NCBI GenBank assembly: GCA_042218235.1
Contig: JBDGRI010000023.1
Span: 1-54,058, forward strand
Direction: 5' to 3'
DNA length: 54,058 nucleotides
Source: Candidatus Pacearchaeota archaeon
GTDB taxonomy: Archaea; Nanobdellota; Nanobdellia; Pacearchaeales; GW2011-AR1
Shown here: piece by piece, positions 1 through 54,058 of the stretch
How positions within the stretch are numbered: the first letter of the stretch is position 1
How the letters are laid out: the number at the start of each line of letters is the position of its first letter
The notes under the pieces: generated by a model
Database searches by the model: none
What the model was told of the DNA's origin: nothing
What the model saw: the letters and a program-made list of their open reading frames with translations, nothing else
Made by a program: the position numbers and the translations under genes

Positions 1-20
1 GGTATAAAAAGTTAATTTTC

Positions 21-36
21 AAAAGATATTTAAATA
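21..36 (+). promoter_or_regulatory. BRE/TATA-like promoter box (AAAAGATATTTAAAT)
   Basis: A/T box about 23 nt upstream of the ATG at 59. The same AAAGAT(N)TTTAWA pattern recurs upstream of other genes in the window. Confidence 0.45.
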
Positions 37-58
37 AGAATTTGCTTAATAGTATGAT

Positions 59-724
59 ATGGCACAAAAAGTTAAGCTTTTGGCAAAGAGGTTTGTTACT
101 CATGATACGAGCCAGTTTATTTTTGAGAAACCTGAAGATTTTGATTTAGAACCCGGTTTGGCTGCCGAAATTTCTGTTAATAAAGAAGGTTGGGAAGAGG
201 AGAAAAGGCCTTTCACGTTTACTTCTTTAGAAGAGGATGGCGTTTTGGAATTTACAATTAAAGAATACCCTGACCATGATGGTGTTACTCAAAAACTTCA
301 TTCTTTAAATCCCGGAGAAGAGATTTTGATTCACGATACTTTCCAGACTTTCCCATACAAAGGAGAAGGAGTTTTTATTGCTGGTGGGGCAGGAGTTACC
401 CCCTTTGTTGCTATTCTTAGAGATTTGGCTAAGAAAGGAGAGTTAGGAAATAACTGCTTGGTTTTTGCAAATAAAGAGCATAGAGATATAATCTTGGAAC
501 GTGAGTTGAAAGAAATTTTAGGAGAAAATTGTGTTTTTACTTTGAGCCGTGAAGAGGTTTCAGGCTATGAAAACGGGCATGTTGATAAAGAGTTCTTGGA
601 AAATAAGGTAGGAAATCTGGACGATAAAAAGTTTTACATTTGCGGACCTCCTAAAATGGTTGATTCGTTAAAAGAAGAAGTTTCTCAGATTAAAGATAAT
701 TCAGAGGATATTGTTTTTGAGTGA
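59..724 (+). CDS. FNR-like FAD/NAD(P)-binding oxidoreductase
   Basis: 221-aa ORF with RPFTFTS (RxYS FAD site), GGAGVTPF (GGxGxxP) and YICGPPKM (CGPxxM) motifs. It ends in TGA. Confidence 0.7.
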   Translation: MAQKVKLLAKRFVTHDTSQFIFEKPEDFDLEPGLAAEISVNKEGWEEEKRPFTFTSLEEDGVLEFTIKEYPDHDGVTQKLHSLNPGEEILIHDTFQTFPYKGEGVFIAGGAGVTPFVAILRDLAKKGELGNNCLVFANKEHRDIILERELKEILGENCVFTLSREEVSGYENGHVDKEFLENKVGNLDDKKFYICGPPKMVDSLKEEVSQIKDNSEDIVFE

Positions 725-725
725 G

Positions 726-1538
726 TTAATTGTCTTTGTTTAGATTTTGTTCGTATTTGTATATGCTCTTTAATTTTGTTCCCTCTCCTAAACCTTCATA
801 GCATCTTTTTATTTTAGATATTCGGTTTTTCGCCGGAATGGCTCCAAAACTGTTCAGATATCCTTTGTGTACCTTTCCCAACTCAAATGCTTTGTATGCA
901 AGTTTCAGTGATTCTTGGCGTTTTTTGTATTCCATGCCTTCGGAACAACTTCTGAGCCGGTCTCCTGTTTCTACTAGAGTTGATAAGTCATTAGCAATGC
1001 TGTAGTTTTCTACCGATTTTTCAATATTTTTTCTTACGGACTTATTATCTAAATTTAGTTTTTTTATTTCGTCGGTTGCTTCTTCGTATTCGTTTTTCTT
1101 TTCTATGTCAAAAAGAGTTTTTCCAGTCAAATAGAAGTCTCCTAGAATTTTCATGCCTTTTTTATTTGTAGTGTTTTCTAATAGCTTATAGGCTTTGTTT
1201 TTTAGTTTCTTTTTATTGTTTCCTTTTTCTTCGACAGACATACTTAAGTAAATTCCTCCCAGGACTTCTTTTACCGAATCTTTTGTTTTTTGGCTTGTTA
1301 ATTTAGGATGTTTTTTCATACCTTCTTTTATGTATTCCAGATAATTTGCTCTTGCTTTATCGGAGATATTATCATAATCCGGCAATTTCTCATAAACCTC
1401 CTTTCTGCTCATGCCTTCCATGCTTTTTTCAATTTCTTCCGGTGTAGGTCCAACTAAGTCTGCTTCTGCAAGTTCTCTTTCTATCCTTGCCATTTGCTCT
1501 TCTTTTGTTTCTTTCTTTTGAGTTTTTCTCTCTGTCAT
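726..1538 (-). CDS. hypothetical Lys/Glu-rich protein
   Basis: 270-aa uninterrupted ORF with no recognisable motif. Confidence 0.5.
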   Translation of the reverse strand: MTERKTQKKETKEEQMARIERELAEADLVGPTPEEIEKSMEGMSRKEVYEKLPDYDNISDKARANYLEYIKEGMKKHPKLTSQKTKDSVKEVLGGIYLSMSVEEKGNNKKKLKNKAYKLLENTTNKKGMKILGDFYLTGKTLFDIEKKNEYEEATDEIKKLNLDNKSVRKNIEKSVENYSIANDLSTLVETGDRLRSCSEGMEYKKRQESLKLAYKAFELGKVHKGYLNSFGAIPAKNRISKIKRCYEGLGEGTKLKSIYKYEQNLNKDN

Positions 1539-1557
1539 TTTTTGGTTTTTTGATTGT

Positions 1558-2319
1558 TTAATTGTCTGTTTTGAGATTTTCCTTTAGAGACTTCTCTAAA
1601 GCATTTATTTTTGCTTTCTTTATGGGTTCAAATTGTTCTTTTGTTGCATAGTTGTTTATGAAAGTTGAATTTCCTAGTCCGTAGACACCTTTCCCATTCA
1701 ATTTTCTAATTCCACTCATGTCGCAATTTTCGAATTTAGCGCCTTCTTCTCCAAAATCAACAACTTCTCCAAAATATGCTGGAAGGAACTCGTCGTCTTT
1801 AAAAGTAGAATTGCCTAGATAAGAATCACAAAATGAGCAATCATGATAGTCATTGAGTCGAGATTTTAATCCCCTCATGTTCCTCGATTCAAGACTTACA
1901 TTGAAAAATTTTGACGATATTATATCAGAATTCTCCATACTGGTTCTTTCCGGAGGATTTTTTATACTCCCTATTCTAGACATATCGCCCCAAAAATTAC
2001 AGCGACTCGCCAAAACACTATATATAATACATCCTTTAAGAGACGCTTTATGAAAGTCGTTTTTATACATTTCGGAATTAAACATCTTCATTCCATTTAA
2101 GTACATACCGCTCCAATCAAAATGATAGATTCTAGAGTTGCTAATTTGGATAGGATTTTCTGAGTTCTTCAGTTTTTCTTGAAGTTCTTCGAATCCTTCG
2201 TGTTCGTTTACTTTGAAATCTTCTTCCAGCTTTATGTTATCAAATTCTCTTTCTCCATCTATGAGTTTTTTAACGAACTCATTTCCCGGCATGTAAATTT
2301 TTCTCTCTGCCATTTTCAC
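1558..2319 (-). CDS. hypothetical protein, possibly pentapeptide-repeat-like
   Basis: 253-aa ORF. The central and C-terminal parts show a loose 5-residue periodicity (e.g. KASLKGCIIYSVLASRCNFWGDMS). Confidence 0.4.
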   Translation of the reverse strand: MKMAERKIYMPGNEFVKKLIDGEREFDNIKLEEDFKVNEHEGFEELQEKLKNSENPIQISNSRIYHFDWSGMYLNGMKMFNSEMYKNDFHKASLKGCIIYSVLASRCNFWGDMSRIGSIKNPPERTSMENSDIISSKFFNVSLESRNMRGLKSRLNDYHDCSFCDSYLGNSTFKDDEFLPAYFGEVVDFGEEGAKFENCDMSGIRKLNGKGVYGLGNSTFINNYATKEQFEPIKKAKINALEKSLKENLKTDN

Positions 2320-2404
2320 TTTGTTTTTTGTTGTATTTATTTAGTGATGAAACCAGATATCCGTAATTTATAAATTTTTGTTGTCAAAATTTTACGACAT
2401 TTAG

Positions 2405-2418
2405 AAAAAATTTAAATA
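2405..2418 (+). promoter_or_regulatory. BRE/TATA-like promoter box
   Basis: AAAAAATTTAAATA lies 22-30 nt upstream of the ATG at 2440. This suggests the real start is that ATG, not the TTG at 2425. Confidence 0.4.
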
Positions 2419-2424
2419 CCGCTT

Positions 2425-3180
2425 TTGAATTTTGAAGTTATGGAAATTATTAAGGCTTTGAAGAAATTTGGGCTTTCGGATAAAGAGGCTGAAACTTATA
2501 TTGCGTGTTTGAATTTAGGAACTGCTAAAGCCAGCGTAATTTCTTTGAAAAGCAATATTCCAAGGACTTTAACTTATGATATTTTGGAAAGGCTTATTGA
2601 ATCCGGATTGGTTTCTTATTCGATTAAGGGAGGCAAGAAGTATTTTAGCGCTAATTCTCCTAAAGAGTTGAAAAGAATTTTGGAGGAAAAGGAAGAAGCA
2701 GTGGATTCTGTTTTGCCTGAATTAGAGAAGCTTCAGAAAGAAAAAGAGTCTAAAAAGCCGATTGTAGAGATTTATGAAGGAATTGAAGGAATGAAAACTG
2801 TTATGGACAATATTTTACGTTCCGGAGTTAGTGATTTTTATGCTTATGGAAGTTCGAGGTCGTCTTATTAAGTTATGCCTGCTTTTATGGACGATTGGCA
2901 CAAGAGAAGAGTTAAACAAAAAGTTAGTATGAACATTCTTTACAATAATACAAAGCAGACGCGGGAGAAAATTAAGATGTCTAAAAGCTTGAAATATACT
3001 AAGTTTGCTTTAATTCCTATAGAACTTGAATCTCCGACAGCCACAGTAATTTATGGCGATAAAGTTGTTTTCCAGTCATGGACTAAAGAACCTTTTGCAG
3101 TTATGATTAAAAGTGAGGAAATGGCCGAGAATCAAAAAAGGTATTTTAAACAATTGTGGAAAATTTCAAAGAAGCCTTAG
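2425..3180 (+). pseudogene. TrmB-family transcriptional regulator interrupted by one in-frame TAA (2869..2871)
   Basis: ORFs 2425..2871 and 2875..3180 are in the same frame and separated only by a TAA codon. The N-terminal part has a TrmB wHTH (SDKEAETYIACLNLGTAKASVISLKSNIPRTLTYDILERLIESGLV). The second part is the usual TrmB C-terminal domain. Confidence 0.65.
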
Positions 3181-3200
3181 TCTGTTTTTGAGTGATTAAA

Positions 3201-4030
3201 CTATCTTTGTGTTAATGTGTATTTTGTCTTGAAGTCTACGTTTTCTCCTCTTGAGTTTGTGCTTCCCGGCCTGAGTGCTTCGAATCCCATTTCTTTCGGC
3301 ATTTTGTTTCTTGCAGGGTCTTCGTATTGCATAATGCCCTTTGAAGATAGGTAGAACGTGTCATTTCCGTTGGTTATAAATGGGCTATAGTCTCCGTTGT
3401 TGTTATAATTTAGGTTTTTTAGTTCTTTAGGGACTTCTCCTCCCCTTATGTTGCCGATTTCCATTTTTCCATTTTCAAATTCGACTCTTACATCCCCATA
3501 AAATTTTCCTGAGGAGTCTCTTAGGTAATCGTCCTCACTTCCGATTGTTTTTTGTAAGTTTTTTGGCTTATTCCTATTACTGTAGCAGTCTTTTGTTTTT
3601 TCTAGCTGTACCGCTTTTTCTATTCTCCCTCCGGCACAGGATTTTAGGCCTATGTTTGGACCGTTTTCGGAAACTAGTTTTTCTTCCTGAGGATTGTATT
3701 CTAGCTCTATTGATTTTGTGTCCTTTGGGACTATTAGACTCCTCTTCTGTTTGTGTAGAAATCTGCTATTGTTGCACTTTTTGCGTTTTCTCCGAATGTT
3801 ATCCTGCTGTCTTCCTGGAATCTGCAAGTGTCAAAGGCATATGAAGCATAAGAACTTCCGCCTATTTTTTCGGCTATTTCTTCCTTCCTTTCTTTTATCT
3901 CTTCTTTACTTAGCTTCTCGTCTTTCTTGGGGCTTCCATAGTCTGGCTTTTCGCATCCTGAAAATGCTGCAGCTCCAGCTAGTAATGCTATTCCTCCTAT
4001 AGTTTTTAGATGGCTTGTCAAGTTTTTCAT
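3201..4030 (-). pseudogene. putative lipoprotein split by a possible 1-nt frameshift
   Basis: The 98-aa ORF 3734..4030 has a signal peptide and lipobox (LLAGAAAFSGC). It overlaps the 208-aa ORF 3201..3827 in another frame. The total span is not a multiple of 3, and the shift point lies near ACAAACAGAAGAGG. Confidence 0.35.
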
Positions 4031-4138
4031 TATATTAGTTTCTTGTAAAAGGGCTTTTTAAACTTTTCGTTATGTTGTAACTTTTTGGTTATTACAATCT
4101 TCAGATAGATTTATTAAAGAAATTTTTTTGTTTGGGTT

Positions 4139-4456
4139 ATGGATATAAATAAAGAGAATTTGGATAAGGCCTTAAGTTCTGCTGATAGTCAAGGCCAAAG
4201 TGGTCAAGGGCAACCTCAGGGTGCTAATGGGCGAGGTCAAGGCGGACAGGAGCAGAACATGTCTCAGGAAGAAGAGGCAGGCTTCCATAAAGGGGCTTTG
4301 AACACTCTTGTTAATGAAAGAAACGAGCTTTTGAAGATGGCCCAAAATGTCGAGACAGTTATGCAACAGCACATTAAGAGACTTCAGGAACTAGGCGTTA
4401 ATGTTCAGGGATCTGAAGGCCAAGGTAATCAGCAAGGTCAAGGACGGCAACAATAG
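4139..4456 (+). CDS. hypothetical Gln/Gly-rich small protein with a central helical segment
   Basis: 105-aa ORF with QGQ/GQG low-complexity at both ends. Confidence 0.45.
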   Translation: MDINKENLDKALSSADSQGQSGQGQPQGANGRGQGGQEQNMSQEEEAGFHKGALNTLVNERNELLKMAQNVETVMQQHIKRLQELGVNVQGSEGQGNQQGQGRQQ

Positions 4457-4593
4457 TTATCCCTTAAGTTTTTTATACTATGATTTTTTCTGAATAACTT
4501 TTTAAAACCGATTTTACTATTTTGAGTTGTCGTTCTTGTAGGGTCGGCGGTCGGAAAAAGCCGATCTTAGGAAAAAACGGCGTTTTTTCATAG

Positions 4594-4688
4594 GCGGGGA
4601 TGTCGGCAAAAAATCGGAAGATTTTTAGCTATTGCGTATTTTTTCGCCATACTCAAAAATCCACAATAGAGTGTAAACACTCCATTAA
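4594..4688 (+). repeat. stable-RNA-associated mini-element, copy A (13-nt tRNA-Leu 5' copy + conserved element + spacer)
   Basis: GCGGGGATGTCGG (4594..4606) matches 12 of 13 nt of tRNA-Leu positions 1-13. It is followed by CAAAAAATCGGAAGATTTTTAGCTATTGCGTATTTTTTCGCCATACTCAAAAATCCACAATAGAG (4607..4671). Near-identical blocks occur at 43145.. and 8613... Confidence 0.7.
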
Positions 4689-4772
4689 GCGGGGATGCCG
4701 GAGTGGTCAAACGGGCAAGACTTAAGATCTTGTGGCTTAGTGCCTTCGGGGGTTCGAATCCTCCTCCCCGCA
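4689..4772 (+). tRNA. tRNA-Leu (anticodon UAA)
   Basis: 84-nt cloverleaf folded by eye. Acceptor stem is GCGGGGA/UCCCCGC and the anticodon stem is CAAGA/UCUUG with loop CUUAAGA. It has a long variable arm (GGCUUAGUGCC), T-arm GGGGG-UUCGAAU-CCUCC and discriminator A. Confidence 0.9.
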
Positions 4773-5017
4773 TTGATTCGAAACTTTGGGTTTATGGAAT
4801 TTTGCAAATTCAGGCAAATGTTTCCATGCGCAACAGAGTGAGCACTTTCAAAACGGAAGTTTTGATTTATTTTGGATTTTGGAGCGAAGCGAGAAAATAC
4901 GAGATAGTTAGAGGCTTTAGGTCTCTTACCGAATACTCTCCCCGTATCGATAAATTATGCATTAGTGCCTTAATCAGATTTGTTAAGAAATGGGTTAAAG
5001 GCTCCTTTTATATCGTA

Positions 5018-6025
5018 TCATTCGTTTCTAAATAATTCAGAAATGGATTCTCCAGTGTGGTTCCTATAGATTGCTTCTCCAAATAAAGGAGATAAGTCGA
5101 CAACATCGACATTTGTGTTGTTTTGGTAATGAGTGTTACTTGTTATAACAGCATCAAACTTATTGTATAGGTCTTCTGTTCCCTTTGTAAAAATTCCATG
5201 TGTCCCGTAACAAAAGACTTTGTTAGCACCATTTTCTTTTAATACATCGGCTGCCTTGGATTGTGTTCCTCCGGAGTCAATTATGTCATCAACAACGAGG
5301 ACATTTTTGTTATTCACATCTCCAATTAGGTCCATTTCCCCCACTTTTCCGGCTTCGTACCTATTTTTGTCCATAATAGCAAAAGAGTAATTATGAGATT
5401 CGGAGTCTTTTTTGTTTGCATTTTTTAATTTTTCCAAAAAAGTTTTCGCCCTATCTGCACCCCCTGCATCAGGAGAGACTACAACTAGATTCTCTAAACC
5501 TTTATAGTAATTATCTCTTAGATAATCGACCACGTAAGGGAAACTTTGTAGGCTATCGATTGGAATTTTTGCAGGGTATGATCCTTGTATTTGTTCAGCA
5601 TGCATATCAACTGTAAGAAGTCGGTCCATGTATGGAATTATGGAGTTTGCAAGTACTCTAGAAGAGATTGGTACGCGAGGCTTGTCTTTCCTATCTTTTC
5701 TTCCATAAAGAAGGTTCGGTAAAACAAAGTTTGAATTGTTGGTCGAGGAATTGTTCAAAAGATCTCCCATGAGCATTAATTCAATCCACCAATCTTGAGG
5801 ATTCTTGTTTGAGTCCTGTACAAAATAGACATTCCTCTGTCTTAGATTCTCAGGAACGTGCATATCTATTTCTCCGCTCCTGAACTTGTTTATTTGGACT
5901 TCGTTAAGTGGCATATCGAAATCCTTTTCTTTCTTCAGATAGTTTTGAATTTCTCTAGCAAAATTCCACCCATCAGAGTGCTTGTCTGCCAACAACATAA
6001 CTTCCCTGTCTAAACCCTTTTCCAT
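5018..6025 (-). CDS. prs: ribose-phosphate pyrophosphokinase (PRPP synthetase)
   Basis: 335 aa with VVSPDAGGADRAK and the PRPP-binding loop VLVVDDIIDSGGT. Confidence 0.8.
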   Translation of the reverse strand: MEKGLDREVMLLADKHSDGWNFAREIQNYLKKEKDFDMPLNEVQINKFRSGEIDMHVPENLRQRNVYFVQDSNKNPQDWWIELMLMGDLLNNSSTNNSNFVLPNLLYGRKDRKDKPRVPISSRVLANSIIPYMDRLLTVDMHAEQIQGSYPAKIPIDSLQSFPYVVDYLRDNYYKGLENLVVVSPDAGGADRAKTFLEKLKNANKKDSESHNYSFAIMDKNRYEAGKVGEMDLIGDVNNKNVLVVDDIIDSGGTQSKAADVLKENGANKVFCYGTHGIFTKGTEDLYNKFDAVITSNTHYQNNTNVDVVDLSPLFGEAIYRNHTGESISELFRNE

Positions 6026-6075
6026 AAAGAAGTGATTGAAAATTTATTTATAATAATTTCTATAATATTTTTCAA

Positions 6076-6867
6076 ATGAAATCAAGAAAAATTTGGTGGT
6101 TGATTGCAATCTTGGCTTTAGTTCTTTTTGTGTTAAATTATTCTTATTTGGACTCGCAACTTAAAGATTATCTGAACGATCGTAAAAGAGTTAATGTCAC
6201 TCGTGTTATTGACGGTGATACAATTGAGTTAAACGGAAGCAAAGACGTTAGGCTTTTAGGGGTAGATACTCCTGAGAGAGGTGAAAAGTTTTATGATGAA
6301 GCTTCGCGCTTTTTGGAAAATCGCATTGAGGGAAAGAAAGTTACTTTAGAGTTTGGGCCCGAAAAGAAAGGTTCTTATGGGAGGATTTTGGCTTATGTTA
6401 AGTTTAAAGGAGAAAACATTAATTTAGATTTAGTTAGAGAGGGTTACGCTAACCCTTATTTCCCTGGAGGAAGAGGGATGCATTATGGAGATTTTGTAAA
6501 GGCCTGGAAAAGTTGTTTGAGTAAAGGAGTTAGGCTTTGTGAAAAGTCCGATGATGTTTGTTCCAAATGCATTGAATTGGCAAAGTTTGACCACGAAAAT
6601 GAAAGGGTTGTTTTTAAGAACACTTGTTCCAAAACTTGTTCTTTGAATGGTTGGAGAATAGAAGATGAAGGCGGCAAGAAATTTGTTTTTGAAAATTTGG
6701 TTTTGGATTCCGGTGAGAAAGTTGCGGTTGTTTCGGGCAATGGAACTTATTCAGGTTCCGGAAAGTTGGTAGAATGGAGAGAGCATGATTATGTTTGGAC
6801 TTATACAGGAGATACTTTGTTTTTACGGGACGCCGAAGGCGATTTGGTTTTGTGGGAGAGTTATTGA
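6076..6867 (+). CDS. membrane-anchored staphylococcal-nuclease-like thermonuclease with a C-terminal lamin-tail-like domain
   Basis: N-terminal TM segment, then an SNase core (VIDGDTIEL...RLLGVDTPE...YGRILAYV) and a Cys-rich/LTD-like tail (GWRIEDEGGKKFVF). Confidence 0.7.
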   Translation: MKSRKIWWLIAILALVLFVLNYSYLDSQLKDYLNDRKRVNVTRVIDGDTIELNGSKDVRLLGVDTPERGEKFYDEASRFLENRIEGKKVTLEFGPEKKGSYGRILAYVKFKGENINLDLVREGYANPYFPGGRGMHYGDFVKAWKSCLSKGVRLCEKSDDVCSKCIELAKFDHENERVVFKNTCSKTCSLNGWRIEDEGGKKFVFENLVLDSGEKVAVVSGNGTYSGSGKLVEWREHDYVWTYTGDTLFLRDAEGDLVLWESY

Positions 6868-7190
6868 ATAAGGTTTATTCCTTCTTTTGAAGCTTTTTGG
6901 ACTATTCCTATCCTTTTTTTCAGTTTCTCAAATTCTTTTGGAGTATAACAAATTATGTCTAAATCTTGTTTTTTGTCCCACATTCCGTATGCTTTAGAAA
7001 TTCTTTCTCTGAAGCCCATTCCTTCAAATTTTTCAGAGATTACTATTATGTCAAAATCGCTGTTTTTCAAGTTGTCTTTTCTTGCCCTGCTTCCGAATAA
7101 GAGTATTTTTTCTGGTGAAAATTTTCTTTTTAGGAAATTTAGGTGGCTTTTTAGTTCTTTTATTGTTTCTTTACTTGGTTTTCTATCCAT
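6861..7190 (-). CDS. minimal nucleotidyltransferase (MNT-type antitoxin-like)
   Basis: 109 aa with the LFGSRARKDNLKNSDFDIIVIS motif (GSxxxG...DxD). It overlaps the upstream HEPN gene by 31 nt. Confidence 0.7.
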   Translation of the reverse strand: MDRKPSKETIKELKSHLNFLKRKFSPEKILLFGSRARKDNLKNSDFDIIVISEKFEGMGFRERISKAYGMWDKKQDLDIICYTPKEFEKLKKRIGIVQKASKEGINLIQ

Positions 7191-7546
7191 TTTAATAGTT
7201 CCTCGAGTTCATTTATATATTTTTCAACTTTGTCTTTGTGGTATAGTTTGTAGGGAGTTTCTCCTGCAGCATCCGGATAGCGAGTTGTTATGAATTCAGG
7301 AGTTAAGTCGCTTAGAATTTGAAAGTATTTTTTTGGAACTTTAGTTTCCTTTGCAAGATAAATTAGAGAGTGTGTTTGTCCAGGAGATTCCGCTCTTTTT
7401 TCTATGTATAGTGCCTTTAATGCTTTTTCTGCGGATTGTTGGCATAAAAAAGCCGATACGTAATATTCTTTTATCTTGATATTCTTTTTCGCAGCTTCAA
7501 TATCCTTTTTAGATTGCTCAAGAAATATTTTTGATTCTTCCCTCAT
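7160..7546 (-). CDS. HEPN domain protein (toxin-like partner of MNT)
   Basis: 128-aa helical protein with a C-terminal TTRYPD motif typical of HEPN. It forms an operon with the MNT gene. Confidence 0.65.
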   Translation of the reverse strand: MREESKIFLEQSKKDIEAAKKNIKIKEYYVSAFLCQQSAEKALKALYIEKRAESPGQTHSLIYLAKETKVPKKYFQILSDLTPEFITTRYPDAAGETPYKLYHKDKVEKYINELEELLKWIENQVKKQ

Positions 7547-7623
7547 ATAACAATTTTGTTTTTTGTGTATAAAAATGTTTTTGGATAATTGTTAGTGTTG
7601 TTATTTCTGAGTTTCAAATTACC

Positions 7624-7637
7624 AAAAGATTTATAAA
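7624..7637 (+). promoter_or_regulatory. BRE/TATA-like promoter box (AAAAGATTTATAAA)
   Basis: 22-29 nt upstream of the ATG at 7659. The context ATTACCAAAAGATTT is shared with the box at 9473. Confidence 0.5.
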
Positions 7638-7658
7638 TTGTTAGAGATCAGTTTTGAT

Positions 7659-8234
7659 ATGGTTAGCTTAGACGATTTCACACAGGATTTGAAGGAGTTT
7701 GGTAATAAGGCATGGGAAGGTACAAAGAAGAATTTTGTCTTTCCTGCTTTGTTTGCTACTAGTTTGATTGGATTTTCTGGGTGTCAGAATCAAGACCTCC
7801 AGTACAATGAAAATGCTGAGAGGGTGGCCGAAGACTTTAAGGATTTTTTAGAAAGTAAAGAGGGTGGCTATAGGTTTAATGAAGATAATAAAGACGGAGT
7901 TTCATTATCCGTAGATGCTAGCCTTCGAGAGGGGGATATTGTTTTTAAATCAAAGATTTCTCTGCATGGAAAATACGATATTTATCTTTCCTATATTGAT
8001 GTTCAAGGTAATGGCTTTAACGGAAGCGGTTCTTCATGGTACAATTTAAGTAGTAATTCCGATACTTATCGTTTCGAAAGTCCTTCTGTAAAAATGCTTG
8101 GTAAGAGAAGCCATATGGATACAGATTCTTATAAAAATGTGCAAGAGGATTACGTTACTCTTATGAAAGTAACCATGTCTAATGCTGACTATAGTTCTTA
8201 TAATACTGGACTTGATGATCTAAGTCTTGATTAG
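7659..8234 (+). CDS. hypothetical lipoprotein
   Basis: The track ORF starts at TTG 7638, but ATG 7659 fits the promoter spacing. It has a signal peptide with a lipobox (LIGFSGC). Confidence 0.55.
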   Translation: MVSLDDFTQDLKEFGNKAWEGTKKNFVFPALFATSLIGFSGCQNQDLQYNENAERVAEDFKDFLESKEGGYRFNEDNKDGVSLSVDASLREGDIVFKSKISLHGKYDIYLSYIDVQGNGFNGSGSSWYNLSSNSDTYRFESPSVKMLGKRSHMDTDSYKNVQEDYVTLMKVTMSNADYSSYNTGLDDLSLD

Positions 8235-8269
8235 CAAAAAGTCTTTTAAGCGGTATTTGTTCTCTTATG

Positions 8270-8533
8270 CTGTAGGCCAGACCGGCGTGCTAGCCCTACG
8301 CTGTCCGCAAATGGGCTATATGGCGGGTCGCAAAGGGAGGCGTGATAAGTCTGCTAGGAAACCCCTTTCCTCTTGTCGACGTCCTGTCTGCCTTGATGCC
8401 ACTTATGTGAACCGGGTCAGACCTTGATCGGAGCAGCCCTAAGCATATGTTGGCATGTTTGGCAGGTCGCAGGAAAGAGAGAGGTTTGGGACCACTTCCT
8501 GGCAGACTTTGAGCAACTCCCCTGGCCTGCTTT
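8270..8533 (+). ncRNA. ffs: signal recognition particle RNA (archaeal 7S/SRP RNA)
   Basis: GC-rich island in AT-rich DNA. A terminal helix pairs GUAGGCCAG (8272..8280) with CUGGCCUGC (8522..8530). A helix-5 segment pairs AAGUCUGCUAGG with CCUGGCAGACUU. Alu-domain loops are complementary (UAGCCC/GGGCUA). A helix-8-like motif reads GGGUCAGACC...GGAGCAGCCC. A TATA-like CTTTTAAG lies about 24 nt upstream. End coordinates are approximate. Confidence 0.75.
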
Positions 8534-8612
8534 GATTTTCCGCTTCTGTATTTGGAAAAGCGAAGTAGTAGGCTGAAATTTTAATTTCTGGCTCTACGCT
8601 TTGGAGTTGCTG

Positions 8613-8744
8613 ACAAAAAATCGAAGATTTTTAGCTAATGCGCATTTTTTCATTTCATTCAGAAAATCACATAGGCCTGGAAATATCATGAGTATTTCAG
8701 CCCATTTCGCCTTTTTTCGTTAAACTCAAAAAGTCAAAATGGAG
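8613..8744 (+). repeat. stable-RNA-associated mini-element, copy C (downstream of SRP RNA)
   Basis: ACAAAAAATCGAAGATTTTTAGCTAATGCGCATTTTTTC... is shared with copies A and B. It contains two tandem half-units, ending ...AAAATCACATAG and ...AAAAGTCAAAATGGAG. Confidence 0.65.
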
Positions 8745-8835
8745 CAACTCCCCTGGCCTACTTCGTGGGAGGTTGCTACAATGTGACGCACCTTCTGAAT
8801 TAGGATTTCTCATAGAGCAACTCCCCTGGGCCTAC
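8742..8835 (+). repeat. two extra copies of the SRP RNA 3' end
   Basis: GAGCAACTCCCCTGGCCT occurs at 8511..8530 (in the gene) and 8742..8761, with a one-base-insertion variant (CTGGGCCT) at 8815..8835. The first and third copies also share the following CTTTGATTTT. Confidence 0.7.
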
Positions 8836-8881
8836 TTTGATTTTTGGTTAGAATTTTAAAGCATGTTTAGTTTTTCTTAAC

Positions 8882-9196
8882 ATGTTCAGGGTTTTTACGA
8901 CAGAACAATTTGACAAGGATTACGAAAAACTTGACGAATCCGAAAAGAAAAAAGTTCGTAAGATAAGAGATCAATTGAAAGAAAAAGGTGATAGCGTTGG
9001 AAAGCCCCTTAGAAGAAGCTATTTCAGGGAGAAGAAATTTGAAGGAAAGAGATTGTATTTTTTGGTTTATAAGGAGTTCATGATTGTTTTAGGCGTTGGT
9101 ATTAGCGGTAAGAAAATACAGCAACATACAATTGACAAAATAATTTCTGACATAAAGTCTTATGAAAAATACATTAGAAAAAGGCTTGAAAGTTAG
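8882..9196 (+). CDS. RelE/ParE-superfamily toxin-like protein
   Basis: 104 aa with toxin-like layout: an N-terminal F..QF.KDY.KL segment, then GKPL and a basic beta-rich core (KRLYFLVYKE..IVL). Confidence 0.45.
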   Translation: MFRVFTTEQFDKDYEKLDESEKKKVRKIRDQLKEKGDSVGKPLRRSYFREKKFEGKRLYFLVYKEFMIVLGVGISGKKIQQHTIDKIISDIKSYEKYIRKRLES

Positions 9197-9402
9197 TCTT
9201 TCCACTCTTTTATTCTTCCGTGTTTAATGTCTTCCAAACTTTTCTTTATTTTATCGTATACTTCGTCGTCGACTTTTTTTACGACTATTGCACCATCAAC
9301 TTCCTCAACCGCAATTGTTGAATTTTCGTCTATGCCTAAATCTTTTCTCATCTTTCCCGGAATTACGAGCTGACCTTTTGAACTTAATCTTGTTAACTCC
9401 AT
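9193..9402 (-). CDS. AbrB/MazE/SpoVT-family antitoxin-like DNA-binding protein
   Basis: 69 aa with the LSSKGQLVIPGKMRKDLGI swapped-hairpin motif. It is convergent with the RelE-like gene, and their 3' ends overlap by 4 nt. Confidence 0.6.
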   Translation of the reverse strand: MELTRLSSKGQLVIPGKMRKDLGIDENSTIAVEEVDGAIVVKKVDDEVYDKIKKSLEDIKHGRIKEWKD

Positions 9403-9476
9403 TGTAAGAATGTAAGTATTTCTTACTTTTTAAGTTTTTTTCTACACTTTTGTCGTTATTCTAAAATTACATATTA

Positions 9477-9493
9477 CCAAAAGATTTTTATAA
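9477..9493 (+). promoter_or_regulatory. BRE/TATA-like promoter box (CCAAAAGATTTTTATAA)
   Basis: 22-30 nt upstream of the ATG at 9515. Confidence 0.5.
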
Positions 9494-9514
9494 TGGCGGT
9501 TTGTTTTTGTGGGT

Positions 9515-9976
9515 ATGGGAATTAAAGAATTTATGAATAACGACCTAGTAAAGAACACATTGATACCTGTTATAATTGGAGGTTTTATTGGGTCTGGTGC
9601 TTTTCATTATGCGAATTTACCCGAAACCTATCCAATTCACAACTCAAATATCGAATTTAAGTCGGATAGGTTTTTAGGCAGTGGAAATAGCCCTTCAGAC
9701 CACGGAGAAATCTACAACGAAACAACAGGGACTGCTTATAATATAGCAGGAGATTTTAGGTTGTCTGAGGATAATATAAAAGAGCATTATGATTTAGAAA
9801 GTGTTACTTTTGATGGTAAAACTTATTCTATGGCGGATACATCTGTTTATGGTAGTCCTGTGGTGAAAAAGGCTCTTCAGAAATATGAAGAGAGAGTTAA
9901 TGATTTTATTGACATTGCTCAGGAAAAGAAGTTCGGTAAGAAGAACATAGAGAGCAAGTTGGATAAGCCGGAATAG
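9515..9976 (+). CDS. hypothetical membrane-anchored protein
   Basis: The track ORF starts at GTG 9509, but ATG 9515 fits the promoter spacing. It has one N-terminal TM segment. Confidence 0.5.
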   Translation: MGIKEFMNNDLVKNTLIPVIIGGFIGSGAFHYANLPETYPIHNSNIEFKSDRFLGSGNSPSDHGEIYNETTGTAYNIAGDFRLSEDNIKEHYDLESVTFDGKTYSMADTSVYGSPVVKKALQKYEERVNDFIDIAQEKKFGKKNIESKLDKPE

Positions 9977-10017
9977 TTCTCACAAAAATTTATTAAGTTT
10001 CTTCGGTAGATTCTAGT

Positions 10018-11706
10018 ATGAAAGAAAACGTCGTTAGTGTTTTGAAGAATGCTCTTAGTGAAGTTGGAGTTAGCTTTGATGAGAAGCAGATTGATGACTT
10101 GATTGAAATTCCCCCCCAAGTTTCCATGGGGGATTTTGCTTTTCCGTGTTTCTCTTTAGCTAAAGAATTGAAAAAAAGCCCGCAGCAAATTGCTTTGGAT
10201 GTTCGAAGCTATATAACCAAAACTCCCAAAGGATTCTCAGAAGTTATGACTTCCGGACCTTATATTAATTTTTATTTGGACAAGAAAAAGTTAGCAGTTA
10301 ATTTGATTAACGAGGTTTCTGAAAAAGGAGGTGCTTTTGGAAAAGTAAGCAAAAAACAAAAAACCATGATTGAATTTCCTTCCCCTAACACGAATAAGCC
10401 GCTGCATTTAGGGCACTTGAGGAATATGTCCATAGGACAAAGTGTTTCGAGAATTTTGAAGTTTTCAGGAAACGAGGTTGTTAGAGCAAATTTGACTAAT
10501 GATAGAGGGATTCATATTTGCCAATCCATGTTGGGCTATCAAAAGTGGGGCGACGGCCAGAGGCCCGAGGATGCTGGAAAGAAACCAGACCATTTTGTCG
10601 GGGATTATTATGTTAAGTTTACTCAAAATTCTGACGAGGAATTGGAAAAAGAAGCTCAAGAGATGTTGAAAAAATGGGAGTCAGGAGATAAAGAAACTTA
10701 TGAGTTGTGGGAAATTATGAGGAGATGGGCCTTGAAAGGTCATAGAGAAACTTATAACAAGTTTGGAATTAAGGTAGATAAAGATTATTTTGAAAGCGAT
10801 ATTTATTCTAAAGGTAAAGAGCTTGTTGAAGAAGGTTTGGAAAAAGGAGTTTTTTATAAAACCGAAAACGGTTCTGTCGCGGTTGATTTAAGTGAAGAGG
10901 GTTTGGGAGAGAAAATTTTGCTGCGTTCCGACGGGACTTCTGTTTATATGACTCAGGATTTGTATTTGGCTAATTTGAAGTTTGAAGAGTATGATTTAGA
11001 CAAGTCTATTTATGTTGTTGATTATAGGCAAAATTATCATTTCGAGGCATTGGAGGCTATTTTAAGAAAACTGGACAAGGGTTCGGGAGGAAATATTTAT
11101 CATTTGTCTTATGGTGTTTTGGGCCTTCCCGAGGGAAAAATGAGTTCACGTAAAGGGAATGTTGTCGGAGCTGATGATTTGATTGACGAAGTACAAGATC
11201 TTGTAAGAGATAGCCTGAAAGAACGTGGAGAATCTGAAAATTTGGAAGAAAAGAGTTTGAAGATTGCTTTGGCCTCGATAAAGTATATGTTGTTGAAAGT
11301 TGATTCTAAGAAAGATACTGTTTTTGATCCTAAAGAGTCCATTAATTTTGAAGGTGATACAGGTCCTTACATGCAATATACCTATGCAAGAGCTTCAAGC
11401 ATTTTAGAGAAAGGCGGAATTCCTGAGAACTGGCAAGTCTTTGATTTAGAAGAAAAAGAAATAGAGTTGTTGAAAAAATTGTACAATTTTAGTGAAGTTG
11501 TTCAAAAGTCTTACAAAAAGTTGGATCCTTCTTTAGTTGCACATTATTCTTACGAGCTTTCTCAAATATTTAATGAGTTTTACCATGAGTGCAAGGTTGT
11601 AGGTTCCGAAAAAGAAGGTTTTAGATTGAAACTGGTTGAGGCATTTAGGCAAGTTTTGAAGAATTCTCTATGGTTGTTGGGGATCGAAGTTATGGAAAAG
11701 ATGTAA
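10018..11706 (+). CDS. argS: arginyl-tRNA synthetase
   Basis: 562 aa with a class I HIGH region (PSPNTNKPLHLGHLRN), an MSSRKG (KMSKS-like) motif and an ArgRS-type C-terminal anticodon-binding domain. Confidence 0.85.
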   Translation: MKENVVSVLKNALSEVGVSFDEKQIDDLIEIPPQVSMGDFAFPCFSLAKELKKSPQQIALDVRSYITKTPKGFSEVMTSGPYINFYLDKKKLAVNLINEVSEKGGAFGKVSKKQKTMIEFPSPNTNKPLHLGHLRNMSIGQSVSRILKFSGNEVVRANLTNDRGIHICQSMLGYQKWGDGQRPEDAGKKPDHFVGDYYVKFTQNSDEELEKEAQEMLKKWESGDKETYELWEIMRRWALKGHRETYNKFGIKVDKDYFESDIYSKGKELVEEGLEKGVFYKTENGSVAVDLSEEGLGEKILLRSDGTSVYMTQDLYLANLKFEEYDLDKSIYVVDYRQNYHFEALEAILRKLDKGSGGNIYHLSYGVLGLPEGKMSSRKGNVVGADDLIDEVQDLVRDSLKERGESENLEEKSLKIALASIKYMLLKVDSKKDTVFDPKESINFEGDTGPYMQYTYARASSILEKGGIPENWQVFDLEEKEIELLKKLYNFSEVVQKSYKKLDPSLVAHYSYELSQIFNEFYHECKVVGSEKEGFRLKLVEAFRQVLKNSLWLLGIEVMEKM

Positions 11707-11715
11707 AAATGTTTA

Positions 11716-11733
11716 ATCAAAAGATATTTAAAG
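11716..11733 (+). promoter_or_regulatory. BRE/TATA-like promoter box (ATCAAAAGATATTTAAAG)
   Basis: Nearly identical to the box at 21..36. The downstream gene at 11793 has a strong SD (AGGAGGTGA, 11771..11779). Confidence 0.45.
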
Positions 11734-11792
11734 TAGTTTTTTCTTATGTGGACGAAAAGTTAGTTGGTGAAAGGAGGTGATACTAGTTAAGA

Positions 11793-12119
11793 ATGGCTAA
11801 AAGTAAAAGCAAAAGTTCTTCAAAGAAGAGCTCTTCTAAGAAAGAGACTTCAAAGAAGAAGCAATCTACAGCTGCTAAGAAACATCCAACAAGACAAGGG
11901 TTTGAAGCAGCAAAACAGATTTCTCCTATCGGAGTGATTGTTAGCTTCTTGGCTTGGTTGACAGGTGTAATCGTTTCTCTGGCTATCGGTTTTGGTATGA
12001 TAGACAGAGTTTTAACAATAACTTGGGTTCCAGCAGGAATAACAGTATTCTTCGGTTGGGTAGTTGTTATAACAACAATTCTAGGAGTTATCTTTGCAAT
12101 CGCAAAACAATTTGAATAA
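11793..12119 (+). CDS. small membrane protein with a Lys/Ser-rich N-terminal tail
   Basis: 108 aa with a basic K/S tail, two predicted TM helices and a strong SD. Confidence 0.55.
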   Translation: MAKSKSKSSSKKSSSKKETSKKKQSTAAKKHPTRQGFEAAKQISPIGVIVSFLAWLTGVIVSLAIGFGMIDRVLTITWVPAGITVFFGWVVVITTILGVIFAIAKQFE

Positions 12120-12151
12120 TTTTTTATTTGATCTATTTCTATTTTTTAATT

Positions 12152-12670
12152 TTATAGAAAAGACGTCTGAGCGGAATATTTGTTATCGGCTTTTCTATGG
12201 ATGGAGGTCACTTTATGTCCAATGTGGCTAGATCTCATTCTTGTTCCGTTTTTTTGGTATGTTCTTGTGTCATAAGGCTGGAATCCTATTCTTGGGTCTT
12301 TGGCTACAGGGATATAAAAATCAAGTTCCTTGTTTTTAACAAAAGACAACAGTGTAGGCCCTTGGTTTAAATGTATTTCCATGTTGTTCCTCAAAATTTT
12401 GCCTTCAGAATCGTTTATGTATGTTCTCCCTGGTTTGCTGTGAATGTATTCGAGAAATATTTGATTCATTTCCTCTTCATTATTTCCAAGTGTTTTGGTT
12501 ATGTCGGTGTTTATATTCTCCTGAAACCATTCGTAATTAGGAATAAAAACTATCGCGTCTGATGGATCCTTGGTTTCGTTTTCTATTTTCTTGAACCTTT
12601 GTGTTTTCCAGTTTGGAAGATATTTGTAAACCGATCCTTTTCCCGTTTCAAAGTGGTCTATATTGTCCAT
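12152..12670 (-). CDS. hypothetical protein
   Basis: 172-aa ORF with no motif recognised. Confidence 0.45.
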   Translation of the reverse strand: MDNIDHFETGKGSVYKYLPNWKTQRFKKIENETKDPSDAIVFIPNYEWFQENINTDITKTLGNNEEEMNQIFLEYIHSKPGRTYINDSEGKILRNNMEIHLNQGPTLLSFVKNKELDFYIPVAKDPRIGFQPYDTRTYQKNGTRMRSSHIGHKVTSIHRKADNKYSAQTSFL

Positions 12671-12701
12671 ACCAAGAGGCTTCTATTAGGATTTTTAATT
12701 T

Positions 12702-13529
12702 TTATTCTTTTAGATTTTTAACGGCCTCATTGAAAATTTTTTCTAGATCTCTTCTTAAAATGTTTTTCCAGTTGACATTCTTTTTGTCTTTTAGGTATTC
12801 TGAGACTAAGTGATAACCTAGGGTATAACCTGTCCAAAAAGGGAATTCTTTATCCTGGTTGAAGAAGATTTTTATGTGGTATTTGAATCCTTTTTTCTCT
12901 AAGTAGGGACTTACTTTTCTGAGGTATTCTTTTGTTTTGCTTTTTGGAAAAACTTTTGTCCAGGGGTTTCGTTTCTTTCGGAAAACGTGTTCTTTGAATT
13001 TTTCGGCTAACCCCTCCGCTATAATGTTTCCTTTTACCTTGAGCGGATTTTTAGAAAACATCGAGTAATTTTTTGATAATGCATGAGCTAATTCATGAGC
13101 TACTATGTCTTTTAATGCCTTTTTCCAGTTTTTGGCTATTGTTGGCTGGATGATTATGTGTTTTCGGTGTGGTGTTAGGCCCATAACCCCTTCCATGTAG
13201 TCTTTTACGAACTTGTTTTTTTCGGGAATTATATAGACATAGATTTTTTCTTTTCCTATCACATTTGAGAGGTCTTTTAATGCTTCTGAAACGATTTTTT
13301 CCGCTTCATCGGGTTCAGGCTTTTCGAGAATTGTTTTTCTTTTTCCTTTAGAGAACCAATGATTCATAAAGGTCTTTAGATATTCCCTTTTCTTGAATCC
13401 AAAATATCCTTCTTCCGTTTTTGGAATTTCTCCTATAATGTATTCTTTAACTTTGTCTATGTCTTTTGAAGGACAATCTAGGAAGTTGTAGATTTCCGCT
13501 TTAGGGTTTTTTAGAGTTTTTTGTCTCAT
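12702..13529 (-). CDS. HExxH zinc-metalloprotease-like protein (DUF2268-like), paralog of 28025..28849
   Basis: 275 aa with the HELAH motif. Its C-terminal WTGYTLGYHLVSEYLK matches WTGYSIGYHLIKEYLK in the paralog. Confidence 0.55.
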   Translation of the reverse strand: MRQKTLKNPKAEIYNFLDCPSKDIDKVKEYIIGEIPKTEEGYFGFKKREYLKTFMNHWFSKGKRKTILEKPEPDEAEKIVSEALKDLSNVIGKEKIYVYIIPEKNKFVKDYMEGVMGLTPHRKHIIIQPTIAKNWKKALKDIVAHELAHALSKNYSMFSKNPLKVKGNIIAEGLAEKFKEHVFRKKRNPWTKVFPKSKTKEYLRKVSPYLEKKGFKYHIKIFFNQDKEFPFWTGYTLGYHLVSEYLKDKKNVNWKNILRRDLEKIFNEAVKNLKE

Positions 13530-13530
13530 C

Positions 13531-13728
13531 CTATTTCCTAATCTTCTTAATGAAAGCTAAGAAAAGGAAAAGTGCAGAGAATCCTATGAACCATGCCCAG
13601 TGAACATTAACTACCTCTTGGCCAATTTGGGGCCAAATTGTAATCATAAAAAGGACAAAAGACATTGAGGCAAGATTGGTAAAAATGGAATTCGTTACAG
13701 TTTCGGCAGTCGGATCATTTTTTGCCAT
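13531..13728 (-). CDS. small membrane protein
   Basis: 65 aa with two hydrophobic helices, 1 nt downstream of the preceding gene. Confidence 0.45.
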   Translation of the reverse strand: MAKNDPTAETVTNSIFTNLASMSFVLFMITIWPQIGQEVVNVHWAWFIGFSALFLFLAFIKKIRK

Positions 13729-13790
13729 CAGACAATTATGTTTTTTGTGTTTTAAATAGCTTTTTATAGTTCACTTTATTTAATTTATCA

Positions 13791-14204
13791 ATGCCTGAAA
13801 ATAAAAAGCAGAAGCATAAGTTAATTGCTAACGGATATATTGTAAATGCTGATAAGTTTTTGGTTGTTAGAAGGTCTGAGGAGTCTGGCGGAGCGGGAAC
13901 TTGGGAGTTTCCAGGAGGACATATAGAGTTTGGAGAACATCCTGATAATGCTGTCGTGAGAGAGGTAAAGGAAGAGACAGGTTTGGATTTAAAGCCTAAG
14001 TATGTTTACAGGATTTTTAGTAAGGAATACGAGAAAGAAGACAAAAAAGTACATAAGATAAGAATTGTTTATTATTTTGAAACTTCTGAAGATAAAGTCA
14101 AACTAGATCCGCGAGAGCACGATGATTATAGGTGGCTTTCAAAAGATGAATTGGAAGGCTTTTTGATTGGTAAGCATGTTAAGCGGTGTGTTTTTGGGAG
14201 GTAG
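13791..14204 (+). CDS. NUDIX hydrolase
   Basis: Nudix box GGHIEFGEHPDNAVVREVKEETGL. Confidence 0.8.
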   Translation: MPENKKQKHKLIANGYIVNADKFLVVRRSEESGGAGTWEFPGGHIEFGEHPDNAVVREVKEETGLDLKPKYVYRIFSKEYEKEDKKVHKIRIVYYFETSEDKVKLDPREHDDYRWLSKDELEGFLIGKHVKRCVFGR

Positions 14205-14265
14205 TTATTAATCCAAAGGATAAATTTATCCGCTCAAGAGAAAACTAGGAATTAAAAACTAAAAA

Positions 14266-15087
14266 TTACTTAACTTTCTTCAAGTTTTTCCACATCATGT
14301 CGAACATTGTTTCTAGAGCATTTGCGAAGAACTCTGTGTTTATCCACACTCCAATGTCGTAGTTAGGGTGGAATTTCTTGTCGTCAAGTAGCATGAACAT
14401 CAATTCTGTGGAGTCAATTACCACAAATCTTGCTTGAATGTCTTTAAGGTCCCTAACATCAGCAACTTTTGTTAATTGTTTTGCTACATCTTTGTTGTTT
14501 TTGTTTATAGGGGCAGCAATTCTGATTTTTACGCCTCTCTTTTTACATTTTTCGAGGCTTGGGTAAAGAGCTTCCATCTTTCTGTTGATGCCTTCTTCTG
14601 TTGTTACAATTGTGATGGACTTTTCGGCAGACCTAACCATCATATCCAGGTGGTTGTGTAGATTTTGTCTGCCTCGAAGACTTCCAGATAAATCTGAAGG
14701 TTCAACAAACTTAGATCCTTTCTTGTAGATGTTGTTTAGTTCGCCTAGAATTTCATCGTTTTTTAGGTTTTCAAGTCTCTTGGTTTTTTCTTCAGTGTGT
14801 TTTTGCAAGTTCTTTTTAACTCTTTCAACAACTTCGTCCGGCTTGATTGCAATGAATTTGATTGGTTTTCCTAGCTTCATTATTATGAAACCTTTCTTTT
14901 CCAAACTTTCTAAAATATCATAAGTCCTTGATCTTGGAACATTGGAGATATTGCTTAATTCTCCAGCAGTAGAACTTCCTCTTGACAATAAAGCTGTCCA
15001 AACCTTTACCTCATAAAGATTTAGGTCGAAAATCTTCCGAAGTCTACTCAAAAATTCTTCGTTGTCAGATGTTTTGTTTTCAGCCAT
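14266..15087 (-). CDS. TrmB-family transcriptional regulator
   Basis: 273 aa with an N-terminal wHTH (LYEVKVWTALLSRGSSTAGELSNISNVPRSRTYDILESLEKKGFI) and a TrmB C-terminal domain. Confidence 0.75.
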   Translation of the reverse strand: MAENKTSDNEEFLSRLRKIFDLNLYEVKVWTALLSRGSSTAGELSNISNVPRSRTYDILESLEKKGFIIMKLGKPIKFIAIKPDEVVERVKKNLQKHTEEKTKRLENLKNDEILGELNNIYKKGSKFVEPSDLSGSLRGRQNLHNHLDMMVRSAEKSITIVTTEEGINRKMEALYPSLEKCKKRGVKIRIAAPINKNNKDVAKQLTKVADVRDLKDIQARFVVIDSTELMFMLLDDKKFHPNYDIGVWINTEFFANALETMFDMMWKNLKKVK

Positions 15088-15165
15088 TATGTTATCTTTA
15101 GGATTTTTCCTTTTATAAAGTTTATTATATTTAAGGGATAACGTAAAGGTTTAACGCCTCGGTAG

Positions 15166-17979
15166 TTATTCAACCTCTATACTTATCAACCCTCTTTTTC
15201 CTTTTATATTGAACTCATTATTGTTTTTAAATTTTTCTTTTGTGCCTGTTTCAATTTCAAGTTCTTTTGAGTTTGTTCTTTCCCAAAGGAAGGAGTTCAT
15301 TTGTTCTAGTTTTTCTCTCAAATCTTCCTCGACAATTAGTTGTAATTTTATTTGGTCTTCTTGGCTTAGCCCTAGTTTCTTTCGGAAGGCTTGAACTTTT
15401 CGGGAGACTTCTCTTGCATAGCCTTCGGCTTCTAGTTCGGGAGTTAAGTTGGTGTCAAGTTCTACATTCATTTCTCCGTAATTTTCGTCTTTTTTTAATT
15501 CGTAATCTCTTATGTTTAATTGCGATTTGATTATCTCTTCAAGTCCTTCGGTATTTAGTGGTTTGTTTGAGTAAATTGTTGCTTTTGGTAAAGGCCATTT
15601 TAAGCCGATTTCTTTTTGGTTTCTTTCTGCTAAGCCTGCTTCTATTATGTCGAAAGCTGTTTGGAATTTTTCTTCTGTTTCTGCGTCTGTTTTATCGTCG
15701 CTGTAAGAAGGCCATTCTGACAAGTGTATAGAATCTCTTGAAAAGTTTCTGAAGATGTATTCGGGCAAGTGAGGAGCAAAGGGTGCTAGTAATAGTGAGA
15801 CTTTTTCTAAAACTTCGCCTAGAATTTGTTTTGTGTCATCTCTTTCACGAGTCATTTTAATGTAGCCTTTAGAGAAGTCTTTTACTACAAAGTCCGATAG
15901 TTTTTCGAAAGCGTTGTTTAGTGAGAAGTTTTCTAGTTCCTCGGTTACTTCCTTAACAGTTGAATTTAATCTGCTTAGGATCCATTTGTCTTCGATTTTT
16001 TCTTCAGGAGATTTGTCATGGAGTTGTTGGTAGTATTTGTTACAGTTGTAGAGAGTATTTAGGAAAGGTATGACTTGTTCTTTCATTAAGTTGTAAGAGA
16101 ACCTTTTTTGGTTTCCTGCGTCTGCTGTGAAAAATTGTAGTCGCGTAGCGTCGATGCCTGCTTTTTCTTTTATTTCTGCCGGACTTATTACATTGCCTTT
16201 GGATTTTGACATCTTGTTTCCGTTTTCATCCACCACATGGCCGGCGCAAACAACGTTCTTGTAAGCTGGTTTGTCGAATAGGGTTGTTGAGAGAACGTGC
16301 ATTGTGTAAAACCAGCCTCGCGTTTGGTCGATTGCTTCTGAGATGTAATCGTAAGGGTAACGCCTGTTGTGGAAGTATTCTTGATTTTCGAAAGGATAGT
16401 GTAGCTGTGCAAAATGGGCAGCTCCTGAGTCATACCAACAGTCGATTACATCGGAGATTCTTTCCATTTCGCCGCCACAGTCGCAGTTGAATTTGATATT
16501 GTCTACCCAAGGTCTGTGTAAATCTATTTCTTCTTCAGAAATTTCGGAATTTGCTTTTTCTTTTAGCTCTTGAATGCTTCCTACAATTTCTTCTTTATTA
16601 CATGAAGAACATCTCCAGACTGGTAAAGGGGTTCCCCAGAATTTAAATCTCGATAAAGTCCAGTCTTTAGCATTTTCAAGCCATTTCCCGAAACGACCGT
16701 CTTTGATATGTGAAGGGTTCCAGTTTATTTCTTGATTTAGTTCTACAAGCCGATTTTTTACATCAGTAACTTTTACGAACCAAGAGTTTAAGCCGTAGTA
16801 AAGTAAAGGCGTGTCGCAACGCCAGCAGTGAGGGTAATTGTGGGTTGTTTTTTCTTTTTTGAAAAGGAGTTTTCTGTCTTTTAGGTCGTTGATTATATCT
16901 TTGTCAGCGTCTTTTACGTATTTGCCTTGTAAGAATTTAGGAACCATGTCTAGGAATTTTCCGTCCTGGCCTACCGTGTGGACTTCCGGCAGGTTTTTTT
17001 CTTTTCCTAAGTTGTAGTCGTCTTCGCCGTACATTACTGCTGTGTGGACAACGCCGGTTCCTTCGTCGGTTGTTACGAAGTTTGCCGAAACGATTTGATA
17101 AGAGTTTTCGTTTTTTAGTTCTTCTATGTCGTAGAGTGGTTCGTATTCTTTACCTACTAGTTCAGATCCTTGGAATTCTTCTAAGGTCTTATAGTCGGCC
17201 TCAATTAGTTCCAGGGTTTCTTTTGCTAAAATTAGCTTGTCGCCGTCCGGTAACTCGATTTTAGTATAAGTTATTTCAGGGTTTACTGCTAAAGCAACGT
17301 TTCCCGGTAAAGTCCAAGGAGTTGTTGTCCATGCTAGCACGTACGTGTCTGAGCCGTCCTTGAGCTTGAAAGCTACGTAAACTGAGTCTTCGGTTTTTTC
17401 TTTATATCCTTGAGCTACTTCGTGGCCTGAAAGAGGCGTTCCGCATCTTGTACAATAAGGGAGGATTTTATAGCCTTCATAGAGAAGTTTTCTGTTGTAA
17501 AGCTCTTTCAAACTCCACCAAACACTTTCAATGTAGTTGTTGTCTAAAGTTACGTAAGGGTTTTCTAAGTCTATCCAATAATCTAGATCTCTAGTTGATT
17601 GATTCCATTCTTCAATGTTTGACCAAACGTCTGACCGGCATTTTTTCGTGAATTTTTCTACCCCATAATTTTCAACATCGCTTTTGCTATTAGTTCCTAG
17701 TTTCTTTTCAACTTGAACTTCGACTGGTAGGCCGTGGCAATCCCAACCACCTTTTCTCGGGACTGAGTAGCCTTGCATAAACTTGAATTTGTTTATTATG
17801 TCTTTGAAAGTCCGGACTTCTAAATGGTGTAAGGCCGGCGGGGCGTTTGCTGTCGGAGGTCCTTCTAAGAAAGAAAAAATTTCCTTATTTTCGTCATCCT
17901 GAACAGCTTCTTTGACCTTTTCTTGGTTATTGTCCAATAATTCCTTTGCTGCATCTTCAACTTCTTTAAAATCGTACAT
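15166..17979 (-). CDS. ileS: isoleucyl-tRNA synthetase
   Basis: 937 aa with WTTTPWTLPGN, CWRCDTPL, KMSKSKGN and GWDCHGLPVE. The HIGH position reads ALHH (see findings). Confidence 0.85.
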   Translation of the reverse strand: MYDFKEVEDAAKELLDNNQEKVKEAVQDDENKEIFSFLEGPPTANAPPALHHLEVRTFKDIINKFKFMQGYSVPRKGGWDCHGLPVEVQVEKKLGTNSKSDVENYGVEKFTKKCRSDVWSNIEEWNQSTRDLDYWIDLENPYVTLDNNYIESVWWSLKELYNRKLLYEGYKILPYCTRCGTPLSGHEVAQGYKEKTEDSVYVAFKLKDGSDTYVLAWTTTPWTLPGNVALAVNPEITYTKIELPDGDKLILAKETLELIEADYKTLEEFQGSELVGKEYEPLYDIEELKNENSYQIVSANFVTTDEGTGVVHTAVMYGEDDYNLGKEKNLPEVHTVGQDGKFLDMVPKFLQGKYVKDADKDIINDLKDRKLLFKKEKTTHNYPHCWRCDTPLLYYGLNSWFVKVTDVKNRLVELNQEINWNPSHIKDGRFGKWLENAKDWTLSRFKFWGTPLPVWRCSSCNKEEIVGSIQELKEKANSEISEEEIDLHRPWVDNIKFNCDCGGEMERISDVIDCWYDSGAAHFAQLHYPFENQEYFHNRRYPYDYISEAIDQTRGWFYTMHVLSTTLFDKPAYKNVVCAGHVVDENGNKMSKSKGNVISPAEIKEKAGIDATRLQFFTADAGNQKRFSYNLMKEQVIPFLNTLYNCNKYYQQLHDKSPEEKIEDKWILSRLNSTVKEVTEELENFSLNNAFEKLSDFVVKDFSKGYIKMTRERDDTKQILGEVLEKVSLLLAPFAPHLPEYIFRNFSRDSIHLSEWPSYSDDKTDAETEEKFQTAFDIIEAGLAERNQKEIGLKWPLPKATIYSNKPLNTEGLEEIIKSQLNIRDYELKKDENYGEMNVELDTNLTPELEAEGYAREVSRKVQAFRKKLGLSQEDQIKLQLIVEEDLREKLEQMNSFLWERTNSKELEIETGTKEKFKNNNEFNIKGKRGLISIEVE

Positions 17980-18063
17980 AGTTTTTTAGAAAAAGAAGGA
18001 TTATTTAAAAGCTATGGAAAACCGCCACTTATTTTGACTTTTGTCCTATAAATATTTAAAGGA

Positions 18064-18387
18064 TTGGCTTTTTTATCCCATATGGCTCTTAAAGACATAG
18101 GGAAACTTGTTTGTAACCTTTCCAAGAGTAAACAGAAAGAGTTTAAAGAACAACTTAGAGAAACATTAAATGACCAGCGAACTTATTTTATGATGGGCGG
18201 AAGCGATTATGTTCGTGTTCCACAACATGATTTGTATAGAATAAAGAAGAATCTCTATAAAACTTTATTTTTGGGAAGCAAAAACTTTGTTAAGCCGAAG
18301 AATGATTTTGCAGACTATATTAAAGAAAACAAAAGCTGTAGTCTTCCGCACAATGGTTTAAAAAGTTACGGTTTTGGGAAAGTTTAA
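18064..18387 (+). CDS. hypothetical protein
   Basis: 107-aa ORF whose stop overlaps the next start (TAATG). Confidence 0.4.
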   Translation: MAFLSHMALKDIGKLVCNLSKSKQKEFKEQLRETLNDQRTYFMMGGSDYVRVPQHDLYRIKKNLYKTLFLGSKNFVKPKNDFADYIKENKSCSLPHNGLKSYGFGKV

Positions 18388-18911
18388 TGGAACTAATAAT
18401 TTGGTTTTTTGCAGGACTTTGTTTTTTAGGACTTCTTTTGTCGATATTTTTTTTACTTCCTTTTCTTGTAGGGGCCCCTTACGAACCTAGTAGAGGCAAA
18501 GACCTGGATAAAATGGTAGAATTCTCTAAACCTGAAGACGGAGATAAAATTGCCGAGCTTGGTTCTGGAGACGGGGGTGTCTGTATTCGTTTAGCAGAAT
18601 CTGTTAATTCGGGAAATATTGAGATTCATGGTTATGAGTTGAACCCTTTTTTGGTTTGGATTTCGCGTTTACGTGTAAGAAGGAAGGGTTTAAGAGGTAG
18701 AGCATTTATTCATTGGAAGAATTTTTTCAAAGTGGATTTGGGCGGTTTTAACAAAGTTGTTTTATTCCAGTTCAAAACAGTTATGCGCAAGATATCTAGA
18801 AAGTTTAACAAAGAGCTCAAAACCGGCAGTAGGATAGTTTCGCATGAATGGAGGCTTCCCGGCTGGAAAATAAAGAAAAAGTGGAGAAAGATCTATTTGT
18901 ATGAAACCTAA
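18387..18911 (+). CDS. membrane-anchored class I SAM-dependent methyltransferase-like protein
   Basis: N-terminal TM segment plus motif I IAELGSGDGGV. Confidence 0.5.
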   Translation: MELIIWFFAGLCFLGLLLSIFFLLPFLVGAPYEPSRGKDLDKMVEFSKPEDGDKIAELGSGDGGVCIRLAESVNSGNIEIHGYELNPFLVWISRLRVRRKGLRGRAFIHWKNFFKVDLGGFNKVVLFQFKTVMRKISRKFNKELKTGSRIVSHEWRLPGWKIKKKWRKIYLYET

Positions 18912-18942
18912 AAGTTAAGAATTAAGATGTCTTTTAACAACT

Positions 18943-19710
18943 ATGTTTGACACTTACATTGCAGTTGATTGGTCGGCTAAAAACAAACCAGGCTCTAGAA
19001 AGCCACAAGAAGATGCTATTTGGGTAGCCGTAAAACAAAAATCAATAAGAACATATTATTTCAGAACAAGGCATAATTTCAAAAAGTTCATAACAAGATT
19101 TCTTAAAAAAGACCGTGGAAGGGTTCTAATAGGGTTTGATTTTTGTTTGGGTTTCCCAAGCGGATTTGCAGAATTAATAGGGAAAAGCGACTGGAAAGGT
19201 GTTTGGCATGAGATAGACAGGGTTATAGATGACAATCACGACAACTCAAACAATCGTTTCGAAGGAGCTGCAAGACTAAATTCGGCAAGGGGTCCGTTTT
19301 ACGGTAGACCTGATTCTAAAGATTATAAAAGCCTTCCTAAATACTCTCCTAGGTTTCCCTTCAAGGGAATTAACAAAGTGAGGAAAACCGAAATAGGGCT
19401 GGGAGTACAGCCTGTCTGGAAGCTTCTAGGACACGGAAGCGTAGGAAGCCAATCTTTATTGGGAATAAAAATGCTCAAGCAATTAAGGTTCGACATTTTA
19501 CGAGACATAAGAGTCTGGCCTTTCGAAAAAACAGCCAACTCAAAGATAGTAATGGCAGAAATATGGCCCGGAATAATTAAGGACAGGATAAAGAATTACG
19601 ACATAAAAGACAAAAAACAAGTTATTGAGAGCGTAAAGTTTATGGAAAAAATTGAAGTTAAGGATTTTAAAGGATTATCTGGTGAGGAAGGATGGATATT
19701 AGGTGCCTAA
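18943..19710 (+). CDS. hypothetical protein (possibly DUF429/RNase-H-like fold)
   Basis: 255 aa. The N-terminal YIAVDWSA resembles the DUF429 family, but this assignment is weak. Confidence 0.35.
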   Translation: MFDTYIAVDWSAKNKPGSRKPQEDAIWVAVKQKSIRTYYFRTRHNFKKFITRFLKKDRGRVLIGFDFCLGFPSGFAELIGKSDWKGVWHEIDRVIDDNHDNSNNRFEGAARLNSARGPFYGRPDSKDYKSLPKYSPRFPFKGINKVRKTEIGLGVQPVWKLLGHGSVGSQSLLGIKMLKQLRFDILRDIRVWPFEKTANSKIVMAEIWPGIIKDRIKNYDIKDKKQVIESVKFMEKIEVKDFKGLSGEEGWILGA

Positions 19711-21140
19711 ACCTCCTTTGTAACAGGAAAATCCCTTTTGCTAGCAGTTGTAGATAAAGAGAGTTTTTTATAAATGTCTGGGTTGTTCCTTAAATAATCT
19801 CTAGAATCTTTATTTAATTTTTTATAAATCTTAATAGCCTTATCTCTTTCAATTTCGTAATCGATAACACGAGCCATATAACTTTTAATCTCTGTTTGTG
19901 TCCTCTTTTTAGGATTTTTCTTTATATCTTCTATATCGAAATCACGTAATTCTGGAACATATTTAAGGATAAACTCGCAATTAGGATCATTTTCATTTAT
20001 GTGGGTTGTAGGGTTATGTATGTTATTTGGATGTACCCCAACTAGTCCGCAATGCATTTGCCACTGGGAGTAATTGATTCCGACATCAGAGTCTATCAAA
20101 TGATAATGCATAAAGTCAGCTCCTATATTCCATGGTTGTTTTAAAATGTAAGTAAAGAAGGTAGCAAGGGTAGCCCTCATTCTAAAATTAATGAAACCTA
20201 TTTTTACCAAAGCCCTCACTGAAGCATCTATTAAAGGATACCCGGTCTTCCCATTTTTCCAAGCATCTATCAAAACCGAATTCTCCGAGTAGAGAGTATC
20301 ATAGCTATTTTCAAATATTGGGTTTGCGGCCTCATGTATTAGTTTAGGGTTATCTTGAAGCTTCTGAATAAAATGCTGATTGAAAAATAGCCGCTTCTTA
20401 AATGACTCTTTTTGTTTAAAATCTAATTTATCGATTTCTTGAAAGGCCCTTCTTAACGAGAGAGTCCCTAAAGAAAAGTGTGCAGAGAGCCTAGAAGTAC
20501 CGCTTTCAGACCAGGGCAAGTACTCTATGGATTTATTATAATCTTTAAGGCCTAGTTTAAAACTTTCCAAAAGTTTTAATGCTTGTTCTGTTCCACCCTT
20601 TGGGACTTCTTCCTTCTCTTTATTACAATTTAAAAAACGAGGAATATCGTCGATATTTATTTCTGAATAATCATATGTAGACTTGATCTTACTTGGCTCC
20701 TCATACTCTTCAGAATAAAAAAATTTCTTACAATTTTTATGCCAATTTTTTCTCCCACTTCTCTGAATTCCATCGCAATCAAATCCAAAGAAACCCGATT
20801 TCAAGAGTTCCTCATCAGATGGGTGACCTCTTGGGTCTCTGTTAAAGTAAACCGAAGCATTTAGTTTTTTAGACAATTCCTTAAGCTTTTCTAAAACATC
20901 CCCCATTATAATGTTTAAAGAAGAGCCTTTAGATACATATTGACCATTTAAATCTTTTAAAGACTCTACTAAAAAATTATTTTTATCGGGGCAATATTTA
21001 GGTCTCCAACTTTCTAAAGACCCAGTCTCTTGGGAAATTACGTAAACTGGAATAACTTGCCCGTGCTTATGAGCTTGATTTAGGGCCTTGTTGTCATGGG
21101 TCCTTAGGTCTTTTCGGTGAAATAATATTATCTTTCCCAT
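19707..21140 (-). CDS. cryptochrome/photolyase-family protein
   Basis: 477 aa with N-terminal ILFHRKDLRTHDNKAL and a FAD-binding domain (FMHYHLIDSDVGINYSQWQ). Confidence 0.75.
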   Translation of the reverse strand: MGKIILFHRKDLRTHDNKALNQAHKHGQVIPVYVISQETGSLESWRPKYCPDKNNFLVESLKDLNGQYVSKGSSLNIIMGDVLEKLKELSKKLNASVYFNRDPRGHPSDEELLKSGFFGFDCDGIQRSGRKNWHKNCKKFFYSEEYEEPSKIKSTYDYSEINIDDIPRFLNCNKEKEEVPKGGTEQALKLLESFKLGLKDYNKSIEYLPWSESGTSRLSAHFSLGTLSLRRAFQEIDKLDFKQKESFKKRLFFNQHFIQKLQDNPKLIHEAANPIFENSYDTLYSENSVLIDAWKNGKTGYPLIDASVRALVKIGFINFRMRATLATFFTYILKQPWNIGADFMHYHLIDSDVGINYSQWQMHCGLVGVHPNNIHNPTTHINENDPNCEFILKYVPELRDFDIEDIKKNPKKRTQTEIKSYMARVIDYEIERDKAIKIYKKLNKDSRDYLRNNPDIYKKLSLSTTASKRDFPVTKEV

Positions 21141-21170
21141 AAAACTAGCTCGATTTTGGAATTTAAAACA

Positions 21171-22142
21171 CTAATCCCCATGACTATAACTAATTTTTTC
21201 CAAAGCGGGTTTAGTTGGATCGTGTTTATTGTAGAATTGCTTTCGCTCTTCTATCTTTGTAACGTATGGGTCATCAGGATCTCCATTCGCACTACTGCCT
21301 TGGTTGTATCTTTCAATTGCCTCGTCCCAGGTTCCATGCCTTCTCTTTAGAGTCGAGAGGAATTTTCCAGCAGCTTTAATGCTTTCTTCTGGGTCGAACC
21401 TTTCATCCATTTCAGATAATTTTTTGTAGTCGTGGTTGTATTCCTCTACAAGATTTGACAGTCTCTTTCCATGAGCCGAGTCTTTTCCAGTACTATACGA
21501 ATCTCCTCTTACATCTAAGTCATATGCCCTACCAGTTCCAGGTTGGAATTGACCGAGGCCTACGCCCCCATCGGGACTTACAGCCGTTACTCTTCCACCT
21601 GACTCTTGCATAATTATCGCTTTAAGTGTTCCCGTAGGAATATTGTACTTATTCTCTACCTTATCAAGTTGATCGTCCCACCTATAAGTCCTTTGGAATT
21701 TGCCCAGTTGGGTCCAAGCCGGCATTGTTACCTTTATTTCTTTATTCTCATTGGGTCTTAATAATTCATCAACAATAAAGTTTTCTTGGTAAGGAGTGAC
21801 TTGTTCTATATTGTTCTTATCTTTACTAAATTCTGAATTTTCTGCAGTTGAACTTGTGCCGATATATTGAGGAGCAAACGCACCCCAAAGAGGAATTAAT
21901 ATCTGCAAAGCGGTCTTCGTGGGAATCATAAATTTTTTTAGAGGGTCCAATCCTGGAATTTTCCAAGATTTATTGCTAGAGGATTCATTTTGAATTTTTC
22001 TTTTGGAACCTAGATAAACTTGATTTTTTAGATTCGTGTGTTTCAACATACGCCTAGCTATTTTAGAACCGTAAAGGAAATCCTGGAGCATATTTTTAGA
22101 AGATTCTCCTTCACCTCTTAATTTCCCGACGAGATTTTTCAT
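21171..22142 (-). CDS. SLT-domain lytic transglycosylase-like protein
   Basis: 323 aa with one TM segment. Motifs are IMQESGG (catalytic Glu-Ser), GLGQFQPGT and RYNQG. Confidence 0.7.
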   Translation of the reverse strand: MKNLVGKLRGEGESSKNMLQDFLYGSKIARRMLKHTNLKNQVYLGSKRKIQNESSSNKSWKIPGLDPLKKFMIPTKTALQILIPLWGAFAPQYIGTSSTAENSEFSKDKNNIEQVTPYQENFIVDELLRPNENKEIKVTMPAWTQLGKFQRTYRWDDQLDKVENKYNIPTGTLKAIIMQESGGRVTAVSPDGGVGLGQFQPGTGRAYDLDVRGDSYSTGKDSAHGKRLSNLVEEYNHDYKKLSEMDERFDPEESIKAAGKFLSTLKRRHGTWDEAIERYNQGSSANGDPDDPYVTKIEERKQFYNKHDPTKPALEKISYSHGD

Positions 22143-22213
22143 AGTCGCTTGCAGAGGTTACTCCCATTTATAAAAGTTTTTATATTTCTCGAGGGAAAAA
22201 GTTCGTATAAGAA

Positions 22214-22723
22214 CTATCTTCTTATTATTTCGTGAGAATCAAGATATCTGGGTTGTGTTTGTTCAGGTTCTATTTGTTCCGAAATTGTTATTGAAGCATG
22301 CATTTTGTCTTTTTCGGGCTTGCCCCAGTATTCAGAGATTCTAATGGCCTGGGGGTCGCCCGCCATTAATTCAGCGTTTTCGTCTGTTAAGTTCTTGGAT
22401 TGATAGCTTATTCTTTTTCCGTCGGCATTGTAGTCTTGAGATTTGATTATGTTAGTTCGGCTTCCATCAAAGTAATAGAAAGGTGCCTCTTCTGAATCTT
22501 TAGGATTTCCAAAATTTTCTTTCAACATGTTTTCAAGTTGGTTTAATCCTTCATCTTCAAGGTTCTTTATTACCCATTCATATTTTATTTGAGATATGTC
22601 CGCTGGTTCTTTTTTTAGAAAGGCTTCATGGTTTTTCCCGTTTAGATTGAATCCTATTAAAGGATTATAGTTGTCTCCTTCACCTTCTTCAAATCCTGGT
22701 AGGTGGTTGTATTCGTTGTTCAT
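22214..22723 (-). CDS. hypothetical protein
   Basis: 169 aa. Its start overlaps the upstream SLT gene by 4 nt. Confidence 0.5.
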   Translation of the reverse strand: MNNEYNHLPGFEEGEGDNYNPLIGFNLNGKNHEAFLKKEPADISQIKYEWVIKNLEDEGLNQLENMLKENFGNPKDSEEAPFYYFDGSRTNIIKSQDYNADGKRISYQSKNLTDENAELMAGDPQAIRISEYWGKPEKDKMHASITISEQIEPEQTQPRYLDSHEIIRR

Positions 22724-23682
22724 TTTATGTTTTCTTTATAGTATTCTCTGAATTTTTGGAATCTTCTCACATGAGATGTTTCTGAAGGTTTTTCTGCAGG
22801 AGAACCCAAATTATAGGCTGAAACTGCTTCCTTCAGTCCCCCGTATCTGTCAATAAGGGTTTCCATATATTTTGCAGCCGCATCGGAGCTTTTTACAACA
22901 TGGAATCTTTCATCAACTTTTGCAAGGTCTTTGTATTGATATCCATGTTCTTCGCATATCTTTCTCAGTGATTTTGCATGGTTAGTATCTGCCCCCATAG
23001 CATTAGATTCTCCTCTAACGTCTAGACCATATGCTCTTGCTGTTCCTGGCTGAAATTGATATAGTCCAGCACCCCCATCTCCGGGAGTGTTTAACTGTAC
23101 AGGATTTCCATGAGATTCTGTCATGGCTAAAGGTCCTAGAGTATGTCTCGGTATGTCGTACTCTCTCTCAAATTTCTGGTAAATATCTTTAAATCTTCTT
23201 GCTCTCTGAAATTTCCCTTCCATTGAAAGTCTAGAGGAGTTTATTCCTTCGAAGGTCTTTTCTTTTCCTTTTTCTTTGTCAGGATTTGGCCTTTCCTTTT
23301 TTTCAGAAATTTTTTCAGAAGGATTGAAATCATTATAGATATTTGAAACTTCATTTGAGAGTCCTGATGCTCCAGTTATAATTGTTGCTCCCAAAAGTGC
23401 TGTTGATATAGCATTTGTGGCTGCGGGCCTCCATTTTTCTGAAGCTTTATTTCTTAGCCCATTGATTTTTTCTGAAGCCTTTGAGACCAGGCCTTTTTGG
23501 TTTGCCGCGTATATTCCAATTGAGCTGGCACCGAAGGTTAATAGCTGTAAGGGTTCTGAGAAATCTTGAGAGGCTACATATTCAGATGATCCGAATGCTC
23601 CATTAACCGCTCCTATATTTATTGCAAATTTTGCCGCTCCTTCTGTTACTTTGTCTAAAAGACTCTTTCCTGCTTTTGCCAT
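22720..23682 (-). CDS. SLT-domain lytic transglycosylase-like protein (paralog)
   Basis: 320 aa with AMTESHGN, GLYQFQPGTARAYGLDVRG and AYNLG motifs. Confidence 0.7.
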   Translation of the reverse strand: MAKAGKSLLDKVTEGAAKFAINIGAVNGAFGSSEYVASQDFSEPLQLLTFGASSIGIYAANQKGLVSKASEKINGLRNKASEKWRPAATNAISTALLGATIITGASGLSNEVSNIYNDFNPSEKISEKKERPNPDKEKGKEKTFEGINSSRLSMEGKFQRARRFKDIYQKFEREYDIPRHTLGPLAMTESHGNPVQLNTPGDGGAGLYQFQPGTARAYGLDVRGESNAMGADTNHAKSLRKICEEHGYQYKDLAKVDERFHVVKSSDAAAKYMETLIDRYGGLKEAVSAYNLGSPAEKPSETSHVRRFQKFREYYKENIK

Positions 23683-23748
23683 ACCAAAGCAAGACTTAGG
23701 CTATTTTTAAACTTTTCGTTTTGTTGTCACTTTTTAATTTATACAGAA

Positions 23749-24465
23749 TTAGATTGAGAAATTCTCTAAGAATTCTTTTTCGGTTTTGTGCAGCTCCGCT
23801 GGAAGAATTATACAGAAAGGGTTTTGGATTTCGGTTTCTTTTAGGCTTTGAGGATTTCCGTAGGCTATTTTGGAGTTTTGTGTTCCGAGAGATTGGCAAG
23901 CTATAATTGAGTCGATTTGGAATTCGTGGTTTTTGGAGGATTCTTTTAGTTGTTCGGCGGCTTCGTGGAAAGGCATCCCTATGTCGCAGAGTATTAGTGT
24001 GTGAGCGTTTATTTGAGAGTTTTGTTTGGCTATTTCGATAAAGCTTTCGGGCTTGTAGCTTGTTTTCCATTTGGGCATCGAGGCGGTTTTTCCGAATTTG
24101 TAGAGCTGGAGACCTGTTTCTGCTATTGCGTCGATGATTGAGGCATTGTGTATGACTTCATAGCTTACTGAGAGATTTTGACATTCCTCTATTAGAGAGA
24201 TGTGGGTTGTTGCTGCCAGAGGACTTCCGTAGACCAGTAATGCGACATTTTGGTCTTGTGCTTCTCGAGGAATTTCGGTGCTTTCGACTATATTTCGGTC
24301 TGCGTCATGGATTTCAGTATCGAGTTTTTCTTCGAGTTCTTCGCGAGAATAAGGAAAATCTACCGTGTAGGATTCCAGGTAAATCTTGTCTGAATTTTTT
24401 ATTGCCTCTAATCCTTCTTGCGTTATTGAGTTTAGGTCCATGCCGAGACCTATTATGTATAGCAT
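23749..24465 (-). CDS. dphB: diphthine synthase
   Basis: 238 aa with N-terminal MLYIIGLGMD...EGLEAIK...IYLESYT and a tetrapyrrole-methylase fold. Confidence 0.85.
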   Translation of the reverse strand: MLYIIGLGMDLNSITQEGLEAIKNSDKIYLESYTVDFPYSREELEEKLDTEIHDADRNIVESTEIPREAQDQNVALLVYGSPLAATTHISLIEECQNLSVSYEVIHNASIIDAIAETGLQLYKFGKTASMPKWKTSYKPESFIEIAKQNSQINAHTLILCDIGMPFHEAAEQLKESSKNHEFQIDSIIACQSLGTQNSKIAYGNPQSLKETEIQNPFCIILPAELHKTEKEFLENFSI

Positions 24466-24573
24466 GTTTTTTTGGATGAAGAAGTGTTTTTAGGGTTTTG
24501 TGTTGTAATTCTAAAGTCATTAAATACCGAAAAGTTTAAAAAACATATTTTGTTATTTTTGATAGGTAATAAA

Positions 24574-24969
24574 ATGAGACATGGATATTTGAAACCAAGT
24601 GATGTGAAGACAAGTGACGGAAGCCTTAAACCGAGCCAAAGCGATTATCTTAGCTTTAGGAATCAAGACTATGGTTCTTCCAATATTTGGGATTCTGTGA
24701 AGAAAGGAGGAGCAATTTTGTTAGGCACTTTGGGTACATTGGCAGCTGTTTATTCCTTTTCAGGATGCAATAGTGTAGATGGTTCTCAGGTGGAAGCCGG
24801 TAATCTTGAAAAAATGAGTATCGAGCGAAAAGAAAATTCTCGTGGTTTCGAGGTTCCAAAAGGAAATAGCGAGATTTATGGAACCTCAAAAGAACTGAAC
24901 AAATATGAAATGGATTTCAATAATCCCGGAGAAGGTAGTTCTTTTATTCAAACATATAGCCAGAAATGA
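24574..24969 (+). CDS. hypothetical membrane-anchored protein
   Basis: The track ORF starts at 24472, but ATG 24574 lies about 30 nt after an AAAGTTTAAAAAAC box. It has one TM segment. Confidence 0.45.
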   Translation: MRHGYLKPSDVKTSDGSLKPSQSDYLSFRNQDYGSSNIWDSVKKGGAILLGTLGTLAAVYSFSGCNSVDGSQVEAGNLEKMSIERKENSRGFEVPKGNSEIYGTSKELNKYEMDFNNPGEGSSFIQTYSQK

Positions 24970-25081
24970 CTAGATTTTAAACCATTTCTTTTTGAGTTGT
25001 TTTAGGTACTTTTCTTGGACGGGATTTTTCTTTCGAGTTCGTTAAGGCTGTTTTTGTATTCTTTCTCTCTTAAGTTGTAAA

Positions 25082-25711
25082 CTATTTCTGAAACATTTCC
25101 TTTGGTTTATCGAGATTTTCTGCTATGTATTGGGCTGTAGGAGTATTTTTATCGGAATCTTTGCTTTGAACATTTAGGGTTTTATAAGCTGAATAAACGA
25201 AAGTTGCCGCTGAAGCAACCCCCGTTGTAGCTGCCATTAAATCATTTCCCTGAAGGCTAATGTAAGTGGATGCAACTGTCCCCAAAGATAAAGAGCCCAC
25301 CATTCCTAATAGAGAGAGTAAAATTTTTCCTCTGTTATTCTCGAATTTTTCATATTCGATTTTGTCTTTTAATTCTTCAAATTGTAATTCATCAACTTTC
25401 CTGATGAAACCGGGATTCTCTATTTTTGGTTGCCATGGCTTTGTGTAAGATTTTTCTTGCTGAGAAGGAATATGGCCAACTATAGAAGGTCCTTCTCTTA
25501 GACCATATGTTAATTGCGGGTATCCCAAGCTTTCTTCTAAGCTTCTTTCTAGTGGAGTAGGTTCTCTTTCACTTGCGGTTTCATATAGGCTTTTCATATT
25601 AAAGAGACTCTTATGTAATTTAAATAATTTTCGGTTTTGTTGTAATTTCGCAGGTACTACCTTCTCTTCTCCAACTTCAGAAAAATTTAAATATTTACAC
25701 CTATCACACAT
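25082..25711 (-). CDS. hypothetical membrane protein
   Basis: 209 aa with C-terminal TM helices. Confidence 0.5.
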   Translation of the reverse strand: MCDRCKYLNFSEVGEEKVVPAKLQQNRKLFKLHKSLFNMKSLYETASEREPTPLERSLEESLGYPQLTYGLREGPSIVGHIPSQQEKSYTKPWQPKIENPGFIRKVDELQFEELKDKIEYEKFENNRGKILLSLLGMVGSLSLGTVASTYISLQGNDLMAATTGVASAATFVYSAYKTLNVQSKDSDKNTPTAQYIAENLDKPKEMFQK

Positions 25712-25730
25712 AGTACAAATATGGAGTAAA

Positions 25731-25970
25731 ATGGTTAATATAACAATGTCTTTGCCGGATGACTTGAAGGAACAGATGGATAGGCATAAGGAGATAAACT
25801 GGAGTGAAATTGCAAGGCAAGCGATTAAAAAGAAGTTGGCGGTTTTGGAAGAGATGGATAAGGCGTTGGCTGATAGTGAGCTTTCCGAGGAAGATGCCGT
25901 AGAATTAGGGAAAAAGGTGAATAAAGAGCTTTCTAAGAAATCTAAGAAAAAGGGTTCTAATAAAAAGTAA
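25731..25970 (+). CDS. ribbon-helix-helix (CopG/VapB-like) protein
   Basis: 79 aa with ITMSLPDDLKEQMD...NWSEIARQAIKKKL, typical of RHH antitoxins. No adjacent toxin was recognised. Confidence 0.5.
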   Translation: MVNITMSLPDDLKEQMDRHKEINWSEIARQAIKKKLAVLEEMDKALADSELSEEDAVELGKKVNKELSKKSKKKGSNKK

Positions 25971-26003
25971 CTTATTTAAAGAGTAGTTTCGGTTTGTTTT
26001 TCT

Positions 26004-26588
26004 ATGGAAGATTATGTTTGTAAGGAAGATTTTTCGAGAGGTCGTATTAAAGATATGGGTGCTTTGAATCGTTTTATGGTTAAGGCTACGCATCATCCCG
26101 AGGCTGAAGAATCGGACAATAATCTTTTGAAGTATTCTGCTATGGCCTTGAGGAATGTTTTTGGGCGTTATGTCGCCGGGAATATGACTTCGGACGAGCA
26201 AAGGCTTTATGGAAATGTTTTCGGGAAGAATCCTGTTGACTTGACTTTGTATAATACAGCTTTTAATGCTTTTACTATGTATCTCGGGACTATTGGATCT
26301 CATGGTGCTGGATTGGAAGGTTGGAGGGATGACTTTGTCGCTTGGGGAATTTGGTCTTTTTGTAATGTTCCGAAAAGTGTTTTGGCCATTAAAAACAATA
26401 AAGGTTATCAGCCTTGGACTGTTGGGGCGTTGGTTCAGAATTCTACTACCTATTGGAATTGGGCTTTGGAAAGAGGTAGAGGTCCAGCAGAGGCTTTGGG
26501 GATTGTTCCTGAGTATAACGGTTTGGAGGATTTAGTTGAGAAAGAAAGTTTTGAAATGGATCCAGATTATAGTTGGGAAGAGGTTTAA
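26004..26588 (+). CDS. hypothetical protein
   Basis: 194-aa ORF with no motif recognised. Confidence 0.45.
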   Translation: MEDYVCKEDFSRGRIKDMGALNRFMVKATHHPEAEESDNNLLKYSAMALRNVFGRYVAGNMTSDEQRLYGNVFGKNPVDLTLYNTAFNAFTMYLGTIGSHGAGLEGWRDDFVAWGIWSFCNVPKSVLAIKNNKGYQPWTVGALVQNSTTYWNWALERGRGPAEALGIVPEYNGLEDLVEKESFEMDPDYSWEEV

Positions 26589-26667
26589 CGTTCTTTTCAT
26601 AAAGTTGAGAAATTTGGCTTAATTACATTGAAGACCAATTAAGCTTATAAATGAAGAGGTTTTTTGA

Positions 26668-27156
26668 TTGCGCGGAGATAAAATGTTTGAGGGAATTGAT
26701 AGATTGAGGTTGGATATGGCACTTAATGATGCTGATTGTATTAGGACGAATTATATTAATTATTTTAGTGGTGGTGTAGAGAGAGGAAGGCAAAAAGATC
26801 CTAAGGATGTTTCTATGTCGAGAGAGATTTTACCTTATTGGTTGAAAAAGTCTGAACAGAATCCCTCGAGAGTCAATTATGAAGGAAACCTAGTTTATGA
26901 TAATAAGTCAAATGATGGATCTTTAGACTCCCTCGAAGACCCTCTTTTGTCTAATGTTAAGTCTATAGAAGATTCTTTGAAATCAAAAGATTCTAGTTCG
27001 TTGAGCGATGAGATTAGTAGATTGAAGGGCCATTTAGACCATATTTCTCAGTTTGGAGGTGAATCGTTTAATAATCGGCAAAGTTACTTTATGAATTCTA
27101 TTTCTCAAAAGTTTAATTTGTATTCCGATTCGGAGAAAGCTTACCAAGCCAAATAA
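26668..27156 (+). CDS. hypothetical protein
   Basis: 162-aa ORF. The likely start is the ATG at 26683. Confidence 0.45.
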   Translation: MRGDKMFEGIDRLRLDMALNDADCIRTNYINYFSGGVERGRQKDPKDVSMSREILPYWLKKSEQNPSRVNYEGNLVYDNKSNDGSLDSLEDPLLSNVKSIEDSLKSKDSSSLSDEISRLKGHLDHISQFGGESFNNRQSYFMNSISQKFNLYSDSEKAYQAK

Positions 27157-27185
27157 TTTTTAATCTTGTTTTGTTTTGAGTTTTT

Positions 27186-27731
27186 ATGGACACTATAGCT
27201 CACTTTCTTTGGGGTTCGGGTTTAGGTAAGATTTCTCGAGATAAGTTTAAGAAGAATTTTTCCTGGGTTTGGACAGGCCTTTGGGCAGTTTTTCCGGATT
27301 TGCTTGCTTTTGGAATTGCGATAGCTTATGCGGTTTTGTTTTTAGGCCAGATTCACGGACCGCATTTTATAACAGATGTTCTTTATCCGATAAGCCATAG
27401 CTTTTTGGTTTTTGGAGTTGTGTTTTTGGCGGTTTTTGCTGTTAAGAGAAGATTTTATTTGGCAATGTTAGGCTGGCCTTTGCACATTTTGTTTGACATT
27501 TTCACACATACAAGTGACTTTTACCCAACGCCTTTCTTATGGCCTCTAGTAGAAACTTCTTTGGATGGAGTTAAGTGGAGTAATCCTGTTTTTATGGTTT
27601 TGAATTATGTTGTTTTGATAGGTTTATTGGTTTATGCTTTTTGGGATGAATTGAAGAAAATGTTTGGTAAGATTCAAGAGAGGTTAGATATGTATGAAAC
27701 ACCAGATGAAATTGGTAAAAGATCCATTTAG
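27186..27731 (+). CDS. membrane-bound metal-dependent hydrolase-like protein (YdjM/DUF457-like)
   Basis: 181 aa, polytopic, with N-terminal TIAHFLWG and a His-rich segment (HILFDIFTH). Confidence 0.45.
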   Translation: MDTIAHFLWGSGLGKISRDKFKKNFSWVWTGLWAVFPDLLAFGIAIAYAVLFLGQIHGPHFITDVLYPISHSFLVFGVVFLAVFAVKRRFYLAMLGWPLHILFDIFTHTSDFYPTPFLWPLVETSLDGVKWSNPVFMVLNYVVLIGLLVYAFWDELKKMFGKIQERLDMYETPDEIGKRSI

Positions 27732-28041
27732 AAGAGTTCAAAGAGGGGAGAAAGTTATCGAGGTTAGGCTTTATGACGAGCAAAGGCAGAAAGTTGAAAT
27801 TGGGGACGAAATTGAAATTCTTAATTATCATAATCGGGAAGAGAGTGTTTTGGTTGAGGTTATCGGCCTTTCGAGGTTTAGGAATTTTTATGATTTGTAT
27901 TCTGCTTTTGACCCGAGTAAGTTTGGGCATACCGAGGGAACTAAGCCTGAAGAACAAGCAGAAAATGACAGGCAGCATTATTCAAGAGAAGATGAAGAAA
28001 AGTATGGAGTTTTAGGAATTCATATTAGGTTGAAGGGTTAG
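27694..28041 (+). CDS. ASCH domain protein
   Basis: 115 aa with PF..V..GEKVIEVRLYDEQRQKVEIGDEIEI, typical of ASCH. Confidence 0.6.
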   Translation: MKHQMKLVKDPFRRVQRGEKVIEVRLYDEQRQKVEIGDEIEILNYHNREESVLVEVIGLSRFRNFYDLYSAFDPSKFGHTEGTKPEEQAENDRQHYSREDEEKYGVLGIHIRLKG

Positions 28042-28849
28042 TTATTAGGATTTCTTTAAGGATTTCTTTTGGATCCTTTTTGATAATCTCATCCCATGTT
28101 AAATCTACTTTCTTCAAATATTCTTTTATTAGATGATATCCAATTGAATACCCTGTCCATAAAGGATATTTCCCAGTTCCATAGAAAACTTTCCCATGTT
28201 CTTCGAAATCTTCACTGTCTAATATTTCCTTTAGTTCTTCAAAATATTTTTGTGCACTTTCTTTGTTTATTGCATTCCCTAAATGACTTTTTTCTCCAGT
28301 AATATGTTCTACGAAGTTTTCTGCGATTCCATCAAAAATAATTTGTTCTCCTATCGACATTTCGTTTATGTTATAGAAAGGGGATAGGGCATGAGTCGCT
28401 TCATGTATTAAAGATTTTTTCATTGATTCTTCCCAGTTTTCTGAAGGGAACATGTGTAAAATTATGGTTTTTTTGAAAGTGCAAAATCCTGAAATGCCAT
28501 CAAGTTTGTCTTTTACAAATTTGGAAGTAGTCGGGAATATAAATATATTTAGGCTTTCCATCGGTATAGAATCTTTTATCTTTCTCAAAGTTTTTCTTAC
28601 AGAATCCGATATTTTTGTTTCCATATTGCCTTCATTTGGAAACTGTTTTTCCGCATCGTTGTTAACAAAATTTAGATGAAATTCCAATGCTTCTTTTTCT
28701 TTCCAACCTGCAAACCCGGAATCTGTATTTGGGCAGTCCTTAGATGCTTCTTTAGCAAATTTCTTGCTTGGTAGACGGTTAGATTTGTCCAAGAATAGAT
28801 AGAGTTCTGCTAAGGTATTTTCGTCATTCTTGATTATTTCTTTTTTCAT
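28025..28849 (-). CDS. HExxH zinc-metalloprotease-like protein (DUF2268-like), last gene of the YcaO operon
   Basis: 274 aa with HEATH and a WTGYSIGYHL tail. Its start overlaps the SagB-like gene by 4 nt. Confidence 0.55.
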   Translation of the reverse strand: MKKEIIKNDENTLAELYLFLDKSNRLPSKKFAKEASKDCPNTDSGFAGWKEKEALEFHLNFVNNDAEKQFPNEGNMETKISDSVRKTLRKIKDSIPMESLNIFIFPTTSKFVKDKLDGISGFCTFKKTIILHMFPSENWEESMKKSLIHEATHALSPFYNINEMSIGEQIIFDGIAENFVEHITGEKSHLGNAINKESAQKYFEELKEILDSEDFEEHGKVFYGTGKYPLWTGYSIGYHLIKEYLKKVDLTWDEIIKKDPKEILKEILITNPST

Positions 28850-29556
28850 TGTTTTTTTCCTAAACCAATTACATATAAAGGAATTTCGTTTTCAGTCAAG
28901 TCAAGTATTTCTGAGACTTTGTCGTTTACATATCCTCCAATTGGGCAGGTCCCTATGTTTTCTCTCTCAGAAGAAAGGATTATATTTTGGCCCATATGTC
29001 CGGCTTCAATTAAAGAAAAGGGATACGCTTTTGCACCATATTTGACTTCTGATCGAGGTATTGCGGATGTTAAAACAATGGCTGCTGCGGGGTTTTCTAA
29101 AGCAGAGATTATTGATTCTTTTTCCTTATCTAGATTCTCTTCTAATAGTGTTTCAAGAGTGTTGTCTAATATATTGTAATGGTATGCTCCTTTTTCGATA
29201 CCTTCAACATTGAAATTGGTCACATATGTCTCTATGGGAAATCTTGCTCCTGCAGAAGGATACGACCTTCTCTCGGGATCTCTATTGTAATCGTTTATCC
29301 TACAAGAATGCAGTATATTTGAAAGCTGTTGGTAACTCATAGGGTCTTTTGAGAACGATCTTATCGATTCTCTTTGGGAAGTTAGTTCTTCAAATTTGTC
29401 CAAATAATTACGAGGCTTTAATTTCCGGGAGGGTAACCTAGGATATGTCTTATGAAATACTTTTACGTATTCTATGGGTGCTTCTTCATTACTGTCGATC
29501 TCCAACTTTTCTTTAAGCTTTGTTTTTTTATAGAAGTTTTTCGTATCTTTTCTCAT
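28846..29556 (-). CDS. SagB-type (nitroreductase-fold) dehydrogenase
   Basis: 236 aa with RESIRSF, RSYPSAGARFPIETYV, AYHYN, IEAGHMGQN and PIGGY. This pattern is typical of azoline oxidases. Confidence 0.7.
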   Translation of the reverse strand: MRKDTKNFYKKTKLKEKLEIDSNEEAPIEYVKVFHKTYPRLPSRKLKPRNYLDKFEELTSQRESIRSFSKDPMSYQQLSNILHSCRINDYNRDPERRSYPSAGARFPIETYVTNFNVEGIEKGAYHYNILDNTLETLLEENLDKEKESIISALENPAAAIVLTSAIPRSEVKYGAKAYPFSLIEAGHMGQNIILSSERENIGTCPIGGYVNDKVSEILDLTENEIPLYVIGLGKKQ

Positions 29557-29557
29557 T

Positions 29558-30802
29558 TTAAGTCATAGGGTGAGGTTTTAGGTTTTTTTCTTTTATTTCT
29601 CCGTAGTGTTTGCTATACAGATATTTTGCATTTTCGTCTAAATATAATGGATGTAGTTCGGGTATGATTACTTTTTTTACCTCTATCCCTTCCTTTTCCA
29701 TTTCAGGGAGAGAAATGTCTGCTTCGAAAACATGGAACCCTCTCTTGTCTAAACTATTTACAATTTCATCTATTCCAATCGGTTTTTTATTTAATTTTTT
29801 ATAGTTTATTTTTTTGGTTGATCCTAGCCAAAAAGGCAAATCGTTTTTTCTTTCGTTGCCGAACCAATAAAAGAACCTATTATCTAAAGAGTTTATTTCA
29901 TTTTCTTTTGGCAGCCTTTCCGGACATTCTATCTCTTTGAGTATTCTGCCTGTTCTTCTGCATTGTATAGATTCCATGATTGATCTTTCTATCGCGTCTT
30001 TATAGTTGAGATCGGCATCTGAGCCTACATTTATTGCTTGCCCCATATTTGATTTGTCGACTGTTACGGTTAATGCTGTAGGAATCTCCAAATCAGAGGT
30101 TGCATCAAACACGTAAGGTTCAAGCTGATATCTTTCCAAGTATTCTTTTGTTTTTTCTATATTTTTAGGAAGGTTCTCTATTAAAGGCAACTCTTTTGCT
30201 TGTAGGTACGCCCCTATGCATGAATCTCTTTCAATAGATTCAAGTAGTCCTTCTTTTCTTGCCCTTCCAGTTCCTTTGAAACCTAATGCTGTACCCGTAG
30301 TTATTCTTTCAAGTCTTATTGGAAATTCTTTGTTAAATTCAGGATTAATATAAATCAATTGTGCCGGCAGGTTTACTTCTTCTCCAGTAGACAAATTCTT
30401 TGCTGGATACCACCGATAAATTTCGTTATCGGCTTTATTTTCAAACTCCTCAATATTTATTTGTTCACTTGAATAGTTCCTGAATAAAGAAGGCCTAACA
30501 TCTTTTCCCGGGTTAAACTTACGCGGTTTGCTAAGGTACTCTTTTTGAGGATTTTCTATGGCCAATCTTTCAAGATATTCTCCATAGGCTTTAACCTTTG
30601 CGCTTTGAGAGTTCTTAGAAATACCTTGTCCATGGACTTCATTTGTTCTGTACTTTTCTTTATCGTTTTCTCCAGAAAAAACTAGGTATTGAGGATATTT
30701 TGGTTCGTCGGTAATTATTATTGTTTCCTCAGGATTAGTCCCTAATCCGGTTTTTTCAAACTTTCTTAAAGCTTCATTTAATCTCATAGGGCACCCTATC
30801 AC
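29558..30802 (-). CDS. YcaO-domain cyclodehydratase
   Basis: 414 aa with GQGISKNSQSAKVKAYGEYLERL, TTGTALGF, ESIERDS, and D.TSDLEIPT. The likely true start is ATG 30787, preceded by the SD GGAGGTGA. Confidence 0.75.
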   Translation of the reverse strand: MIGCPMRLNEALRKFEKTGLGTNPEETIIITDEPKYPQYLVFSGENDKEKYRTNEVHGQGISKNSQSAKVKAYGEYLERLAIENPQKEYLSKPRKFNPGKDVRPSLFRNYSSEQINIEEFENKADNEIYRWYPAKNLSTGEEVNLPAQLIYINPEFNKEFPIRLERITTGTALGFKGTGRARKEGLLESIERDSCIGAYLQAKELPLIENLPKNIEKTKEYLERYQLEPYVFDATSDLEIPTALTVTVDKSNMGQAINVGSDADLNYKDAIERSIMESIQCRRTGRILKEIECPERLPKENEINSLDNRFFYWFGNERKNDLPFWLGSTKKINYKKLNKKPIGIDEIVNSLDKRGFHVFEADISLPEMEKEGIEVKKVIIPELHPLYLDENAKYLYSKHYGEIKEKNLKPHPMT

Positions 30803-31089
30803 CTCCAGGGTTCTTCAGTTAAATCAGAAATCTCTTTTCTACGTCTTCTATTTGGATTTGAGTTAGATGCACTATGGCCACTATTTCCTATAGGTTGGTA
30901 GATCCCTGGTCTTGATCCGCTTTTGCTTTGAGACCCGCTATTACTTTGGCTTTGGGAACTTGATTGACAAGGTCCAGAAGAACCTACTAAAGGGTTATAT
31001 AGGTTAGAACGATTAGTGAGATTATACGGCGCGTTTTCAACTACGCCCTCCATTTCAAGGACTTTTTCCCTATATTTTTCCGCCTCCAT
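30799..31089 (-). CDS. Ser/Gly/Gln-rich small protein, candidate RiPP precursor
   Basis: 96 aa with the central tract GSSGPCQSSSQSQSNSGSQSKSGS. Its stop overlaps the YcaO ORF, and it is the first gene after the TATA box. Confidence 0.5.
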   Translation of the reverse strand: MEAEKYREKVLEMEGVVENAPYNLTNRSNLYNPLVGSSGPCQSSSQSQSNSGSQSKSGSRPGIYQPIGNSGHSASNSNPNRRRRKEISDLTEEPWR

Positions 31090-31113
31090 CTTACTATGTC
31101 TATGTTCCCAGGT

Positions 31114-31123
31114 TATTTAAATC
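31114..31123 (-). promoter_or_regulatory. TATA-like box for the YcaO operon
   Basis: On the minus strand, GATTTAAATA lies 25-33 nt upstream of the ATG at 31089. Confidence 0.4.
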
Positions 31124-31147
31124 TTTTGTTAGACTTTATCAATCGGG

Positions 31148-31948
31148 CTAACCCAATTTCTCCAAAGCTTTAATGCCTTTTTCGGAGTCTCCTACTAAAT
31201 CGGGAGATTCGCAGGCTATTGTTACATTTTTTTCTTCGGGAATGTTTTTTAGGAGGTCTTCCCATTGGCCGTCTTCTAGGTTTTTGTGGTGTTTTTCTCC
31301 TTTGTCTCCGTAGACAATTCCTGAAAAGTGGACGTGCCAGTCTTTCCATGGGAAGAGTTTTGCGATTTTTTGATAATCTACTTTGCCTTCTCTTGCGAGT
31401 AAATGTGCGAAGTCTATACAGAAACTGCAGCCTGTGTCTTTCACTAATTGAGATATTTCTTCCGGGGAGCCGAAAATGTTTATTTTTCCCATTACTTCGG
31501 GGGCTAGTTTTGTTGTCCAGCCTTGCTCTTTTCTTTTTTCTTCCATTTCGGCTACGGCTTTTTTGACGTTCTCGTAAGCTTTTTTCTTTCCTTCTTCAGA
31601 CTTGTCTTTGCCATAATATCCGGGATGGAAAACTACTTTTGTAGCTCCTAGTTCATGGCCTCTTTCAATGCATCTTAGGATTCTTTGTTTGCTTGCTTCG
31701 ATAGTTTGTTTTTTGTCGGAGTTTAGGTTTACGAAGTATGGGGCGTGAATTGTTAAGTTAATTCCAAGTTCTTTTGCTCTTTTTCCGATTTCTTTGGCAT
31801 CTTCCGGGTCTTTTATGTAAACTTGGTAAGTAAAGGCTAGTTCGCACTCTGTAAGGCCCTCTTCGTGATATTGCTCCAAAACACTCTCCGCATTCTGAAC
31901 TGGACCCAATCCTGCTGGACCTATTTTAATGTCTCTTTTTTTGCTCAT
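31148..31948 (-). CDS. endonuclease IV-like (AP endonuclease family 2, TIM barrel) protein
   Basis: 266 aa with HAPYFVNLNS, KVVFHPGYYG and DFAHL metal-ligand-like motifs. Confidence 0.6.
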   Translation of the reverse strand: MSKKRDIKIGPAGLGPVQNAESVLEQYHEEGLTECELAFTYQVYIKDPEDAKEIGKRAKELGINLTIHAPYFVNLNSDKKQTIEASKQRILRCIERGHELGATKVVFHPGYYGKDKSEEGKKKAYENVKKAVAEMEEKRKEQGWTTKLAPEVMGKINIFGSPEEISQLVKDTGCSFCIDFAHLLAREGKVDYQKIAKLFPWKDWHVHFSGIVYGDKGEKHHKNLEDGQWEDLLKNIPEEKNVTIACESPDLVGDSEKGIKALEKLG

Positions 31949-31978
31949 ACTTAATTAGAATTTTCGGAGTTTTTAAGT

Positions 31979-32584
31979 TTAATTTTTACAACGAAAATTG
32001 AGGTAAGCATGATTTTCGTCCATTTTTGTTTTTGAAGACTTTATTATTTCGAAGAATCTTGATAGGATATTTTCTATCTCTTCTTTTTGGTACAGGGAAA
32101 AATATCTTTCGTTTCCTTCAAACTCGGAATTTTGCTTAAAGCCTTCGAAATTCCCTTCTTTCATAGTAATGTAGAATAAGCCTTCCGGTTTTAGGATTTC
32201 TCTTATTTGTTTTAATGTTTCTGGAAGTTTTTCTTTTGGCATATGGAGGAGCGAGGTTCTTGACCAGACTCCGTCGAAAGAGTTTTCTTTGAAATCCAGG
32301 TTTTCAAAATCCATTTGTTGGGATTTTAGGCCTTTTTCTTTACAAATTTTGACCATTGATTGTGAAATGTCTATGCAGGTAGGATTCAACCTTTGTTCTT
32401 TCATTTTTAGAGAGTCATTTCCCGGTCCGCTCCCTAAATCCAAAACTTCTTTTCCGTTTAGGTTTTTGCAGAAGTATTCAAAATCTTCTTTTAGGTAGTT
32501 TTCTACGAAGTTTTCGTCCTTTATTTCTTCATATTCTCTGGCGTAGTTGTCGTAAGTTTCTTTTGTTTTTTCTTTGTACTCCAT
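31979..32584 (-). CDS. class I SAM-dependent methyltransferase
   Basis: 201 aa with motif I VLDLGSGPGND. Confidence 0.7.
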   Translation of the reverse strand: MEYKEKTKETYDNYAREYEEIKDENFVENYLKEDFEYFCKNLNGKEVLDLGSGPGNDSLKMKEQRLNPTCIDISQSMVKICKEKGLKSQQMDFENLDFKENSFDGVWSRTSLLHMPKEKLPETLKQIREILKPEGLFYITMKEGNFEGFKQNSEFEGNERYFSLYQKEEIENILSRFFEIIKSSKTKMDENHAYLNFRCKN

Positions 32585-32657
32585 TTTTTTAAGAGAATTT
32601 CGACTTTATTAAGATTATCGAGAATAAATTTATATAGTAGCGTTACTCTTTTTTAAT

Positions 32658-32900
32658 ATGACAGAACATAGAAATTGGAAAACCCACTTGATATTGCATT
32701 TTGGGTCTTGTAAGAAAAAACCAACAGAAATTGTGAATGATTTGGAAGAAATAGGGTTTGTATCTTCTCTAGGAACTGTAGACTTAACCTATACTTGGGA
32801 TAAGGTTCCCGAGAAGGAAGATGTCCTCCAAATGGCTGACAGAGTAGCCGAAGTTTTGGAAGGGACTGGAGCCATCTTTAATTTGGATACCCACGATTAG
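32658..32900 (+). CDS. hypothetical protein
   Basis: 80-aa ORF. Confidence 0.4.
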   Translation: MTEHRNWKTHLILHFGSCKKKPTEIVNDLEEIGFVSSLGTVDLTYTWDKVPEKEDVLQMADRVAEVLEGTGAIFNLDTHD

Positions 32901-32934
32901 AAACCTATAAAAAAGCTAGATATTTCTTTTAGTT

Positions 32935-33645
32935 ATGGTTGAAGAAAAGAGTGATTTTTCGAACTTGAAAGCATTGTTTATTAATTGTACTTTGAAGAAG
33001 TCTCCTGAGAAAAGTCATACTAACGGTTTGGTTGAGATTTCTCGGAATATTATGGAAAAACAAGGTGTTGAGGTTGAGGAAATTAGGCCTGTCGATTACG
33101 ATATTGCTAATGGGGTTTATCCTGACATGACAGAGAAAGGTTGGGAGAAAGATGATTGGTCTTCGATTTACGAAATGGTTTTGGCTGCGGACATTGTTGT
33201 TATAACTAGTCCTATTTGGTTAGGAGAGAAAAGCAGCGTTTGTAATAAGATTATAGAGAGACTTTATGGAAACAGTCACGAATTGAATGAAAAGGGACAG
33301 TCTGTTTATTATGGTCGTGTTGGCGGTTGTTTGATTACTGGTAATGAGGACGGAGCAAAACATTGTTCCATGAATATTTTGTATTCTTTACAGCATTTAG
33401 GTTTTACAATTCCTCCACAGGCAGATGCTGCTTGGGTTGGTGAGGCAGGACCCGGGCCTAGTTACTTAGACGAAAATTCCGGAGGTCCTGAAAACGACTT
33501 TACAAATAGAAATACGACTTTCATGACTTGGAATTTAATGCATATGGCCTCGATGTTGAAATCCAATAAGGGAATTCCAGATTACGGAAATAATAGGGAG
33601 AAGTGGAAAGAAGGTGAGAGATTTGGCTTTGAGCAGGTTAATTAG
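32935..33645 (+). CDS. flavodoxin-like NAD(P)H-dependent FMN reductase family protein
   Basis: 236 aa with ALFINCTLKKSP...ADIVVITSPIWLGEKSS. Confidence 0.6.
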   Translation: MVEEKSDFSNLKALFINCTLKKSPEKSHTNGLVEISRNIMEKQGVEVEEIRPVDYDIANGVYPDMTEKGWEKDDWSSIYEMVLAADIVVITSPIWLGEKSSVCNKIIERLYGNSHELNEKGQSVYYGRVGGCLITGNEDGAKHCSMNILYSLQHLGFTIPPQADAAWVGEAGPGPSYLDENSGGPENDFTNRNTTFMTWNLMHMASMLKSNKGIPDYGNNREKWKEGERFGFEQVN

Positions 33646-33904
33646 ATTTCTTTGAAGTTTTACTTTTTTTAGGCTTAATACTTCTAGAAGAAACTATTGC
33701 TATGAAAAAGAAAGTAAAGAGGATTATGTCGTTTTCTATGATTAATCCCACTGTCCCTCCAACCAAACCTATTAAGACTAAAAGCTTGAACCATTTTTGG
33801 CCTTCGTCGAGTTCTTCTTTTGTTACTTTTGCTAAGCCGTCTCCAACCGGAATCCCTAAGACTAAAACTACAAGGCCTATAAGTATTTGAACAAATTCAT
33901 TCAT
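33638..33904 (-). CDS. small membrane protein
   Basis: 88 aa with three hydrophobic helices and a basic tail. Confidence 0.45.
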   Translation of the reverse strand: MNEFVQILIGLVVLVLGIPVGDGLAKVTKEELDEGQKWFKLLVLIGLVGGTVGLIIENDIILFTFFFIAIVSSRSIKPKKSKTSKKSN

Positions 33905-34109
33905 GTTTAATTAGAATTAATTGGAGTTTTTAACTTTATTTATCAATCTTCCTAATACCTTGTATCATTGATTTAAGGGATACATTAAATTTTTGAGGAG
34001 ACAAATTATCTGTCATTGATTCATTATTCAATAAATTTTGTCTTTTTTGTTTTATTTACGACATATAGGGTATTCAGCCCGAAAATATAATTTTACTAAG
34101 ACTTATGTA

Positions 34110-34185
34110 AAAAGGTGCCTGACTACTTAGTAAAGCCCTTCTCCGAACCTAAAATTTGGGCATTCCAGCGAAAAAAAGGACGCCG
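34110..34185 (+). promoter_or_regulatory. possible degenerate TPP (THI-box)-like riboswitch
   Basis: GGUGCCUGA...GCCC...GAACCUAAAAUUUGGGCAUUCCAGCGAAAAAAAGGA resembles THI-box GGGGUGC..CUGAGA..ACCC..GAACCUGAUCUGGAUAAUGCCAGCG.AGGGA. The CUGAGA motif and P3 are not intact. It lies about 80 nt upstream of the EamA transporter gene. Confidence 0.25.
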
Positions 34186-34263
34186 ATGCAAACAATTCCT
34201 GATTTTGTTTCGAAAAGTATAAAATAAGTTTTTCTTTTGGTTTCTGTAAAAGAGGTAATTTAG

Positions 34264-35124
34264 ATGCAATGGTTATGGCTTGCTTTAGGTGCAGCATTTT
34301 TTTCAGCTTTGGCAAGAGTTTTGATTAAAGTTACAAGGAGCTCTGATAATGAGACGATTGTTTTCTCGAGGTATTTTTATGCATTAATTCCTGCTTTGAT
34401 ATTTTTGATTATTGCGGGTTGGCAGACAGTTCCTCAAGAATTTTATAAGTGGGTCGGACTTGCCGCGTTGTTTGATGTAGGTGCGATAGCTTTTATGACA
34501 CTTTCAGTTAATAATGGGCCTTTTTCACGCTCACTTCCGATGCTTTCGTTTACTCCGATATTTGTTTTATTGACCGGCTTTTTGTTTTTAGGTGAGAAAC
34601 CTTCAGTTTTAGGAGCTTTAGGAATTTTAGTTATTGTCGCTGGAGCTTATTGGTTAAGTTATGGGGACCACCAAGGAATTTTGGGTCCTTTCAAAGCACT
34701 TTATTATGAAAAAGGCCCTCGATATATGTTGTTTACGGCTTTGCTTTTTTCTTTTTTAGGGGTTTTCTGGAAAAAGGCTGTTTTGATTGGCGGTTTACCT
34801 ATGGCAATTTCTTTGGGGACTTTTGTTCCTACTATTTTGGTTGCAGGATTTTTTGCTTTCCGAGGACAATTGAGAGAAATGGTCCCTGACAGGCAGGATT
34901 TTTGGAAGTTGGCTTTGATAGGGATTTCGACTTTCGGAATAATGTTTTTTGTTCTTTCGGCATTTGAGACAGGATTTGTTTCGTATGTTATTTCAATAAA
35001 AAGATTTAGTATAATTTTAGGAGTTGTCGCTGGTGCGGTTTTTTTCAATGAGAAAAAGCCTTTCAGGCACATTGTGGGTTCGTTAATTATGGTTGGTGGA
35101 GCCGTTTTGATTAGTTTGAGTTAG
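34264..35124 (+). CDS. EamA/DMT-family transporter
   Basis: 286 aa with about 10 TM helices in two EamA-like halves. SD GAGGT lies 8 nt upstream. Confidence 0.7.
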   Translation: MQWLWLALGAAFFSALARVLIKVTRSSDNETIVFSRYFYALIPALIFLIIAGWQTVPQEFYKWVGLAALFDVGAIAFMTLSVNNGPFSRSLPMLSFTPIFVLLTGFLFLGEKPSVLGALGILVIVAGAYWLSYGDHQGILGPFKALYYEKGPRYMLFTALLFSFLGVFWKKAVLIGGLPMAISLGTFVPTILVAGFFAFRGQLREMVPDRQDFWKLALIGISTFGIMFFVLSAFETGFVSYVISIKRFSIILGVVAGAVFFNEKKPFRHIVGSLIMVGGAVLISLS

Positions 35125-35135
35125 ATTTTTTAATT
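35118..35135 (+). promoter_or_regulatory. repeated promoter cassette GAGTTAGATTTTTTAATT (copy 1)
   Basis: Part of a perfect 29-nt repeat (35107..35135 = 35391..35419). It lies about 21 nt upstream of the ATG at 35156. Confidence 0.45.
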
Positions 35136-35155
35136 GATTTTTAATTTTTGTAATT

Positions 35156-35398
35156 ATGGATGAATGGGAGAAAAAATATGGAATTCCTTTTGGCCTGCTT
35201 TTTGGAGGAATCTTTTTATGAATAATTTCTCCTACTTTTGGAGAGTACTCTTTATTTGACCCTGTTTCAGGGAGACTTATTGATCTCGAATCTATTAGCT
35301 TTTTGACTGCCTTGTGCATAATTATCGGAACAATCTTCATTGTTGCAGGTTTTTTGGGATTGGACAATCCACGTTTTTTTAGAAAATTCTTTGATTAG
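35156..35398 (+). pseudogene. small two-TM membrane protein ORF with one in-frame TGA (35219..35221)
   Basis: My translation is MDEWEKKYGIPFGLLFGGIFL*IISPTFGEYSLFDPVSGRLIDLESISFLTALCIIIGTIFIVAGFLGLDNPRFFRKFFD*. It reads as one frame of 81 codons, bounded by the repeated promoter cassettes. Confidence 0.35.
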
Positions 35399-35401
35399 TT
35401 T

Positions 35402-35419
35402 GAGTTAGATTTTTTAATT
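35402..35419 (+). promoter_or_regulatory. repeated promoter cassette (copy 2)
   Basis: Identical 18-mer, about 21 nt upstream of the cutA ATG at 35440. Confidence 0.45.
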
Positions 35420-35439
35420 TGTGTTTTTTGCATTAAAAC

Positions 35440-35769
35440 ATGGAACTTAAACTAATTGAAATAATCTGTTCGGATTTGGATGAGGCCAGAAAGATTTGTA
35501 AGCATCTGTTGCAGAAGAAGCTAATTTCTTGTGGGAATTATTTTTATGTGAAGACGATGTCCAATTGGGAAAAAGATGTTGGTGAAGAAGATGAAGTTAT
35601 TTTGCTGGTAAAGACAAGAGAAGAAAATTGGGAGGCTGTCAGGGAAGAAGTGAAAAAAATTCATTCTTATGATGTTCCGTGTATTATAAAGTTAGACGGA
35701 GTTGCTAATGAAAGCTATTTTTCTTGGTTGAAAGACGAGACTGTTTCTGGCGTTTCCCAGAGCAGGTAA
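35440..35769 (+). CDS. cutA: CutA1 divalent-cation tolerance protein
   Basis: 109 aa with KLISCGNY...W......E..LLVKT....W..V...VKKIHSYDVPCII, typical of CutA. Confidence 0.65.
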   Translation: MELKLIEIICSDLDEARKICKHLLQKKLISCGNYFYVKTMSNWEKDVGEEDEVILLVKTREENWEAVREEVKKIHSYDVPCIIKLDGVANESYFSWLKDETVSGVSQSR

Positions 35770-35780
35770 ATGAGAGATTA

Positions 35781-35796
35781 AGTTAGATTTTTTAAT
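35781..35796 (+). promoter_or_regulatory. repeated promoter cassette (copy 3, AGTTAGATTTTTTAAT)
   Basis: About 22 nt upstream of the ATG at 35818. Confidence 0.45.
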
Positions 35797-35817
35797 GCTT
35801 GTTTATTGGATGATTTT

Positions 35818-36423
35818 ATGATAGCTTTGGATATAGAATGTAGTGGCCTTGATTTTAACAAATGCGGGATTTGGCAAATTGGGGCTGTGGATCTAGATAC
35901 GGGTGAAGAGTATTTGGATGAATGTGGAATAGATGATAATGATTTAATTTTAACAACTTCTGAATCTAAAAGGAACATATTTGATGTAATTGGAAGAACT
36001 GAAGAGCAATTAAGAGATAAAAATAAGAAATCCCAAAAAGAGATGATTGAGCAGTTTTTCGACTGGGTTTCAAAAAGAGAAAAAGATATTTTCTTATGTA
36101 TGAATCCGCAATTTGACCTTGGATATATTTGGGCTAAGGCTAGAAAATATGGTTTTCATATAGGAATTCAATTTAGGGCATTTGATTTGCACACCGTTGC
36201 TCAAATGAGACATTTAGAAACTAATAAAGAATTCAGTTTTTCTGAAGGCAAATCTAAATTAAGCCTTAGAAGAATCTGTGAATTTTGTGGATTGGATTAT
36301 CCCGGAAACCACCAAGGATTGGAAGACGCTAAATTAACCGGAGAGTGCTTTTATAGACTAGTTTATGGAGAGAGTTATTTTGAGGATTTTAAAGAACAAA
36401 AGATTCCGAGATATTTGAGTTAG
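35818..36423 (+). CDS. DEDDh 3'-5' exonuclease (DnaQ-like)
   Basis: The track ORF starts at TTG 35806, but ATG 35818 fits the promoter spacing. Motifs are ALDIECSGLD (ExoI), NPQFDLGYI (ExoII) and HQGLEDAKL (ExoIII, H-x4-D). Confidence 0.7.
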   Translation: MIALDIECSGLDFNKCGIWQIGAVDLDTGEEYLDECGIDDNDLILTTSESKRNIFDVIGRTEEQLRDKNKKSQKEMIEQFFDWVSKREKDIFLCMNPQFDLGYIWAKARKYGFHIGIQFRAFDLHTVAQMRHLETNKEFSFSEGKSKLSLRRICEFCGLDYPGNHQGLEDAKLTGECFYRLVYGESYFEDFKEQKIPRYLS

Positions 36424-36434
36424 ATTTAATAATT
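36417..36434 (+). promoter_or_regulatory. repeated promoter cassette (copy 4, GAGTTAGATTTAATAATT)
   Basis: About 21 nt upstream of the ATG at 36455. Confidence 0.4.
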
Positions 36435-36454
36435 CTGTTTGCTTATTTTCTAAA

Positions 36455-36715
36455 ATGGCAAAAATCAAAAAGAAAACTAGTCCCGATTTGTTTCAAAGAG
36501 TTTTGGAAGGAAAAAAGAATGTTGATTTGAGGTTGGCCGATTTTGATTTGGCCGAGGGAGATACTTTGATCCTTGAAGAGTATGACCCTGAGAAAGGTTA
36601 TACTGGAAGAGCTTTGGAAAAGAAAGTGAAGAACTTGAATAAAGTTAATTTAACGGACTTTCATAGTTGTGAAGAAATTTCTGAAAAGGGGCATGGGGTT
36701 ATTGAATTCGATTAA
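36455..36715 (+). CDS. ASCH/DUF3850-like small protein
   Basis: 86 aa with LFQRVLEGKKNVDLRLADFDLAEGDTLILEEYD. Confidence 0.5.
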   Translation: MAKIKKKTSPDLFQRVLEGKKNVDLRLADFDLAEGDTLILEEYDPEKGYTGRALEKKVKNLNKVNLTDFHSCEEISEKGHGVIEFD

Positions 36716-36794
36716 ATTACAATAGTGCTGTAATTGCTGTTTACATCCTTGAAATGAGCGATTAATTTAAGAAATTCTTTAGTTTTCAAGTTTT

Positions 36795-37190
36795 ATGGAA
36801 AGGCGTGAAGTTGTGAATATCGTTTTTTATGATGAGGATAAGAGAATTCTTTTAGAGCAAAGGTCTGAAAATCCGGAGCAAGATGAAGAATGGTCGTTTT
36901 TTGCTGAAGATATTGAAGAAGATTCTCCTGAAGAGAGATTGAAAAAAATGGTAAGGCGCAACTTTAGTTATCAATTAGAAGATTTTGAGTACTTGGGTGA
37001 GGTTGATAGCAATTTTGATTTTTATGACAAGAGGCATGTTTTTGCTTCGTCTTTGACCGACAAGTTGACAGGTTTTATTCCGCATCCTGAAGTTACTATG
37101 GATTTGTTTACAGTAGAAGAAGCCAAAAATTTGGACATGTTGCAAGGAGACAAGGAAGTTTTGGATATGGTTAAGGATTATTTGGATTAA
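36795..37190 (+). CDS. hypothetical protein, possibly a degenerate Nudix fold
   Basis: 131 aa. The N-terminal VNIVFYDEDKRILLEQR resembles a Nudix beta-strand, but no intact Nudix box is present. Confidence 0.3.
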   Translation: MERREVVNIVFYDEDKRILLEQRSENPEQDEEWSFFAEDIEEDSPEERLKKMVRRNFSYQLEDFEYLGEVDSNFDFYDKRHVFASSLTDKLTGFIPHPEVTMDLFTVEEAKNLDMLQGDKEVLDMVKDYLD

Positions 37191-37774
37191 TTTTTATATT
37201 TTGCAATTTCATCCATTAACCCAGTAAATTTCATTAAGTTTTGCACTCCGCTTTCCTTAGGACTAAGGATAGAAACTATGTTTTTTGGATACTGGCTAAA
37301 ATAGTCGCGTCCGGAATCGAAAAGGGGCTTATACATAAAGCTAATAATTCCCTGACTCTCAATTTTATATGTCTCCGCCATATAATCATTCCTGTCTTCA
37401 TTTGTCATTAAGGGAGAAACATCTCCTACAAAACCAATATCGTATTTATCAGGATTTCGAACTATATAGTCATAAAGGTTGTCCAAACTCTCTTTGTTTA
37501 AACTCCAGGAATCATTGGAAAAATGCCTAAGAGAATCTTTAAAATAGTTCCTGCCAGCAGAATAAAAGATTTCTCCAAACCACATCGGATTTTGGTTGGT
37601 TGTTTCATAAACTACTCTGCTTTTATGGTCTATATCGAATTTTTTCATAAACTCATGGCTGTTTTGAGGCATTTTTAAAATTAACGCAAAGAACAAATCA
37701 CTCAAAAGAATAATCAGAAAACAACGCAAAATCTCCAAAGATACGTGGAACATCCCCCAATCTATGTAGGACAA
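37187..37774 (-). CDS. hypothetical protein
   Basis: The 195-aa ORF overlaps the upstream ORF by 77 nt, so the internal ATG at 37672 (MPQNSHEF) may be the true start. Confidence 0.45.
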   Translation of the reverse strand: MSYIDWGMFHVSLEILRCFLIILLSDLFFALILKMPQNSHEFMKKFDIDHKSRVVYETTNQNPMWFGEIFYSAGRNYFKDSLRHFSNDSWSLNKESLDNLYDYIVRNPDKYDIGFVGDVSPLMTNEDRNDYMAETYKIESQGIISFMYKPLFDSGRDYFSQYPKNIVSILSPKESGVQNLMKFTGLMDEIAKYKN

Positions 37775-38216
37775 CAGGACCGTCCCTTTCCCACTTCGAT
37801 TTTACAAATCCAGAACCCTGGTATACCCCCAAATGTTCTAGTTCTTTTTTATTATTAAGGTATGCCACACTATCTCCCTCTACTGGTGATCCATCATGTC
37901 GATAAATTCCTGGTACCATTTCAACCGCTCTTGTATTGCCCATGGGTTTGTGAGAAAGGTAGCTGGGGCTTGCATTATTTTTTAGTATCTCGATCCCATA
38001 TGGATTATTAAAGTTGGATTTTCTACTTGAGAGGTACCCCCTAAAAGTCCTTTCTATGGACTTTCTTCTACCATGATTATTAAGGTTTATGGGAGTTTGA
38101 GACAGTTGCTCAAGATCCAAGCTCCTGAATTCTTTGTCCTGGTAGATCTCTAATTGTAACTCTGGATCAATAATTTGGAAAATATTCATTAACTTTGACT
38201 GTAAACTGTTTTTCAT
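37698..38216 (-). CDS. hypothetical protein
   Basis: 172-aa ORF. Confidence 0.45.
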   Translation of the reverse strand: MKNSLQSKLMNIFQIIDPELQLEIYQDKEFRSLDLEQLSQTPINLNNHGRRKSIERTFRGYLSSRKSNFNNPYGIEILKNNASPSYLSHKPMGNTRAVEMVPGIYRHDGSPVEGDSVAYLNNKKELEHLGVYQGSGFVKSKWERDGPVVLHRLGDVPRIFGDFALFSDYSFE

Positions 38217-38315
38217 TGGCTCGTAATTTATTCTGTTATTTTTTTTAAAGTTTATTCCATAAATGTTCTACCAAATCCCAACAAAGTTTAAAATTGTAGT
38301 TTTCGGAGATGGAAT

Positions 38316-39155
38316 ATGTACAATAAATTTCTGGTAGTAGCGAGTAAGAATGATCCTGCGGCTGTGAATATTTGTAGTCAGCTCAATCAGTTCAGGAGAA
38401 ATCCTTTTTTGACAGGTATGTCTCCTGAGGCAAGAGGCTTTGATTTCTACTTAATAGATGATGATGTTTTGCATGAAGAGAATTTGGATATGGGTAAGAT
38501 TGAGAAGTATGATTTTGTTGTTTTTGCTTCTAAGCACGAATCTACAGATAAGGAGAAGGCCTTGACAGTTCATACTCCGGGAAATCCTAGAGAGGAAGAG
38601 CCGATTGCTGGCGGTAAGAGAGGGAAGATTTCGAGAGGTTCGGGAGTTTTTTTGAAGCAGATTTACAATAATTTAAGGAATTTGGCTTATGAGCATCACT
38701 TGTCTAAAGATTATAAAGTTACCATGGAGGCTACGCATCACGGGCCTTTGATAGATAAGCCATGTATTTTTATTGAAATTGGAGCTACAAAGCGAGAATG
38801 GGAAGATAAAAGAGCAGGTTTTGTTTTGGCTAAGACAATTTCGAGAACTGTAGAGAATTTTGAGTTTAATCCTTACAATGAAGTTGCTGTAGGAATTGGA
38901 GGGCCTCATTATTGTCCCGGATTTAACAAATTGCAGAGAGAATCTAATGTTGCTATTTCACATGTAATTCCAAAATACTGCCTACCTGTAAGCGAGGAGA
39001 TCATCAAAGAAGCTTGGAACAAAACAGAAGAAGATCCAGAGTTTGTAGTTTTAGACTGGAAAGGCCTTGGGCCTAAAGAACAAAGAGACGAAATTATTGA
39101 AATTCTAGAAAGAAATTATATTCCTTGGAAAAAGCGTAATGAGATAAGGCGTTAG
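38316..39155 (+). CDS. dtdA: archaeal-type D-aminoacyl-tRNA deacylase (DtdA/DTD2)
   Basis: 279 aa with LTVHTPGN, EATHHGP and GIGGPHYCP motifs. Confidence 0.7.
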   Translation: MYNKFLVVASKNDPAAVNICSQLNQFRRNPFLTGMSPEARGFDFYLIDDDVLHEENLDMGKIEKYDFVVFASKHESTDKEKALTVHTPGNPREEEPIAGGKRGKISRGSGVFLKQIYNNLRNLAYEHHLSKDYKVTMEATHHGPLIDKPCIFIEIGATKREWEDKRAGFVLAKTISRTVENFEFNPYNEVAVGIGGPHYCPGFNKLQRESNVAISHVIPKYCLPVSEEIIKEAWNKTEEDPEFVVLDWKGLGPKEQRDEIIEILERNYIPWKKRNEIRR

Positions 39156-39279
39156 GTGTAATGTGACTTAATAAGAGTTCTATCTTGAAGGATTTTTGAA
39201 GTATAATCAAGAATTAATAAGTCCTTGCGATTCACGTGAAAACCCTGTTATCTGATGACTAATTTAGGACCTACAAAAA

Positions 39280-39453
39280 TTACCGAGCATTCAAACGGCT
39301 AAAGAAACCTGAGAAGAAAGAGGCTATCGCTACTGCAATTAAGGCCCATTTTAACTCACTAGTTTGTATTACCAAAGATACTAAGTAAGTTATTCCTGTT
39401 CCGATTACTACAGATATTAAACCGCTAATTAAAGGCTCTTTTAAACTTGCCAT
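39280..39453 (-). CDS. small two-TM membrane protein (not in the ORF track, 57 aa)
   Basis: My translation is MASLKEPLISGLISVVIGTGITYLVSLVIQTSELKWALIAVAIASFFSGFFSRLNAR. It lies just downstream of the bPH membrane protein gene. Confidence 0.3.
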   Translation of the reverse strand: MASLKEPLISGLISVVIGTGITYLVSLVIQTSELKWALIAVAIASFFSGFFSRLNAR

Positions 39454-39485
39454 AAAAAATCATGCCTTCCGAAATTTAAAAAATT

Positions 39486-41810
39486 TTACCTTTTCTCGTA
39501 CATTTCCTTTAACTTCTTATCAAAATCCCTGTATTTAGAGATGTTTTTTATTGTTAGTTCGGGTTTACTGCTACCTGCCGTATTTATTGTTATGGTTCCG
39601 TTTTTGAAAGTTTTGTTTAGGAAGCTTGTATAAGTATTCAAGTAGTCAATTTTGTCAAAAATTATGGATTTTTGGGATTTGAAGATTATCCCTTCTCTGG
39701 AAATAGTTCTATTGCTTTCTATGTAGTATCTCTTTTTCTTAACGTACCAGATTACGAAAGGGGCAATTAAGAGAAGCGGGAATATAATTATGAAAGGTAT
39801 AGCTATACCTGCTACAGTATTTGATACATCTTGTTTTGCTTTAATCAATGGTTCTTCGGTTTCTGAATTTCTGAGTTTCTCTTCTTTTTCTTTAATTTTA
39901 TTTTCAGACGGCTTTTTCTCGAGTATATAGTCTACAAGATTGTCTTTAATCTCTATTTCGTTTATGTATGGTACTGAAAAACTGTTAGAAACTGCTGCTT
40001 GCTGACCTTGTTGTTGGTTTCCTACTACTTGTTCGCCTGCCACATTGAAAGTTACCTCGCCTCTACTACTAGCAGGATACTCCAATATGGTTATGTCCTT
40101 GACATTCTCGTAGGTTGTATAGTAGGTTCTTTGGAAAATTATTCCGTATTTGTGCTTTATAGCATTAGAATAAAGTTTACAATAAGACCTGGCGTAGACT
40201 CTTGTTCGATGTATCAAGATTCCCATCAGGCCTAAAACGCTTAAAACCGGAACCAGCCAAAGCAATCCGGACAGGTAAGTAAAGTATATAGCAGCTGCAT
40301 TGAAAATCGTCAGGAAAACCATCCAATAAAGGTTTGCTTTGAAAAATTCTGGAACTTTGAATGAGGGGTTCATTTCGTAAACTTCTTTTTTAGGCTCTAC
40401 TCCTGCCTTTTGAGTTGCTAATTTGTGAATATTTTTGTCTTTATTTATGTACTTAAATTGAATGTTTTTTGAAGCCCCTATAGACCAGAAAGTTATAGAA
40501 CAAGTTCCCAGCCATTTGTCAACTATGTTTTCGTGAATTATGACTCCCGTAAGCTTGTCTTTTGTAAATTCTCTTTTCTTCGAAGAAATGAATTCGAAAT
40601 TTTCTTCTACTCCGTTTTTCTTTATCTTGTACTTTGTAGCAAATGCTTCTACTAGCTTCCCCCCTATTAATAAAACAAAAATAAACATTAGAGGGAGGAA
40701 AATTAAGAATAATGGCATCAAAATCAAAAGTGGCAGTATGCTTCTAAGAGTGTTAATTTCATAGCCCTTTTCCTCATTTGAAGAACTTTCTTTAGTGCTC
40801 TCTTGTTGTTTTTTGGAGGTTTTCTGGGTTTTTACATTAGAAGAGTGTTTTTCGATTAGCTTGTCTATGCTGGATTGAAGCTTCTTTCCATTTTTCATGT
40901 TTTTGAAGTAAATGTTCCTTCCGTTACCTTGGGAACTTAGGACTACATCATAGACTTTGATTATTCTTTCAACCAGGTTTTGGGTTATAGAGGCGTCTGC
41001 TAAGTTTTGTATTGGCATAAAGGCATTGTCTCGTGTCAGGAATCCTTCTTCGTAATAAACAATGTCTTCATAAACATGATAACGACGTTTTATAAGTTCC
41101 AAAAATCTGAATACTCCTATAACTAGTACTACCGTTAAAACTGACCCGGCAATTGTTAAGGCAATTTGAGTTTGCTCTTCAAAGAATACAAAGATTCCGG
41201 AAACAAAACTTGAAACCAAAAGCAGTGTAGAAAACAAGCCTACAAAAAATTCTCTAATTATCTCTGCAGTGACGCCTAACTTGTCGGGTTTTTCACTATG
41301 TATTTTATTACTTTTATCTAAAGAAAATCCGTTATTTTTCATTAGGCCTTCTGTTTTGCTGTATAACTTGAAAGGCTTTTCTAGAGCGTTAAAGTCAAGA
41401 TAAGAAGTTCCGCTACCTGCCGATTCTACAATTATCTGGCCTGTTCCGAAAATTTTGTATTTTAAGAAAGGTAACCTGCAGATTACATTAGTGATGTTTT
41501 TTATGACAAGTTCGTATTCAGTATCAGAAATTAGGTTTCCTGCCTTTTTTATCAATTTGTCTTTGTATATGAAATATTTTTCTTTTTTGTATTTAGCAAA
41601 CCTGTTAGGAATCAGTATTGCCGTTATTATTGTTGCCAGAATAATTGCGTGAGAGATTCGAATTTTGGTAAATAATGAAATGTACTGTTCAGTTAGTTGG
41701 ATTGCTGTAAACAGTGTCCCTATAATTAGAAAAGTTATTAAAATTTCTTTAACTAATCCATACCAAAGAAATACTTTTTTGTTTGGTTTTAACTCCTTTA
41801 TTTTTTCCAT
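39486..41810 (-). CDS. large membrane protein with repeated bPH (YdbS/YdbT-like) modules
   Basis: 774 aa. Pairs of TM helices are each followed by a roughly 80-100 aa soluble module, repeated 3-4 times as in YdbT. Confidence 0.5.
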   Translation of the reverse strand: MEKIKELKPNKKVFLWYGLVKEILITFLIIGTLFTAIQLTEQYISLFTKIRISHAIILATIITAILIPNRFAKYKKEKYFIYKDKLIKKAGNLISDTEYELVIKNITNVICRLPFLKYKIFGTGQIIVESAGSGTSYLDFNALEKPFKLYSKTEGLMKNNGFSLDKSNKIHSEKPDKLGVTAEIIREFFVGLFSTLLLVSSFVSGIFVFFEEQTQIALTIAGSVLTVVLVIGVFRFLELIKRRYHVYEDIVYYEEGFLTRDNAFMPIQNLADASITQNLVERIIKVYDVVLSSQGNGRNIYFKNMKNGKKLQSSIDKLIEKHSSNVKTQKTSKKQQESTKESSSNEEKGYEINTLRSILPLLILMPLFLIFLPLMFIFVLLIGGKLVEAFATKYKIKKNGVEENFEFISSKKREFTKDKLTGVIIHENIVDKWLGTCSITFWSIGASKNIQFKYINKDKNIHKLATQKAGVEPKKEVYEMNPSFKVPEFFKANLYWMVFLTIFNAAAIYFTYLSGLLWLVPVLSVLGLMGILIHRTRVYARSYCKLYSNAIKHKYGIIFQRTYYTTYENVKDITILEYPASSRGEVTFNVAGEQVVGNQQQGQQAAVSNSFSVPYINEIEIKDNLVDYILEKKPSENKIKEKEEKLRNSETEEPLIKAKQDVSNTVAGIAIPFIIIFPLLLIAPFVIWYVKKKRYYIESNRTISREGIIFKSQKSIIFDKIDYLNTYTSFLNKTFKNGTITINTAGSSKPELTIKNISKYRDFDKKLKEMYEKR

Positions 41811-41905
41811 GTAATCGTATTAACTGAGCTTCTTTAAGAGTTTTTTTCTCTTTACATTTCAAAATCATAACATTAAATATTTAACCGAAATTAGTTTATC
41901 GTATT

Positions 41906-42430
41906 ATGGTTTATTTATACCATAGAGTTCCGGAAAACATGAAAGGAAAAACTCTTTATCCTTTGAATCATTTGAAGTCAAATTATCCTAAGGCATATAG
42001 AGAAAATCTTGAAAAGTATAAGCATAGAAAACATGTTTTGGAAAAAGAGATACCGACTTTAAATTGTAAGTTGGTTGATGCAATTCACTTGGTTCCCGTT
42101 TATCCTTCTAAAATATCGAAAGCCTTGAAAGAAGCTGGCAAAGAAGTATAAAAATTCCGTTGGTATAAAATTCCCGCTAGTTTGTTGGACCAAGAGAAAA
42201 GTACGATTTATCTTTTTAAGTACAAAGAAGATCCGTCAAATTTTACTAGTAAAGATCAATTTACAAAATTCAAGTTTTCTAAAGTTAATAAATACAAAAA
42301 GGTACCAGAATTAACCAAAAAGTACTATAAGAAAGAAATAGAGGCAGGTAGAGATCCTTTGCTATTTATGTTCATTCCTCATGTGTTTTACAAAGGAAAA
42401 ATAGATGTTTCTAATTGTGAAGTAATATAG
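41906..42430 (+). pseudogene. conserved hypothetical protein interrupted by one in-frame TAA (42149..42151)
   Basis: ORFs 41906..42151 and 42182..42430 share a frame. No other stop occurs in between (reads ...KEAGKEV*KFRWYKIPASLLDQEK...). Confidence 0.5.
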
Positions 42431-42572
42431 GCGTAGTTTCTCGAAAATTTAGAGCAATCCTAAATAGATTCAACAGGATAATAGGACTTCGAAACATCCA
42501 TCGAAAATCCGAAGACAATCTTTTCTCTGCTAATCATTTGTTTATAAGAGATTATTTGAACCTATGATTTTT

Positions 42573-42971
42573 CTAGAATTGTCTAAAAACTCTAATTAAA
42601 CTTTTTTCTACAGGGTCTTTTATCCTTTTGAGTTCATCTTTGGTCATCCAATAATAATTTTTTATATCGCTTTCAGGTTTTTTGTCAATTTCGGAATTTT
42701 CGTTTTCAGGCTCACAAAGGAAAGTGTTGCAGACCGATTTAACTCCTTCTTCAGGATAGTACCACCACATTGCCATTGGTTCAACGATTCTTATGTTTAG
42801 AGATAGTTCTTCTTTTACTTTTCTTATAAGAGCATCATAAGGGCCTTCGTCTTTTTCTACTCTGTCTCCAGGCAAATCTATTAGATTTTGGCCGTTGAAT
42901 TCTTTTTCAATTACCAGATATTCTTCACCTTTCCTTATGAGCCCTTTTGATTCGGATTGTACTTTTTCCAT
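42573..42971 (-). CDS. NUDIX hydrolase
   Basis: Nudix box PGDRVEKDEGPYDALIRKVKEELSL. Confidence 0.7.
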   Translation of the reverse strand: MEKVQSESKGLIRKGEEYLVIEKEFNGQNLIDLPGDRVEKDEGPYDALIRKVKEELSLNIRIVEPMAMWWYYPEEGVKSVCNTFLCEPENENSEIDKKPESDIKNYYWMTKDELKRIKDPVEKSLIRVFRQF

Positions 42972-43131
42972 TCTATGGAAACGCTGTTTCCCTAAGATCG
43001 TCTTTCCTCACATAAGATGACCGGGAATTGTTTAATTTACATGGGTACTGTGAAAGGGAATTTTAAATATTTGTTGATATACAGAAATTACATAACATTT
43101 TTAAGCAAAAGTTATTCCTTATCTTTATGGT

Positions 43132-43285
43132 GCCCAGATGGCAGGCAAAAAATCAAAAAGATTTTTAGCTATTGCGTATTTTTTCGCAAGGCTCAAAAAT
43201 CCACAATAGAGCTTGAAACAAGTTTCACTCGCATTGCGCTTTTCCAAAAAAGAAGTGGAAAATCACAATAGAGCGGTTACATTAT
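43132..43285 (+). repeat. stable-RNA-associated mini-element, copy B (13-nt tRNA-Ser 5' copy + element + spacer)
   Basis: GCCCAGATGGCAG (43132..43144) is identical to tRNA-Ser positions 1-13. It is followed by GCAAAAAATCAAAAAGATTTTTAGCTATTGCGTATTTTTTCGCAAGGCTCAAAAATCCACAATAGAG and a second half-unit ending AAAATCACAATAGAG (43273). Confidence 0.7.
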
Positions 43286-43367
43286 GCCCAGATGGCAGAG
43301 CGGTTAATGCAGCGGATTGCTAATCCGTGCCCTTCGGGGCTCGCAGGTTCGAATCCTGCTCTGGGCG
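43286..43367 (+). tRNA. tRNA-Ser (anticodon GCU)
   Basis: 82-nt cloverleaf. Acceptor stem is GCCCAGA/UCUGGGC and the anticodon stem is GCGGA/UCCGU with loop UUGCUAA. It has a long variable arm (GCCCUUCGGGGC) and T-arm GCAGG-UUCGAAU-CCUGC. Confidence 0.9.
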
Positions 43368-43540
43368 TTTCATGATAATTAATACCCTAATATTTAGCTT
43401 CTTTTTAACCAGCCTTTGATCTTATCTTCATACGCCGCAATTATAAATAGTATTCCAGCAATCGACATTGCTATCGATGATATTTTATTATCATATATCC
43501 CTGTTACCCCCAATATAAAGAATACCGATCCTATAGTCAG

Positions 43541-43786
43541 TTACTCGTTCCTGCTAGTACTTTCACTATCCCGGCAGACAATCGGGCCGGATATTTCGCT
43601 TAAGAAACCCGTTAGAAACGGGCCCAATATTGCTATTATTAAAATAATGGGCAAGTTAGATAAAGAGATTAATAAAATGTCTATAATTATTACTGCTGAA
43701 GACGTTAAAGCAGCCCCAAAAATCCCCTTTACTATCCCGGACATTATTTTCTCCCGATTCATATTAAGTCCTCCGTAATTTGGCAT
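43541..43786 (-). CDS. small membrane protein (possibly frameshifted)
   Basis: 81-aa hydrophobic ORF. A further TM-like reading (LTIGSVFFILGVTG...IAGILFIIAAYEDKIKGWLKRS) continues in another frame down to about 43396. Confidence 0.4.
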   Translation of the reverse strand: MPNYGGLNMNREKIMSGIVKGIFGAALTSSAVIIIDILLISLSNLPIILIIAILGPFLTGFLSEISGPIVCRDSESTSRNE

Positions 43787-43801
43787 TCTTTATGAATAAT
43801 A

Positions 43802-44239
43802 TTAATTAAGACATCTTTTTAGATTTTTCTTTAAGAAGTTTTTTCCGGGCTCAGTCAACTCGATCCTGGTTCTAATTAGGTTAGGTTCTACGTATGGTAG
43901 CCCCACCATAGCGGATACTTTCTCTTCATAGTCTTCAGAATCTGGGTCTAATTCTAGTATATTTTTATAATCATGATAGGTCATTTCACCACCCTTCTCA
44001 TGTATTTTGCTTAAGATAATCCTCATAAAATTATCTATTTTCGGACCGGTTCTAGATATGAATTTCTCGAAACCTCTTTTATTCTGGCTTATTAACAATC
44101 CTTTTTCTTGGAGTTTTTTGGTTTTTTCTCTAGAATCTCTGTAGCTTAAATCTAATTTATCTTTCAGATTGTCCAGAGTTTGCCCTTTCTCATGACACAT
44201 TCCTAATATTTCTTTATCAAATCTATCTATATTTTTCAT
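43802..44239 (-). CDS. hypothetical winged-helix-like DNA-binding protein
   Basis: 145 aa with two wHTH-like segments (LDNLKDKLDLSYRDSREKTKKLQEKGLL). Confidence 0.35.
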   Translation of the reverse strand: MKNIDRFDKEILGMCHEKGQTLDNLKDKLDLSYRDSREKTKKLQEKGLLISQNKRGFEKFISRTGPKIDNFMRIILSKIHEKGGEMTYHDYKNILELDPDSEDYEEKVSAMVGLPYVEPNLIRTRIELTEPGKNFLKKNLKRCLN

Positions 44240-44277
44240 ATGTAAAATTTATTTAATAATTATTAATATTTTTCTGT

Positions 44278-45045
44278 ATGGAAAGAAAAATTTTAGTTAG
44301 AGATGCAATTAGTAAGAATCTGATTGAAGAAGGCTATATCTATTCCATAGATAGAGAAGGAAACTTGGTAAGGGCACTGAGTGAAAAAGAGAGAAAAAAT
44401 GTTTGTGAGTATGCTTTTCTAATGGAAAGCGAGCTAATAGATAGGTTTTCTAGAGGTTTTTTGGGTAATGATCTTTTCAATTTAGAGGAATCTGAGATTG
44501 ATTCGATTGGTAGGTTGAGGAAATCTACACATTGTATTATAGTAGCTGAAAGTATAGTTGTTCCCAAAAAGGGATATAGGTATGAGATTGATGGTTCTGG
44601 AAATATAATCGAAATTGATATAGGAAAAGAGAATGATAATATGAGTAAGAGGGCAAAATCCCAAGAAATAAATTCAATTTCGGACTGGTCAGAGAACATG
44701 TTGTTGGACTTCGCTTATAAAAATAGGGGAGATTTTAAGTATAATCCCGGAAATCCTCAAAAAGCAATTTATTACTTCAATGAACTCTTGGATAGAAACC
44801 CAAATAAACCAAGGCCCACTGTTCTTAAAGGATTAGCGGAGTGTTATGAGAAAGTTGGAGATTTCAAAAAATCTCTATACTATTACAACTGGGCTTTTGA
44901 AAGATACCCTATTTACAAAAAGAACAATTATATTAAAGCTCACTTTCGGTATTGTGAAGAAATGTTAAGAAAAGGGGGCATTTTTGATTTTAATGAAATT
45001 AAAAAATGGCTTGTGGGTAGTAGGCGCTTTAAGCGAAGTAAATAA
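44278..45045 (+). CDS. hypothetical protein with C-terminal TPR-like repeats
   Basis: 255 aa with KAIYYFNELLDRNPN...GLAECYEKVGDFKKSLYYYNWAFERYP. Confidence 0.4.
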   Translation: MERKILVRDAISKNLIEEGYIYSIDREGNLVRALSEKERKNVCEYAFLMESELIDRFSRGFLGNDLFNLEESEIDSIGRLRKSTHCIIVAESIVVPKKGYRYEIDGSGNIIEIDIGKENDNMSKRAKSQEINSISDWSENMLLDFAYKNRGDFKYNPGNPQKAIYYFNELLDRNPNKPRPTVLKGLAECYEKVGDFKKSLYYYNWAFERYPIYKKNNYIKAHFRYCEEMLRKGGIFDFNEIKKWLVGSRRFKRSK

Positions 45046-45080
45046 TATCAAGCAATCCAAATTTAGAAATCTATTTCGAA

Positions 45081-46022
45081 ATGATAAAGAGAACAAAGCA
45101 ATTTATAGAGGTTAAAGAAAGAATTAATGGAAATCTTTACACCATTAGATTAGATCCTAGAAATGCAAAAAAAGATTGTATTAATATTACAACTCATGGC
45201 CATTCAGACCATATTCCCAATTACATAGAATCTGACACTTTAATCTGTACAGAAATTACAAAAAGGATGATCGAGTTCTATAGGGGGATTTGCGAATTTA
45301 CTAGTCAAGAGGGTTTTGAGAATGATGATTTAAGCATCAATCTTTATGATGCAGGACACTGTCTTGGGGCTAAAATGGCCTTTATCGTGAATAAAGAATC
45401 CGGTCATAGGATTCTCTATACGGGAGACTACAACCCTAGGTCGAGATATTGTGGCAGAGCAAACCCCATAAAGTGTGACACGCTTATTATAGATAGTACA
45501 TATGGAGATGATAAGTATTCTTTTCCTGATTACGAGACTTCTGTAAAAGACTTTATAAATTACCTTAAAGAAAATTTTGATCAAAAGATTGCCATAATTA
45601 CATACAATCTGGGAAAGCCTCAGGAGATAGCACAAATTCTAGAGAGTCATGGAATTAGATTTTCTATAGACCCAAAGTTGAAAAAAATTAATGATTTGCT
45701 TGGACTAGAATATAATTACGAAGATACAAATTCAAACTTTTTAATTACTAGAGCAAATAAAAGAGGCATGTTAAATATATCGGCTTCAGGTTGGGCCATA
45801 AATTCTGGTTTTGTTTATGCTAGAGATATTGATAGAGGATTTGTAATTTCCGATCATGCCGATTTCAATGATTCCATAAATTTCATCAGCCAATGTAGTC
45901 CTGAAAGAGTTTATACGGTTTTTGGAAGCAATAAAAAATTCGCTAAACTTATTGAGAGAGAATTAGGTATCAAATCAATACCTTTAATAGTTGGACAACA
46001 TTCTTTAGATAGTTATTTTTAG
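45081..46022 (+). CDS. metallo-beta-lactamase-fold (beta-CASP-like) nuclease
   Basis: 313 aa with HGHSDH (HxHxDH), DAGHCLGA, YTGDYN and SDHAD motifs. Confidence 0.6.
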   Translation: MIKRTKQFIEVKERINGNLYTIRLDPRNAKKDCINITTHGHSDHIPNYIESDTLICTEITKRMIEFYRGICEFTSQEGFENDDLSINLYDAGHCLGAKMAFIVNKESGHRILYTGDYNPRSRYCGRANPIKCDTLIIDSTYGDDKYSFPDYETSVKDFINYLKENFDQKIAIITYNLGKPQEIAQILESHGIRFSIDPKLKKINDLLGLEYNYEDTNSNFLITRANKRGMLNISASGWAINSGFVYARDIDRGFVISDHADFNDSINFISQCSPERVYTVFGSNKKFAKLIERELGIKSIPLIVGQHSLDSYF

Positions 46023-46025
46023 GTT

Positions 46026-46298
46026 TCAATGCCGATCGGAACCCAAAATTCCACTAAATCTTTTTTTCGCTTGATAGTCCCTAACTTCTTCTACAGCATC
46101 CATCAATGCCATGTATTTGGATTCCCTGATTTCATATTTGGTCCTATAATTGTTATAAATATCCAGGTTCTTGTTTATAAACTCCTCGTAACCTAAAGGT
46201 GCCCCGTCTCTCCTTAATTTTTGGAAGCATGTATCCAAAAACTGTATCTCTCGGTTTTTGTCAATGGAATTTTTAATGAATTCTTCAATATTTCCCAT
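46026..46298 (-). CDS. hypothetical protein
   Basis: 90-aa ORF. Confidence 0.4.
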   Translation of the reverse strand: MGNIEEFIKNSIDKNREIQFLDTCFQKLRRDGAPLGYEEFINKNLDIYNNYRTKYEIRESKYMALMDAVEEVRDYQAKKRFSGILGSDRH

Positions 46299-46432
46299 GT
46301 TTTTTACTTGAAAGCCACATATAAAAAATTATTAGTTTTTGAATACAAGTTATTTCTACCCAATTAAAGAGACAAGTCCTTCTTAGAAAATACTCGACAA
46401 CTGACTTAAAAGATTCCTATTCTATCAATAAC

Positions 46433-46738
46433 ATGAGTGATTTTGTTAGGGCTGACAGATTGGAAAATATAGAGAATTGCTCCGGATATAAGCTAAAATT
46501 GAGACTTTTGGACATTCGAGCTAAAACTAAGAAGCTACATAGGAGAAACTATGATATGCATAAAGAGTTGAAAGACTTGTGGAAGCAAAAAATAGACATA
46601 AAAGGAAGATATAAAGACGGGATTGAAAATAACTCATATAAAGACAAAAGGGCTACAAATAGGCATTTTGGAGATTTTAAGAGTAGGAACAAGAGCAGAC
46701 ATATTGATTTTAGTGAGGGTAGCGCTAGGTTGACATGA
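46433..46738 (+). CDS. hypothetical basic protein
   Basis: 101-aa Lys/Arg-rich ORF. Confidence 0.35.
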   Translation: MSDFVRADRLENIENCSGYKLKLRLLDIRAKTKKLHRRNYDMHKELKDLWKQKIDIKGRYKDGIENNSYKDKRATNRHFGDFKSRNKSRHIDFSEGSARLT

Positions 46739-46838
46739 GGTATCCCAAAAATTCGAAAATTCAATTGTTTCTTTAGAGAAAATAAAATGCCAAAACTTTT
46801 TTAATAGAAAATTAACAAACGCTATTTAGTAATCTAAA

Positions 46839-47129
46839 ATGGTAGAAGAAAAGTCTGGACCGGAGAAGCTTAAGAAAAAGTTAAAGGAAGCAGAGAAAAC
46901 TGGAGATGGCTTAGAGGAAACTCTTGAAGAATGTATTATGAATTCTGAGAGAGTGCAGGATCTTTGGAGCTTGGGTTTTGAGACAGGTAATTTTGGCTAT
47001 GGTAGGCTAATAACTTATGAAACGAAAAGCGACACCAAATATACATGGATCCAGGGGGAAAACGGAGATTACGACCAGATAAAATATTTTGGTCTAAAGC
47101 CAATTGGAGGTTACAGGAGCGATATATGA
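46839..47129 (+). CDS. hypothetical protein
   Basis: 96-aa ORF. Confidence 0.4.
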   Translation: MVEEKSGPEKLKKKLKEAEKTGDGLEETLEECIMNSERVQDLWSLGFETGNFGYGRLITYETKSDTKYTWIQGENGDYDQIKYFGLKPIGGYRSDI

Positions 47130-47141
47130 TAAAAACAATTA

Positions 47142-47216
47142 TAGCGGGAAGAGGATTTGAACCTCTGACCTCCGGGTTATGGGCCCGACGAGCACTCCAG
47201 ACTGCTCCATCCCGCT
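47142..47216 (-). tRNA. initiator tRNA-Met (anticodon CAU), archaeal type
   Basis: The reverse complement folds as a 75-nt cloverleaf. It has an A1:U72 pair, three consecutive G:C pairs closing the anticodon stem (GGG/CCC), loop CCCAUAA and T-arm AGAGG-UUCAAAU-CCUCU. A TATA-like TAATTAGAAAA lies about 27 nt upstream. Confidence 0.85.
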
Positions 47217-47330
47217 TTACAATTTATCCAGAATTTTCTAATTAGATAGTAGTTTTCTCTTTTATAAAACTTACGAGGAAATGCGAATTTCTGCATAATC
47301 TTTAAATACTTCGTGGTTTTTGAAGCTTGT

Positions 47331-47990
47331 ATGTTATATCTAGGAATTGACGAGGCTGGAAAGGGGCCGGTTATAGGCCCGTTAGTTGTTTCTGGCTGTA
47401 TGGTCGATGATCAAAAATATGTTGGATTGGAAAATATTCGAGTTAGGGATTCTAAAGACTTGACTCTAAGGAGAAGAGAATTTATGTCAAATAAGATAAA
47501 AGAAGTTACAGATGACTATGAGGTAAAGGTTGTTTCTGCAGAAGAAATTGACCAAAATATGTCTTCTGGTGTGAATATGAATCAATTAGAGGCCAATAAA
47601 ATAGCAGAAATTATAAACAAGTTCAATGATGGTAGCGATAACATAAAGGTAATGGTCGATTGTCCTTCTATAGGGATTCGGAAATGGAAAGAACTTTTGA
47701 TGTCCAAGATAGACAATCTTTCTAATTTGGAAATCGTTTGCGAGCATAAAGCCGACAGAAATCATGTTCCTGTATCTGCTGCTTCAATACTAGCAAAGAG
47801 CGTGAGGGAGAAAGAAATGCAATCGCTTAAAGAAAAGTTTGGTCATGAGATAGGTTCGGGTTATGCATCAGATACCTCAACTTCGGATTTTGTGAAAAGA
47901 AATGCAGACAGACTTAAGGACCAGGGTCTTTTCAGGCAATCCTGGAAAACTTGGAAGAGGGCTAGTAAAGAGGTTGTGGATGAAAAGTAA
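47331..47990 (+). CDS. rnhB: ribonuclease HII
   Basis: LGIDEAGKGPVIGPLVV catalytic motif. The track ORF starts at GTG 47313, but ATG 47331 lies about 25 nt after CTTTAAATAC. Confidence 0.85.
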   Translation: MLYLGIDEAGKGPVIGPLVVSGCMVDDQKYVGLENIRVRDSKDLTLRRREFMSNKIKEVTDDYEVKVVSAEEIDQNMSSGVNMNQLEANKIAEIINKFNDGSDNIKVMVDCPSIGIRKWKELLMSKIDNLSNLEIVCEHKADRNHVPVSAASILAKSVREKEMQSLKEKFGHEIGSGYASDTSTSDFVKRNADRLKDQGLFRQSWKTWKRASKEVVDEK

Positions 47991-48017
47991 TTTATAATAA
48001 TTTCTAGTTAATTTACT

Positions 48018-48374
48018 ATGGATAATTTTTGGTATAATCATAATGACTCATTTAGGTATAGGCCATTTACTCTAGAAGAGGCATACGAAATTCCGATAAT
48101 GCATGAAATTGCATTTACATTGAGCCATCATTCTGATAAACAATCTAATAAGCAACTTTTTATGATGTATGGTCTTTTTCATGGTCATCCATATATTGTT
48201 TCGAGAAAGGAAGGCATTTATCGAGAATTCATTAGAAATGAACCATTGTACATTTCTAATAAGTATGATCCTGGTGATGATTCTTTGATAAATATGTTTG
48301 TTTTTGATATTTGGAATAGAGACCATGTGAAACTGGGAAGATTCAGGCATGATCTCTTTTCAAAGCTAGATTAA
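48018..48374 (+). CDS. hypothetical protein
   Basis: 118-aa ORF. Confidence 0.4.
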   Translation: MDNFWYNHNDSFRYRPFTLEEAYEIPIMHEIAFTLSHHSDKQSNKQLFMMYGLFHGHPYIVSRKEGIYREFIRNEPLYISNKYDPGDDSLINMFVFDIWNRDHVKLGRFRHDLFSKLD

Positions 48375-48420
48375 TCATGTACTATAAAACCTTAAAAATC
48401 CTTGAAAATTTGTAATTTGG

Positions 48421-51285
48421 ATGACTTATGTTAAAAAGTTGGTGATGAACGGGTTTAAGAGTTTTGCAAAGAAGACCGAGATTCCTTTTACCGGAGAGAT
48501 TAATGTCGTGCTAGGTCCTAATGGTTCGGGAAAGTCAAACATTATTGATGCTTTGTGTTTTGTATTGGGAAGGTTGAGTACAAAGTCAATTAGAGCTACA
48601 AAAGCAAGTAATTTGATTTTTATGGGAAGTCAGTCTGCTGGGGCGGCTAAAGAGGCTTCTGTGGAATTGATTTTTGATAATTCGGATAATACTTTTTCTT
48701 TGGATGCTAATGAGGTTTCCTTGAAGAGAATTGTTAAGAAAAATGGTCAAGGAATTTACAGAATTAATGGCGAAAATAAGACGAGACAAGAAATTGTTAC
48801 TCTTTTAGCTCAGGCAGGAATTGACCCTAACGGTTTCAACATTGTTTTGCAGGGAGAGATTCAGAATTTTGTTAAGATGACTCCTGACCAAAGACGTAAA
48901 GTTATAGAGGAAGTTTCTGGAATTTCAGTTTATGAGACAAGGAAGCAAAAGTCGATGAAAGAGCTTGAAAAAACGGACAAAAAGTTGAAGGAAGTTAGTG
49001 CTATTTTGAAGGAACGGACTTCTTATTTGAATAATTTGGAGAAAGAGAGAAAACAGGCTTTAAGATATCAAAAATTGCAAAAGGACTTGGAGAATTTGAA
49101 GGCTAGCGTGATTAATTCTGATTTGCAGGAAAAGAAGAAAGAAAAGGAAAAGATTGATGCGGATGTAGATAAGAAGAACAAGGAGATTTGGAAAGTTAGA
49201 GAAAAAATGTCAAAGTTACAACAGACGATTGACGATTACAAGAAAAAAGTAGATGAAATTAATTCCAATATAAAAAGTTCTACAGGGCAAGAACAAGAAA
49301 AGCTTAATCAAGAAATCGCTAATCTTCGTGCAGACTTGGCGGGATTGAATGTTAATAAAGAAAATGCCGAGAAAAAGTTGGCAGACAACAAGAAAAAACA
49401 ACAGGATTTGGATAATTCGATTAAGGATTCTCAGAAAGAGATTGATGAATTGAAGAAATCTTCAGACCCTAACAAAGATTCTGAACAGAAGAAAGAGTTG
49501 GAGAAAAAGAAGAACTTGGTAGATGATTTGGAGAAAAAGCGTAAGGATCTTTATATGGCTAAGACCGAGTTGAAAAGTATTGATAAGCGTCTGGATGATA
49601 AGAACAAGTCTTTACAAAGCTATCAAAGAGAGTCAGAGATTTTGACAAGCCAGATTGAGAAGGTTGAGGAAGGGCTTTATGACAGAAATACTAAAAAGGA
49701 AAAAATTGATTCCTTGAAGAAAAAGATAGAGGAAAAGAAAGAAGAGCTTGAACATGTCGATAAGCGTGAGAGAGAACTTGAAAAGCAGTCTATTTTGAAT
49801 AATTCAGAAATTGAAAAGCATAATAAGTTGATAGATAAGATTTCACAAATGGACACTTGTCCGACTTGTAAAAGCGATATTACTCAAGAGCATATAGACT
49901 CCATAAAGGCCGAGACTATGCCTCAAATTAATACATTGAAGCAACAGATTTCTGAAGGAGAGAAGGAAATGGAGGATTTGAAGCAGAAGAAGGAGCGTTT
50001 GAGGAACGAAATTGCTGAAATGCAAAAAGAAGTTTCTAAGCGGGACTCGGATTTGTCTAAATTAAAAGATATCGATGATAAGAAGGATAGGCTTAAGTCA
50101 ATACAAGCCAATATAAGTTCTGTTAAGAAAGAGATTCAGGATATTGAAAAGCGTAAGCAAGAATTACAGAAGACAGTTGAGGAAAATCAAGATGTTGAAG
50201 AGAAATACGAGACTGCCTTGGTTGAGTATCAAGACCTTTCGTCAAAGAGCAAGGAGAATTTGGATTCCGAAATTTCGTTCAAGCAGAAAGAGTTGGAGCG
50301 TTCACAGATTTCATTGAAACAGTTGAAGAGAGAGCAGGAAGAGCATGAAGAAGAGCTTTCGAAAGTTAATGCTTCCATCAAGGAGAAAAATACTTTGTTG
50401 GAACAGAAAAGGAAACAAGAGCAAGAATTGAGTAAGAAGTTTGATAAAATGATTAAAGAGCGTGATTCATATCAGGAAAAAGTTCGAGAGTCTGAGAGAG
50501 AGCTCCAGGATAAGAAGAATGAGGTTCATAATAAAGAGCAAGAAGTTAATAATTTGAAGATTGAGATTGCCAGGGTTAATGCTTCTGTCGAGAATTTGCA
50601 AGAAGAATTGAAACAATGCCCTAATGCTGAGATAATTTCAGGTAAAAAAGACAATTTGAAGAATCGTTTGGAAAAGACTAAAGACATGGTCTCAGGCATG
50701 GGAAATATTAATTTGAAGTCTTTAGAGGTTTACGATGAAGTTAAGAAAGAATATGACGAGGTTAAAGAAAGGTCGGATAAGATTGAGAAAGAGAAGGAAG
50801 GAATTATGAAGGTAATTGAGACGATAGACAGAAAGAAGAAGAGGGCTTTCATGAAAACCATGAAGTCATTGAACGAGGCATTTTCGAGGAACTTTTCGTT
50901 GTTAAGTTCCAAAGGAGAGGTTTATTTAGAATTAGAGAATAAAAAACAGCCTTTTGAGGGAGGTGTCGGTATTGTTGTTAGAACTGGCCATGGAAAGTAT
51001 TTCGATGCTACATCGCTTTCAGGAGGAGAACAGACTCTTGTCGCACTTTCGCTAATTTTCGCTATACAGGAGTATGACCCCTATCCGTTTTACATATTAG
51101 ACGAGATTGATGCAGCTTTGGACAAGAGAAACTCTCAGAGATTGGCGAATTTACTCTCAAAGCATATGCAGAAAGGGCAGTATATTCTAATTTCTCACAA
51201 TGATGAGACTATTGCAAGTGCTAACAATGTTTATGGAATAAGTATGCACGATGGCATCAGTAAAGTCGTCTCAATGGAAGTCTGA
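48421..51285 (+). CDS. smc: SMC-family ATPase with a central CxxC (zinc-hook-like) motif instead of an obvious hinge
   Basis: 954 aa with SMC-type heads: GFKSFAKKTEIPF..GPNGSGKSN, IVLQGEIQNFVKMTPDQRRKVIEEVSGI and LSGGEQTLVALSLIFAIQ...YILDEIDAALD. Continuous coiled coil flanks CPTC at residues 480-483. Confidence 0.75.
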   Translation: MTYVKKLVMNGFKSFAKKTEIPFTGEINVVLGPNGSGKSNIIDALCFVLGRLSTKSIRATKASNLIFMGSQSAGAAKEASVELIFDNSDNTFSLDANEVSLKRIVKKNGQGIYRINGENKTRQEIVTLLAQAGIDPNGFNIVLQGEIQNFVKMTPDQRRKVIEEVSGISVYETRKQKSMKELEKTDKKLKEVSAILKERTSYLNNLEKERKQALRYQKLQKDLENLKASVINSDLQEKKKEKEKIDADVDKKNKEIWKVREKMSKLQQTIDDYKKKVDEINSNIKSSTGQEQEKLNQEIANLRADLAGLNVNKENAEKKLADNKKKQQDLDNSIKDSQKEIDELKKSSDPNKDSEQKKELEKKKNLVDDLEKKRKDLYMAKTELKSIDKRLDDKNKSLQSYQRESEILTSQIEKVEEGLYDRNTKKEKIDSLKKKIEEKKEELEHVDKRERELEKQSILNNSEIEKHNKLIDKISQMDTCPTCKSDITQEHIDSIKAETMPQINTLKQQISEGEKEMEDLKQKKERLRNEIAEMQKEVSKRDSDLSKLKDIDDKKDRLKSIQANISSVKKEIQDIEKRKQELQKTVEENQDVEEKYETALVEYQDLSSKSKENLDSEISFKQKELERSQISLKQLKREQEEHEEELSKVNASIKEKNTLLEQKRKQEQELSKKFDKMIKERDSYQEKVRESERELQDKKNEVHNKEQEVNNLKIEIARVNASVENLQEELKQCPNAEIISGKKDNLKNRLEKTKDMVSGMGNINLKSLEVYDEVKKEYDEVKERSDKIEKEKEGIMKVIETIDRKKKRAFMKTMKSLNEAFSRNFSLLSSKGEVYLELENKKQPFEGGVGIVVRTGHGKYFDATSLSGGEQTLVALSLIFAIQEYDPYPFYILDEIDAALDKRNSQRLANLLSKHMQKGQYILISHNDETIASANNVYGISMHDGISKVVSMEV

Positions 51286-51501
51286 TGCATCGTGCGACTC
51301 CGCTTATCTTTACAGATAATCGTCATCTATAGAATCACGGTTTTTCTCAGCATAAGCTTCGCTTATTCGTCGTATGCAAAGACAGAATTAGTAAAGTGGT
51401 TTATATGGAGGTATAGATTCAGGGAATTCAATTATTTAGAGAATAATTCACTTTAAGCTAAGAAAATATTTCCAAATTATGGGTGCAAGTTTAAACAATA
51501 T

Positions 51502-51834
51502 CTATTCGCTAAATACTCTATAAAAATGCTGATAATGCAACTTTAACCTTTCTCCTTTAAAGTTTTCAATAATTAAGTTTCCAGTGTAATAAGGAGTTTC
51601 TTTAGTAGGATCAATGCTGTAATCAATTTCTACAGGAGTTAAAGGACCCAAATTATATTTAACTTCTCGCTCGAATGCAAAATAATCCTTGTTTGGTTGA
51701 AATCCCTTATTCAATGCCTCTATTTTTTTATCTTGAGGCAAATTTTCGTTAATTTGGATAGTTTGCCCTCTTTTTATATTCTTTAGTTCTTCTAGACTTT
51801 TTATTGGTTTTATGTTTTTCTTATTTTCTTTCAT
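51502..51834 (-). CDS. hypothetical protein
   Basis: 110-aa ORF. Confidence 0.4.
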   Translation of the reverse strand: MKENKKNIKPIKSLEELKNIKRGQTIQINENLPQDKKIEALNKGFQPNKDYFAFEREVKYNLGPLTPVEIDYSIDPTKETPYYTGNLIIENFKGERLKLHYQHFYRVFSE

Positions 51835-51907
51835 ACCAAAAATACTCTTTAATGATATTTAAGAATTTTTATTCTCAAAAGGTACTTAAAATTACATCTC
51901 GAAATTT

Positions 51908-52309
51908 TTAGAAAATCTCTTTCCTATCTACAGGGTGTCTATCAAAACCAAATGCCCAGTTTAAATGTCCTTCGTGATAGTACAATACCTTGCTATTCTT
52001 ATCTTTTATTGTAGTGTCAAGGCTTTTGCTAATTATTTTCATTTTTTCTAACTTAAAGCTTTGTCCGCTCTCTTTTTTAGTATCGTATTCATTATTTGTT
52101 TTATACAAAATGGTGTCTCCTTCATTATTAATTTCCCTTATGTTGTATTCAGGGCTTGACCCAATTAGCTTGTCTTTTGGATTATAGTAGAATTCTTTCT
52201 CTCCTTTTTGAAAATTGCTTTCGTATTTTGAACTAAGGTTTTTGTCTAAACTACAAGAGTTTAACAATGTTGCAGTAGAAAGGACTAGTATATGTGCAAG
52301 TTTTTTCAT
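51908..52309 (-). CDS. hypothetical lipoprotein
   Basis: 133 aa with a signal peptide and lipobox (LLNSC). Confidence 0.5.
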   Translation of the reverse strand: MKKLAHILVLSTATLLNSCSLDKNLSSKYESNFQKGEKEFYYNPKDKLIGSSPEYNIREINNEGDTILYKTNNEYDTKKESGQSFKLEKMKIISKSLDTTIKDKNSKVLYYHEGHLNWAFGFDRHPVDRKEIF

Positions 52310-52333
52310 TTTTTCATGAGCATTTCTCTTGAC

Positions 52334-53104
52334 CTATTTGAAAGAGGCTTCGAAAAGAGTTGCTATTGTGTTTCCGAAAAATTCGGAGTTTAGCCAGATT
52401 GCTCTGTCTTCGCCTTCGTCCTGGTTGAGGTAGAAAAGAGCTTGCATTCTATCAATTATGAAGAATTTTGAGTCGAGCTCTGTTCTTTTGATTTTTTGAT
52501 TGAATTTCTTTTCAAGGTCTTGGATTACTTTTTCGTTTCCTGAGAAAGCAAGTCTGATTTTTACTCCGTCTTTCTTTAGGTCTTCGAAAGTTTTCTTGTA
52601 GATGTTGATTTTGTTTGCTATGTCTTCTCCCTTTGTACAGATTACAACTTCCTTTTTAGCATTGTTGAACATTTCCTTTAAGTGGTTTGAGATGTTTGCT
52701 TTACCTTTTATAGCGGCAGAAGTTTCATGGCTTTCTTCTGAAGTGAAGCCTTCCTTGTATAGTTTTTCTATTTCCGTGAATTCTTCTGTGTCTTGTATGT
52801 TTGTAAGGTCTTTGATTTTCTTTTCTGCTTTTTGCCTTTCGTTTTGTTTGAGTTTTTCAAGAACAGTTTTAGGCTTTACGCCCATGTATTTTACCGGCTT
52901 TCCAATTTTTACAATTGCAAATCCTTTAGCTTCCAGTCCTTCCAAAACGTCATAAGTTCTTGAACGTGGAACGCCTGAAGCATTAGAGATTTCTCCGGCA
53001 GAAGCTGTTCCCTTTGAAAGCAAAGCCAGCCATACTTTTGTTTCATAGTCATTAAGCTCGAAATAGTCCTTAATTTTCTTGATTTTTTCTTGTTGTTGTA
53101 GCAT
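52334..53104 (-). CDS. TrmB-family transcriptional regulator
   Basis: 256 aa with wHTH YETKVWLALLSKGTASAGEISNASGVPRSRTYDVLEGLEAKGF. Confidence 0.75.
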   Translation of the reverse strand: MLQQQEKIKKIKDYFELNDYETKVWLALLSKGTASAGEISNASGVPRSRTYDVLEGLEAKGFAIVKIGKPVKYMGVKPKTVLEKLKQNERQKAEKKIKDLTNIQDTEEFTEIEKLYKEGFTSEESHETSAAIKGKANISNHLKEMFNNAKKEVVICTKGEDIANKINIYKKTFEDLKKDGVKIRLAFSGNEKVIQDLEKKFNQKIKRTELDSKFFIIDRMQALFYLNQDEGEDRAIWLNSEFFGNTIATLFEASFK

Positions 53105-53105
53105 T

Positions 53106-53666
53106 TTATTCTTGTTTTTTCTCTTCTCCGAGTGGTTTATTTTTGGTTTCTACTTTATAAATTGTACTTAGAGGGACATGAACTCTGTTGCAATGTGGAT
53201 ATGGTAGAAAAGTATAAGGGGCACTAAAAGAATTACTTTTTTTCTCAATCTCGTTCAAATGTTCCCACTCGGCTTGATTATTGGTCGTTATTGCCGCTAA
53301 ACCCTTTTCAGAATTAATTTGGGCATCGAAAACGTTATCTATAGATTGGTATGATAGTTTTTCTTCTTTTTGTGGATTTGCGTTATAACCAAATAGATTA
53401 AGGAATTTTTGTCCATTGGTTAAAGGCAGTTCTTCTTCGTATGAATTGACGAAAGTTATGCTATCTATGTTTTGAACTCTTTCTGATTGCAAGTATTCTT
53501 CCCAAAAATTTTTCGCTTCTATTGCTTGGTTTTCGCTTTTTGGTAAATTTTCTGTAAAGACAGCATAACCTTCCTCATCATTTCCTATTATTTTTGTTGG
53601 CAAACCGTGATTTTCCTGAATTTTGGCCATACTTTCTTTCATTGTTTCGTTTTTATCTTCAACCAT
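53106..53666 (-). CDS. hypothetical protein
   Basis: 186-aa ORF, 1 nt upstream of the TrmB-family regulator gene start. Confidence 0.45.
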   Translation of the reverse strand: MVEDKNETMKESMAKIQENHGLPTKIIGNDEEGYAVFTENLPKSENQAIEAKNFWEEYLQSERVQNIDSITFVNSYEEELPLTNGQKFLNLFGYNANPQKEEKLSYQSIDNVFDAQINSEKGLAAITTNNQAEWEHLNEIEKKSNSFSAPYTFLPYPHCNRVHVPLSTIYKVETKNKPLGEEKKQE

Positions 53667-53749
53667 TTTGTCTTTAAATTTGTTTATCTTGTTATTACTT
53701 GAAAATGATTATTTATAAATGTTTTGGTAATGTTGTGTTTTTTTGGTGG

Positions 53750-54058
53750 TTACAAAGAATTTAACAAGTCATCATATTTTTCGTAGGCGCCTCTTAGTTG
53801 ATCGTTTATGAAGTTCAAGTAGTTTTGTTTTGGCTTTCCTCCTCTGATGCTTTGCATGGTTTTTGCATGTTCAAGGATTTCTTTTGCTTCCGGGATTTGA
53901 TATACTTTTATTTCTGAATTATTGGCATTGTATTGGAGGTTCTTTACAATTGAATCATAGGCTCTTGACTCTTCTGCAGCATCATCGAAAAAATCTTTCA
54001 GGTCTGAAAAATAGATACTCCCTTCCAAATATTCTTCCCAGAGTCCATTTATTTCGTC
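53750..54058 (-). CDS. hypothetical protein, 5'-partial (runs off the window)
   Basis: The reading frame stays open upstream of the track start (reads DEINGLWEEYLEGSIYF...) to the window edge. Confidence 0.4.
   Translation of the reverse strand, partial: DEINGLWEEYLEGSIYFSDLKDFFDDAAEESRAYDSIVKNLQYNANNSEIKVYQIPEAKEILEHAKTMQSIRGGKPKQNYLNFINDQLRGAYEKYDDLLNSL

Follow-up and report, generated by a model that had tools for sequence, protein, structure and literature searches.

Blocks flanked by duplicated stable-RNA gene ends in a DPANN archaeon: a candidate family of mobile insertions

Some elements of compact genomes insert at, or immediately next to, the start of tRNA genes, a 'safe haven' strategy exemplified by yeast Ty3 (at tRNA transcription starts) and by the TRE elements of Dictyostelium. 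These are retrotransposons guided by TFIIIB/TFIIIC, and they generate a duplication of 5 bp or of variable length. The archaeal sequence family described here resembles them in its position-specific targeting, but there is no homology and no sign of reverse transcription.

Among the closest archaeal systems are integrative elements located in the 5'-distal part of a tRNA gene, such as the Caldiarchaeum tRNA-Thr fragment with its 1.8-kb element (PMC3293823) and CalSub-E1 (PMC6563490). As in the block described below, the old upstream region retains an orphan 5' fragment while the insert restores the tRNA; in both, the direct repeat is short, the orientation is fixed and inverted repeats are absent. 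The block differs in that the insert is only 82-140 nt long and includes no recombinase, in that a near-identical copy is found at two tRNA genes, each with its own 13-mer, and in that 3' ends and the SRP RNA gene also harbour members of the family.

Casposons (family 2, Aciduliprofundum boonei) generate a true target-site duplication of 14-15 bp which overlaps the tRNA 3' end by only 5 bp (PMC5137440). Here, the duplications that overlap a tRNA 3' end are 11 nt (tRNA-Met of a relative) and 23 nt (tRNA-Leu) long, and those at 5' ends 13-14 nt. Like the block family, casposons are archaeal, have a single orientation and carry an HNH nuclease gene (PMC5137440), but the terminal inverted repeats, the Cas1 and PolB genes and the fixed duplication length of casposons were not found for the block family, and casposons are not known at 5' ends, where the block family is found. 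Near-identical promoter segments preceding unrelated genes, as in the case of the block, have been described in prokaryotes as putative mobile promoters or promoter reuse (PMC3575422); that work does not appear to mention flanking duplications of the start of the downstream gene or of targeting to RNA-gene boundaries. The author of an earlier note on this DNA knew of no described archaeal element with such behaviour. This was too strong in view of PMC3293823, PMC6563490 and PMC5137440.

Duplicated tRNA 5' ends and the block between them

The window (the whole stretch of DNA analysed, 54,058 nt) represents ordinary chromosomal sequence from a DPANN archaeon (Nanoarchaeota: Pacearchaeota/Woesearchaeota group). 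It encodes, for example, IleRS, ArgRS, SMC, RNase HII, a photolyase and TrmB regulators, and the top outside matches of its ribose-phosphate pyrophosphokinase, named Nanoarchaeota or Pacearchaeota, show just 61-63% identity. The stable-RNA genes are as follows.

4689..4772, plus strand: tRNA-Leu(TAA), intact (56.8 bits)
8270..8532, plus strand: archaeal SRP RNA gene
43286..43367, plus strand: tRNA-Ser(GCT), intact (61.5 bits); G1 is placed at 43286 according to Rfam and one base earlier by ARAGORN
47142..47216, minus strand: tRNA-Met

The 13-nt start of tRNA-Leu (GCGGGGATGCCGG) is copied 95 nt upstream with one mismatch, and the same layout recurs at tRNA-Ser, where GCCCAGATGGCAG is found at 43132-43144 and, exactly, again at 43286-43298, an offset of 154 nt. 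Both arrangements agree with the earlier note. The features of the two sites are listed here.

4594..4606, plus strand: orphan copy of tRNA-Leu positions 1-13, GCGGGGATGTCGG, with T for C at position 10
4607..4688, plus strand: block at the tRNA-Leu 5' end (Leu-5'), 82 nt, left end CAAAAAATC
4609-4626, plus strand: hairpin of the Leu-5' block
4618-4629, plus strand: BRE/TATA box AAGATTTTTAGC of the Leu-5' block
4639-4644, plus strand: T6 run of the Leu-5' block
4652-4671, plus strand: L module of the Leu-5' block, CTCAAAAATCCACAATAGAG
4669-4682, plus strand: small hairpin of the Leu-5' block
4682-4688, plus strand: right end of the Leu-5' block, CCATTAA
43131..43144, plus strand: orphan copy of tRNA-Ser positions -1 to 13, exact, the T at -1 being common to both copies
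43145..43284, plus strand: block at the tRNA-Ser 5' end (Ser-5'), 140-141 nt (to 43285), right end CATTAT
43202-43212 and 43264-43274: 11-nt repeat CACAATAGAGC within the Ser-5' block, enclosing an inverted copy of a hairpin module (H) that follows the SRP RNA gene

At both sites the repeats directly abut the two ends of the block. When compared with shuffled sequences, the duplications have p ~0.003 (tRNA-Leu) and p <0.001 (tRNA-Ser). An upstream copy of the 5' 13-mer was found for none of 15 tRNAs in related Nanoarchaeota loci and for none of 18 in the other loci scanned (mostly bacterial). In the window, tRNA-Met carries neither block nor duplication, as had been noted previously.

The Leu-5' and Ser-5' blocks share a 54-nt core which is 94% identical and includes exact stretches of 28 and 20 nt. 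Within the window these stretches occur only at these two 5' sites, with 0 expected by chance. The Ser-5' block contains the P and L modules as in Leu-5', followed by extra sequence that is bounded by the 11-nt repeat. The perfect hairpin described in the note (AAAAATC-GGAA-GATTTTT) is borne out: it folds at -5.8 kcal/mol as DNA, with z = -4.4 against shuffles.

Upstream of the tRNA-Leu orphan, between it and the decayed upstream region, there is also a near-perfect 19-nt palindrome (GAAAAAACGGCGTTTTTTC, 4571-4589), and a Logan contig from the same sample (L001) terminates within it, at 4582. The native region upstream of tRNA-Leu was considered as a possible older copy of the block, but this was dropped since the similarity is without significance.

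Promoter motifs at the stable-RNA genes

A 12-nt BRE/TATA matrix (consensus AAGTTTTATAAG) was learned de novo from the tRNA upstream regions of relatives; a score of 8 or more corresponds to the top 0.08% of window positions. In 12 of the 15 tRNAs of relatives the motif ends 21-29 nt before +1, and the tRNAs of this clade are therefore nearly leaderless. Apart from the box within the block, two motifs of the window are of importance.

8239-8250, plus strand: SRP RNA promoter motif, score 10.5, 22 nt before the SRP RNA
43094..43105, plus strand: native-type BRE/TATA AACATTTTTAAG, score 9.4, ending 26 nt before the tRNA-Ser orphan

Since the second of these stands at the relatives' spacing from the tRNA-Ser orphan, the orphan appears to mark the ancestral start, from which the insert has displaced the gene. 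No native promoter is recognisable upstream of the tRNA-Leu orphan (score -3.1). This loss, together with the mismatch in the orphan, fits an older event at tRNA-Leu.

Neither gene has a motif scoring 8 or more at the relatives' spacing from its real +1. The box AAGATTTTTAGC in the block, which had been proposed as a match to the BRE/TATA consensus, does match it (score 9.2), and this leaves it as the sole promoter candidate for both genes. It begins 12 nt past the orphan at both tRNA-Leu and tRNA-Ser and lies 59 nt and 116 nt, respectively, from the gene. Judged from sequence, it is likely to be the present-day promoter of tRNA-Leu and tRNA-Ser. Transcription would then be predicted to start near 4651 and 43191, giving leaders of ~38 nt (tRNA-Leu) and ~96 nt (tRNA-Ser), which are presumably removed by RNase P. 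The best promoter motif of tRNA-Met is located 44 nt upstream, so that this organism probably makes leaders and trims 5' ends as a matter of course. In addition, T5/T6 runs occur just inside the block and would be expected to halt transcription from the old promoter. Thus, of the proposal that the element supplies a new promoter, the promoter-like box and the separation of tRNA-Ser from its native-type promoter hold, while use of the box remains a prediction. Upstream of ORF starts from a mechanical listing the matrix is weakly enriched (7 observed, 2.9 expected), a result which we do not rely on.

Further copies at RNA 3' ends and in relatives

Repeat finding and an nhmmer profile identified at least five copies of the block in the 54-kb window, compared with the two seen previously. 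Each of the five lies within ~300 nt of one of three of the four stable-RNA genes. Those not yet described are found at the 3' ends of tRNA-Leu and of the SRP RNA.

4755..4777, plus strand: first copy of the tRNA-Leu 3' end (last 18 nt of the gene) with 5 nt of trailer
4791..4929, minus strand: diverged inverted block (Leu-3'), core 4869-4912, nhmmer E = 1.4e-5
4791-4797, minus strand: right-end motif of the Leu-3' block, CCATAAA
4930..4951, plus strand: degenerate orphan of the tRNA-Leu 3' end and trailer, 19/23 positions, p <0.001 (shuffles)
8511..8539, plus strand: SRP RNA 3' end and trailer, first copy of a 30-nt duplication
8533..8562, plus strand: hairpin module H, after the SRP RNA
8613..8677, plus strand: block SRPa, with left end (A)CAAAAAATC, hairpin and AAGATTTTTAGC
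8678..8741, plus strand: block SRPb, diverged, in tandem with SRPa
8742-8763, plus strand: second copy of the SRP RNA 3' end, directly after SRPb
8815..8844, plus strand: third copy of the SRP RNA 3' end and trailer, 28/30, closing the 275-nt insert 8540-8814

The two 3'-end copies enclose the Leu-3' block, which meets the orphan with its left end at 4929. Positions 4652-4668 of the Leu-5' block and 4873-4889 of the inverted Leu-3' copy are inverted repeats of each other over a long range, with 15 of 17 pairs. In the predicted fold of a read-through RNA this pairing encloses the entire tRNA-Leu in the manner of a processing stem; hand inspection of the fold showed no bulge-helix-bulge. A cassette model, in which a tRNA-Leu carried between inverted blocks replaced the resident gene, was dropped because tRNA-Ser has a 5' event only.

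The region downstream of the SRP RNA is more complex. Within the 275-nt insert are SRPa and SRPb, together with a terminator-like hairpin and pieces of the SRP 3' end in inverted orientation. The insert is bounded by the 30-nt duplication, but its internal geometry differs from that of the tRNA-end inserts, and this mosaic of inverted pieces and tandem blocks is not reducible to a single clean insertion. The inverted copy of module H in the Ser-5' block (27/30) is located at 43237-43265. Antisense matches to the SRP 3' end (8604-8612 and 8767-8777) can pair with its second and third copies to form two hairpins, the first of which contains the tandem promoter blocks (window 8511-8850).

Five junctions with mutually unrelated flanks share one left terminus of the block, (G/A)CAAAAAATC and then the hairpin. 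At four of these the flank is a tRNA-end fragment (tRNA-Leu 1-13 and tRNA-Ser 1-13 in the sense orientation, the tRNA-Leu 3' end and the tRNA-Met 3' end of a relative in the antisense orientation). At the fifth (SRPa) the flank matches the SRP 3' region, in antisense, over only 9 nt. The left hairpin, which overlaps the BRE/TATA box, is significant in four copies of the block. Right ends are CCATTAA, CATTAT and CCATAAA, with ACCA(TA) in a relative. There are no terminal inverted repeats such as a MITE or other DDE-transposon derivative would have, the left end (CAAAAAATCGG...) having no match to the reverse complement of the right end (TTAATGGAG...), and no Rfam family matched the block.

In all four cases where polarity can be resolved, the left end of the block touches the orphan and the right end is directed toward the intact gene. 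Each of the four tRNA-end insertions leaves the gene intact and copies its terminal 11-23 nt as an orphan on the far side. Each direct repeat is a stretch of the target gene up to the gene boundary, and the gene is restored. Their length varies from 11 to 30 nt (12-14 at Leu-5' and Ser-5', and 11, 23 and 30 at the others), so that the fixed 13-nt duplication first proposed does not apply generally. Specificity for 5' ends must also be abandoned, as other insertions are found at the 3' ends of tRNA-Leu, the SRP RNA and the tRNA-Met of a relative. What does extend to the additional copies is the association with duplicated RNA-gene ends: the copies at the tRNA-Leu 3' end and at the relative's tRNA-Met 3' end both lie beside one, and the SRP insert is bounded by one. 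This outcome favours the note's reading over that of a conserved promoter and nothing more.

Relatives were found, as short Logan contigs, by means of protein-cluster look-ups. Exact look-ups of the genes flanking tRNA-Ser gave no contig (prs could be traced only by way of L091, a near-identical member of its cluster), and a concatenated-protein search for orthologous flanks gave no match. Exact-pattern scans for the block yielded nothing in the genome contig collection, one match, by chance, in metagenomes and, in three viral scans, only chance matches in coding regions. A peptide search with the spurious ORFs read through the block returned nothing. Two relatives carry copies of the block (contigs L094 and L092). 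The target site of the first of these is empty in the window.

47142..47152, minus strand: final 11 nt of tRNA-Met, which read TAGCGGGAAGA on the plus strand

L094 (SRR18572991) is 91.5% identical over 634 nt to window 46520-47152 and is collinear with it through these last 11 nt of tRNA-Met. Directly past the 11-mer a block follows, beginning precisely at its left end (nhmmer E = 6e-8), and L094 includes no tRNA-Met. A partial, convergent gene for an HNH endonuclease (L094 721-1047, minus strand; Pfam HNH_3, 2e-8) has its 3' end ~10 nt past the right end of the block. This is the sole gene found next to a block, in a partial element that is seen no further than the HNH gene; the fragment has no match in the protein collection, and tblastn gave no homologue in the window. 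A second contig, L095 (SRR18572990), shares with the window an intact tRNA-Met and RNase HII, but its 21-nt 3' flank is unrelated to that of the window. Read together, these two short unlinked contigs from two sister samples apparently give the order flank, 11-mer, block ... HNH ..., then 11-mer with tRNA-Met. The site is uninterrupted in the window and in L093, from the window's own sample. An occupied site, pieced together from two unlinked contigs, as opposed to an empty one is the signature that would be expected of a recent insertion, and a block in a relative where the window has none is as predicted for a mobile element. Dispersed copies, here five in the window and two in relatives, whose presence varies between strains are also a property of MITEs and other DDE-transposon derivatives.

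The second relative, L092 (SRR18572992, 81% identity), starts inside a block at the orthologous site downstream of the SRP RNA, where the window has 140 extra nt. This indicates that the SRP-side insertion is old and still changing.

In a Woesearchaeota MAG (locus L006, 11066-11172) the 21-nt 3' end of tRNA-Thr(CGT), TTCAAATCTCTCTTGAGGCTT, is repeated exactly around a 61-nt insert located just upstream of a tRNA-Leu promoter; scars of this type therefore exist elsewhere in the clade.

Explanations of the insertions and other features of the window

We consider it fairly probable that these sequences are a family of mobile insertions which target the boundaries of stable-RNA genes, the block being either one end of the element or a short non-autonomous form. 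Mobility is indicated by the shared termini, the gene-specific duplications and the occupied as opposed to empty site. Counting against the explanation are the lack of terminal inverted repeats, the lack of a transposase, integrase, reverse transcriptase or Cas1 among 68 ORFs compared with Pfam, the variable repeat length, the unrecognisable native promoter at tRNA-Leu, the mosaic downstream of the SRP RNA and the scans of public collections, which yielded no additional copies. Insertions, presumably driven by an enzyme, would land at tRNA 5' ends, at tRNA 3' ends and at the SRP RNA 3' end. At tRNA-Leu and tRNA-Ser the insert would fall between the ancestral promoter and the +1 of the gene, and the two blocks there would be short forms that happened to bring a working promoter. 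The original reading, of an element which generates a target-site duplication, agrees with this as far as the defined ends, the recurrence and the gene-specific duplications are concerned, but such duplications are not distinguishable from the att-type repeats of an integrase-borne element.

A more specific proposal, which we advance only tentatively, is that of a new archaeal transposable element recognising the first or last nucleotides of stable-RNA units and making a staggered cut over the terminal 11-30 nt, so that the repeats would be a true target-site duplication. It would insert in one orientation, would keep genes hit at the 5' end expressed by means of its portable BRE/TATA, and would exist in HNH-carrying and 80-150-nt non-autonomous forms. 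The near-identical block at tRNA-Leu and tRNA-Ser with pure gene-specific repeats, the many targets and the tiny inserts would all favour a true target-site duplication. Repeat lengths of 11-30 nt, on the other hand, are not what a single fixed-stagger transposase would give. They are accommodated if the repeats are att-type scars, left by plasmids or viruses whose tyrosine integrases recombined with the 5'- or 3'-distal part of RNA genes and carried the gene end (with a promoter at 5' sites), and which were later mostly deleted with only the att-proximal block kept. This history would explain not only the variable length but also repeats that end at the gene boundary, the fixed orientation, the lack of inverted repeats and the choice of tRNA and SRP RNA as targets. 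Archaeal att sites of 8-26 bp and, rarely, integration in the 5'-distal part of a tRNA are on record (PMC6563490), as is the order tRNA 5' fragment, 1.8-kb element, intact tRNA in Caldiarchaeum (PMC3293823); tRNA fragments are a known by-product of integration (PMC9897764), and the occupied site in L094 bears at least one gene. We nevertheless judge it unlikely. At least five att specificities (Leu-5', Ser-5', Leu-3', SRP-3' and Met-3') would be needed on elements that share a block 94% identical between tRNA-Leu and tRNA-Ser, and deletion would have had to stop at identical end points at these two genes, the promoter lying 12 nt past the orphan in both. A Leu-type element integrating at tRNA-Ser should leave hybrid repeats, yet both tRNA-Ser copies are pure tRNA-Ser. 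Moreover, Pfam searches with 68 ORFs of the window revealed no integrase, and no transposase, reverse transcriptase or Cas1 either, although many of these ORFs have no match; PolB was not found in the window.

The lack of a transposase would also be understandable if there were no dedicated element and the inserts were templated patches, copied from other promoter or terminator regions by break repair or replication template switching at highly transcribed RNA genes (for example, at R-loops or at the boundaries of transcription units). The inserts are indeed mosaics of a few modules, both direct and inverted: the SRP terminator hairpin is copied inverted into the tRNA-Ser leader, and the SRP 3' end is present in direct and inverted copies. 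Repeat lengths are variable, and the 3' duplications reach 5-8 nt into the trailer, approximately to the end of the transcript. However, patching would not be expected to give the same left terminus at five junctions with a recurrent right-end motif, a consistent orientation, or the same breakpoints (+1 and 13/14) at two different tRNAs, and the gene-carrying copy of the relative begins at the same terminus. This explanation appears decidedly improbable to us. There is very little probability that the arrangement is an RNA-processing device, with the orphan as a 5' exon and the block as an intron or leader removed at a bulge-helix-bulge, as in the disrupted and split tRNA genes of archaea. DPANN archaea are known for unusual tRNA gene structures, and predicted folds of read-through RNA allow pairing between the orphan and the 3' acceptor strand. 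The orphan merely competes for that strand, however; no bulge-helix-bulge was seen by hand inspection of these folds, and an intron or split tRNA was rejected because the required 4-nt helix would have to form from two copies of the same positions, for which a hand check of all registers found no self-complementary one in either tRNA. The T5/T6 runs in the block should stop archaeal RNA polymerase, splicing would be unnecessary given the intact tRNA downstream, and the orphans are decaying (1/13 mismatch at Leu-5', 4/23 differences at Leu-3'). Finally, as the DNA is a metagenome contig, similarity by chance and faulty assembly must be taken into account, but we regard either as barely conceivable: the shuffle p-values are ~0.003 or lower, independent Logan contigs from the window's sample match it at 99.8-99.9% identity as far as the inserts, assembler k-mers are longer than the repeats (11-30 nt) and related copies occur in other samples.

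If the transposable-element reading is true, the family would be a functional archaeal counterpart of the Ty3- and TRE-type elements that target tRNA genes. On the mobile-insertion reading, essential tRNA genes would have been cut from near-leaderless promoters, re-driven by a promoter of the element and made dependent on removal of a long 5' leader. This would be a concrete case in which a selfish element has rewired the expression of stable RNAs in a DPANN archaeon with a reduced genome. The insertions also bear on how archaeal tRNA genes become fragmented, as orphan 5' and 3' pieces lie beside intact genes within a short evolutionary distance and one site is still polymorphic between lineages at 91% DNA identity. 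With defined ends, a small size and an empty site at hand, the mechanism is testable.

Several other features of the window were recorded. A YcaO cyclodehydratase gene adjoins a nitroreductase-family gene and a 96-aa ORF (28846-31089), a group that looks like a small azoline-type peptide-modification cluster. A gene pair of the toxin-antitoxin type, encoding an NTP_transf_2 nucleotidyltransferase and a HEPN protein, is located at 6861-7546. Within this one 54-kb stretch of a small genome there are two paralogues of a DUF2268 predicted Zn-protease (12702-13529 and 28025-28849) and two of an SLT-domain transglycosylase (21171-22142 and 22720-23682). A 42-nt repeat (TTTTTAAACTTTTCGTT.TGTTGT.ACTTTTT...) occurs three times (4055-4096, 23704-23745 and 53713-53754), in each case upstream of a minus-strand gene, and may be a common promoter or operator module.

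Follow-up and report, generated by a model that had tools for sequence, protein, structure and literature searches.

The SRP RNA gene and the array behind it

The window, that is, the whole stretch of 54,058 nucleotides analysed here, comes from contig C16 of a Candidatus Pacearchaeota archaeon of the small-genome DPANN type, whose genome (789 kb, 36% G+C, 51 contigs, 88% complete) falls within the 0.4-1.4 Mb range of its relatives and has an A1:U72 pair in the initiator tRNA. The gene for SRP (7S) RNA is followed in this window by an array of palindromic modules interspersed with direct and inverted copies of the gene's own 3' strand and, beyond the array, by two open reading frames (Table 1). 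The Archaea_SRP model (RF01857) matches the gene over its full length (model positions 1-317, closing 5'/3' helix included) with 93.5 bits and E = 1e-21, which is 3 bits below the curated cut-off of 96.5 bits, relatives of the family scoring 63-122 bits; the Bacteria_large_SRP model gives 78 bits over 8273-8529. The box that precedes the gene is similar to the A-rich/TTTAAA boxes which the tRNA genes have some 30 nt before their start, and may be the SRP promoter.

Table 1. Features of the SRP RNA locus (T, copy of the SRP 3' strand; T', inverted partial copy of it; P, R and x, palindromic modules)
Feature	Position	Strand	Evidence and remarks
Native promoter-like box of the SRP RNA gene, CAAAAAGTC TTTTAAGC	8235..8251	+	Centred ~25 nt upstream of the RNA start; read directly
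SRP (7S) RNA gene	8270..8532	+	Archaea_SRP RF01857, Bacteria_large_SRP
T1, gene-borne copy of the SRP 3' strand GAGCAACTCCCCTGGCCT	8511..8528	+	Pattern match
R hairpin, inverted	8529..8568	-	R1 covariance model 8523-8570(-), 48.4 bits; nhmmer; 90% inverted match to R module 43237-43265
x1 small hairpin GAAAT-TTTA-ATTTC	8569..8593	+	Resembles the hairpin behind tRNA-His
Displaced original trailer CTACGCTTT	8594..8602	+	CCTACGCTTTTTTCCC adjoins the gene in the relative
T'a, inverted partial copy GGAGTTGCTG of the SRP 3' strand	8603..8612	+	
P module, palindrome CAAAAAATC-GAA-GATTTTTAGC	8613..8635	+	TATA-like in both directions
R1 hairpin	8636..8674	+	R1 model match 8633-8678(+), 44.4 bits
x2 small hairpin	8675..8702	+	Fold; P-R-x-R order as at 43146-43275
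R2 hairpin, abuts copy 2	8703..8741	+	R1 model match 8700-8746(+), 55.9 bits
T2, second copy GAGCAACTCCCCTGGCCTAC	8742..8761	+	Ancestral A retained
Spacer, 6 nt	8762-8767		
T'b, inverted partial copy GGAGGTTGCT	8768..8777	+	In the relative, directly after the SRP gene
37-nt spacer of the older cassette	8778..8814	+	Common to the relative
T3, third copy, one extra G, then TTTGATTTT = start of a truncated R	8815..8835	+	Relatives: full R here, loose end CCGCTGTATATTTG
104-aa ORF labelled RelE-like, outside the repeat array	8882..9196	+	Follows a T copy in the relative too
MazE/AbrB-type antitoxin-like gene, outside the repeat array	9193..9402	-	PF04014, 32.3 bits, 9.6e-8

The 18-mer GAGCAACTCCCCTGGCCT is found exactly at 8511-8528 and 8742-8759 and, with one inserted G, a third time at 8815, and has no match in any of 100 dinucleotide-preserving shuffles of the window. 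This triplication had been pointed out in an earlier, sequence-only reading of the window and is confirmed here, together with the continuation shared by copies 1 and 3 (8511-8539 and 8815-8844, 93% identity over 30 nt), the two inverted partial copies of the 3' strand and the start of a mini-element, CAAAAAATC..GATTTTTAGCTA, at 8614-8637. The same reading held that copy 1 needs a G:U pair in the SRP closing helix and that copy 2 is perfectly complementary to the SRP 5' strand, which is correct; copies 2 and 3 would give A:U. It went on to call the functional 3' end of the RNA ambiguous, which it is not really, as copy 1 alone is contiguous with the gene. Its proposed check with the archaeal covariance model places the end of the RNA at copy 1, and copies 2 and 3 therefore lie outside the gene; an RNA running through the repeats, or ending at copy 2, is rejected, both covariance models ending at 8529-8532.

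The array is no assembly artefact, since independent Logan contigs reproduce it. One of them, from the probable source run, covers 7600-8948 with 2 differences, and exact contigs from a run of another study cover 8243-8582 and 8765-8969. The interval between the copies (8529-8835) is made up entirely of spacers and of P, R and x modules, its ORFs being chance frames of 40-50 aa, and no integrase gene, integrase remnant or other element gene was found in this interval. The weak Rfam matches in 8646-8777 (mir-3173 and BTnc231, E 2.8-6.4) are due to chance. A scan of the metagenome_contigs and genome_contigs collections with the 18-mer returned chance matches in unrelated bacteria only, with no BLAST similarity to the locus.

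The two open reading frames had been read as toxin-antitoxin genes linked to the element. The AbrB-like assignment holds, with a significant match to the SpoVT/AbrB-type swapped-hairpin domain (Table 1). The RelE-like label of its neighbour finds no backing in Pfam (no match at E<0.1) or among PDB sequences (no match). A tie of the pair to the element is contradicted by position: both lie beyond the outermost repeat, T3, and they adjoin a repeat copy in a relative in which they are about 87% identical. We regard the MazE/AbrB gene and the ORF beside it, on this gene order, as ordinary conserved neighbours and not as cargo of the element.

Palindromic modules at the ends of stable-RNA genes

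By whole-genome BLAST and pattern searches we recognised three kinds of palindromic module, which are freely combined: (i) P, with the consensus CAAAAAATC-N3-5-GATTTTTAGC; (ii) R, a hairpin of 40 nt with the consensus CTATTGCG-C-TTTTCC-loop-GGAAAA-T-CACAATAG; and (iii) x, a short hairpin such as GGCTGAAAC-TTG-TTTCTAAGCC. Over 33 copies and 13 pairs of R, 92% of the cells pair, as against 44-54% with the partner slid, and double-sided changes are found in 44 cells, as against 15 in shuffles. By this covariation, R is a real hairpin that is kept by compensatory changes. The ends of the elements are unlike each other (a P end, an R end or an x end) and no terminal inverted repeats of their own, of the MITE type, were found; where inverted sequences stand on the flanks of the modules, they have been copied from the host gene.

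The modules also resemble expression signals. P is similar to native promoters, namely AAAAGATTTCTAACTATT before tRNA-His and AAAAAGTCTTTTAAGCGG 25-30 nt before the SRP RNA, and its left half stands about 20-33 nt upstream of tRNA-Arg and tRNA-Thr, while R carries runs of four to six T. It is probable that the modules supply start signals (P) and stop signals (the T-runs of R), which would render their insertion harmless.

The definition of R also clarifies the two sides of the SRP array. The stretch CTTTGATTTT common to copies 1 and 3 is the edge of an R module and not part of the SRP end, because with TTTGATTTT another R hairpin begins. At the gene itself, the first bases of the inverted R, GC, complete the SRP closing helix, with the G:U pair. 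The G at 8529 is thus the first base of the inserted R and replaces an ancestral A, which is still present in copies 2 and 3 and in the SRP gene of the relative. The start of the mini-element (8614-8637) has its counterparts before tRNA-Leu (4607-4645) and before tRNA-Ser (43158-43185), and the P-R-x-R block as a whole (8613-8741) is homologous to blocks at position 43146 of the same contig and on contigs C48, C32 and C13. As homologous blocks occur on other contigs, the block came from elsewhere; as it has diverged from the other copies (just ~38 nt are at least 92% alike), it bears no sign of very recent transposition.

The association of these modules with stable-RNA genes extends over the whole genome. 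The covariance model of R finds 57 copies in 0.79 Mb, and for 29 of 49 copies (59%) there is a tRNA or SRP gene within 300 nt, although such regions make up 3.2% of the genome (p ~1e-30). Seen from the genes, 21 of 37 tRNA/SRP genes have an R copy nearby, and in about 14 of the 37 a duplicated 5' or 3' end adjoins the modules. A copy of the 5' end (the first 12-16 bases) is present upstream of 9 genes (Leu-taa, Leu-caa, Ser-gct, Ser-cga, Ser-gga, Arg-tct, Thr-ggt, Tyr and Ile-tat) and a copy of the 3' end (the last bases) downstream of 7 (Ala-ggc, His, Asn, Gly-gcc, Arg-tct, Thr-ggt and SRP), with a chance expectation, obtained by pairing each gene with the flanks of another, of 0.47 for each of the two classes.

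These duplications have a recurrent layout, in which the gene end T is followed by a short spacer, by T', which repeats the inner portion of T in inverted orientation, by the modules and by a direct copy of T. T' is specific to the host gene: it reads GGAATTGAA at tRNA-Ala (T-loop TTCAATTCC), GATTTGAACC at tRNA-Asn, CTGTAGC and GTAGCT at tRNA-Arg and tRNA-Thr, and GAATCGAAC at a tRNA-Ser of another genus of the family (G053). At tRNA 3' ends the duplicated block begins in the T-loop (positions 54-57) and reaches the 3' end and beyond; at tRNA 5' ends it extends from about -1 to position 13 or 14. The duplications have no fixed length, measuring about 7-9 nt for the R-x pair (8529-8593), 13-14 nt at tRNA 5' ends, 18-30 nt at the SRP gene and about 45 nt at tRNA-Leu of G053. 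The inserts are 60-250 nt in size and none contains a gene. A duplicate is also present at an apparent protein-gene end (contig C27), and the extra gene-end copies decay, chiefly toward A/T.

Relatives and distribution in the family

A close relative is present in Logan contigs of four hypersaline-lake runs of another study (X3-X6), with an SRP gene 98.7% identical to that of the window and downstream genes at about 87%. A contig in three of these runs (X4-X6) consists of 8230-8528, ACGCTTTTTTCCC, 8768-8829 and CCTACTTTG, without 8529-8741, so that the SRP gene leads directly into T'b, the 37-nt spacer and a T copy. The trailer of the relative, ACGCTTTTTTCCC-GGAGGTTGCT, matches both 8594-8612 and 8760-8777, and the P-R-x-R block is therefore flanked by two T-spacer-T' units of about 45 nt. 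The earlier suggestion of an indel bounded by the repeats is thus borne out for 8529-8741, 8528 being joined in the relative to the flank of copy 2, but fails for the toxin-antitoxin-like genes downstream, which the relative possesses.

Other contigs of the relatives have an R1-like hairpin directly before the T copy that adjoins the downstream genes, a full R after a T copy, an R-x1 that continues into different sequence, or two T copies 72 nt apart, and tandem copies of the older cassette are found as well. As far as linkage can be pieced together from short contigs of mixed populations, the cassette types are common to the relatives and differ in order and number. Such differences fit a history of insertion with later recombination between T copies. 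The locus of the relative does not amount to a clean empty site, as it holds the same cassette types in another order; recombination between copies, rather than a new insertion, could therefore explain the difference between the two loci.

Within the family, the R covariance model, which gave 57 copies here, finds 17 in G053, 4 in a further genus (G039) and none in the 58 other genera, so that 3 of the 61 genera carry R. Of the P-R junction there are 10 copies here, as against no more than one, with a mismatch, in the 60 other genera. Among 16 R loci examined in G053 and G039, 12 hold a tRNA gene, in 11 cases with the R hairpin beside it, and several repeat the T-T'-modules-T layout. In G053, tRNA-Leu has a 45-nt duplicated block that includes a trailer hairpin, tRNA-Val is preceded by two perfect tandem units of 95 nt, and the SRP gene has an R hairpin 105 nt behind it, inside a duplicated trailer. 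A second copy of the SRP 3' end was found in none of 19 SRP loci of other genera. As it is patchy, lineage-specific and multi-copy, the R family behaves like mobile DNA and not like a conserved signal. The mini-element as a plain conserved promoter of stable-RNA genes is rejected, the P-R junction and the R hairpin being absent from 58 of the 61 genera.

Origin of the array and its significance

The locus is best seen as the SRP member of a genome-wide set of small hairpin insertions, in which the end of a stable-RNA gene becomes duplicated. It is likely that a modular family of palindromic repeats (P, R and x), which encodes no protein, was inserted here two or three times and so built up the small array at 8529-8835. 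The anatomy of the array, the genome-wide association, the conservation of the hairpin, the patchy occurrence of the family and the variation of the locus between relatives are demonstrated here, and from them we infer that the events were true insertions, made by a duplicative mechanism that copies the target. The family would settle at the transcribed ends of stable-RNA genes and leave the gene intact, each event adding, outward from the gene, first T', next the modules and last a new direct copy of T. Three cassettes are distinguishable behind the SRP gene: the older cassette (s-T'b-37 nt-T3) would be the one common to the relative; the P-R-x-R cassette, with T'a and T2, would have come to lie between it and the gene in this genome only; and the R-x pair would have been inserted exactly at the last bases of the gene and have rebuilt them, with G:U for A:U. 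The T copies would later have served as recombination points, the order and number of cassettes shifting between relatives.

The sequence-only reading had seen in the repeats an att-like scar that had lost its integrase. At the 3' end of a stable-RNA gene, inserted DNA is indeed enclosed by direct repeats, and this part of the proposal stands; an origin from a single element does not, since only P, R and x modules lie inside and these recur at about 14 of the 37 genes and in two other genera. A broader version, in which one or more integrase-borne elements entered the SRP 3' end, duplicated an att core and then lost nearly all of their DNA, has several points in common with known cases. Integrated elements are often accompanied by partial copies of tRNA genes, and direct repeats of the 3' end of such a stable-RNA gene are the classic attL/attR signature (PMC9897764); a phage att site has been described in ffs, the bacterial SRP RNA gene (PMC12540744); the duplicated tRNA blocks start in the T-loop, like integration of the T-loop type (the sublocation of Williams 2002, as cited in PMC9897764); and the genome holds an integrase beside a P-loop ATPase (contig C42). 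We nevertheless consider such decayed scars unlikely. The same P/R/x sequences of about 100-250 nt, in a fixed layout and with a host-specific inverted copy, are present at about 14 genes here and at many tRNA genes in two genera, and the independent decay of unrelated elements of kilobase size would not converge on this. A classical integrase is insufficient, because one attP cannot account for one family of inserts at about 14 targets. The inserts, moreover, are without any gene, duplicates are also found at 5' ends (positions 1 to 13/14) and at the apparent protein-gene end, and the other genomes with R contain no close homologue of the C42 integrase. The agent would rather be an active-looking family of mini mobile elements than one lost integrase element that left a scar.

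The hairpin kept by compensatory changes, the promoter-like P, the T-runs of R that could stop archaeal transcription, the perfect complementarity of copy 2 to the SRP 5' strand and the association with stable-RNA genes in three genera might all be taken as marks of a selected function without mobility, the modules being small RNAs or a device made by the host for expression or processing (promoter, terminator, decoy, or antisense to the SRP 5' strand). This seems to us quite improbable, given that the family is missing from 58 of the 61 sampled genera and from all 19 other SRP loci, that the number, order and presence of cassettes vary between close relatives, and that the extra copies decay, mainly to A/T. 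Purely local rearrangement, by slippage or unequal crossing-over in a hairpin-rich trailer into which nothing was inserted from elsewhere, would agree with the tandem older cassettes and the different cassette order of the relatives, and with the perfect 95-nt repeats before tRNA-Val in G053. It has very little probability in our judgement, as the P-R-x-R block is homologous to blocks on other contigs and as slippage leaves unexplained both the inverted copies and the layout shared by unrelated genes.

Insertion by a family of palindromic modules raises the question of the enzyme. In the genome (88% complete) we found no match to Cas1 (PF01867) or to Y1 transposases/RAYT (PF01797), and for TnpB (PF07282) the sole match is sub-threshold (18.7 bits, in a 108-aa frame); reverse transcriptase (PF00078) has no match in any of the three R-bearing genomes (G000, G053 and G039). 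A casposon-like origin, for which the 14-nt duplications might speak, is set aside, there being no Cas1 and the duplication lengths being variable; origins from IS200/IS605, RAYT, TnpB or retro-elements are also rejected, since neither a Y1 transposase nor a reverse transcriptase was found, nor any real TnpB. The genome has two tyrosine recombinases, one Xer-like and one on contig C42, and no close relatives of either were found tied to R-bearing genomes; the C42 enzyme was rejected as a partner, its homologues being ubiquitous, only 26-38% identical and not tied to these genomes. A classical transposase is insufficient as well, because the long, variable duplications and the inverted target copy are left unexplained. 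The target-copying insertion may be driven in trans by an enzyme, or else by the replication and repair machinery of the host.

With the attL/attR duplications that tyrosine-recombinase elements leave at tRNA, tmRNA and ffs genes the array shares direct repeats that are the gene end and bound an insert, an intact gene and, at tRNA genes, a repeat that starts in the T-loop; unlike them, it has a gene-less hairpin insert of 60-250 nt, some 14 target genes, an additional inverted copy of the target, repeats of 7 to about 45 nt, and serial arrays. The REP/BIME elements of bacteria, which are mobilised by RAYT, an IS200/IS605-like Y1 transposase, are likewise extragenic, multi-copy mosaics of several short palindromic units with compensatory changes in the hairpin. 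Here, by contrast, the host is an archaeon and no RAYT/Y1 transposase gene was found; to our knowledge, REPs do not duplicate and invert their target, and we know of no concentration of REPs at the ends of tRNA or SRP genes. MITEs and similar elements (Correia elements, with their promoters and terminators, and the Rickettsia palindromic elements, which leave genes unbroken) are also small, non-coding, multi-copy and lineage-specific, with expression signals that are tolerated or supplied, whereas our family lacks terminal inverted repeats of its own and a short, fixed target duplication, its flanking repeats being copied from the target. Target duplications of variable length (SINE) or of some length (14-15 bp in casposons, the repeat in CRISPR), and repeated insertion at one site that leads to an array, recall SINE/LINE, casposon and CRISPR systems, but there is here no reverse transcriptase, no Cas1 and no A-tail. 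The GC clusters and double-hairpin elements of fungal mitochondria are protein-less mobile hairpin modules of a very compact genome, often beside tRNA genes, and may resemble the present family, in another host and with other sequences. In full-text searches of the literature we found no description of archaeal hairpin cassettes with the layout gene end, inverted copy, cargo, gene end.

One might tentatively go further and speculate that these elements represent an undescribed class of gene-less archaeal mobile DNA. Such elements would target the ends of transcribed stable-RNA genes, together with those of some protein genes, and would enter through a duplicative, target-copying reaction that writes gene end, inverted copy, cargo and gene end; repeated rounds would build CRISPR-like arrays of gene ends, whose copies would then act as recombination sites and shuffle the cassettes. 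If this possibility were true, the reaction would fit no known transposase, integrase or retro-element chemistry, and it might be a route to archaeal tRNA introns and split tRNA genes.

For annotators, the locus carries the warning that partial copies of stable-RNA genes need not signal integrated proviruses or plasmids. The natural polymorphism in salt-lake populations, in which the cassette is present, absent or re-ordered, could help to reveal the mechanism in action. Genomes of DPANN archaea contain hardly any DNA to spare, which raises the question of how new DNA can enter them without breaking a gene. At this locus, a protein-less hairpin family would have entered right at the terminal bases of an RNA gene that is essential and present once, and rebuilt its end, pushing older copies outward and bringing promoter-like and terminator-like signals with it; the targets on record for the phenomenon thereby extend from the tRNA genes to the SRP RNA gene.

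Repeats and genes beside tRNA-Leu and SRP RNA

Besides the modules P (a two-way TATA-like palindrome), R (a conserved 40-nt hairpin) and x (a small hairpin), we identified a second repeat family, AGCCGATCTTAGGAAAAAACGGCGTTTTTTCAT, consisting of a hairpin and a T-run. The window copy lies directly upstream of the tRNA-Leu 5' duplicate, and at least 8 copies are present on other contigs of the same genome (G000). Related boxes, GGAAAGACGATCTTAGGGAAACAGCGTTTCCAT, are found upstream of several tRNA genes (Leu-tag, Ile-gat and Leu-gag). The composite downstream of tRNA-Leu(taa) also occurs downstream of tRNA-Thr on C22, and in part behind tRNA-Gly and tRNA-Ile. A nucleotidyltransferase/HEPN pair, a type VII toxin-antitoxin-like module, precedes the SRP gene by about 700 nt.

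Coordinates of the features (contigs of genome G000 unless G053 is given)
Feature	Location	Details
AGCCGATCTTAGGAAAAAACGGCGTTTTTTCAT copies	window 4561-4593; C43:13185; C44:110-136; C38:1265-1295; C22:271-303; C19:29990 and 26002; C27:23722	
Composite 3' of tRNA-Leu(taa)	window 4773-4940	TTGATTCGAA..GGGTTTAT, inverted R hairpin (4863-4909), TTAGAGGCTTTAGGTCTCTTACC, in this order
Minimal nucleotidyltransferase (PF01909) and HEPN (PF05168) genes	window 6861-7546	overlapping pair
tRNA-Glu	C1:9725-9923	predicted intron 125 nt
tRNA-Tyr	C34:15192-15350	predicted intron 84 nt
tRNA-Ile(tat)	C39:11493-11618	predicted intron 50 nt
Recombinase locus (L053)	C42:17200-20700	tyrosine recombinase (288 aa) adjoining P-loop ATPase (325 aa) and small ORFs of DNA-binding-like type
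P-R block at apparent protein-gene 3' end	C27:6084-6190	
tRNA-Val(tac) locus (L068)	G053:C4:20900-23000	
SRP locus (L076)	G053:C9:800-2800	

tRNA introns and a recombinase locus

Three tRNA genes have long predicted introns; in that of tRNA-Glu, the one inspected, no R module was seen. The recombinase and ATPase locus on C42, a contig on which no tRNA gene was found, is probably the remnant of an integrated plasmid or virus.

R hairpins and P-R blocks near other genes

In G053, a genome of another genus in the same family, two perfect tandem 95-nt units precede tRNA-Val(tac). Each unit combines an R-like hairpin and an x hairpin with two pieces copied from the tRNA: positions 1-14 and, in inverted form, its start. 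The two units look like the product of a very recent double event. In the same genome, an R hairpin lies about 105 nt downstream of the SRP RNA gene, within a duplicated trailer hairpin (GGTTTCTTTTTTAGAAAAA..GAAACTACAGTGGTAG).

Also in G053, direct repeats of 22 nt, GGCCTACTCTGACTTGTTTTTT, bracket a P-R block on C8 (L070), about 110-220 nt upstream of tRNA-Phe, and a partial inverted copy lies alongside. These repeats are not tRNA-derived and terminate in CTGA and a T-run; they may represent the 3' terminus of a small RNA that is not annotated. On C27 of G000, a P-R block lies at the apparent 3' terminus of a protein gene, and after it comes a second, diverged copy of that gene's last ~35 nt (encoded ends ..KEENEQRRLF* versus ..KEENKQRVVL*). 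Because the block is followed by this copy, the P/R repeat family may also duplicate the ends of protein genes.

Follow-up and report, generated by a model that had tools for sequence, protein, structure and literature searches.

The locus is a compact cassette of four co-directional, tightly packed minus-strand ORFs within the window, by which we mean the whole 54,058-nt stretch of DNA that was analysed. The gene order is A-D-B-protease, i.e., a precursor peptide gene, a YcaO, a SagB-type dehydrogenase and a DUF2268 zincin. Re-reading the ORF coordinates from the sequence returned the four ORFs given in the original prediction (30799-31089, 29558-30802, 28846-29556 and 28025-28849), and the single TATA-like box proposed to precede them was found as TTTAAATA at 31120-31113 on the minus strand. 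This element lies ~25-30 nt 5' of the precursor ATG, within a 58-nt intergenic gap whose far edge is the stop codon of the upstream gene (31148-31150). By its consensus it is a putative promoter, and its position implies that the predicted operon transcript is leaderless or near-leaderless. Of the junctions described earlier, the 1-nt gap between YcaO and SagB and the 4-nt overlap between SagB and DUF2268 were found, but the 4-nt overlap between precursor and YcaO was probably a matter of start codon choice. The YcaO most likely starts at the ATG at 30787 (409 aa) and not at the GTG at 30802 (414 aa), because both the database gene call and the alignment of homologue N-termini place it there. 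The sequence GGAGG is found ahead of this ATG at 30806-30802, and the likely start therefore leaves a spacing of ~11 nt between the two genes. The methyltransferase and AP-endonuclease-fold genes upstream (31148-32584) were considered as parts of the cassette and rejected, as they are not conserved with it. The window contains a diphthine synthase (165 bits, above cutoff), an archaeal RNase HII, DTD2 and three TrmB regulators, and the nearest relatives of YcaO and SagB are from DPANN, which agrees with the archaeal host suggested before.

The cassette was compared with 29 related loci from Woese-, Pace-, Aenigmat-, Nano-, Parv-, Micr- and Iainarchaeota as well as CPR, Acidobacteriota and other bacterial MAGs, i.e., from several phyla of bacteria and at least seven of archaea. 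Across these neighbourhoods, conservation is limited to four gene families. Synteny of the four genes was borne out for YcaO and SagB, which are adjacent in 28/29 loci, and for the small ORF, found beside YcaO in nearly all, but the DUF2268 gene is syntenic in only 13 of the 29. The precursor gene is directly upstream of YcaO except in L016 and L017, where it is downstream of the DUF2268 gene. One locus, L019, is flanked by phage genes. It is evidently as an A-D-B unit that the cassette has moved between DPANN, CPR and other bacteria. A phage origin of the cassette was also considered, for which IMG/VR gave a single weak (25%) match only.

The first gene (30799..31089, minus strand) encodes a precursor peptide of 96 aa that has no match in Pfam or NCBIfam. 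Relatives of the cassette retain this small ORF, with the leader conserved and the core hypervariable, and an exhaustive HMMER search collected 64 divergent representatives of 53-117 aa. The leader is conserved as LLE[LM]SS[VI]IENAPY or [LIV]L[ER][LIM]S[SPA][VI]-I-E-N-A-P-Y, with E18, A20 and Y22 (E-x-A-(P)-Y) invariant in a 15-locus alignment, and it reads MEAEKYREKVLEMEGVVENAPY in the window precursor. Bacterial members keep leader-like motifs (IESAAY, IDAAPN, LDDAPE and IADAREF). The cores are rich in Ser, Cys, Gly and Asn, with a median length of 23 aa, 51% Cys/Ser/Thr and a median of 8 Ser, and 14 of 66 have no Cys at all. Multi-core variants occur, and the window precursor itself probably has two Ser-rich cores, SSGPCQSSSQSQSNSGSQSKSGS between LVG and R, and NSGHSASNSNPN between PIG and RRRRK. 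On the C-terminal side of these cores is an acidic tail, a feature that is semi-conserved in the family (29/66 precursors).

The second gene (29558..30787, minus strand) encodes a minimal stand-alone YcaO, predicted to be an ATP-dependent cyclodehydratase (D protein). The family assignment was confirmed with PF02624 (138 bits, E 5.7e-40). At the subfamily level, TIGR03604 (TOMM SagD) is the top model for 28/28 family members, with E-values up to 1.7e-68 compared to 3.4e-29 for the thioamidation model. The window YcaO scores 138 bits against TIGR03604, which is below the trusted cutoff of 219 and places it outside the curated subfamily, and 53 bits against the thioamidation model TIGR03266, which has a cutoff of 365. 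By these scores, the family is a divergent clade relative to TIGR03604. The ATP/Mg motifs E70-x-x-E73-R74 and E183-x-x-E186-R187-D188 are invariant in the homologues. Azoline-forming YcaOs reportedly carry a C-terminal PxPxP motif, as described by Dunbar and colleagues in 2014. The C-terminus of the present family is conserved as L-K-P-H-P-[LF]-T, with P405, H406 and P407 in at least 90% of the members, which amounts to PxP plus Thr and falls short of the full PxPxP. A phmmer comparison of the C-terminal 60 aa with the PDB gave chance matches only. The AF2 model (pLDDT 96.7) consists of one YcaO fold, at TM ~0.7 to LynD, MusD, MjYcaO and McbD, and the sequence profile scores 68 bits for the TfuA-independent thioamidase MjYcaO vs 65 bits for the azoline-forming MusD. 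A TDEPK motif near the N-terminus was examined as a possible new docking module, but it corresponds in alignment to the motif that YcaOs in general have at their N-termini (LDKVNIP in MjYcaO), and the idea was dropped.

The third gene (28846..29556, minus strand) encodes a predicted FMN-dependent azoline dehydrogenase of the SagB type (B protein, 236 aa). Here, the earlier assignment was borne out by TIGR03605 (100.7 bits, cutoff 78.4), and the protein also matches PF00881 with 75 bits. K172-Y173 and R97-x-Y-P-S-x-G-x-R-x-P-x-E are invariant in the homologues, and the catalytic Lys-Tyr motif of SagB-type dehydrogenases is said to be significant by Melby and colleagues (2014). The top structural matches of the AF2 model (pLDDT 92.9) are BmdC, McbC (TMq 0.79) and ThcOx, all azoline oxidases. 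Its N-terminal 53 aa form one helix and an extended arm, without a winged-helix module.

Ser-only cyclodehydration is known, though less common, and the lack of Cys in some cores might point to another chemistry. The YcaO could then catalyze thioamidation as MjYcaO, amidine formation as in bottromycin/streptamidine, or the ATP-dependent cleavage of peptides reported for MusD, and the nitroreductase-fold enzyme would oxidise otherwise than from azoline to azole. Two features of the YcaO fit such a reading and count against azol(in)e formation: its profile is nearly equidistant from MjYcaO and MusD, and its TIGR03604 score is below the cutoff. The C-terminal PHPxT in place of a full PxPxP also counts against azol(in)e formation. 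The acidic C-terminal tail also recalls the recognition of follower peptides by stand-alone YcaOs. However, TIGR03604 outranks the thioamidation model throughout the family, more than half of the core residues are Cys, Ser or Thr, and the YcaO is obligately linked to a SagB that scores above its curated cutoff, has the invariant Lys-Tyr and has azoline oxidases as its nearest structures. The context of a thioamidating YcaO, i.e., an adjacent TfuA or a McrA/ribosomal-protein substrate, is also lacking; the linkage of YcaO to TfuA, MCR or ribosomal targets that had been named as the competing scenario was not found in any relative's locus, and neither the window nor the related loci contain sulfur-transfer genes. 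We therefore regard a chemistry other than azol(in)e formation as rather improbable.

Compared with what defines a LAP/TOMM system, the locus has a YcaO cyclodehydratase domain with intact ATP/Mg2+ motifs, a SagB-type FMN dehydrogenase with the Lys-Tyr motif, and a precursor with a conserved leader and a variable Cys/Ser/Thr-rich core, but no RRE-bearing partner of the E1-like (C) or Ocin-ThiF-like (F) kind, be it adjacent or fused. That this partner is missing had been predicted for the window, and it now extends to the related loci. No E1-like, SagC, Ocin-ThiF, cyclodehydratase or TfuA protein was detected in the window (40 larger ORFs searched against Pfam, and 10 Pfam-negative ORFs against NCBIfam), and no E1-like, Ocin-ThiF, RRE or TfuA family is conserved across the 29 neighbourhoods. 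Since the homologues of YcaO (~400-420 aa) and SagB (~230-250 aa) are uniform in length, a partner is not fused to either enzyme. In lacking a partner, the YcaO resembles the stand-alone YcaOs of bottromycin-type systems, and it may, like them, recognise a leader or follower directly.

Canonical LAP YcaOs are nearly inactive without a partner, and a trans-encoded helper is therefore conceivable. In that case the system would be a canonical LAP one, and its E1-like, Ocin-ThiF or stand-alone RRE protein would be found at another place in the genome. Most azoline-forming YcaOs require such a partner (PMC5589413), the visible part of the genome is 54 kb, and 16 of the window ORFs could not be assigned to a family. 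In addition, ThiF-family genes are found within 6 kb in 2/29 loci (L001 and L014, 3.6-5.7 kb from the cassette). These were rejected as hidden partners, as they lie on the opposite strand, show no conservation and did not cluster as orthologues, and one is part of a ThiF+Prok-JAB module. The neighbourhoods, despite covering so many archaeal and bacterial phyla, hold no third conserved family beside YcaO and SagB that might act as the partner, and the leader motif travels with these two enzymes only. The movement of the A-D-B unit between DPANN, CPR and bacteria is also hard to square with an unlinked specific partner. We consider a partner acting in trans unlikely; rather, synteny and fold suggest that the two enzymes work independently of a partner.

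The last gene (28025..28849, minus strand) encodes a DUF2268 HExxH zincin of 274 aa, and the HExxH protease called from the sequence was recovered with PF10026 (108.9 bits). H149-E150-x-x-H153 and E177 are invariant across 13 cluster-linked DUF2268 homologues. In some other loci, DUF2268 is replaced by other metalloproteases, and the protease type follows the clade, being either DUF2268, a ~211-aa HExxH family or M16. This clade-wise swapping fits recruited leader peptidases, and DUF2268 is predicted to be the leader (possibly also tail) peptidase of the present cassette. We do not claim homology between DUF2268 and the ~211-aa family, as their profile-profile alignment covers the zinc-binding helix only (probability 2.6%). 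A second, unlinked DUF2268 paralogue is found elsewhere in the same window, which could instead suggest that DUF2268 is a general protease. The Ser-rich small protein would then be a cellular (low-complexity or surface) protein, and YcaO and SagB would modify it or a housekeeping target. The reduced genome of the host is consistent with this, as is the lack of any exporter or immunity gene conserved in the archaeal loci. Yet a constant leader joined to a hypervariable core, the occurrence of multi-core forms and proteases that differ from clade to clade are all typical of RiPP precursors and not of housekeeping substrates. Together with the ABC exporters of the bacterial variants, this makes a cellular role very improbable.

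Collectively, it appears fairly probable that the cassette is a self-contained minimal LAP/TOMM-type RiPP system, "McbC+McbD without McbB", with RRE-independent leader recognition. The azole/azoline RiPP reading of the original prediction is thereby supported, as its testable elements (domains, precursor family and partner absence) were all upheld. The TATA-driven operon transcript would be translated into the 96-aa precursor, whose N-terminal leader with its IENAPY core would dock directly on the YcaO and/or the SagB-like enzyme, without a helper bearing an RRE. With ATP, the YcaO would cyclodehydrate Ser, and the less abundant Cys, of the core(s) into oxazolines and thiazolines, which the FMN dehydrogenase would oxidise via its Lys-Tyr motif to oxazoles and thiazoles. 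The DUF2268 zincin would remove the leader by a cut that probably follows the conserved ...[AV]G junction, and it may shorten the Arg-flanked C-terminal tail as well. We infer that the product is one or two short polyazole peptides, which might serve in competition or host interaction.

Of the known systems, McbBCD of microcin B17 from E. coli shares with the cassette a discrete minimal YcaO of ~400 aa (McbD, TMq 0.66) and a discrete SagB-type dehydrogenase (McbC, with the TMq given above applying over the full length). Microcin B17 also has a Gly/Ser/Cys-rich core after an N-terminal leader that a separate metalloprotease removes. However, the cassette is without an McbB-like E1/RRE scaffold in cis or fused, its leader belongs to the IENAPY family, its protease is DUF2268 or another zincin and not TldD/E, it has no McbEFG-type export/immunity genes, and its hosts include archaea (DPANN). 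Partner-independent azoline-forming YcaOs do exist but are rare (PMC5589413; the stand-alone D proteins of bottromycin, PMC4603692). BotC/BotCD, PurCD and TfxE (trifolitoxin/tiarins) have no adjacent E1-like/Ocin-ThiF partner, and BotC is proposed to form a thiazoline (PMC4603692; 10.64898/2025.12.02.691738). Bottromycin differs from the cassette in its C-terminal follower, its single thiazoline plus macroamidine and its lack of a SagB partner, while in the tiarins the RREs are on a TfxB/TfxC dehydrogenase pair. A tiarin architecture was rejected for the cassette, which has a single short, RRE-less SagB and a different precursor motif in place of the paired TfxB/TfxC and the conserved core Gln (10.64898/2025.12.02.691738). 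Unlike in both of these systems, the main conserved element of the cassette precursors is the N-terminal leader, and the poly-Ser/Cys cores suggest many heterocycles.

Among archaeal YcaO clusters, haloazolisin, whose cores are also Ser-rich, has a fused cyclodehydratase with a barely recognisable C domain, and thermoacidophisin comes with discrete C proteins. Both arrangements are lacking in the DPANN family, which does not feature in the 2015 survey by Cox et al. (PMC4603692). The YcaOs of Methanocaldococcus jannaschii and Methanopyrus kandleri resemble that of the cassette in being archaeal, minimal (~380 aa) and partner-less with direct binding of the peptide substrate, and in PDB sequence comparisons MjYcaO ranks first or second for it (66-68 bits; TMt 0.74). 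These enzymes, however, catalyze TfuA-independent glycine thioamidation of McrA, and have neither a neighbouring SagB nor a precursor dedicated to them.

With rare partner-independent azoline YcaOs and a RiPP region in DPANN already on record, the cassette is not categorically new. In an antiSMASH survey, a Pacearchaeales genome is credited with a 'LAP' region, and the products of archaeal RiPPs are scarcely characterised (recent survey, PMC12144867). In the literature on DPANN/Woesearchaeota/Pacearchaeota with YcaO or SagB, and on DUF2268, we found no description of the cassette, and the family, its precursors and the partner-less logic appear to be undescribed so far.

The genomes of DPANN are drastically reduced, the cells live attached to a host, and next to nothing has been described of their chemical ecology. 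We tentatively propose, as a wider reading that stands a little short of an even chance, that YcaO and the short SagB form a complete RRE-independent polyazole synthetase. This would be the smallest known LAP machinery, reading the IENAPY leader directly on the catalytic enzymes, and would have been disseminated among ultra-small DPANN archaea, CPR and other bacteria in units of three or four genes, making hypervariable Ser-derived poly-oxazole peptides for episymbiont-host or competitor interactions. If the two enzymes suffice, they would be a natural minimal azole installer without an RRE scaffold, which would give insight into self-reliant substrate recognition by YcaOs and provide a compact tool for peptide engineering. 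The pathway would also rank among the earliest to be defined for a natural product of DPANN archaea. The analysis further links uncharacterised DUF2268 zincins to RiPP maturation by their predicted protease role, and defines a new, formerly unannotated precursor family, whose members in the databases are all annotated as 'hypothetical protein'.

The four minus-strand ORFs of the cassette lie exactly where the original prediction placed them, and its family assignments held against profile models. The 414-aa ORF matches PF02624 (YcaO) at 138 bits, the 236-aa ORF (28846-29556) matches PF00881 and the SagB-type dehydrogenase model TIGR03605 (100.7 bits, cutoff 78.4), and the 274-aa protease-like ORF (28025-28849) matches PF10026 (DUF2268) at 108.9 bits. 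The 96-aa ORF (30799-31089) has no match among Pfam and NCBIfam models. The predicted 4-nt overlap between this ORF and YcaO did not stand. Since the database gene call and the aligned homologue N-termini coincide at ATG 30787, with GGAGG ahead of it, YcaO (29558-30787, 409 aa) almost certainly starts there, and a short spacer therefore follows the small ORF. Elsewhere the packing is as tight as proposed, with 1 nt between YcaO and SagB and 4 nt shared by SagB and DUF2268. The expected TATA-like box is an archaeal consensus element, TTTAAATA at 31120-31113 on the minus strand, 25-30 nt 5' of the ATG of the small ORF and within a 58-nt intergenic gap. Directly upstream on the same strand (31148-32584) are genes for an AP-endonuclease-2/xylose-isomerase-fold protein and a class I SAM methyltransferase. 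These are probably unrelated to the cassette, as they are not conserved beside it in relatives, and read-through transcription is possible.

The 127 relatives of YcaO found in databases are each about 400-420 aa long and no more than 50% identical, and their names place them in Pace-, Woese-, Aenigm- and Nanoarchaeota. Using ORFs that we called ourselves, phmmer and all-vs-all clustering, we compared 29 non-redundant loci. The gene set is kept as a unit in relatives, with YcaO and the SagB-like gene adjacent in 28 of the 29 loci and a DUF2268 gene next to them in 13. Only the precursor, YcaO, SagB-like and protease genes recur, and clustering of the 29 loci revealed no further family.

The small ORF belongs to a genuine family of precursors. 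It is retained directly 5' of YcaO in most loci, and sits 3' of the operon in two (L016 and L017). In a 15-locus alignment, the E, A and Y of an I-E-N-A-P-Y motif are invariant; the leader of the window precursor is KVLEMEGVVENAPYNL. When 1.84 billion representatives were searched exhaustively with HMMER, 64 divergent members of 53-117 aa were recovered, and database members of the family are all named 'hypothetical protein'. Together with two sequences from the indexed search, these give a set of 66 with the leader logo [LIV]L[ER][LIM]S[SPA][VI]IENAPY[LV][LIV]. A Cys/Ser/Thr-rich segment begins a median of 12 residues past the leader motif and has a median length of 23 aa; it is 51% Cys/Ser/Thr, and the median counts are 8 Ser and 1 Cys. 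Cys is missing from 14 of the 66 cores, and 29 of the 66 precursors carry an acidic ...LE[DE]K[VL] tail. Two cores, each after ...[AV]G and before Arg, appear to be present in some members (e.g., the precursor-family proteins P0272 and P0288), reminiscent of the multi-core cyanobactin precursors. The window precursor is unusually long at 96 aa, fits this pattern and is probably two-core as well. Distant archaeal and bacterial members carry the motif variants IESAAY, IDAAPN, LDDAPE and IADAREF, and at one locus (L035) two precursors occur in tandem, with Pro/Cys-rich cores and a leader motif of the 'IADAREF' type. Beside such a peptide family, a non-RiPP cellular substrate for the enzymes would be very improbable.

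The YcaO family has kept its ATP/Mg2+ motifs (E70-x-x-E73-R74 and E183-x-x-E186-R187-D188) and has a proline-rich C-terminus, L-K-P-H-P-x-T, which has PxP plus Thr in place of a full PxPxP; a PxPxP ending is reportedly the criterion of Dunbar et al. in 2014 for azoline-forming YcaOs. The TOMM SagD model was the best match for all 28 members tested, with E-values down to 1.7e-68 vs 3.4e-29 for the McrA-thioamidation model, and the window YcaO itself scores under the SagD trusted cutoff. Among solved structures, MusD (65-72 bits) and the TfuA-independent MjYcaO (66-68 bits) are equally close to the profile, and the AlphaFold model (pLDDT 96.7) consists of a single compact YcaO fold with a TM of about 0.7 to the YcaO domains of LynD and MusD, to MjYcaO and MkYcaO, and to McbD of the microcin B17 synthetase. 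Alternative YcaO chemistry, such as thioamide or amidine formation or cleavage, could accommodate the equidistant profile; set against the uniform preference for SagD, we regard it as unlikely.

The SagB-like protein shows the FMN-site motif and an invariant Lys172-Tyr173; such a Lys-Tyr motif is said to be the criterion of Melby et al. in 2014 for a SagB-type dehydrogenase. The closest structures to its model (pLDDT 92.9) are those of the thiazoline oxidase BmdC, McbC and ThcOx, and the match to McbC spans the full length (TMq 0.79).

The absence of a partner protein from the window, which covers 54 kb of the genome, was borne out, as 40 ORFs searched against Pfam and 10 Pfam-negative ORFs searched against NCBIfam gave no ThiF, SagC, Ocin-ThiF or TfuA match. 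No extra domain is seen in the YcaO model, whose N-terminal TDEPK motif aligns with the general YcaO N-terminal motif, and the N-terminal 53 residues of the SagB-like model form a helix and an extended arm with no winged-helix RRE. ThiF genes occur less than 6 kb from the cassette in only two of the 29 loci, both on the opposite strand. Flanking the Aenigmatarchaeota cassette of L014 (5029-9450 and 11971-13896) are a ThiF+Prok-JAB (ubiquitin-like) module and a gene for a radical SAM protein that carries an HMPTM zinc ribbon; other loci keep neither of these beside the cassette. Distant and bacterial members are flanked by ABC exporters, a LuxR regulator, GNAT and a Mur-ligase-like gene, and by no E1-like or RRE protein. 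A partner encoded in trans is unlikely, though a slightly stronger contender than a different YcaO chemistry. The best supported reading, which we consider reasonably probable, is a LAP/TOMM-type cassette of precursor (A), YcaO (D), dehydrogenase (B) and protease without RRE-partner leader recognition, i.e., 'McbC+McbD without McbB', and its RiPP/azole part is more secure than its partner-independence part. The leader would then be recognised without an RRE partner, and the cassette chemistry, precursor cleavage sites and biological role that we infer are likewise predictions. In the window precursor, DUF2268 would be expected to cut behind ...LVG and near the Arg that follows each core. The leader-reading element most likely lies within YcaO or SagB, because no protein besides these two is universally co-conserved.

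Most cyclodehydratases of the YcaO type depend on an E1-like or ocin-ThiF partner bearing an RRE of about 90 residues, and partner-independent azoline-forming YcaOs are rare (PMC5589413). In a TOMM survey, bottromycin is the stand-alone example, and the archaeal haloazolisin and thermoacidophisin systems both have C domains or E1-like C proteins (PMC4603692). Trifolitoxin/tiarins also use a YcaO without a partner, with RREs on two dehydrogenases (preprint 10.64898/2025.12.02.691738), but the window cassette has a single short dehydrogenase. In the library of papers that we searched, none connects YcaO or SagB with DPANN, Woese- or Pacearchaeota, and none ties DUF2268 to RiPPs. Among the supplementary data of a survey of archaeal BGCs, one Pacearchaeales genome is tabulated with an antiSMASH 'LAP' region, so such clusters have already been flagged automatically, though not analysed. 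Thus, neither the partner-independent YcaO concept nor RiPP BGCs in DPANN are unprecedented, while the widespread partner-less LAP-like family, its new precursor family and its new associated proteases are apparently undescribed. The hosts are organisms whose natural products are essentially unknown, and the cassette clearly merits experiment, for which three or four small genes suffice.

In the DUF2268 protein, H149, E150, H153 and E177 are invariant and form a gluzincin-like site; no solved-structure relative was found by sequence. In 7 of the 29 loci its place is taken by a different family, about 211 aa long, in which HExxH is invariant, and two bacterial MAG loci have an M16 (insulinase-type) peptidase instead (L032:7499-11735 and L035:1451-5459). 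Such exchange of protease families from one clade to another is consistent with recruited leader peptidases. Elsewhere in the window lies an unlinked DUF2268 paralogue (12702-13529, minus strand, 275 aa), 31% identical full-length to the cluster copy, with no YcaO or peptide gene nearby and only a 65-aa membrane ORF upstream.

The cassette also occurs outside archaea. On the CPR-type bacterial contig CAZJVK010000002.1, labelled Saccharibacteria, it adjoins TypA/BipA and EngB (L006:5268-7516); the IENAPY motif of its precursor and the 49% identity between its YcaO and the archaeal one imply inter-domain transfer between DPANN and CPR. In the Acidobacteriota MAG contig JBEKYG010000187.1 (L019:593-7554), precursor, YcaO and SagB lie between P22-coat-like and Mu-F-like phage genes, which suggests carriage on a (pro)phage; an IMG/VR search for YcaO gave one weak match only (25%). 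A bacterial (Acidobacteriota-like) variant (L026:6628-13407, L037:4007-8717 and L038:2161-8741) has the order ABC exporter, Mur-ligase-like gene, YcaO (about 402 aa), precursor, second YcaO (about 360 aa) and SagB, likewise without an E1 or RRE partner.

The window host is an archaeon, given a diphthine synthase above cutoff, archaeal-type RNase HII, DTD2 and three TrmB regulators, and the nearest relatives of the cassette enzymes are from DPANN lineages. The SRP RNA (8273-8529, plus strand) best fits the Rfam model Bacteria_large_SRP (78 bits) despite the archaeal protein markers (dph5, archaeal RNase HII, DTD2 and TrmB). Two paralogous SLT (lytic transglycosylase) domain proteins (21171-22142 and 22720-23682, both minus strand) are encoded in this archaeal genome, and may have a bearing on how it interacts with neighbours or hosts that contain murein. 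Pentapeptide-repeat proteins confer immunity to microcin B17, and an ORF 26 kb from the cassette (1558-2319, minus strand) shows a faint similarity to Qnr/pentapeptide repeats that is not significant (E 0.007, 16 bits).

Follow-up and report, generated by a model that had tools for sequence, protein, structure and literature searches.

The contig and its stable-RNA genes

Immediately upstream of an intact tRNA-Ser(GCT) gene, in a 54,058-nt archaeal contig (hereafter the window; G+C ~35%), positions 43132-43285 hold an exact copy of the first 13 nt of that gene, two units, B1 and B2, of a repeated non-coding module, a second short match to the gene and a six-base spacer (Table 1). The contig otherwise carries ordinary chromosomal genes, among them those for ArgRS, IleRS, SMC, RNase HII, photolyase, TrmB regulators, PRPP synthetase and a D-aminoacyl-tRNA deacylase of the archaeal type. 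The nearest database matches to its ArgRS are 55-59% identical and come from MAGs named Nanoarchaeota, Woesearchaeota or Pacearchaeota. With a top identity of only 59%, the host must be a DPANN archaeon that branches deeply and has no close relative sequenced.

A Pfam scan of the ~50 ORFs of the window returned no integrase or transposase domain, and no Cas1, TnpA or TnpB was found in the 54 kb. The search for an RNase P RNA gene covered these 54 kb of the genome and found none. Likewise, all module and unit counts given below for this genome refer to this one 54-kb contig.

Table 1. Stable-RNA genes, promoter boxes, partial gene copies and module units in the window.
Feature	Position	Strand	Remarks
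Degenerate old promoter box, tRNA-Leu copy A	4563-4571	+	ends 22 nt before pseudo +1
Copy A, 5′ of tRNA-Leu(TAA)	4594-4688	+	nhmmer E 9.5e-21
Copy A pseudo-5′ 13-mer	4594-4606	+	12/13 identical to the tRNA-Leu start
Copy A single module unit	4607-4688	+	
tRNA-Leu(TAA)	4689-4772	+	
Unit D	4870-4910	-	inverted degenerate hairpin unit 3′ of tRNA-Leu; nhmmer E 1.9e-4
SRP RNA promoter AAAAAGTCTTTTAAGC	8236-8251	+	ends 22 nt before the SRP RNA 5′ end
SRP RNA gene	8270/8273-8532	+	
SRP RNA 3′ flank	8533-8845	+	contains C0, C1, C2 and copies of the SRP RNA 3′ end
C0	8533-8562		inverted B2-like hairpin; overlaps the SRP RNA terminator
Unit C1	8614-8675		SRP RNA 3′ flank; has a promoter box
Unit C2	8685-8744		SRP RNA 3′ flank; promoter-less
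Original tRNA-Ser promoter box AACATTTTTAAGC	43094-43106	+	TTTTTAAG box ends 26 nt before pseudo +1
Pseudo-5′ piece, left part	43132-43144	+	exact tRNA-Ser nt 1-13
Unit B1	43145-43232	+	A/T palindrome, BRE/TATA-like box, hp2 hairpin and tail; nhmmer E 4e-19
B1 box AAAAAGATTTTTAGC	43155-43169	+	
B1 imperfect hairpin hp2	43169-43209	+	CTATTGCG..CACAATAG
Unit B2	43233-43271	+	promoter-less second hairpin, ATTGCGCTTTTCCA..TGGAAAATCACAATAG; found by pattern
Pseudo-5′ piece, right part, AGAGCGGTTA	43270-43279	+	tRNA-Ser nt 12-21
Spacer CATTAT, pseudo piece to true gene	43280-43285	+	compare CATTAA 5′ of tRNA-Leu
tRNA-Ser(GCT), intact	43286-43368	+	ARAGORN 43285-43368; Rfam tRNA 43286-43367, 61.5 bits
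tRNA-Met	47142-47216	-	

A partial copy of the tRNA-Ser 5′ end, probably split

The 13-mer GCCCAGATGGCAG lies at 43132-43144 and again at 43286-43298, where it forms nt 1-13 of tRNA-Ser, an identity that the first-pass annotation of this DNA had pointed out and that is read directly from the letters. No third site exists in the 54 kb, even with one mismatch allowed. The annotation had also held the repeat to be beyond chance and, indeed, shuffling gives an expectation of 0.03 matches, with two or more matches in 0 of 100 shuffles. Because the T at position -1 is common to both copies, the repeat is in fact 14 nt long rather than 13. The 141 nt between the repeats begin as had been described, nearly identical to the insert found 5′ of tRNA-Leu (copy A): the two share exact blocks of 28 and 20 nt (4620-4647 and 4652-4671 on the A side), and their local alignment scores 108 against a shuffle mean of 15.

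The far end of the insert holds a second piece of the tRNA. The 10-nt sequence AGAGCGGTTA is the longest exact match between the insert and the tRNA and was equalled in 3 of 3000 shuffles; as it repeats nt 12-21 of tRNA-Ser, the duplicated segment must be ~21 nt long and interrupted. The order at the locus is thus the old promoter, tRNA nt 1-13, ~125 nt comprising B1 and B2, tRNA nt (12)14-21, CATTAT and the intact tRNA. Judged on these letters, the pseudo-5′ piece of tRNA-Ser is a ~21-nt partial copy that has been split between nt 13 and 14 by a ~125-nt insertion. Since nt 12-21 of the tRNA lie beyond the far end of the element, the element sits within an older partial copy of ~21 nt.

The tRNA-Leu locus is less clear. 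That two different tRNAs each carry their own 13-nt repeat, as had been proposed, is exact for tRNA-Ser, whereas the copy at tRNA-Leu is identical at 12 of 13 positions. The tail of copy A was also compared with the tRNA-Leu D-loop, and the likeness was not significant (849/3000 shuffles); such a continuation being unsupported there, the reading of a split pseudo piece is drawn from the tRNA-Ser locus only. RNA folds of the whole region pair an upstream 7-mer with the acceptor 3′ strand and were uninformative.

Anatomy and distribution of the module

Full units have two parts and span 4607-4671 in copy A and 43146-43211 in B1. The first part is a palindrome made of an A-run and a T-run, GCAAAAAATC-loop-GATTTTTAGC, the second half of which, together with the preceding purines, forms the box AAAAAGATTTTTAGC, close to the SRP RNA promoter AAAAAGTCTTTTAAGC. 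The second part, hp2, is built of an outer CTATTG/CAATAG stem, an internal loop that is conserved and includes one G-C pair, an inner stem of A/T pairs and a loop of 9-11 nt. The module ends, GCAAAAAATC.. and ..CACAATAG(AG), are not inverted repeats of each other.

B2 has the architecture of hp2, with the same layout of stem, 3x3 loop and stem (-7.1 kcal/mol folded as DNA), and its inner stem differs yet is complementary (CTTTTCCA/TGGAAAAT). The first-pass annotation had taken it for a shortened half-unit repeated within the element. The stretch running from ATTGCG to AAAATCACAATAGAG is present, at 43233-43273, but it is a divergent second hairpin with compensatory substitutions, and not the product of a recent internal duplication. 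When five units were compared, 93.8% of the hp2 cells were paired, against 35-55% when the partner strand was slid, and 6 of the 13 pairs had changed on both sides, a number reached by none of 500 shuffles. These figures are suggestive of a hairpin kept through compensatory changes in five related sequences. As DNA the hairpins are weak, with folding energies of -2 to -7 kcal/mol and z-scores of -0.3 to -2.3.

The contig holds at least six units of this family, near-identical non-coding copies among them, and all flank three of its four stable-RNA genes (tRNA-Leu, tRNA-Ser and SRP RNA). The nhmmer E-values are 1e-17 to 1e-21 for A, B1 and C1, 1e-5 for C2 and 2e-4 for D. In the 3′ flank of the SRP RNA gene the module keeps company with repeats of another length: the last 22-30 nt of the SRP RNA are present in three copies (8511-8532, 8742-8763 and 8815-8836), and C1 and C2 lie between the first two of these, flanked by a perfect 9-nt inverted repeat, GGAGTTGCT/AGCAACTCC.

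Nothing similar to the module was seen across 269 kb of relatives' loci. Exact-pattern scans of GTDB genomes, JGI metagenomes and IMG/VR gave chance matches only, in unrelated bacteria or viruses, where the hairpin is absent and no tRNA adjoins; phage and plasmid collections gave no blastn match, Rfam no family even at E ≤ 1, and no related autonomous element was found. Our reading of the literature found no account of the module or of pervasive terminal micro-duplications of tRNA genes in DPANN archaea. The module is best described as a MITE/REP-like miniature repeat with a putative outward promoter.

Three further candidates were discarded. An older degenerate module copy 5′ of copy A and pseudo-5′ fragments of the SRP RNA beside C1 showed no significant similarity. 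A CRISPR array was also considered; the locus has two divergent hairpin units 62 nt apart, and its match to the Rfam model CRISPR-DR60 reaches 21 bits, where the gathering score is 45.

Promoters and predicted transcription

In uninterrupted stable-RNA genes, both in the window and in relatives, a TTTTTAAG-like box ends 21-26 nt before +1, so that their primary transcripts should have almost no leader. In the interrupted genes, such a box is found before the pseudo start, at a distance of 26 nt for tRNA-Ser and 27 nt for the tRNA-Leu of a relative, locus L037 (both boxes perfect), and of 22 nt for the tRNA-Leu of the window (box degenerate). No box stands 21-26 nt before the true start of the interrupted genes. 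With a box at the standard distance from the pseudo start and none before the true start, the pseudo piece must mark the original start of the gene.

The module has a box of its own, AAAAAGATTTTTAGC, very similar in sequence to the SRP RNA promoter and to the boxes that precede tRNA genes in relatives. The module is predicted to carry an SRP-type BRE/TATA promoter, with a start at ~43191, and this promoter probably drives tRNA-Ser. The idea, put forward in the earlier annotation, of a transcript starting about 25 nt past AAAGATTTTTA agrees with this predicted geometry. The T5 and T6 runs in B1 would stop an archaeal RNA polymerase arriving from the old promoter, which would then yield only an abortive RNA of ~35-40 nt, with its end in the T5 run at 43162-43166. 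Transcribed from the module, with a start near 43191, tRNA-Ser would have a leader of ~95 nt and would consequently need 5′ processing.

Terminal self-copies in related archaea

Syntenic loci were fetched through ArgRS homologues, which led to distant Nanoarchaeota relatives. Short copies of tRNA gene ends proved to be frequent there, at either end of the gene. At the 5′ end, nt 1-22 of the tRNA-Thr of locus L035 are repeated 55 nt upstream, with an orthologous and somewhat decayed copy in L034, and nt 1-21 of the tRNA-Leu of L037 are repeated 112 nt upstream. At the 3′ end, the last 20 nt of the L038 tRNA-Thr recur downstream past a 66-nt insert, the duplication being identical in two independent assemblies (L038 from NCBI and L039 from Logan); the last 18-22 nt of the L040 tRNA-Leu recur past an 86-nt insert; and ~12 nt of the 3′ end of the tRNA-Leu of L034 and L035 are found again ~47 nt downstream. 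In all, 6 of the 12 distinct tRNAs that ARAGORN predicts in relatives have a terminal self-copy within 300 nt, against a calculated chance of ~0.003 per tRNA, a figure that stands without an empirical background rate because the control loci held only two tRNAs.

The self-copies of relatives measure 12-24 nt. Those of the 5′ end run from the gene start to the D-loop and those of the 3′ end from the T-loop to the gene end, and every terminal self-copy lies within ~230 nt of its own gene. The inserts are 33-91 nt long, lack the module and are related neither to each other nor to it. In the four exact or near-exact 5′ cases (a tally that leaves out the degraded L034 copy), identity starts between -2 and +1, so that the start "exactly at +1" on which the first-pass annotation had laid weight is approximate. 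The tRNA-Leu genes of L034, L035, L038 and L041 have no 5′ copy and may be taken as equivalents of empty sites. The loci of homologues of the MBL-fold neighbour contain no tRNA gene, and no orthologous tRNA-Ser locus was recovered.

No complete tandem pair of tRNA genes was seen in the 269 kb of relatives' loci, and no partial tRNA copy at kilobase distance within ±10 kb. Integrated elements in decay would hardly be expected to leave no copies at such distances, and short insertions may have a dedicated mechanism of their own.

Discussion

We propose, with moderate confidence, that positions 43132-43285 are a composite insertion scar which lies outside the mature tRNA and is no intron: an att-type micro-duplication would have come first and a promoter-bearing, MITE-like insertion later. 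In the first step, the first ~21 nt of the tRNA-Ser gene would have been duplicated, leaving a pseudo-5′ piece directly behind the original promoter and the intact gene a few bases downstream. In the second, the ~125-nt repeat made of B1 and B2 would have entered the pseudo piece between nt 13 and 14, an arrangement that is seen at the locus and for which we infer the order of events; such an entry would give the apparent "13-nt repeat flanking the element". In the third, going by the promoter boxes, the module would have taken over the transcription of tRNA-Ser.

The boundaries of the self-copies, from the gene terminus to the D- or T-loop, are what is expected of the att identity blocks of site-specific integration into tRNA genes. 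In this process the incoming DNA has to rebuild the gene up to its terminus, and identity stops there. The sublocation logic for integration within tRNA genes was reportedly set out by Williams in 2002. Partial tRNA genes that stem from integration are common (PMC9897764), and integration into the 5′-distal part of a tRNA gene is rare but documented, with archaeal att sites of 8-69 bp (PMC6563490). Against such an origin, neither cargo nor integrase lies between the repeats, only 141 nt. Given this tiny intervening DNA and the lack of a recombinase, we rate integration as the most likely origin and not as a demonstrated one. The module family, for its part, appears to behave as a mobile or recombining module of the MITE/REP type.

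A mechanistic origin, such as a staggered cut or integration, had been proposed for the two 13-nt repeats. As regards a history of insertion or integration, the comparison with relatives bears this out, and such a history, rather than an assembly error, is supported as the source of the duplication. However, the 13-mer is no clean target-site duplication, as nt 12-21 of the tRNA lie beyond the element.

This last point also weighs against regarding the module as a small element that transposes or integrates by itself, cutting the tRNA gene with a stagger of 13-14 nt from +1. The 13-mer would then be its own target-site duplication, made independently at both tRNAs, and the enzyme at work on the promoter/gene junction might be a casposase/Cas1-like or other ruler-type integrase. 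The presence of the same module with a gene-specific 13-mer at two tRNAs, both duplications ending at nt 13, is what such an element would leave behind; an insertion that brings a promoter would be viable, and the ~21-nt gene-end repeats of relatives could reflect a ruler mechanism. Yet a 13-nt target-site duplication does not predict tRNA nt 12-21 after the element, and no flanking repeat of 13-14 nt accompanies the module at the SRP RNA gene, where it lies amid repeats of 22-30 nt and between the arms of a 9-nt inverted repeat. Around the same module in one contig, the repeats measure 13-14 nt beside the tRNAs and 22-30 nt beside the SRP RNA gene, a difference that argues against one fixed staggered cut. 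Moreover, terminal inverted repeats are lacking, no Cas1 or transposase was found in the window, and relatives carry the duplications without the module. We therefore consider this possibility unlikely.

A bolder idea may be added. Stable-RNA genes of a Nanoarchaeota (DPANN) clade might undergo an undescribed short-insertion process, in which 13-24 nt are duplicated from the start or end of the RNA and 6-200 nt are placed between the copies. This process, or the tRNA D-arm/A-box sequence itself, would be exploited by the promoter-donating module. As a miniature mobile element with a specificity for tRNA and SRP RNA genes, the module would make up a new class; the displaced promoter and the 13-mer might even yield a small RNA resembling a 5′ tRNA fragment. 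We regard this as speculative and rather improbable.

Could selection have kept the copy of the 5′ end and the hairpins as a leader or a small RNA? By competing for the acceptor 3′ strand, such a leader could regulate maturation; a small RNA, for its part, could be promoter-proximal, akin to a 5′ tRNA fragment, and end at the T5 run. The old promoter is intact and the 13-mer (or 14-mer) exact, hp2 has kept its pairing through compensatory changes, and a pseudo-5′ piece with a hairpin persists in L034 and L035 (~94% identical) despite a changed acceptor stem in L034. The last observation does not go beyond neutral expectation, however, because the two are close relatives whose intergenic DNA is similarly conserved. 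Besides, the inserts differ in sequence and length between lineages, and the tRNA-Leu copy is decaying, as it has a mismatch and its old promoter has degenerated; units lie in either orientation, some of them downstream of genes, the folding z-scores are modest and no Rfam family matches. A function at the RNA level thus seems quite improbable.

Tandem duplication of the tRNA gene, followed by an internal deletion that took away most of the upstream copy, would produce upstream pseudo-5′ and downstream pseudo-3′ pieces with short spacers, as are seen, the module being in that case a conserved local promoter or leader. But the end-points of deletions would not independently cluster at nt 21-22 and in the T-loop, and both the presence of the same module at three unrelated genes and the split pseudo piece are left unexplained, which makes such a history hard to credit.

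The distance between the old box and the pseudo start, which is that of an uninterrupted gene, would also suit a BHB intron at position 13/14. The upstream 13-mer would then be the true, leaderless 5′ exon, and the 141 nt with the downstream 13-mer would be removed, an arrangement fit for an organism free of RNase P. No RNase P RNA gene lies in the window, and RNase P is known to be missing from relatives of Nanoarchaeum (PMC10100707). Nevertheless, scanning every register of the repeat revealed no BHB (3-nt bulge, 4-bp helix, 3-nt bulge) at A or B, nor in L035, L037 or the 3′ cases of relatives, no 4-bp central helix with flanking helices being found; an intact contiguous tRNA gene is present, and transcription coming from the upstream promoter would end at the T5/T6 runs of the module. 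We judge an intron very improbable. Chimeric or collapsed reads at the tRNA are barely conceivable, since, even though this is a single metagenomic contig, three of its loci show the same architecture with gene-specific repeats and duplications of this kind are seen in other samples, in assemblies made independently; one such duplication was obtained twice, as L038 and as L039.

Comparison with known systems

As a composite scar, the locus would combine a tRNA-gene integration scar with a promoter-bearing miniature repeat, both known phenomena, on an unusually small scale. The first component resembles the attL/attR partial tRNA duplications of tyrosine-recombinase elements (PMC6563490; PMC9897764): the direct repeat covers one end of a stable-RNA gene as far as the D-loop or T-loop; one copy is complete and the other partial; its length, 12-30 nt, falls within the archaeal 8-69 bp; the site has been re-used (the SRP RNA gene, with three copies); and the displaced piece keeps the original promoter. 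In contrast with those systems, the repeats are here separated by 6-230 nt instead of 9-23 kb, there is no integrase or cargo, about half of the clade's sampled tRNA genes are affected, and the pseudo piece at tRNA-Ser is interrupted.

The second component recalls Correia elements, REP/REPIN, MITEs and the "putative mobile promoters" (PMC3575422). Like these, the module is a short non-coding sequence, of 63-127 nt, that is present in several near-identical copies; it is built on imperfect palindromes and has a predicted promoter that would be able to take over the adjacent gene. It differs from them by lacking terminal inverted repeats or a constant target-site duplication, by the archaeal BRE/TATA type of its predicted promoter, by its restriction to the flanks of stable-RNA genes and by having no known cognate transposase.

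Palindrome-associated elements derived from IS200/IS605 (PATEs) have sub-terminal imperfect hairpins and are devoid of inverted terminal repeats. The module, too, has hairpins and no inverted repeats and, if the reading of a split pseudo piece is right, entered without duplicating its target. Its left flanks are similar to one another (..TGTCGG^, ..TGGCAG(G)^ and ..TTGCTGA^), three junctions being too few to define a target motif. Unlike in PATEs, the two hairpins of the module do not resemble each other, and no TnpA or TnpB was found.

If the composite scar is real, promoters of essential stable-RNA genes have been displaced in a streamlined DPANN genome and replaced by a tiny repeated module, and the tRNA genes sampled from the clade carry short terminal self-copies in about half of the cases. 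The annotation of tRNAs would be affected, as pseudo-fragments and long leaders can be misread as introns or split genes. The locus would also bear on which tRNAs need 5′ processing where uninterrupted tRNA genes look nearly leaderless, and would offer a tractable case of archaeal promoter mobility. Only proof of a dedicated insertion mechanism would alter current concepts; the ~21-nt terminal micro-duplications of the clade would gain in interest should they stem from one.

Leaderless tRNA transcription and split tRNA genes have reportedly been described in Nanoarchaeum equitans by Randau et al. The split tRNAs of that organism differ from the present case, where an intact gene lies downstream and the 5′ piece has neither a complementary joining sequence nor a BHB, and its leaderless tRNAs differ in that the module would imply a long leader and a requirement for 5′ processing. 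The likeness lies elsewhere: N. equitans (PMC10100707) shares with our case a DPANN host and a promoter box at a fixed short distance, uninterrupted tRNA transcripts starting at or within a few bases of +1. In both, too, a 5′ tRNA piece stands by itself and is preceded by a promoter of its own.

Terminal self-copies at tRNA genes of distant relatives

In distant Nanoarchaeota relatives we found tRNA-Thr and tRNA-Leu genes accompanied by a second, exact copy of their own 5′ or 3′ end, 18-24 nt in length and lying 33-91 nt from the gene (Table). Six of the 12 distinct tRNAs of these relatives carry such a copy, and the inserts are unrelated. No published account of these terminal self-copies was found in the literature that we searched.

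In one of these loci (L037), the tRNA-Leu(TAA) gene itself (7679-7831, minus strand) is interrupted by 69 nt at the canonical position in the anticodon loop, so that this insertion and an upstream 21-nt self-copy are both present. The window orthologue is devoid of the anticodon-loop insertion.

Features located in the window and in the loci of relatives
Feature	Sequence	Positions	Strand	Remark
Degenerate inverted hairpin unit, module family	window	4870-4910	minus	nhmmer E 1.9e-4
Tandem pair of ~320-aa paralogues bearing SLT lytic transglycosylase domains	window	21171-23682	minus	
Adjacent YcaO cyclodehydratase, nitroreductase-family and DUF2268 Zn-protease-like genes	window	28025-30802	minus	
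tRNA terminal self-copy region	L034	7272-7337		
tRNA terminal self-copy region	L035	2148-2202		
tRNA terminal self-copy region	L037	7832-7943	minus	
tRNA terminal self-copy region	L038	8466-8551		
tRNA terminal self-copy region	L040	5480-5583	minus	

The SRP RNA gene and an inverted hairpin unit

Three copies of the SRP RNA 3′ gene end (GAGCAACTCCCCTGGCCT..) are found across 335 nt of the window (8511-8845), and two units of the module, the hairpin repeat family, namely C1 and C2, separate copies 1 and 2. The Rfam model of SRP RNA uses copy 1 (CCTGC); the GTAGG of the 5′ end would pair better with the CCTAC of copies 2 and 3. A further unit of the family, degenerate and inverted, has tRNA-Leu on one side and the PRPP synthetase gene on the other, which indicates that module units are not confined to a single orientation or to upstream sites.

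Promoter boxes and leader length

When the -35 to -20 positions of tRNA and SRP RNA genes were compared in the window and in L034, L035, L038 and L040, the uninterrupted genes had a TTTTTAAG-like box ending only 21-26 nt upstream of +1. Judged from this spacing, their leaders would be 0-5 nt long, resembling the leaderless tRNA transcription of Nanoarchaeum. Neither the 54-kb window nor the loci of relatives (~215 kb) gave any detection of RNase P RNA; together they are far too small a sample to establish its absence.

Other open reading frames of the window

An 84-codon ATG ORF (43017-43271, plus strand) covers the old promoter, the pseudo-5′ piece (a partial copy of the tRNA-Ser 5′ end) and the two hairpin units. 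Gene callers could mis-annotate this ORF, which is almost certainly spurious.

The YcaO, nitroreductase and DUF2268 group may constitute a cluster for a thiazole/oxazole-modified peptide (TOMM-like); such a cluster is unusual in a reduced DPANN genome. A small ORF (30799-31089) lies immediately upstream of the group. The tandem SLT-domain proteins are candidate attackers of a bacterial or host cell wall.

Follow-up and report, generated by a model that had tools for sequence, protein, structure and literature searches.

The smc gene of this Pacearchaeota-like DPANN archaeon probably encodes the organism's only SMC protein, an ortholog of the canonical Smc of Smc-ScpA(B) in which the hinge of ~205 residues has been replaced, in this lineage, by a Rad50 module of ~90–100 residues. 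The ATPase heads and proximal arms are of the SMC type, and the apex is, by profile comparison, homologous to Rad50 zinc hooks, including the coiled coil that borders the hook (~45 aa per side). All long-form orthologs of the order share this hook architecture, which is masked by the annotation label 'chromosome segregation protein SMC' under which these proteins are filed; they also fall below the curated equivalog cut-offs. The gene lies in a window of 54,058 nucleotides on a contig of a metagenome-assembled bin (789 kb, 51 contigs, ~88% complete).

SMC-type heads and arms

The complete open reading frame starts with ATG and specifies 954 amino acids (Table 1). The initial annotation had described its heads as SMC-like rather than Rad50-like, a description with which the sequence motifs, HMM scores and a head tree all agree. 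All motifs quoted at the time are present, namely GFKSFA...GPNGSGKSNIIDALCFVLG at residues 11–50, IVLQGEIQNFVKMTPDQRRKVIEEVSGI at 141–168, LSGGEQTLVALSLIFAIQ at 866–883 and YILDEIDAALD at 891–901, and the Pfam domain SMC_N covers residues 3–947. The NCBIfam SMC models TIGR02169 and TIGR02168 score 571 and 545 bits, below their cut-offs of 729 and 567 bits, as expected for a protein with ~200 positions missing. Scores on Rad50 models are much lower (78–143 bits; cut-offs 700–1087), as is that on the ASRP model NF045487 (167 bits in five fragments; cut-off 300). Against the PDB, Pyrococcus Smc heads score best (5xei, 359 bits), with Rad50 heads at no more than 55 bits. An HMM built from 20 hinge-bearing SMCs of the host's class gave 825 bits, compared to 139 bits for the corresponding Rad50 HMM, and aligned residues 1–477 of the protein to positions 1–478 of the class SMC and residues 493–954 to positions 684–1164. 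Phylogenetic placement of the heads, which had been suggested as a check, recovered the hook-bearing SMCs as a single clade (100/100) inside SMC; a very long branch lies between these heads and Rad50. The head is closer to Smc than to the other SMC-superfamily branches compared, and is not of the Rad50 type.

The arms are collinear with those of Smc and near full SMC length (~305 residues each), and the AlphaFold2 (AF2) model places their helices at residues 169–475 and 489–~790. SMC-specific signal in the ascending arm is clear up to residue ~330, and from there to residue ~435 it is weak but stays in register, returning in the descending arm from about residues 616–660; the distal third of the arms gave no family-specific signal above reversed controls in sliding windows. 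Breaks in the predicted helix of the ascending arm (218–238, 345–355 and 418–425) pair with those of the descending arm (589–591, 608–612 and 731–765).

Table 1. Features of the smc gene and of partner genes elsewhere in the genome (positions in the window unless a contig is named).
Feature	Coordinates	Strand	Basis or remark
smc	48421..51285	+	hinge-less, hook-bearing SMC; 954 codons plus stop
N-terminal half of ABC ATPase head, residues 1–168	48421..48924	+	SMC_N / SMC_prok_A matches
Walker A GPNGSGKS, residues 32–39	48514-48537	+	within N-terminal head half
Q-loop Q144	N-terminal head half	+	among invariant columns
Ascending coiled-coil arm, SMC origin, residues 169–435	48925..49725	+	HMM alignment, sliding windows, AlphaFold2
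Rad50-like apex module, ~residues 436–525	49726..49995	+	hook flanked on both sides by distal coiled coil
13-residue non-helical turn, residues 476–488	49846-49884	+	AF2; CPTC inside
CPTC (C480-P481-T482-C483), presumed zinc ligands, TGTCCGACTTGT	49858..49869	+	read from sequence
Descending coiled-coil arm, residues 526–790	49996..50790	+	HMM alignment, sliding windows, AF2
C-terminal half of ATPase head, residues 791–954	50791..51282	+	SMC matches, conserved columns
Signature LSGGEQ, residues 866–871	51016-51033	+	within C-terminal head half
Walker B / D-loop FYILDEIDAALD, residues 890–901	51088-51123	+	within C-terminal head half
H-loop H926	C-terminal head half	+	conserved columns
ScpA	C1:16700-17896		PF02616, 42 bits; passes Pfam cut-off, far below NCBIfam equivalog cut-offs
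ScpB	C32:32562-33152		PF04079, 118 bits; TIGR00281, 92.4 bits, above 89.2 cut-off
Separate Rad50, 687 aa	C48		hook ATPase, distinct from smc

Absence of the hinge

No hinge had been recognised in the initial annotation, and profile searches with PF06470 were likewise empty for the protein, for the whole 789-kb genome and for the genomes of the host's order (0/61), whereas controls matched as expected. A survey of the class detected the hinge in 214 of 301 genomes, all of them outside the host's order (~247 genomes lie outside it). The ~205 hinge positions of PF06470 are reduced to 15 residues here, and the protein is ~200 aa shorter than canonical Smc. Structure prediction of the apex, another of the suggested checks, showed a helical hairpin and no globular apex domain: helices 426–475 and 489–588 are continuous and are linked by the short non-helical turn that contains CPTC.

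A Rad50-like module at the apex

The CPxC motif noted earlier at residues 480–483 (nt 49858..49869) is present as CPTC exactly at the protein midpoint, and its two cysteines are among only four in the protein (46, 480, 483 and 733). The motif had been read as the Rad50 zinc-hook signature, a likeness that extends past CxxC to a module of ~90–100 aa. In hhalign, the apex matched the apexes of DPANN Rad50s with a probability of 99.4% (E 2.3e-21) over 104 columns in exact register, compared to 7.6% for a Rad50-arm control. Both flanks alone still aligned in register at ~94%, the downstream flank alone scored 30.4 against ~20 for controls, and flank identity to Rad50 was 15.7% against 9.5% in the control. 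The motif common to the apex and Rad50 is [IV]xx[LM][DE]xCPxC[KQ]xx[IV][TS]x[ED][HY][IK]xx[IV], and a profile of the SMC apex retrieved Rad50 hooks across the class with E-values of 1e-6 to 1e-16. On the Rad50 HMM, sliding windows scored 38–39 bits at the apex and 1–4 bits for reversed controls. A 91-bit match to this HMM over residues 333–647 was considered as a Rad50-like stretch of 300 aa and rejected; reversed controls set a coiled-coil noise floor of 5–12 bits, which restricts the Rad50-like signal to the ~90-residue module delimited in Table 1.

The Rad50 hook domain PF04423 was not reported at E<=1 in the full-length Pfam scan, and appeared only when the centre was scanned alone, at 22.1 bits (below its cut-off of 24.3). 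A Rad50 hook structure, 1L8D, was the top PDB match both by family profile and by fold (TM 0.77–0.80), but Foldseek E-values were weak (0.012), with generic helical hairpins such as prefoldin scoring nearly as well, and phmmer, run on the PDB with the 126-aa centre as a single sequence, returned only generic coiled coils, so that the family profile was needed to find 1L8D. The apex is 17% identical to that of the Rad50 from the same genome, and shows no preference for Rad50s of its own order (19.0% vs 20.2%), values that lend no particular support to near-identity of the two hooks or to pairing between them.

Conservation across the order and hookless short forms

The initial annotation had called for the cysteine pair to be followed through orthologs, and it is kept in all of the hook-type ones: the CPxC pattern holds without exception across 120/120 family clusters and 32/32 hook-type representatives (50% clustering), and all long orthologs inspected from the host's order contain it. 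Each of the 61 genomes of the order carries a single-copy SMC ortholog, which is the only SMC-type gene there, and ScpA and ScpB occur in 58 and 60 of them, respectively.

Thirteen genomes of the order encode a shorter SMC (781–871 aa) that has neither hinge nor hook. In each of their arms the outermost ~75 residues are missing, and the hook with them, but their ATPase heads are intact and ScpA and ScpB co-occur with them. The hook may thus be non-essential. One short form branches first in the tree, and parsimony does not separate ancestral from derived status. We tentatively raise the possibility, although we consider it doubtful, that the SMC apex is an exchangeable cassette in this order: the hinge would have given way to a Rad50-derived hook, and hook and distal arms would be absent from two to four sub-lineages, or would never have been inserted in the earliest-branching lineage.

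Genomic context and partner genes

The absence of an adjacent Mre11, ScpA or ScpB gene, as noted previously, holds; the neighbours of smc are RNase HII, hypothetical genes, a TrmB regulator and a tRNA, with no nuclease or defence gene adjacent. The proposed genome-wide search for a kleisin and Mre11 recovered ScpA, ScpB, Mre11 and a separate Rad50, all on other contigs (Table 1). The Mre11-like gene lies ~1.1 kb upstream of the 687-aa Rad50 with one opposite-strand ORF between them, and directly upstream of Rad50 in 12 of 14 other genomes. This conserved linkage, combined with PDB matches, identifies the 687-aa hook ATPase as Rad50; its assignment as an ASRP, based on 163.5 bits versus ~147 for Rad50, was rejected.

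Proposed function

Most likely, the protein acts in an Smc-ScpA(B) complex with its arms joined through a shared zinc ion, zinc binding being predicted from the hook sequence. As in Rad50, the tips of the arms of two protomers would meet around one Zn2+, to which each CPxC would contribute its two cysteines, and ScpA would bridge the ATPase heads to form a closed ring. Because the ATPase motifs are intact, binding and hydrolysis of ATP could drive DNA entrapment and loop extrusion, by which the chromosome would be organised. Any hinge-specific DNA contacts would be dispensable or would be assumed by other parts of the complex, in which the role of archaeal ScpB has been described as disputed (PMC7055376).

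Alternative explanations

Zinc hooks are known from other archaeal SMC-superfamily proteins, the ASRPs and Rad50 (PMC9389158), and the protein might accordingly be a Rad50 paralog or an ASRP (ClsN/Sph, for example) that serves some other function, rather than an SMC ortholog. The 167 bits on the ASRP model and up to 143 bits on Rad50 models would fit such a relationship, but these scores are far under their cut-offs and under those on the SMC models. Separation from ASRPs is based on model scores; separation from Rad50 is further apparent in the class HMM scores and in the placement of the heads in the SMC clade (100/100). Together with collinearity with hinge-bearing SMCs through both arms, and the fact that genomes retaining ScpA and ScpB have no other gene of the SMC type, this makes a hook-bearing SMC-related family very improbable. 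A metagenomic chimera of SMC and Rad50 reads, conceivable given that the genome is a fragmented and incomplete bin, has a negligible probability. Independent sources contribute >120 protein clusters with the same collinear architecture, in some cases on contigs >500 kb, and it is found in dozens of species genomes, some in 1–6 contigs; near-identical words of the smc gene occur in sequencing runs of four studies, salt-lake samples contain this genome, and the true Rad50 of the genome lies elsewhere with a divergent apex.

Greater weight can be given to convergence, in which the CPxC apex arose after plain hinge loss rather than by transfer of a Rad50 segment, and is perhaps a mere tight turn. 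The motif is short and PF04423 is sub-threshold, the downstream flank exceeds its controls only moderately, the flanks have little absolute identity to Rad50 (~16%), and the order also contains hookless short forms, one of which branches first. Against this, the common motif reaches well past CxxC, the register is held over all 104 aligned columns and by each flank separately, flank identity exceeds that of the control, and the SMC-apex profile finds the Rad50 hooks of the class, so that we regard convergence as unlikely. Somewhat less probable still is that an SMC with a transferred hook has been repurposed for DNA-end tethering, repair or defence, and no longer serves housekeeping chromosome folding. 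The hook does originate from a repair protein, SMC-like complexes have been described in defence (PMC10586767), and re-use of parts is frequent in the reduced genomes of DPANN archaea. A single SMC ortholog is nevertheless present in every genome of the order surveyed and has been kept alongside ScpA and ScpB, Mre11 and Rad50 remain as a dedicated pair, and the neighbourhood is a housekeeping one (RNase HII, tRNA) free of adjacent nuclease or defence genes. An Smc of Smc-ScpA(B) carrying a Rad50 module in place of its hinge is thus the preferred reading.

Comparison with known systems

A long-standing question is what the hinge contributes beyond arm joining, be it DNA binding, a DNA entry gate or signalling to the heads. 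Prior evidence that it can be replaced comes from engineered chimeras, namely Smc(Zh) and Rad50 with a MukB or Smc hinge. An order that has long relied on a single hook-Smc with near-full arms, while keeping ScpA and ScpB, therefore constitutes a natural experiment suggesting that the hinge fold is dispensable, and the hookless short forms go further, by asking whether an SMC needs a dimerisation domain at its apex at all. Structural and single-molecule studies would also gain a compact SMC that is presumably constitutively closed, and the hook-SMC provides a dated case in which two branches of the SMC superfamily have exchanged a module.

Canonical Smc (TIGR02169/TIGR02168; Pyrococcus Smc, PDB 5XEI, 5XNS, 4I99) has the same heads, ATPase motifs, arm length and collinearity, and likewise occurs in single copy per genome together with ScpA and ScpB, but has a hinge where the present protein has a hook loop with CPxC and distal coiled coil of the Rad50 kind. 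The latter features are those of Rad50 (1L8D; PF04423), with which it shares the apex motif CPxC-x3-[IV]-[TS]-x-[ED]-[HY], ~45 aa of coiled coil per side and the helical hairpin. Rad50 differs in its heads, in its shorter arms (~200 aa in this lineage vs ~305 aa) and in its genetic pairing with Mre11, whereas the hook-SMC gene has no linked Mre11. ASRPs (ClsN/coalescin, Sph1/2; NF045487) are likewise archaeal SMC-superfamily ATPases with a zinc hook instead of a hinge, but form a separate family (PMC9389158); the hook-SMC scores 167 bits on the ASRP model compared to 571 on SMC, is collinear with true Smc and is accompanied by ScpA and ScpB. Natural SMC-type proteins without a hinge have also been reported from marine Actinobacteria (Sussfeld et al. 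2025, PMC12153180); these 'hinge-less' variants are bacterial and lack the CXXC motif, and their nearer analogue is the hookless short forms of the order.

We found no description of a natural hook-bearing Smc in the papers searched, in which the design was encountered only as a laboratory construct. This construct, B. subtilis Smc(Zh), carries the P. furiosus Rad50 hook and supports normal growth (PMC5344682, 2017), and the converse exchange, Rad50 carrying an SMC hinge, functions in yeast (PMC6969161). Smc(Zh) follows the same design of SMC heads and arms with a Rad50 hook, and the normal growth that it supports shows that this design can work with ScpAB. It combines a bacterial protein with a hook from a distant archaeon, whereas the combination described here is natural, fixed across an order, and carries a hook like those of DPANN Rad50s.

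Head domains and gene setting

The window gene encodes a Smc ortholog without the hinge that defines its family and with a hook module of probable Rad50 origin, in agreement with the initial annotation, whose reading of an SMC ATPase with a Rad50-like hook for a hinge is supported by the heads, the homology of the apex and the absence of a hinge. All head motifs quoted in that annotation are present in the ORF, which runs for 954 codons without interruption, and CPTC does occupy residues 480-483, contributing to a total of four cysteines. The Pfam SMC_N match spans residues 3-947, and the SMC hinge (PF06470) was detected neither in the protein nor across its 789-kb, 51-contig genome (~88% complete; the window is on contig C16).

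The heads are SMC-like rather than Rad50-like, as had been proposed. NCBIfam scores were 571 bits for SMC_prok_A and 545 bits for SMC_prok_B, far above those for Rad50 models (78-143 bits) and for the archaea-specific SMC-related proteins (ASRP, 167 bits). Neither SMC score reaches its equivalog cut-off, which is expected because ~200 model positions are missing. Among solved structures, the heads of Pyrococcus Smc are closest (5xei, 359 bits), and Rad50 heads reach at most 55 bits. Using reference sets of 20 proteins each from the same class (SMCs with a hinge, Rad50s and SMCs with a hook), the hinge-bearing-SMC HMM gave 825 bits against 139 bits for the Rad50 HMM. Residues 1-477 align to positions 1-478 of the former and residues 493-954 to positions 684-1164, indicating that ~205 hinge positions are replaced by 15 residues. 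A maximum-likelihood head tree placed every hook-bearing protein in a single clade (100/100) within the SMC cluster, from which the Rad50s are set apart by a very long branch.

Neither a kleisin nor a nuclease gene was found among the genes flanking smc, as initially noted for Mre11, ScpA and ScpB; its neighborhood comprises RNase HII, a TrmB-type regulator and hypothetical genes, one of which is small. Close relatives of the protein come from Pacearchaeota or Nanoarchaeota and are named 'chromosome segregation protein SMC' in their sources. Metagenome runs from salt and hypersaline lakes, belonging to four studies, contain sequence words nearly identical to those of the gene (98% of sampled words in one run, 6-22% in the others), a pattern suggesting that the lineage lives in saline environments.

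Coordinates of the smc gene, its neighbors and related loci (C, contig; G, genome; L, sequence; f, family of the order)
Feature	Location	Coordinates	Strand	Remarks
tRNA-Met(cat) gene	window	47142-47216	-	just upstream of smc
RNase HII	window	47313-47990	+	just upstream of smc
118-aa ORF	window	48018-48374		between RNase HII and smc; no family match
smc	window	48421-51285	+	hook-bearing SMC
CPTC codons	window	49858-49869	+	within smc
ScpA	C1, same genome	16700-17896		PF02616, 42 bits
ScpB	C32, same genome	32562-33152		PF04079, 118 bits; TIGR00281 above cut-off
Mre11-like nuclease	C48, same genome	11322-12485		best matches Mre11 models, sub-threshold
Intervening ORF	C48, same genome	12482-13372		opposite strand
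Rad50	C48, same genome	13583-15730		687 aa from MKLKK start
Short-form SMC L123	G304:C31	5900-8700
Short-form SMC L124	G315:C3
Short-form SMC L128	G302:C9
809-838 aa ORFs	G227:C3, G261:C3, G277:C3, G232:C19, G177:C1, G257:C9			hinge-bearing genomes

A Rad50-type hook module at the apex

The cysteine pair is conserved, with CPxC kept in 120/120 clusters of the hook-SMC family (one seeming exception is an intein-bearing sequence in which the intein shifts the position) and in all 45 long orthologs tabulated for the order (950-1013 aa, plus one intein-bearing ORF). C480, P481, C483, K484, T488 and H491 are invariant in the close family. Scanned alone, the apex centre matched the Rad50 zinc hook (PF04423) at 22.1 bits against a cut-off of 24.3, and a profile of residues 430-535 of the family alignment found the P. 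furiosus Rad50 hook structure, 1L8D, as its best PDB match (E 0.0095), pairing CPlCKskiteeH with CPVCGRELTDEH. In several SMC lineages the apex core (e.g. LENCPICKQxVxxxHKxKIS) strikingly resembles that of Rad50s of the class (LENCPTCFQNVHEEHKNKIS), but the window protein showed no near-identity to the hook of its own genome's Rad50.

Since coiled coils inflate profile scores, controls were added. Reversed sequences, scanned in 60-residue sliding windows, scored 5-12 bits along the arms. In the same scan of the protein, signal specific to SMC covered residues 1 to ~330 and ~620 to 954, and Rad50-specific signal was confined to windows spanning 436-525 (38-39 bits; controls 1-4 bits), which match the Rad50 hook in register. 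Profile-profile alignment of the apex with 21 DPANN Rad50 apexes kept exact register across 104 columns, with a probability of 99.4% (E 2.3e-21) against 7.6% for a hookless Rad50 arm segment. After removal of the 15-residue cysteine core, the upstream flank alone still aligned in register (94.4%, score 32.7; controls 9.5 and 14.1), and the downstream flank gave 94.0% with a weaker margin (score 30.4; controls ~20). Ungapped flank identity to Rad50 apexes was 15.7% vs 9.5% for the control. The simplest reading of these alignments is that the hook and its adjoining coiled coil, ~90-100 residues, were transferred from a Rad50, an origin better evidenced for the core and upstream flank than for the downstream flank.

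From the family alignment over its full length, AlphaFold2 predicted (at a mean pLDDT of 75.7) helices 169-475 and 489 to ~790 folding back on each other, with paired breaks at 218-238/731-765, 345-355/608-612 and 418-425/589-591. CPTC lies within a 13-residue non-helical turn (476-488), and the model has no globular domain at the apex, where the initial annotation likewise saw no globular hinge. Modelled alone, the apex reached pLDDT 95.8 and its top two PDB fold matches were both 1L8D chains (TM 0.77-0.80, rmsd 3.4 A), which we consider supportive only, given the weak E-values from Foldseek and the nearly equal scores of prefoldin hairpins.

Putative partner proteins and a separate Mre11-Rad50

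A genome search for kleisin and Mre11 recovered ScpA, ScpB, an Mre11-like gene and a separate Rad50 on other contigs. This Rad50 has its own CPTC hook on short arms (~200 aa each) and begins ~1.1 kb downstream of the Mre11-like gene. Its NCBIfam scores, all below cut-off, are slightly higher for ASRP (163.5 bits) than for Rad50 (~147 bits). Its PDB matches, however, are exclusively Rad50 heads, and in 12/14 genomes across the class its immediate upstream neighbor is an Mre11-like gene in the same orientation. We thus regard it as a genuine Rad50, and automated naming of such DPANN Rad50s may be unreliable. The presence of an Mre11-Rad50 pair alongside ScpA and ScpB makes the window protein a third entity. 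The 399-aa ScpA has long, low-complexity charged extensions (~95 aa N-terminal, ~70 aa C-terminal) around its kleisin core; other ScpAs of the order span 240-370 aa.

Distribution and short forms

Hinges were found in 214 genomes of a 301-genome class sample, all outside the window's order, Pacearchaeales. A profile search of 61 genomes from 42 genera of that order likewise returned 0/61 hinges, with an SMC ortholog in 61/61, ScpA in 58/61 and ScpB in 60/61 (28/28 high-quality genomes for each of ScpA and ScpB). The apex profile gave strong matches to ORFs of ~950-1020 aa in 44/48 genomes of the window's family, GW2011-AR1, and those genomes of the family and order in which it gave no match still show CPxC at the midpoint, between flanks that have diverged. 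Matches in other orders were weak (E 1e-6 to 1e-16; ORFs of 660-830 aa), and the 14 inspected (664-698 aa) are all Rad50-type with a midpoint CPxC. ORFs of 809-838 aa that match the profile (E 1e-6 to 1e-11) in hinge-bearing genomes of other orders may be either Rad50s of greater length or a further ATPase with a hook. Among the best 150 matches in a 1.84-billion-protein representative library, 102 have a hinge, 32 CPxC and 16 neither.

Some hook-SMC genes carry a ~525-aa insertion at query residue 37/38, immediately C-terminal to the Walker A region, namely sequences P0040, P0126 and P0129 and those of order genomes G321, G323, G335 and G336 (ORFs ~1490-1514 aa). The P0040 insertion contains intein and LAGLIDADG domains (PF14890, PF14528), and several of the SMCs with a hinge in the class are likewise long (~1650-1717 aa).

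A shorter SMC of 781-871 aa (representatives P0140 and P0144-P0146) occurs in 13/61 order genomes, comprising families f81, f82, f83 and part of f2, with ScpA and ScpB matches in all 13. Walker A and LSGG are intact, and both the hinge and CxxC are absent: ~150 central residues are missing, corresponding to the whole Rad50-like module and ~25-30 aa per side. In the clearest case, G304, hook-family model positions 408-559 are lost symmetrically, the distal ~75 residues of each arm including the entire module. Apex motifs are lineage-specific (IDDLIRQNKIK in f2, ENVCLIIKE in f81). Rooted with hinge-bearing SMCs, the tree places short forms at two to four positions, with f81 sister to all the others. 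The hook module may have been lost repeatedly, or loss of the hinge may have preceded insertion of the hook; both histories are possible.

Proposed mechanism and comparison with known systems

The window protein combines SMC heads bearing all catalytic motifs, near-full-length arms and a Rad50-homologous hook. At the arm tips, a single zinc ion would be coordinated by four cysteines from two protomers, as in Rad50, and ScpA would close the ring at the heads, with the ATPase cycle driving putative DNA entrapment and loop extrusion. The membership of ScpB in archaeal complexes is described as debated (PMC7055376). By analogy, a hook on an SMC should be workable, as is established for engineered B. 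subtilis Smc(Zh), reported to support normal growth with unchanged arm-length constraints (PMC5344682); the reverse swap is reported as functional in yeast Rad50 (PMC6969161).

Full-text literature searches returned no report of a naturally occurring Smc bearing a zinc hook, and the nearest published items that they returned are engineered Smc/Rad50 chimeras, ASRP/ClsN proteins and hinge-less actinobacterial SMCs. ASRP/ClsN proteins are described as hook-bearing too but form a distinct family (ClsN/Sph; PMC9389158), and the hinge-less actinobacterial SMCs are explicitly described as being without CXXC (PMC12153180), unlike the window protein with its CPTC.
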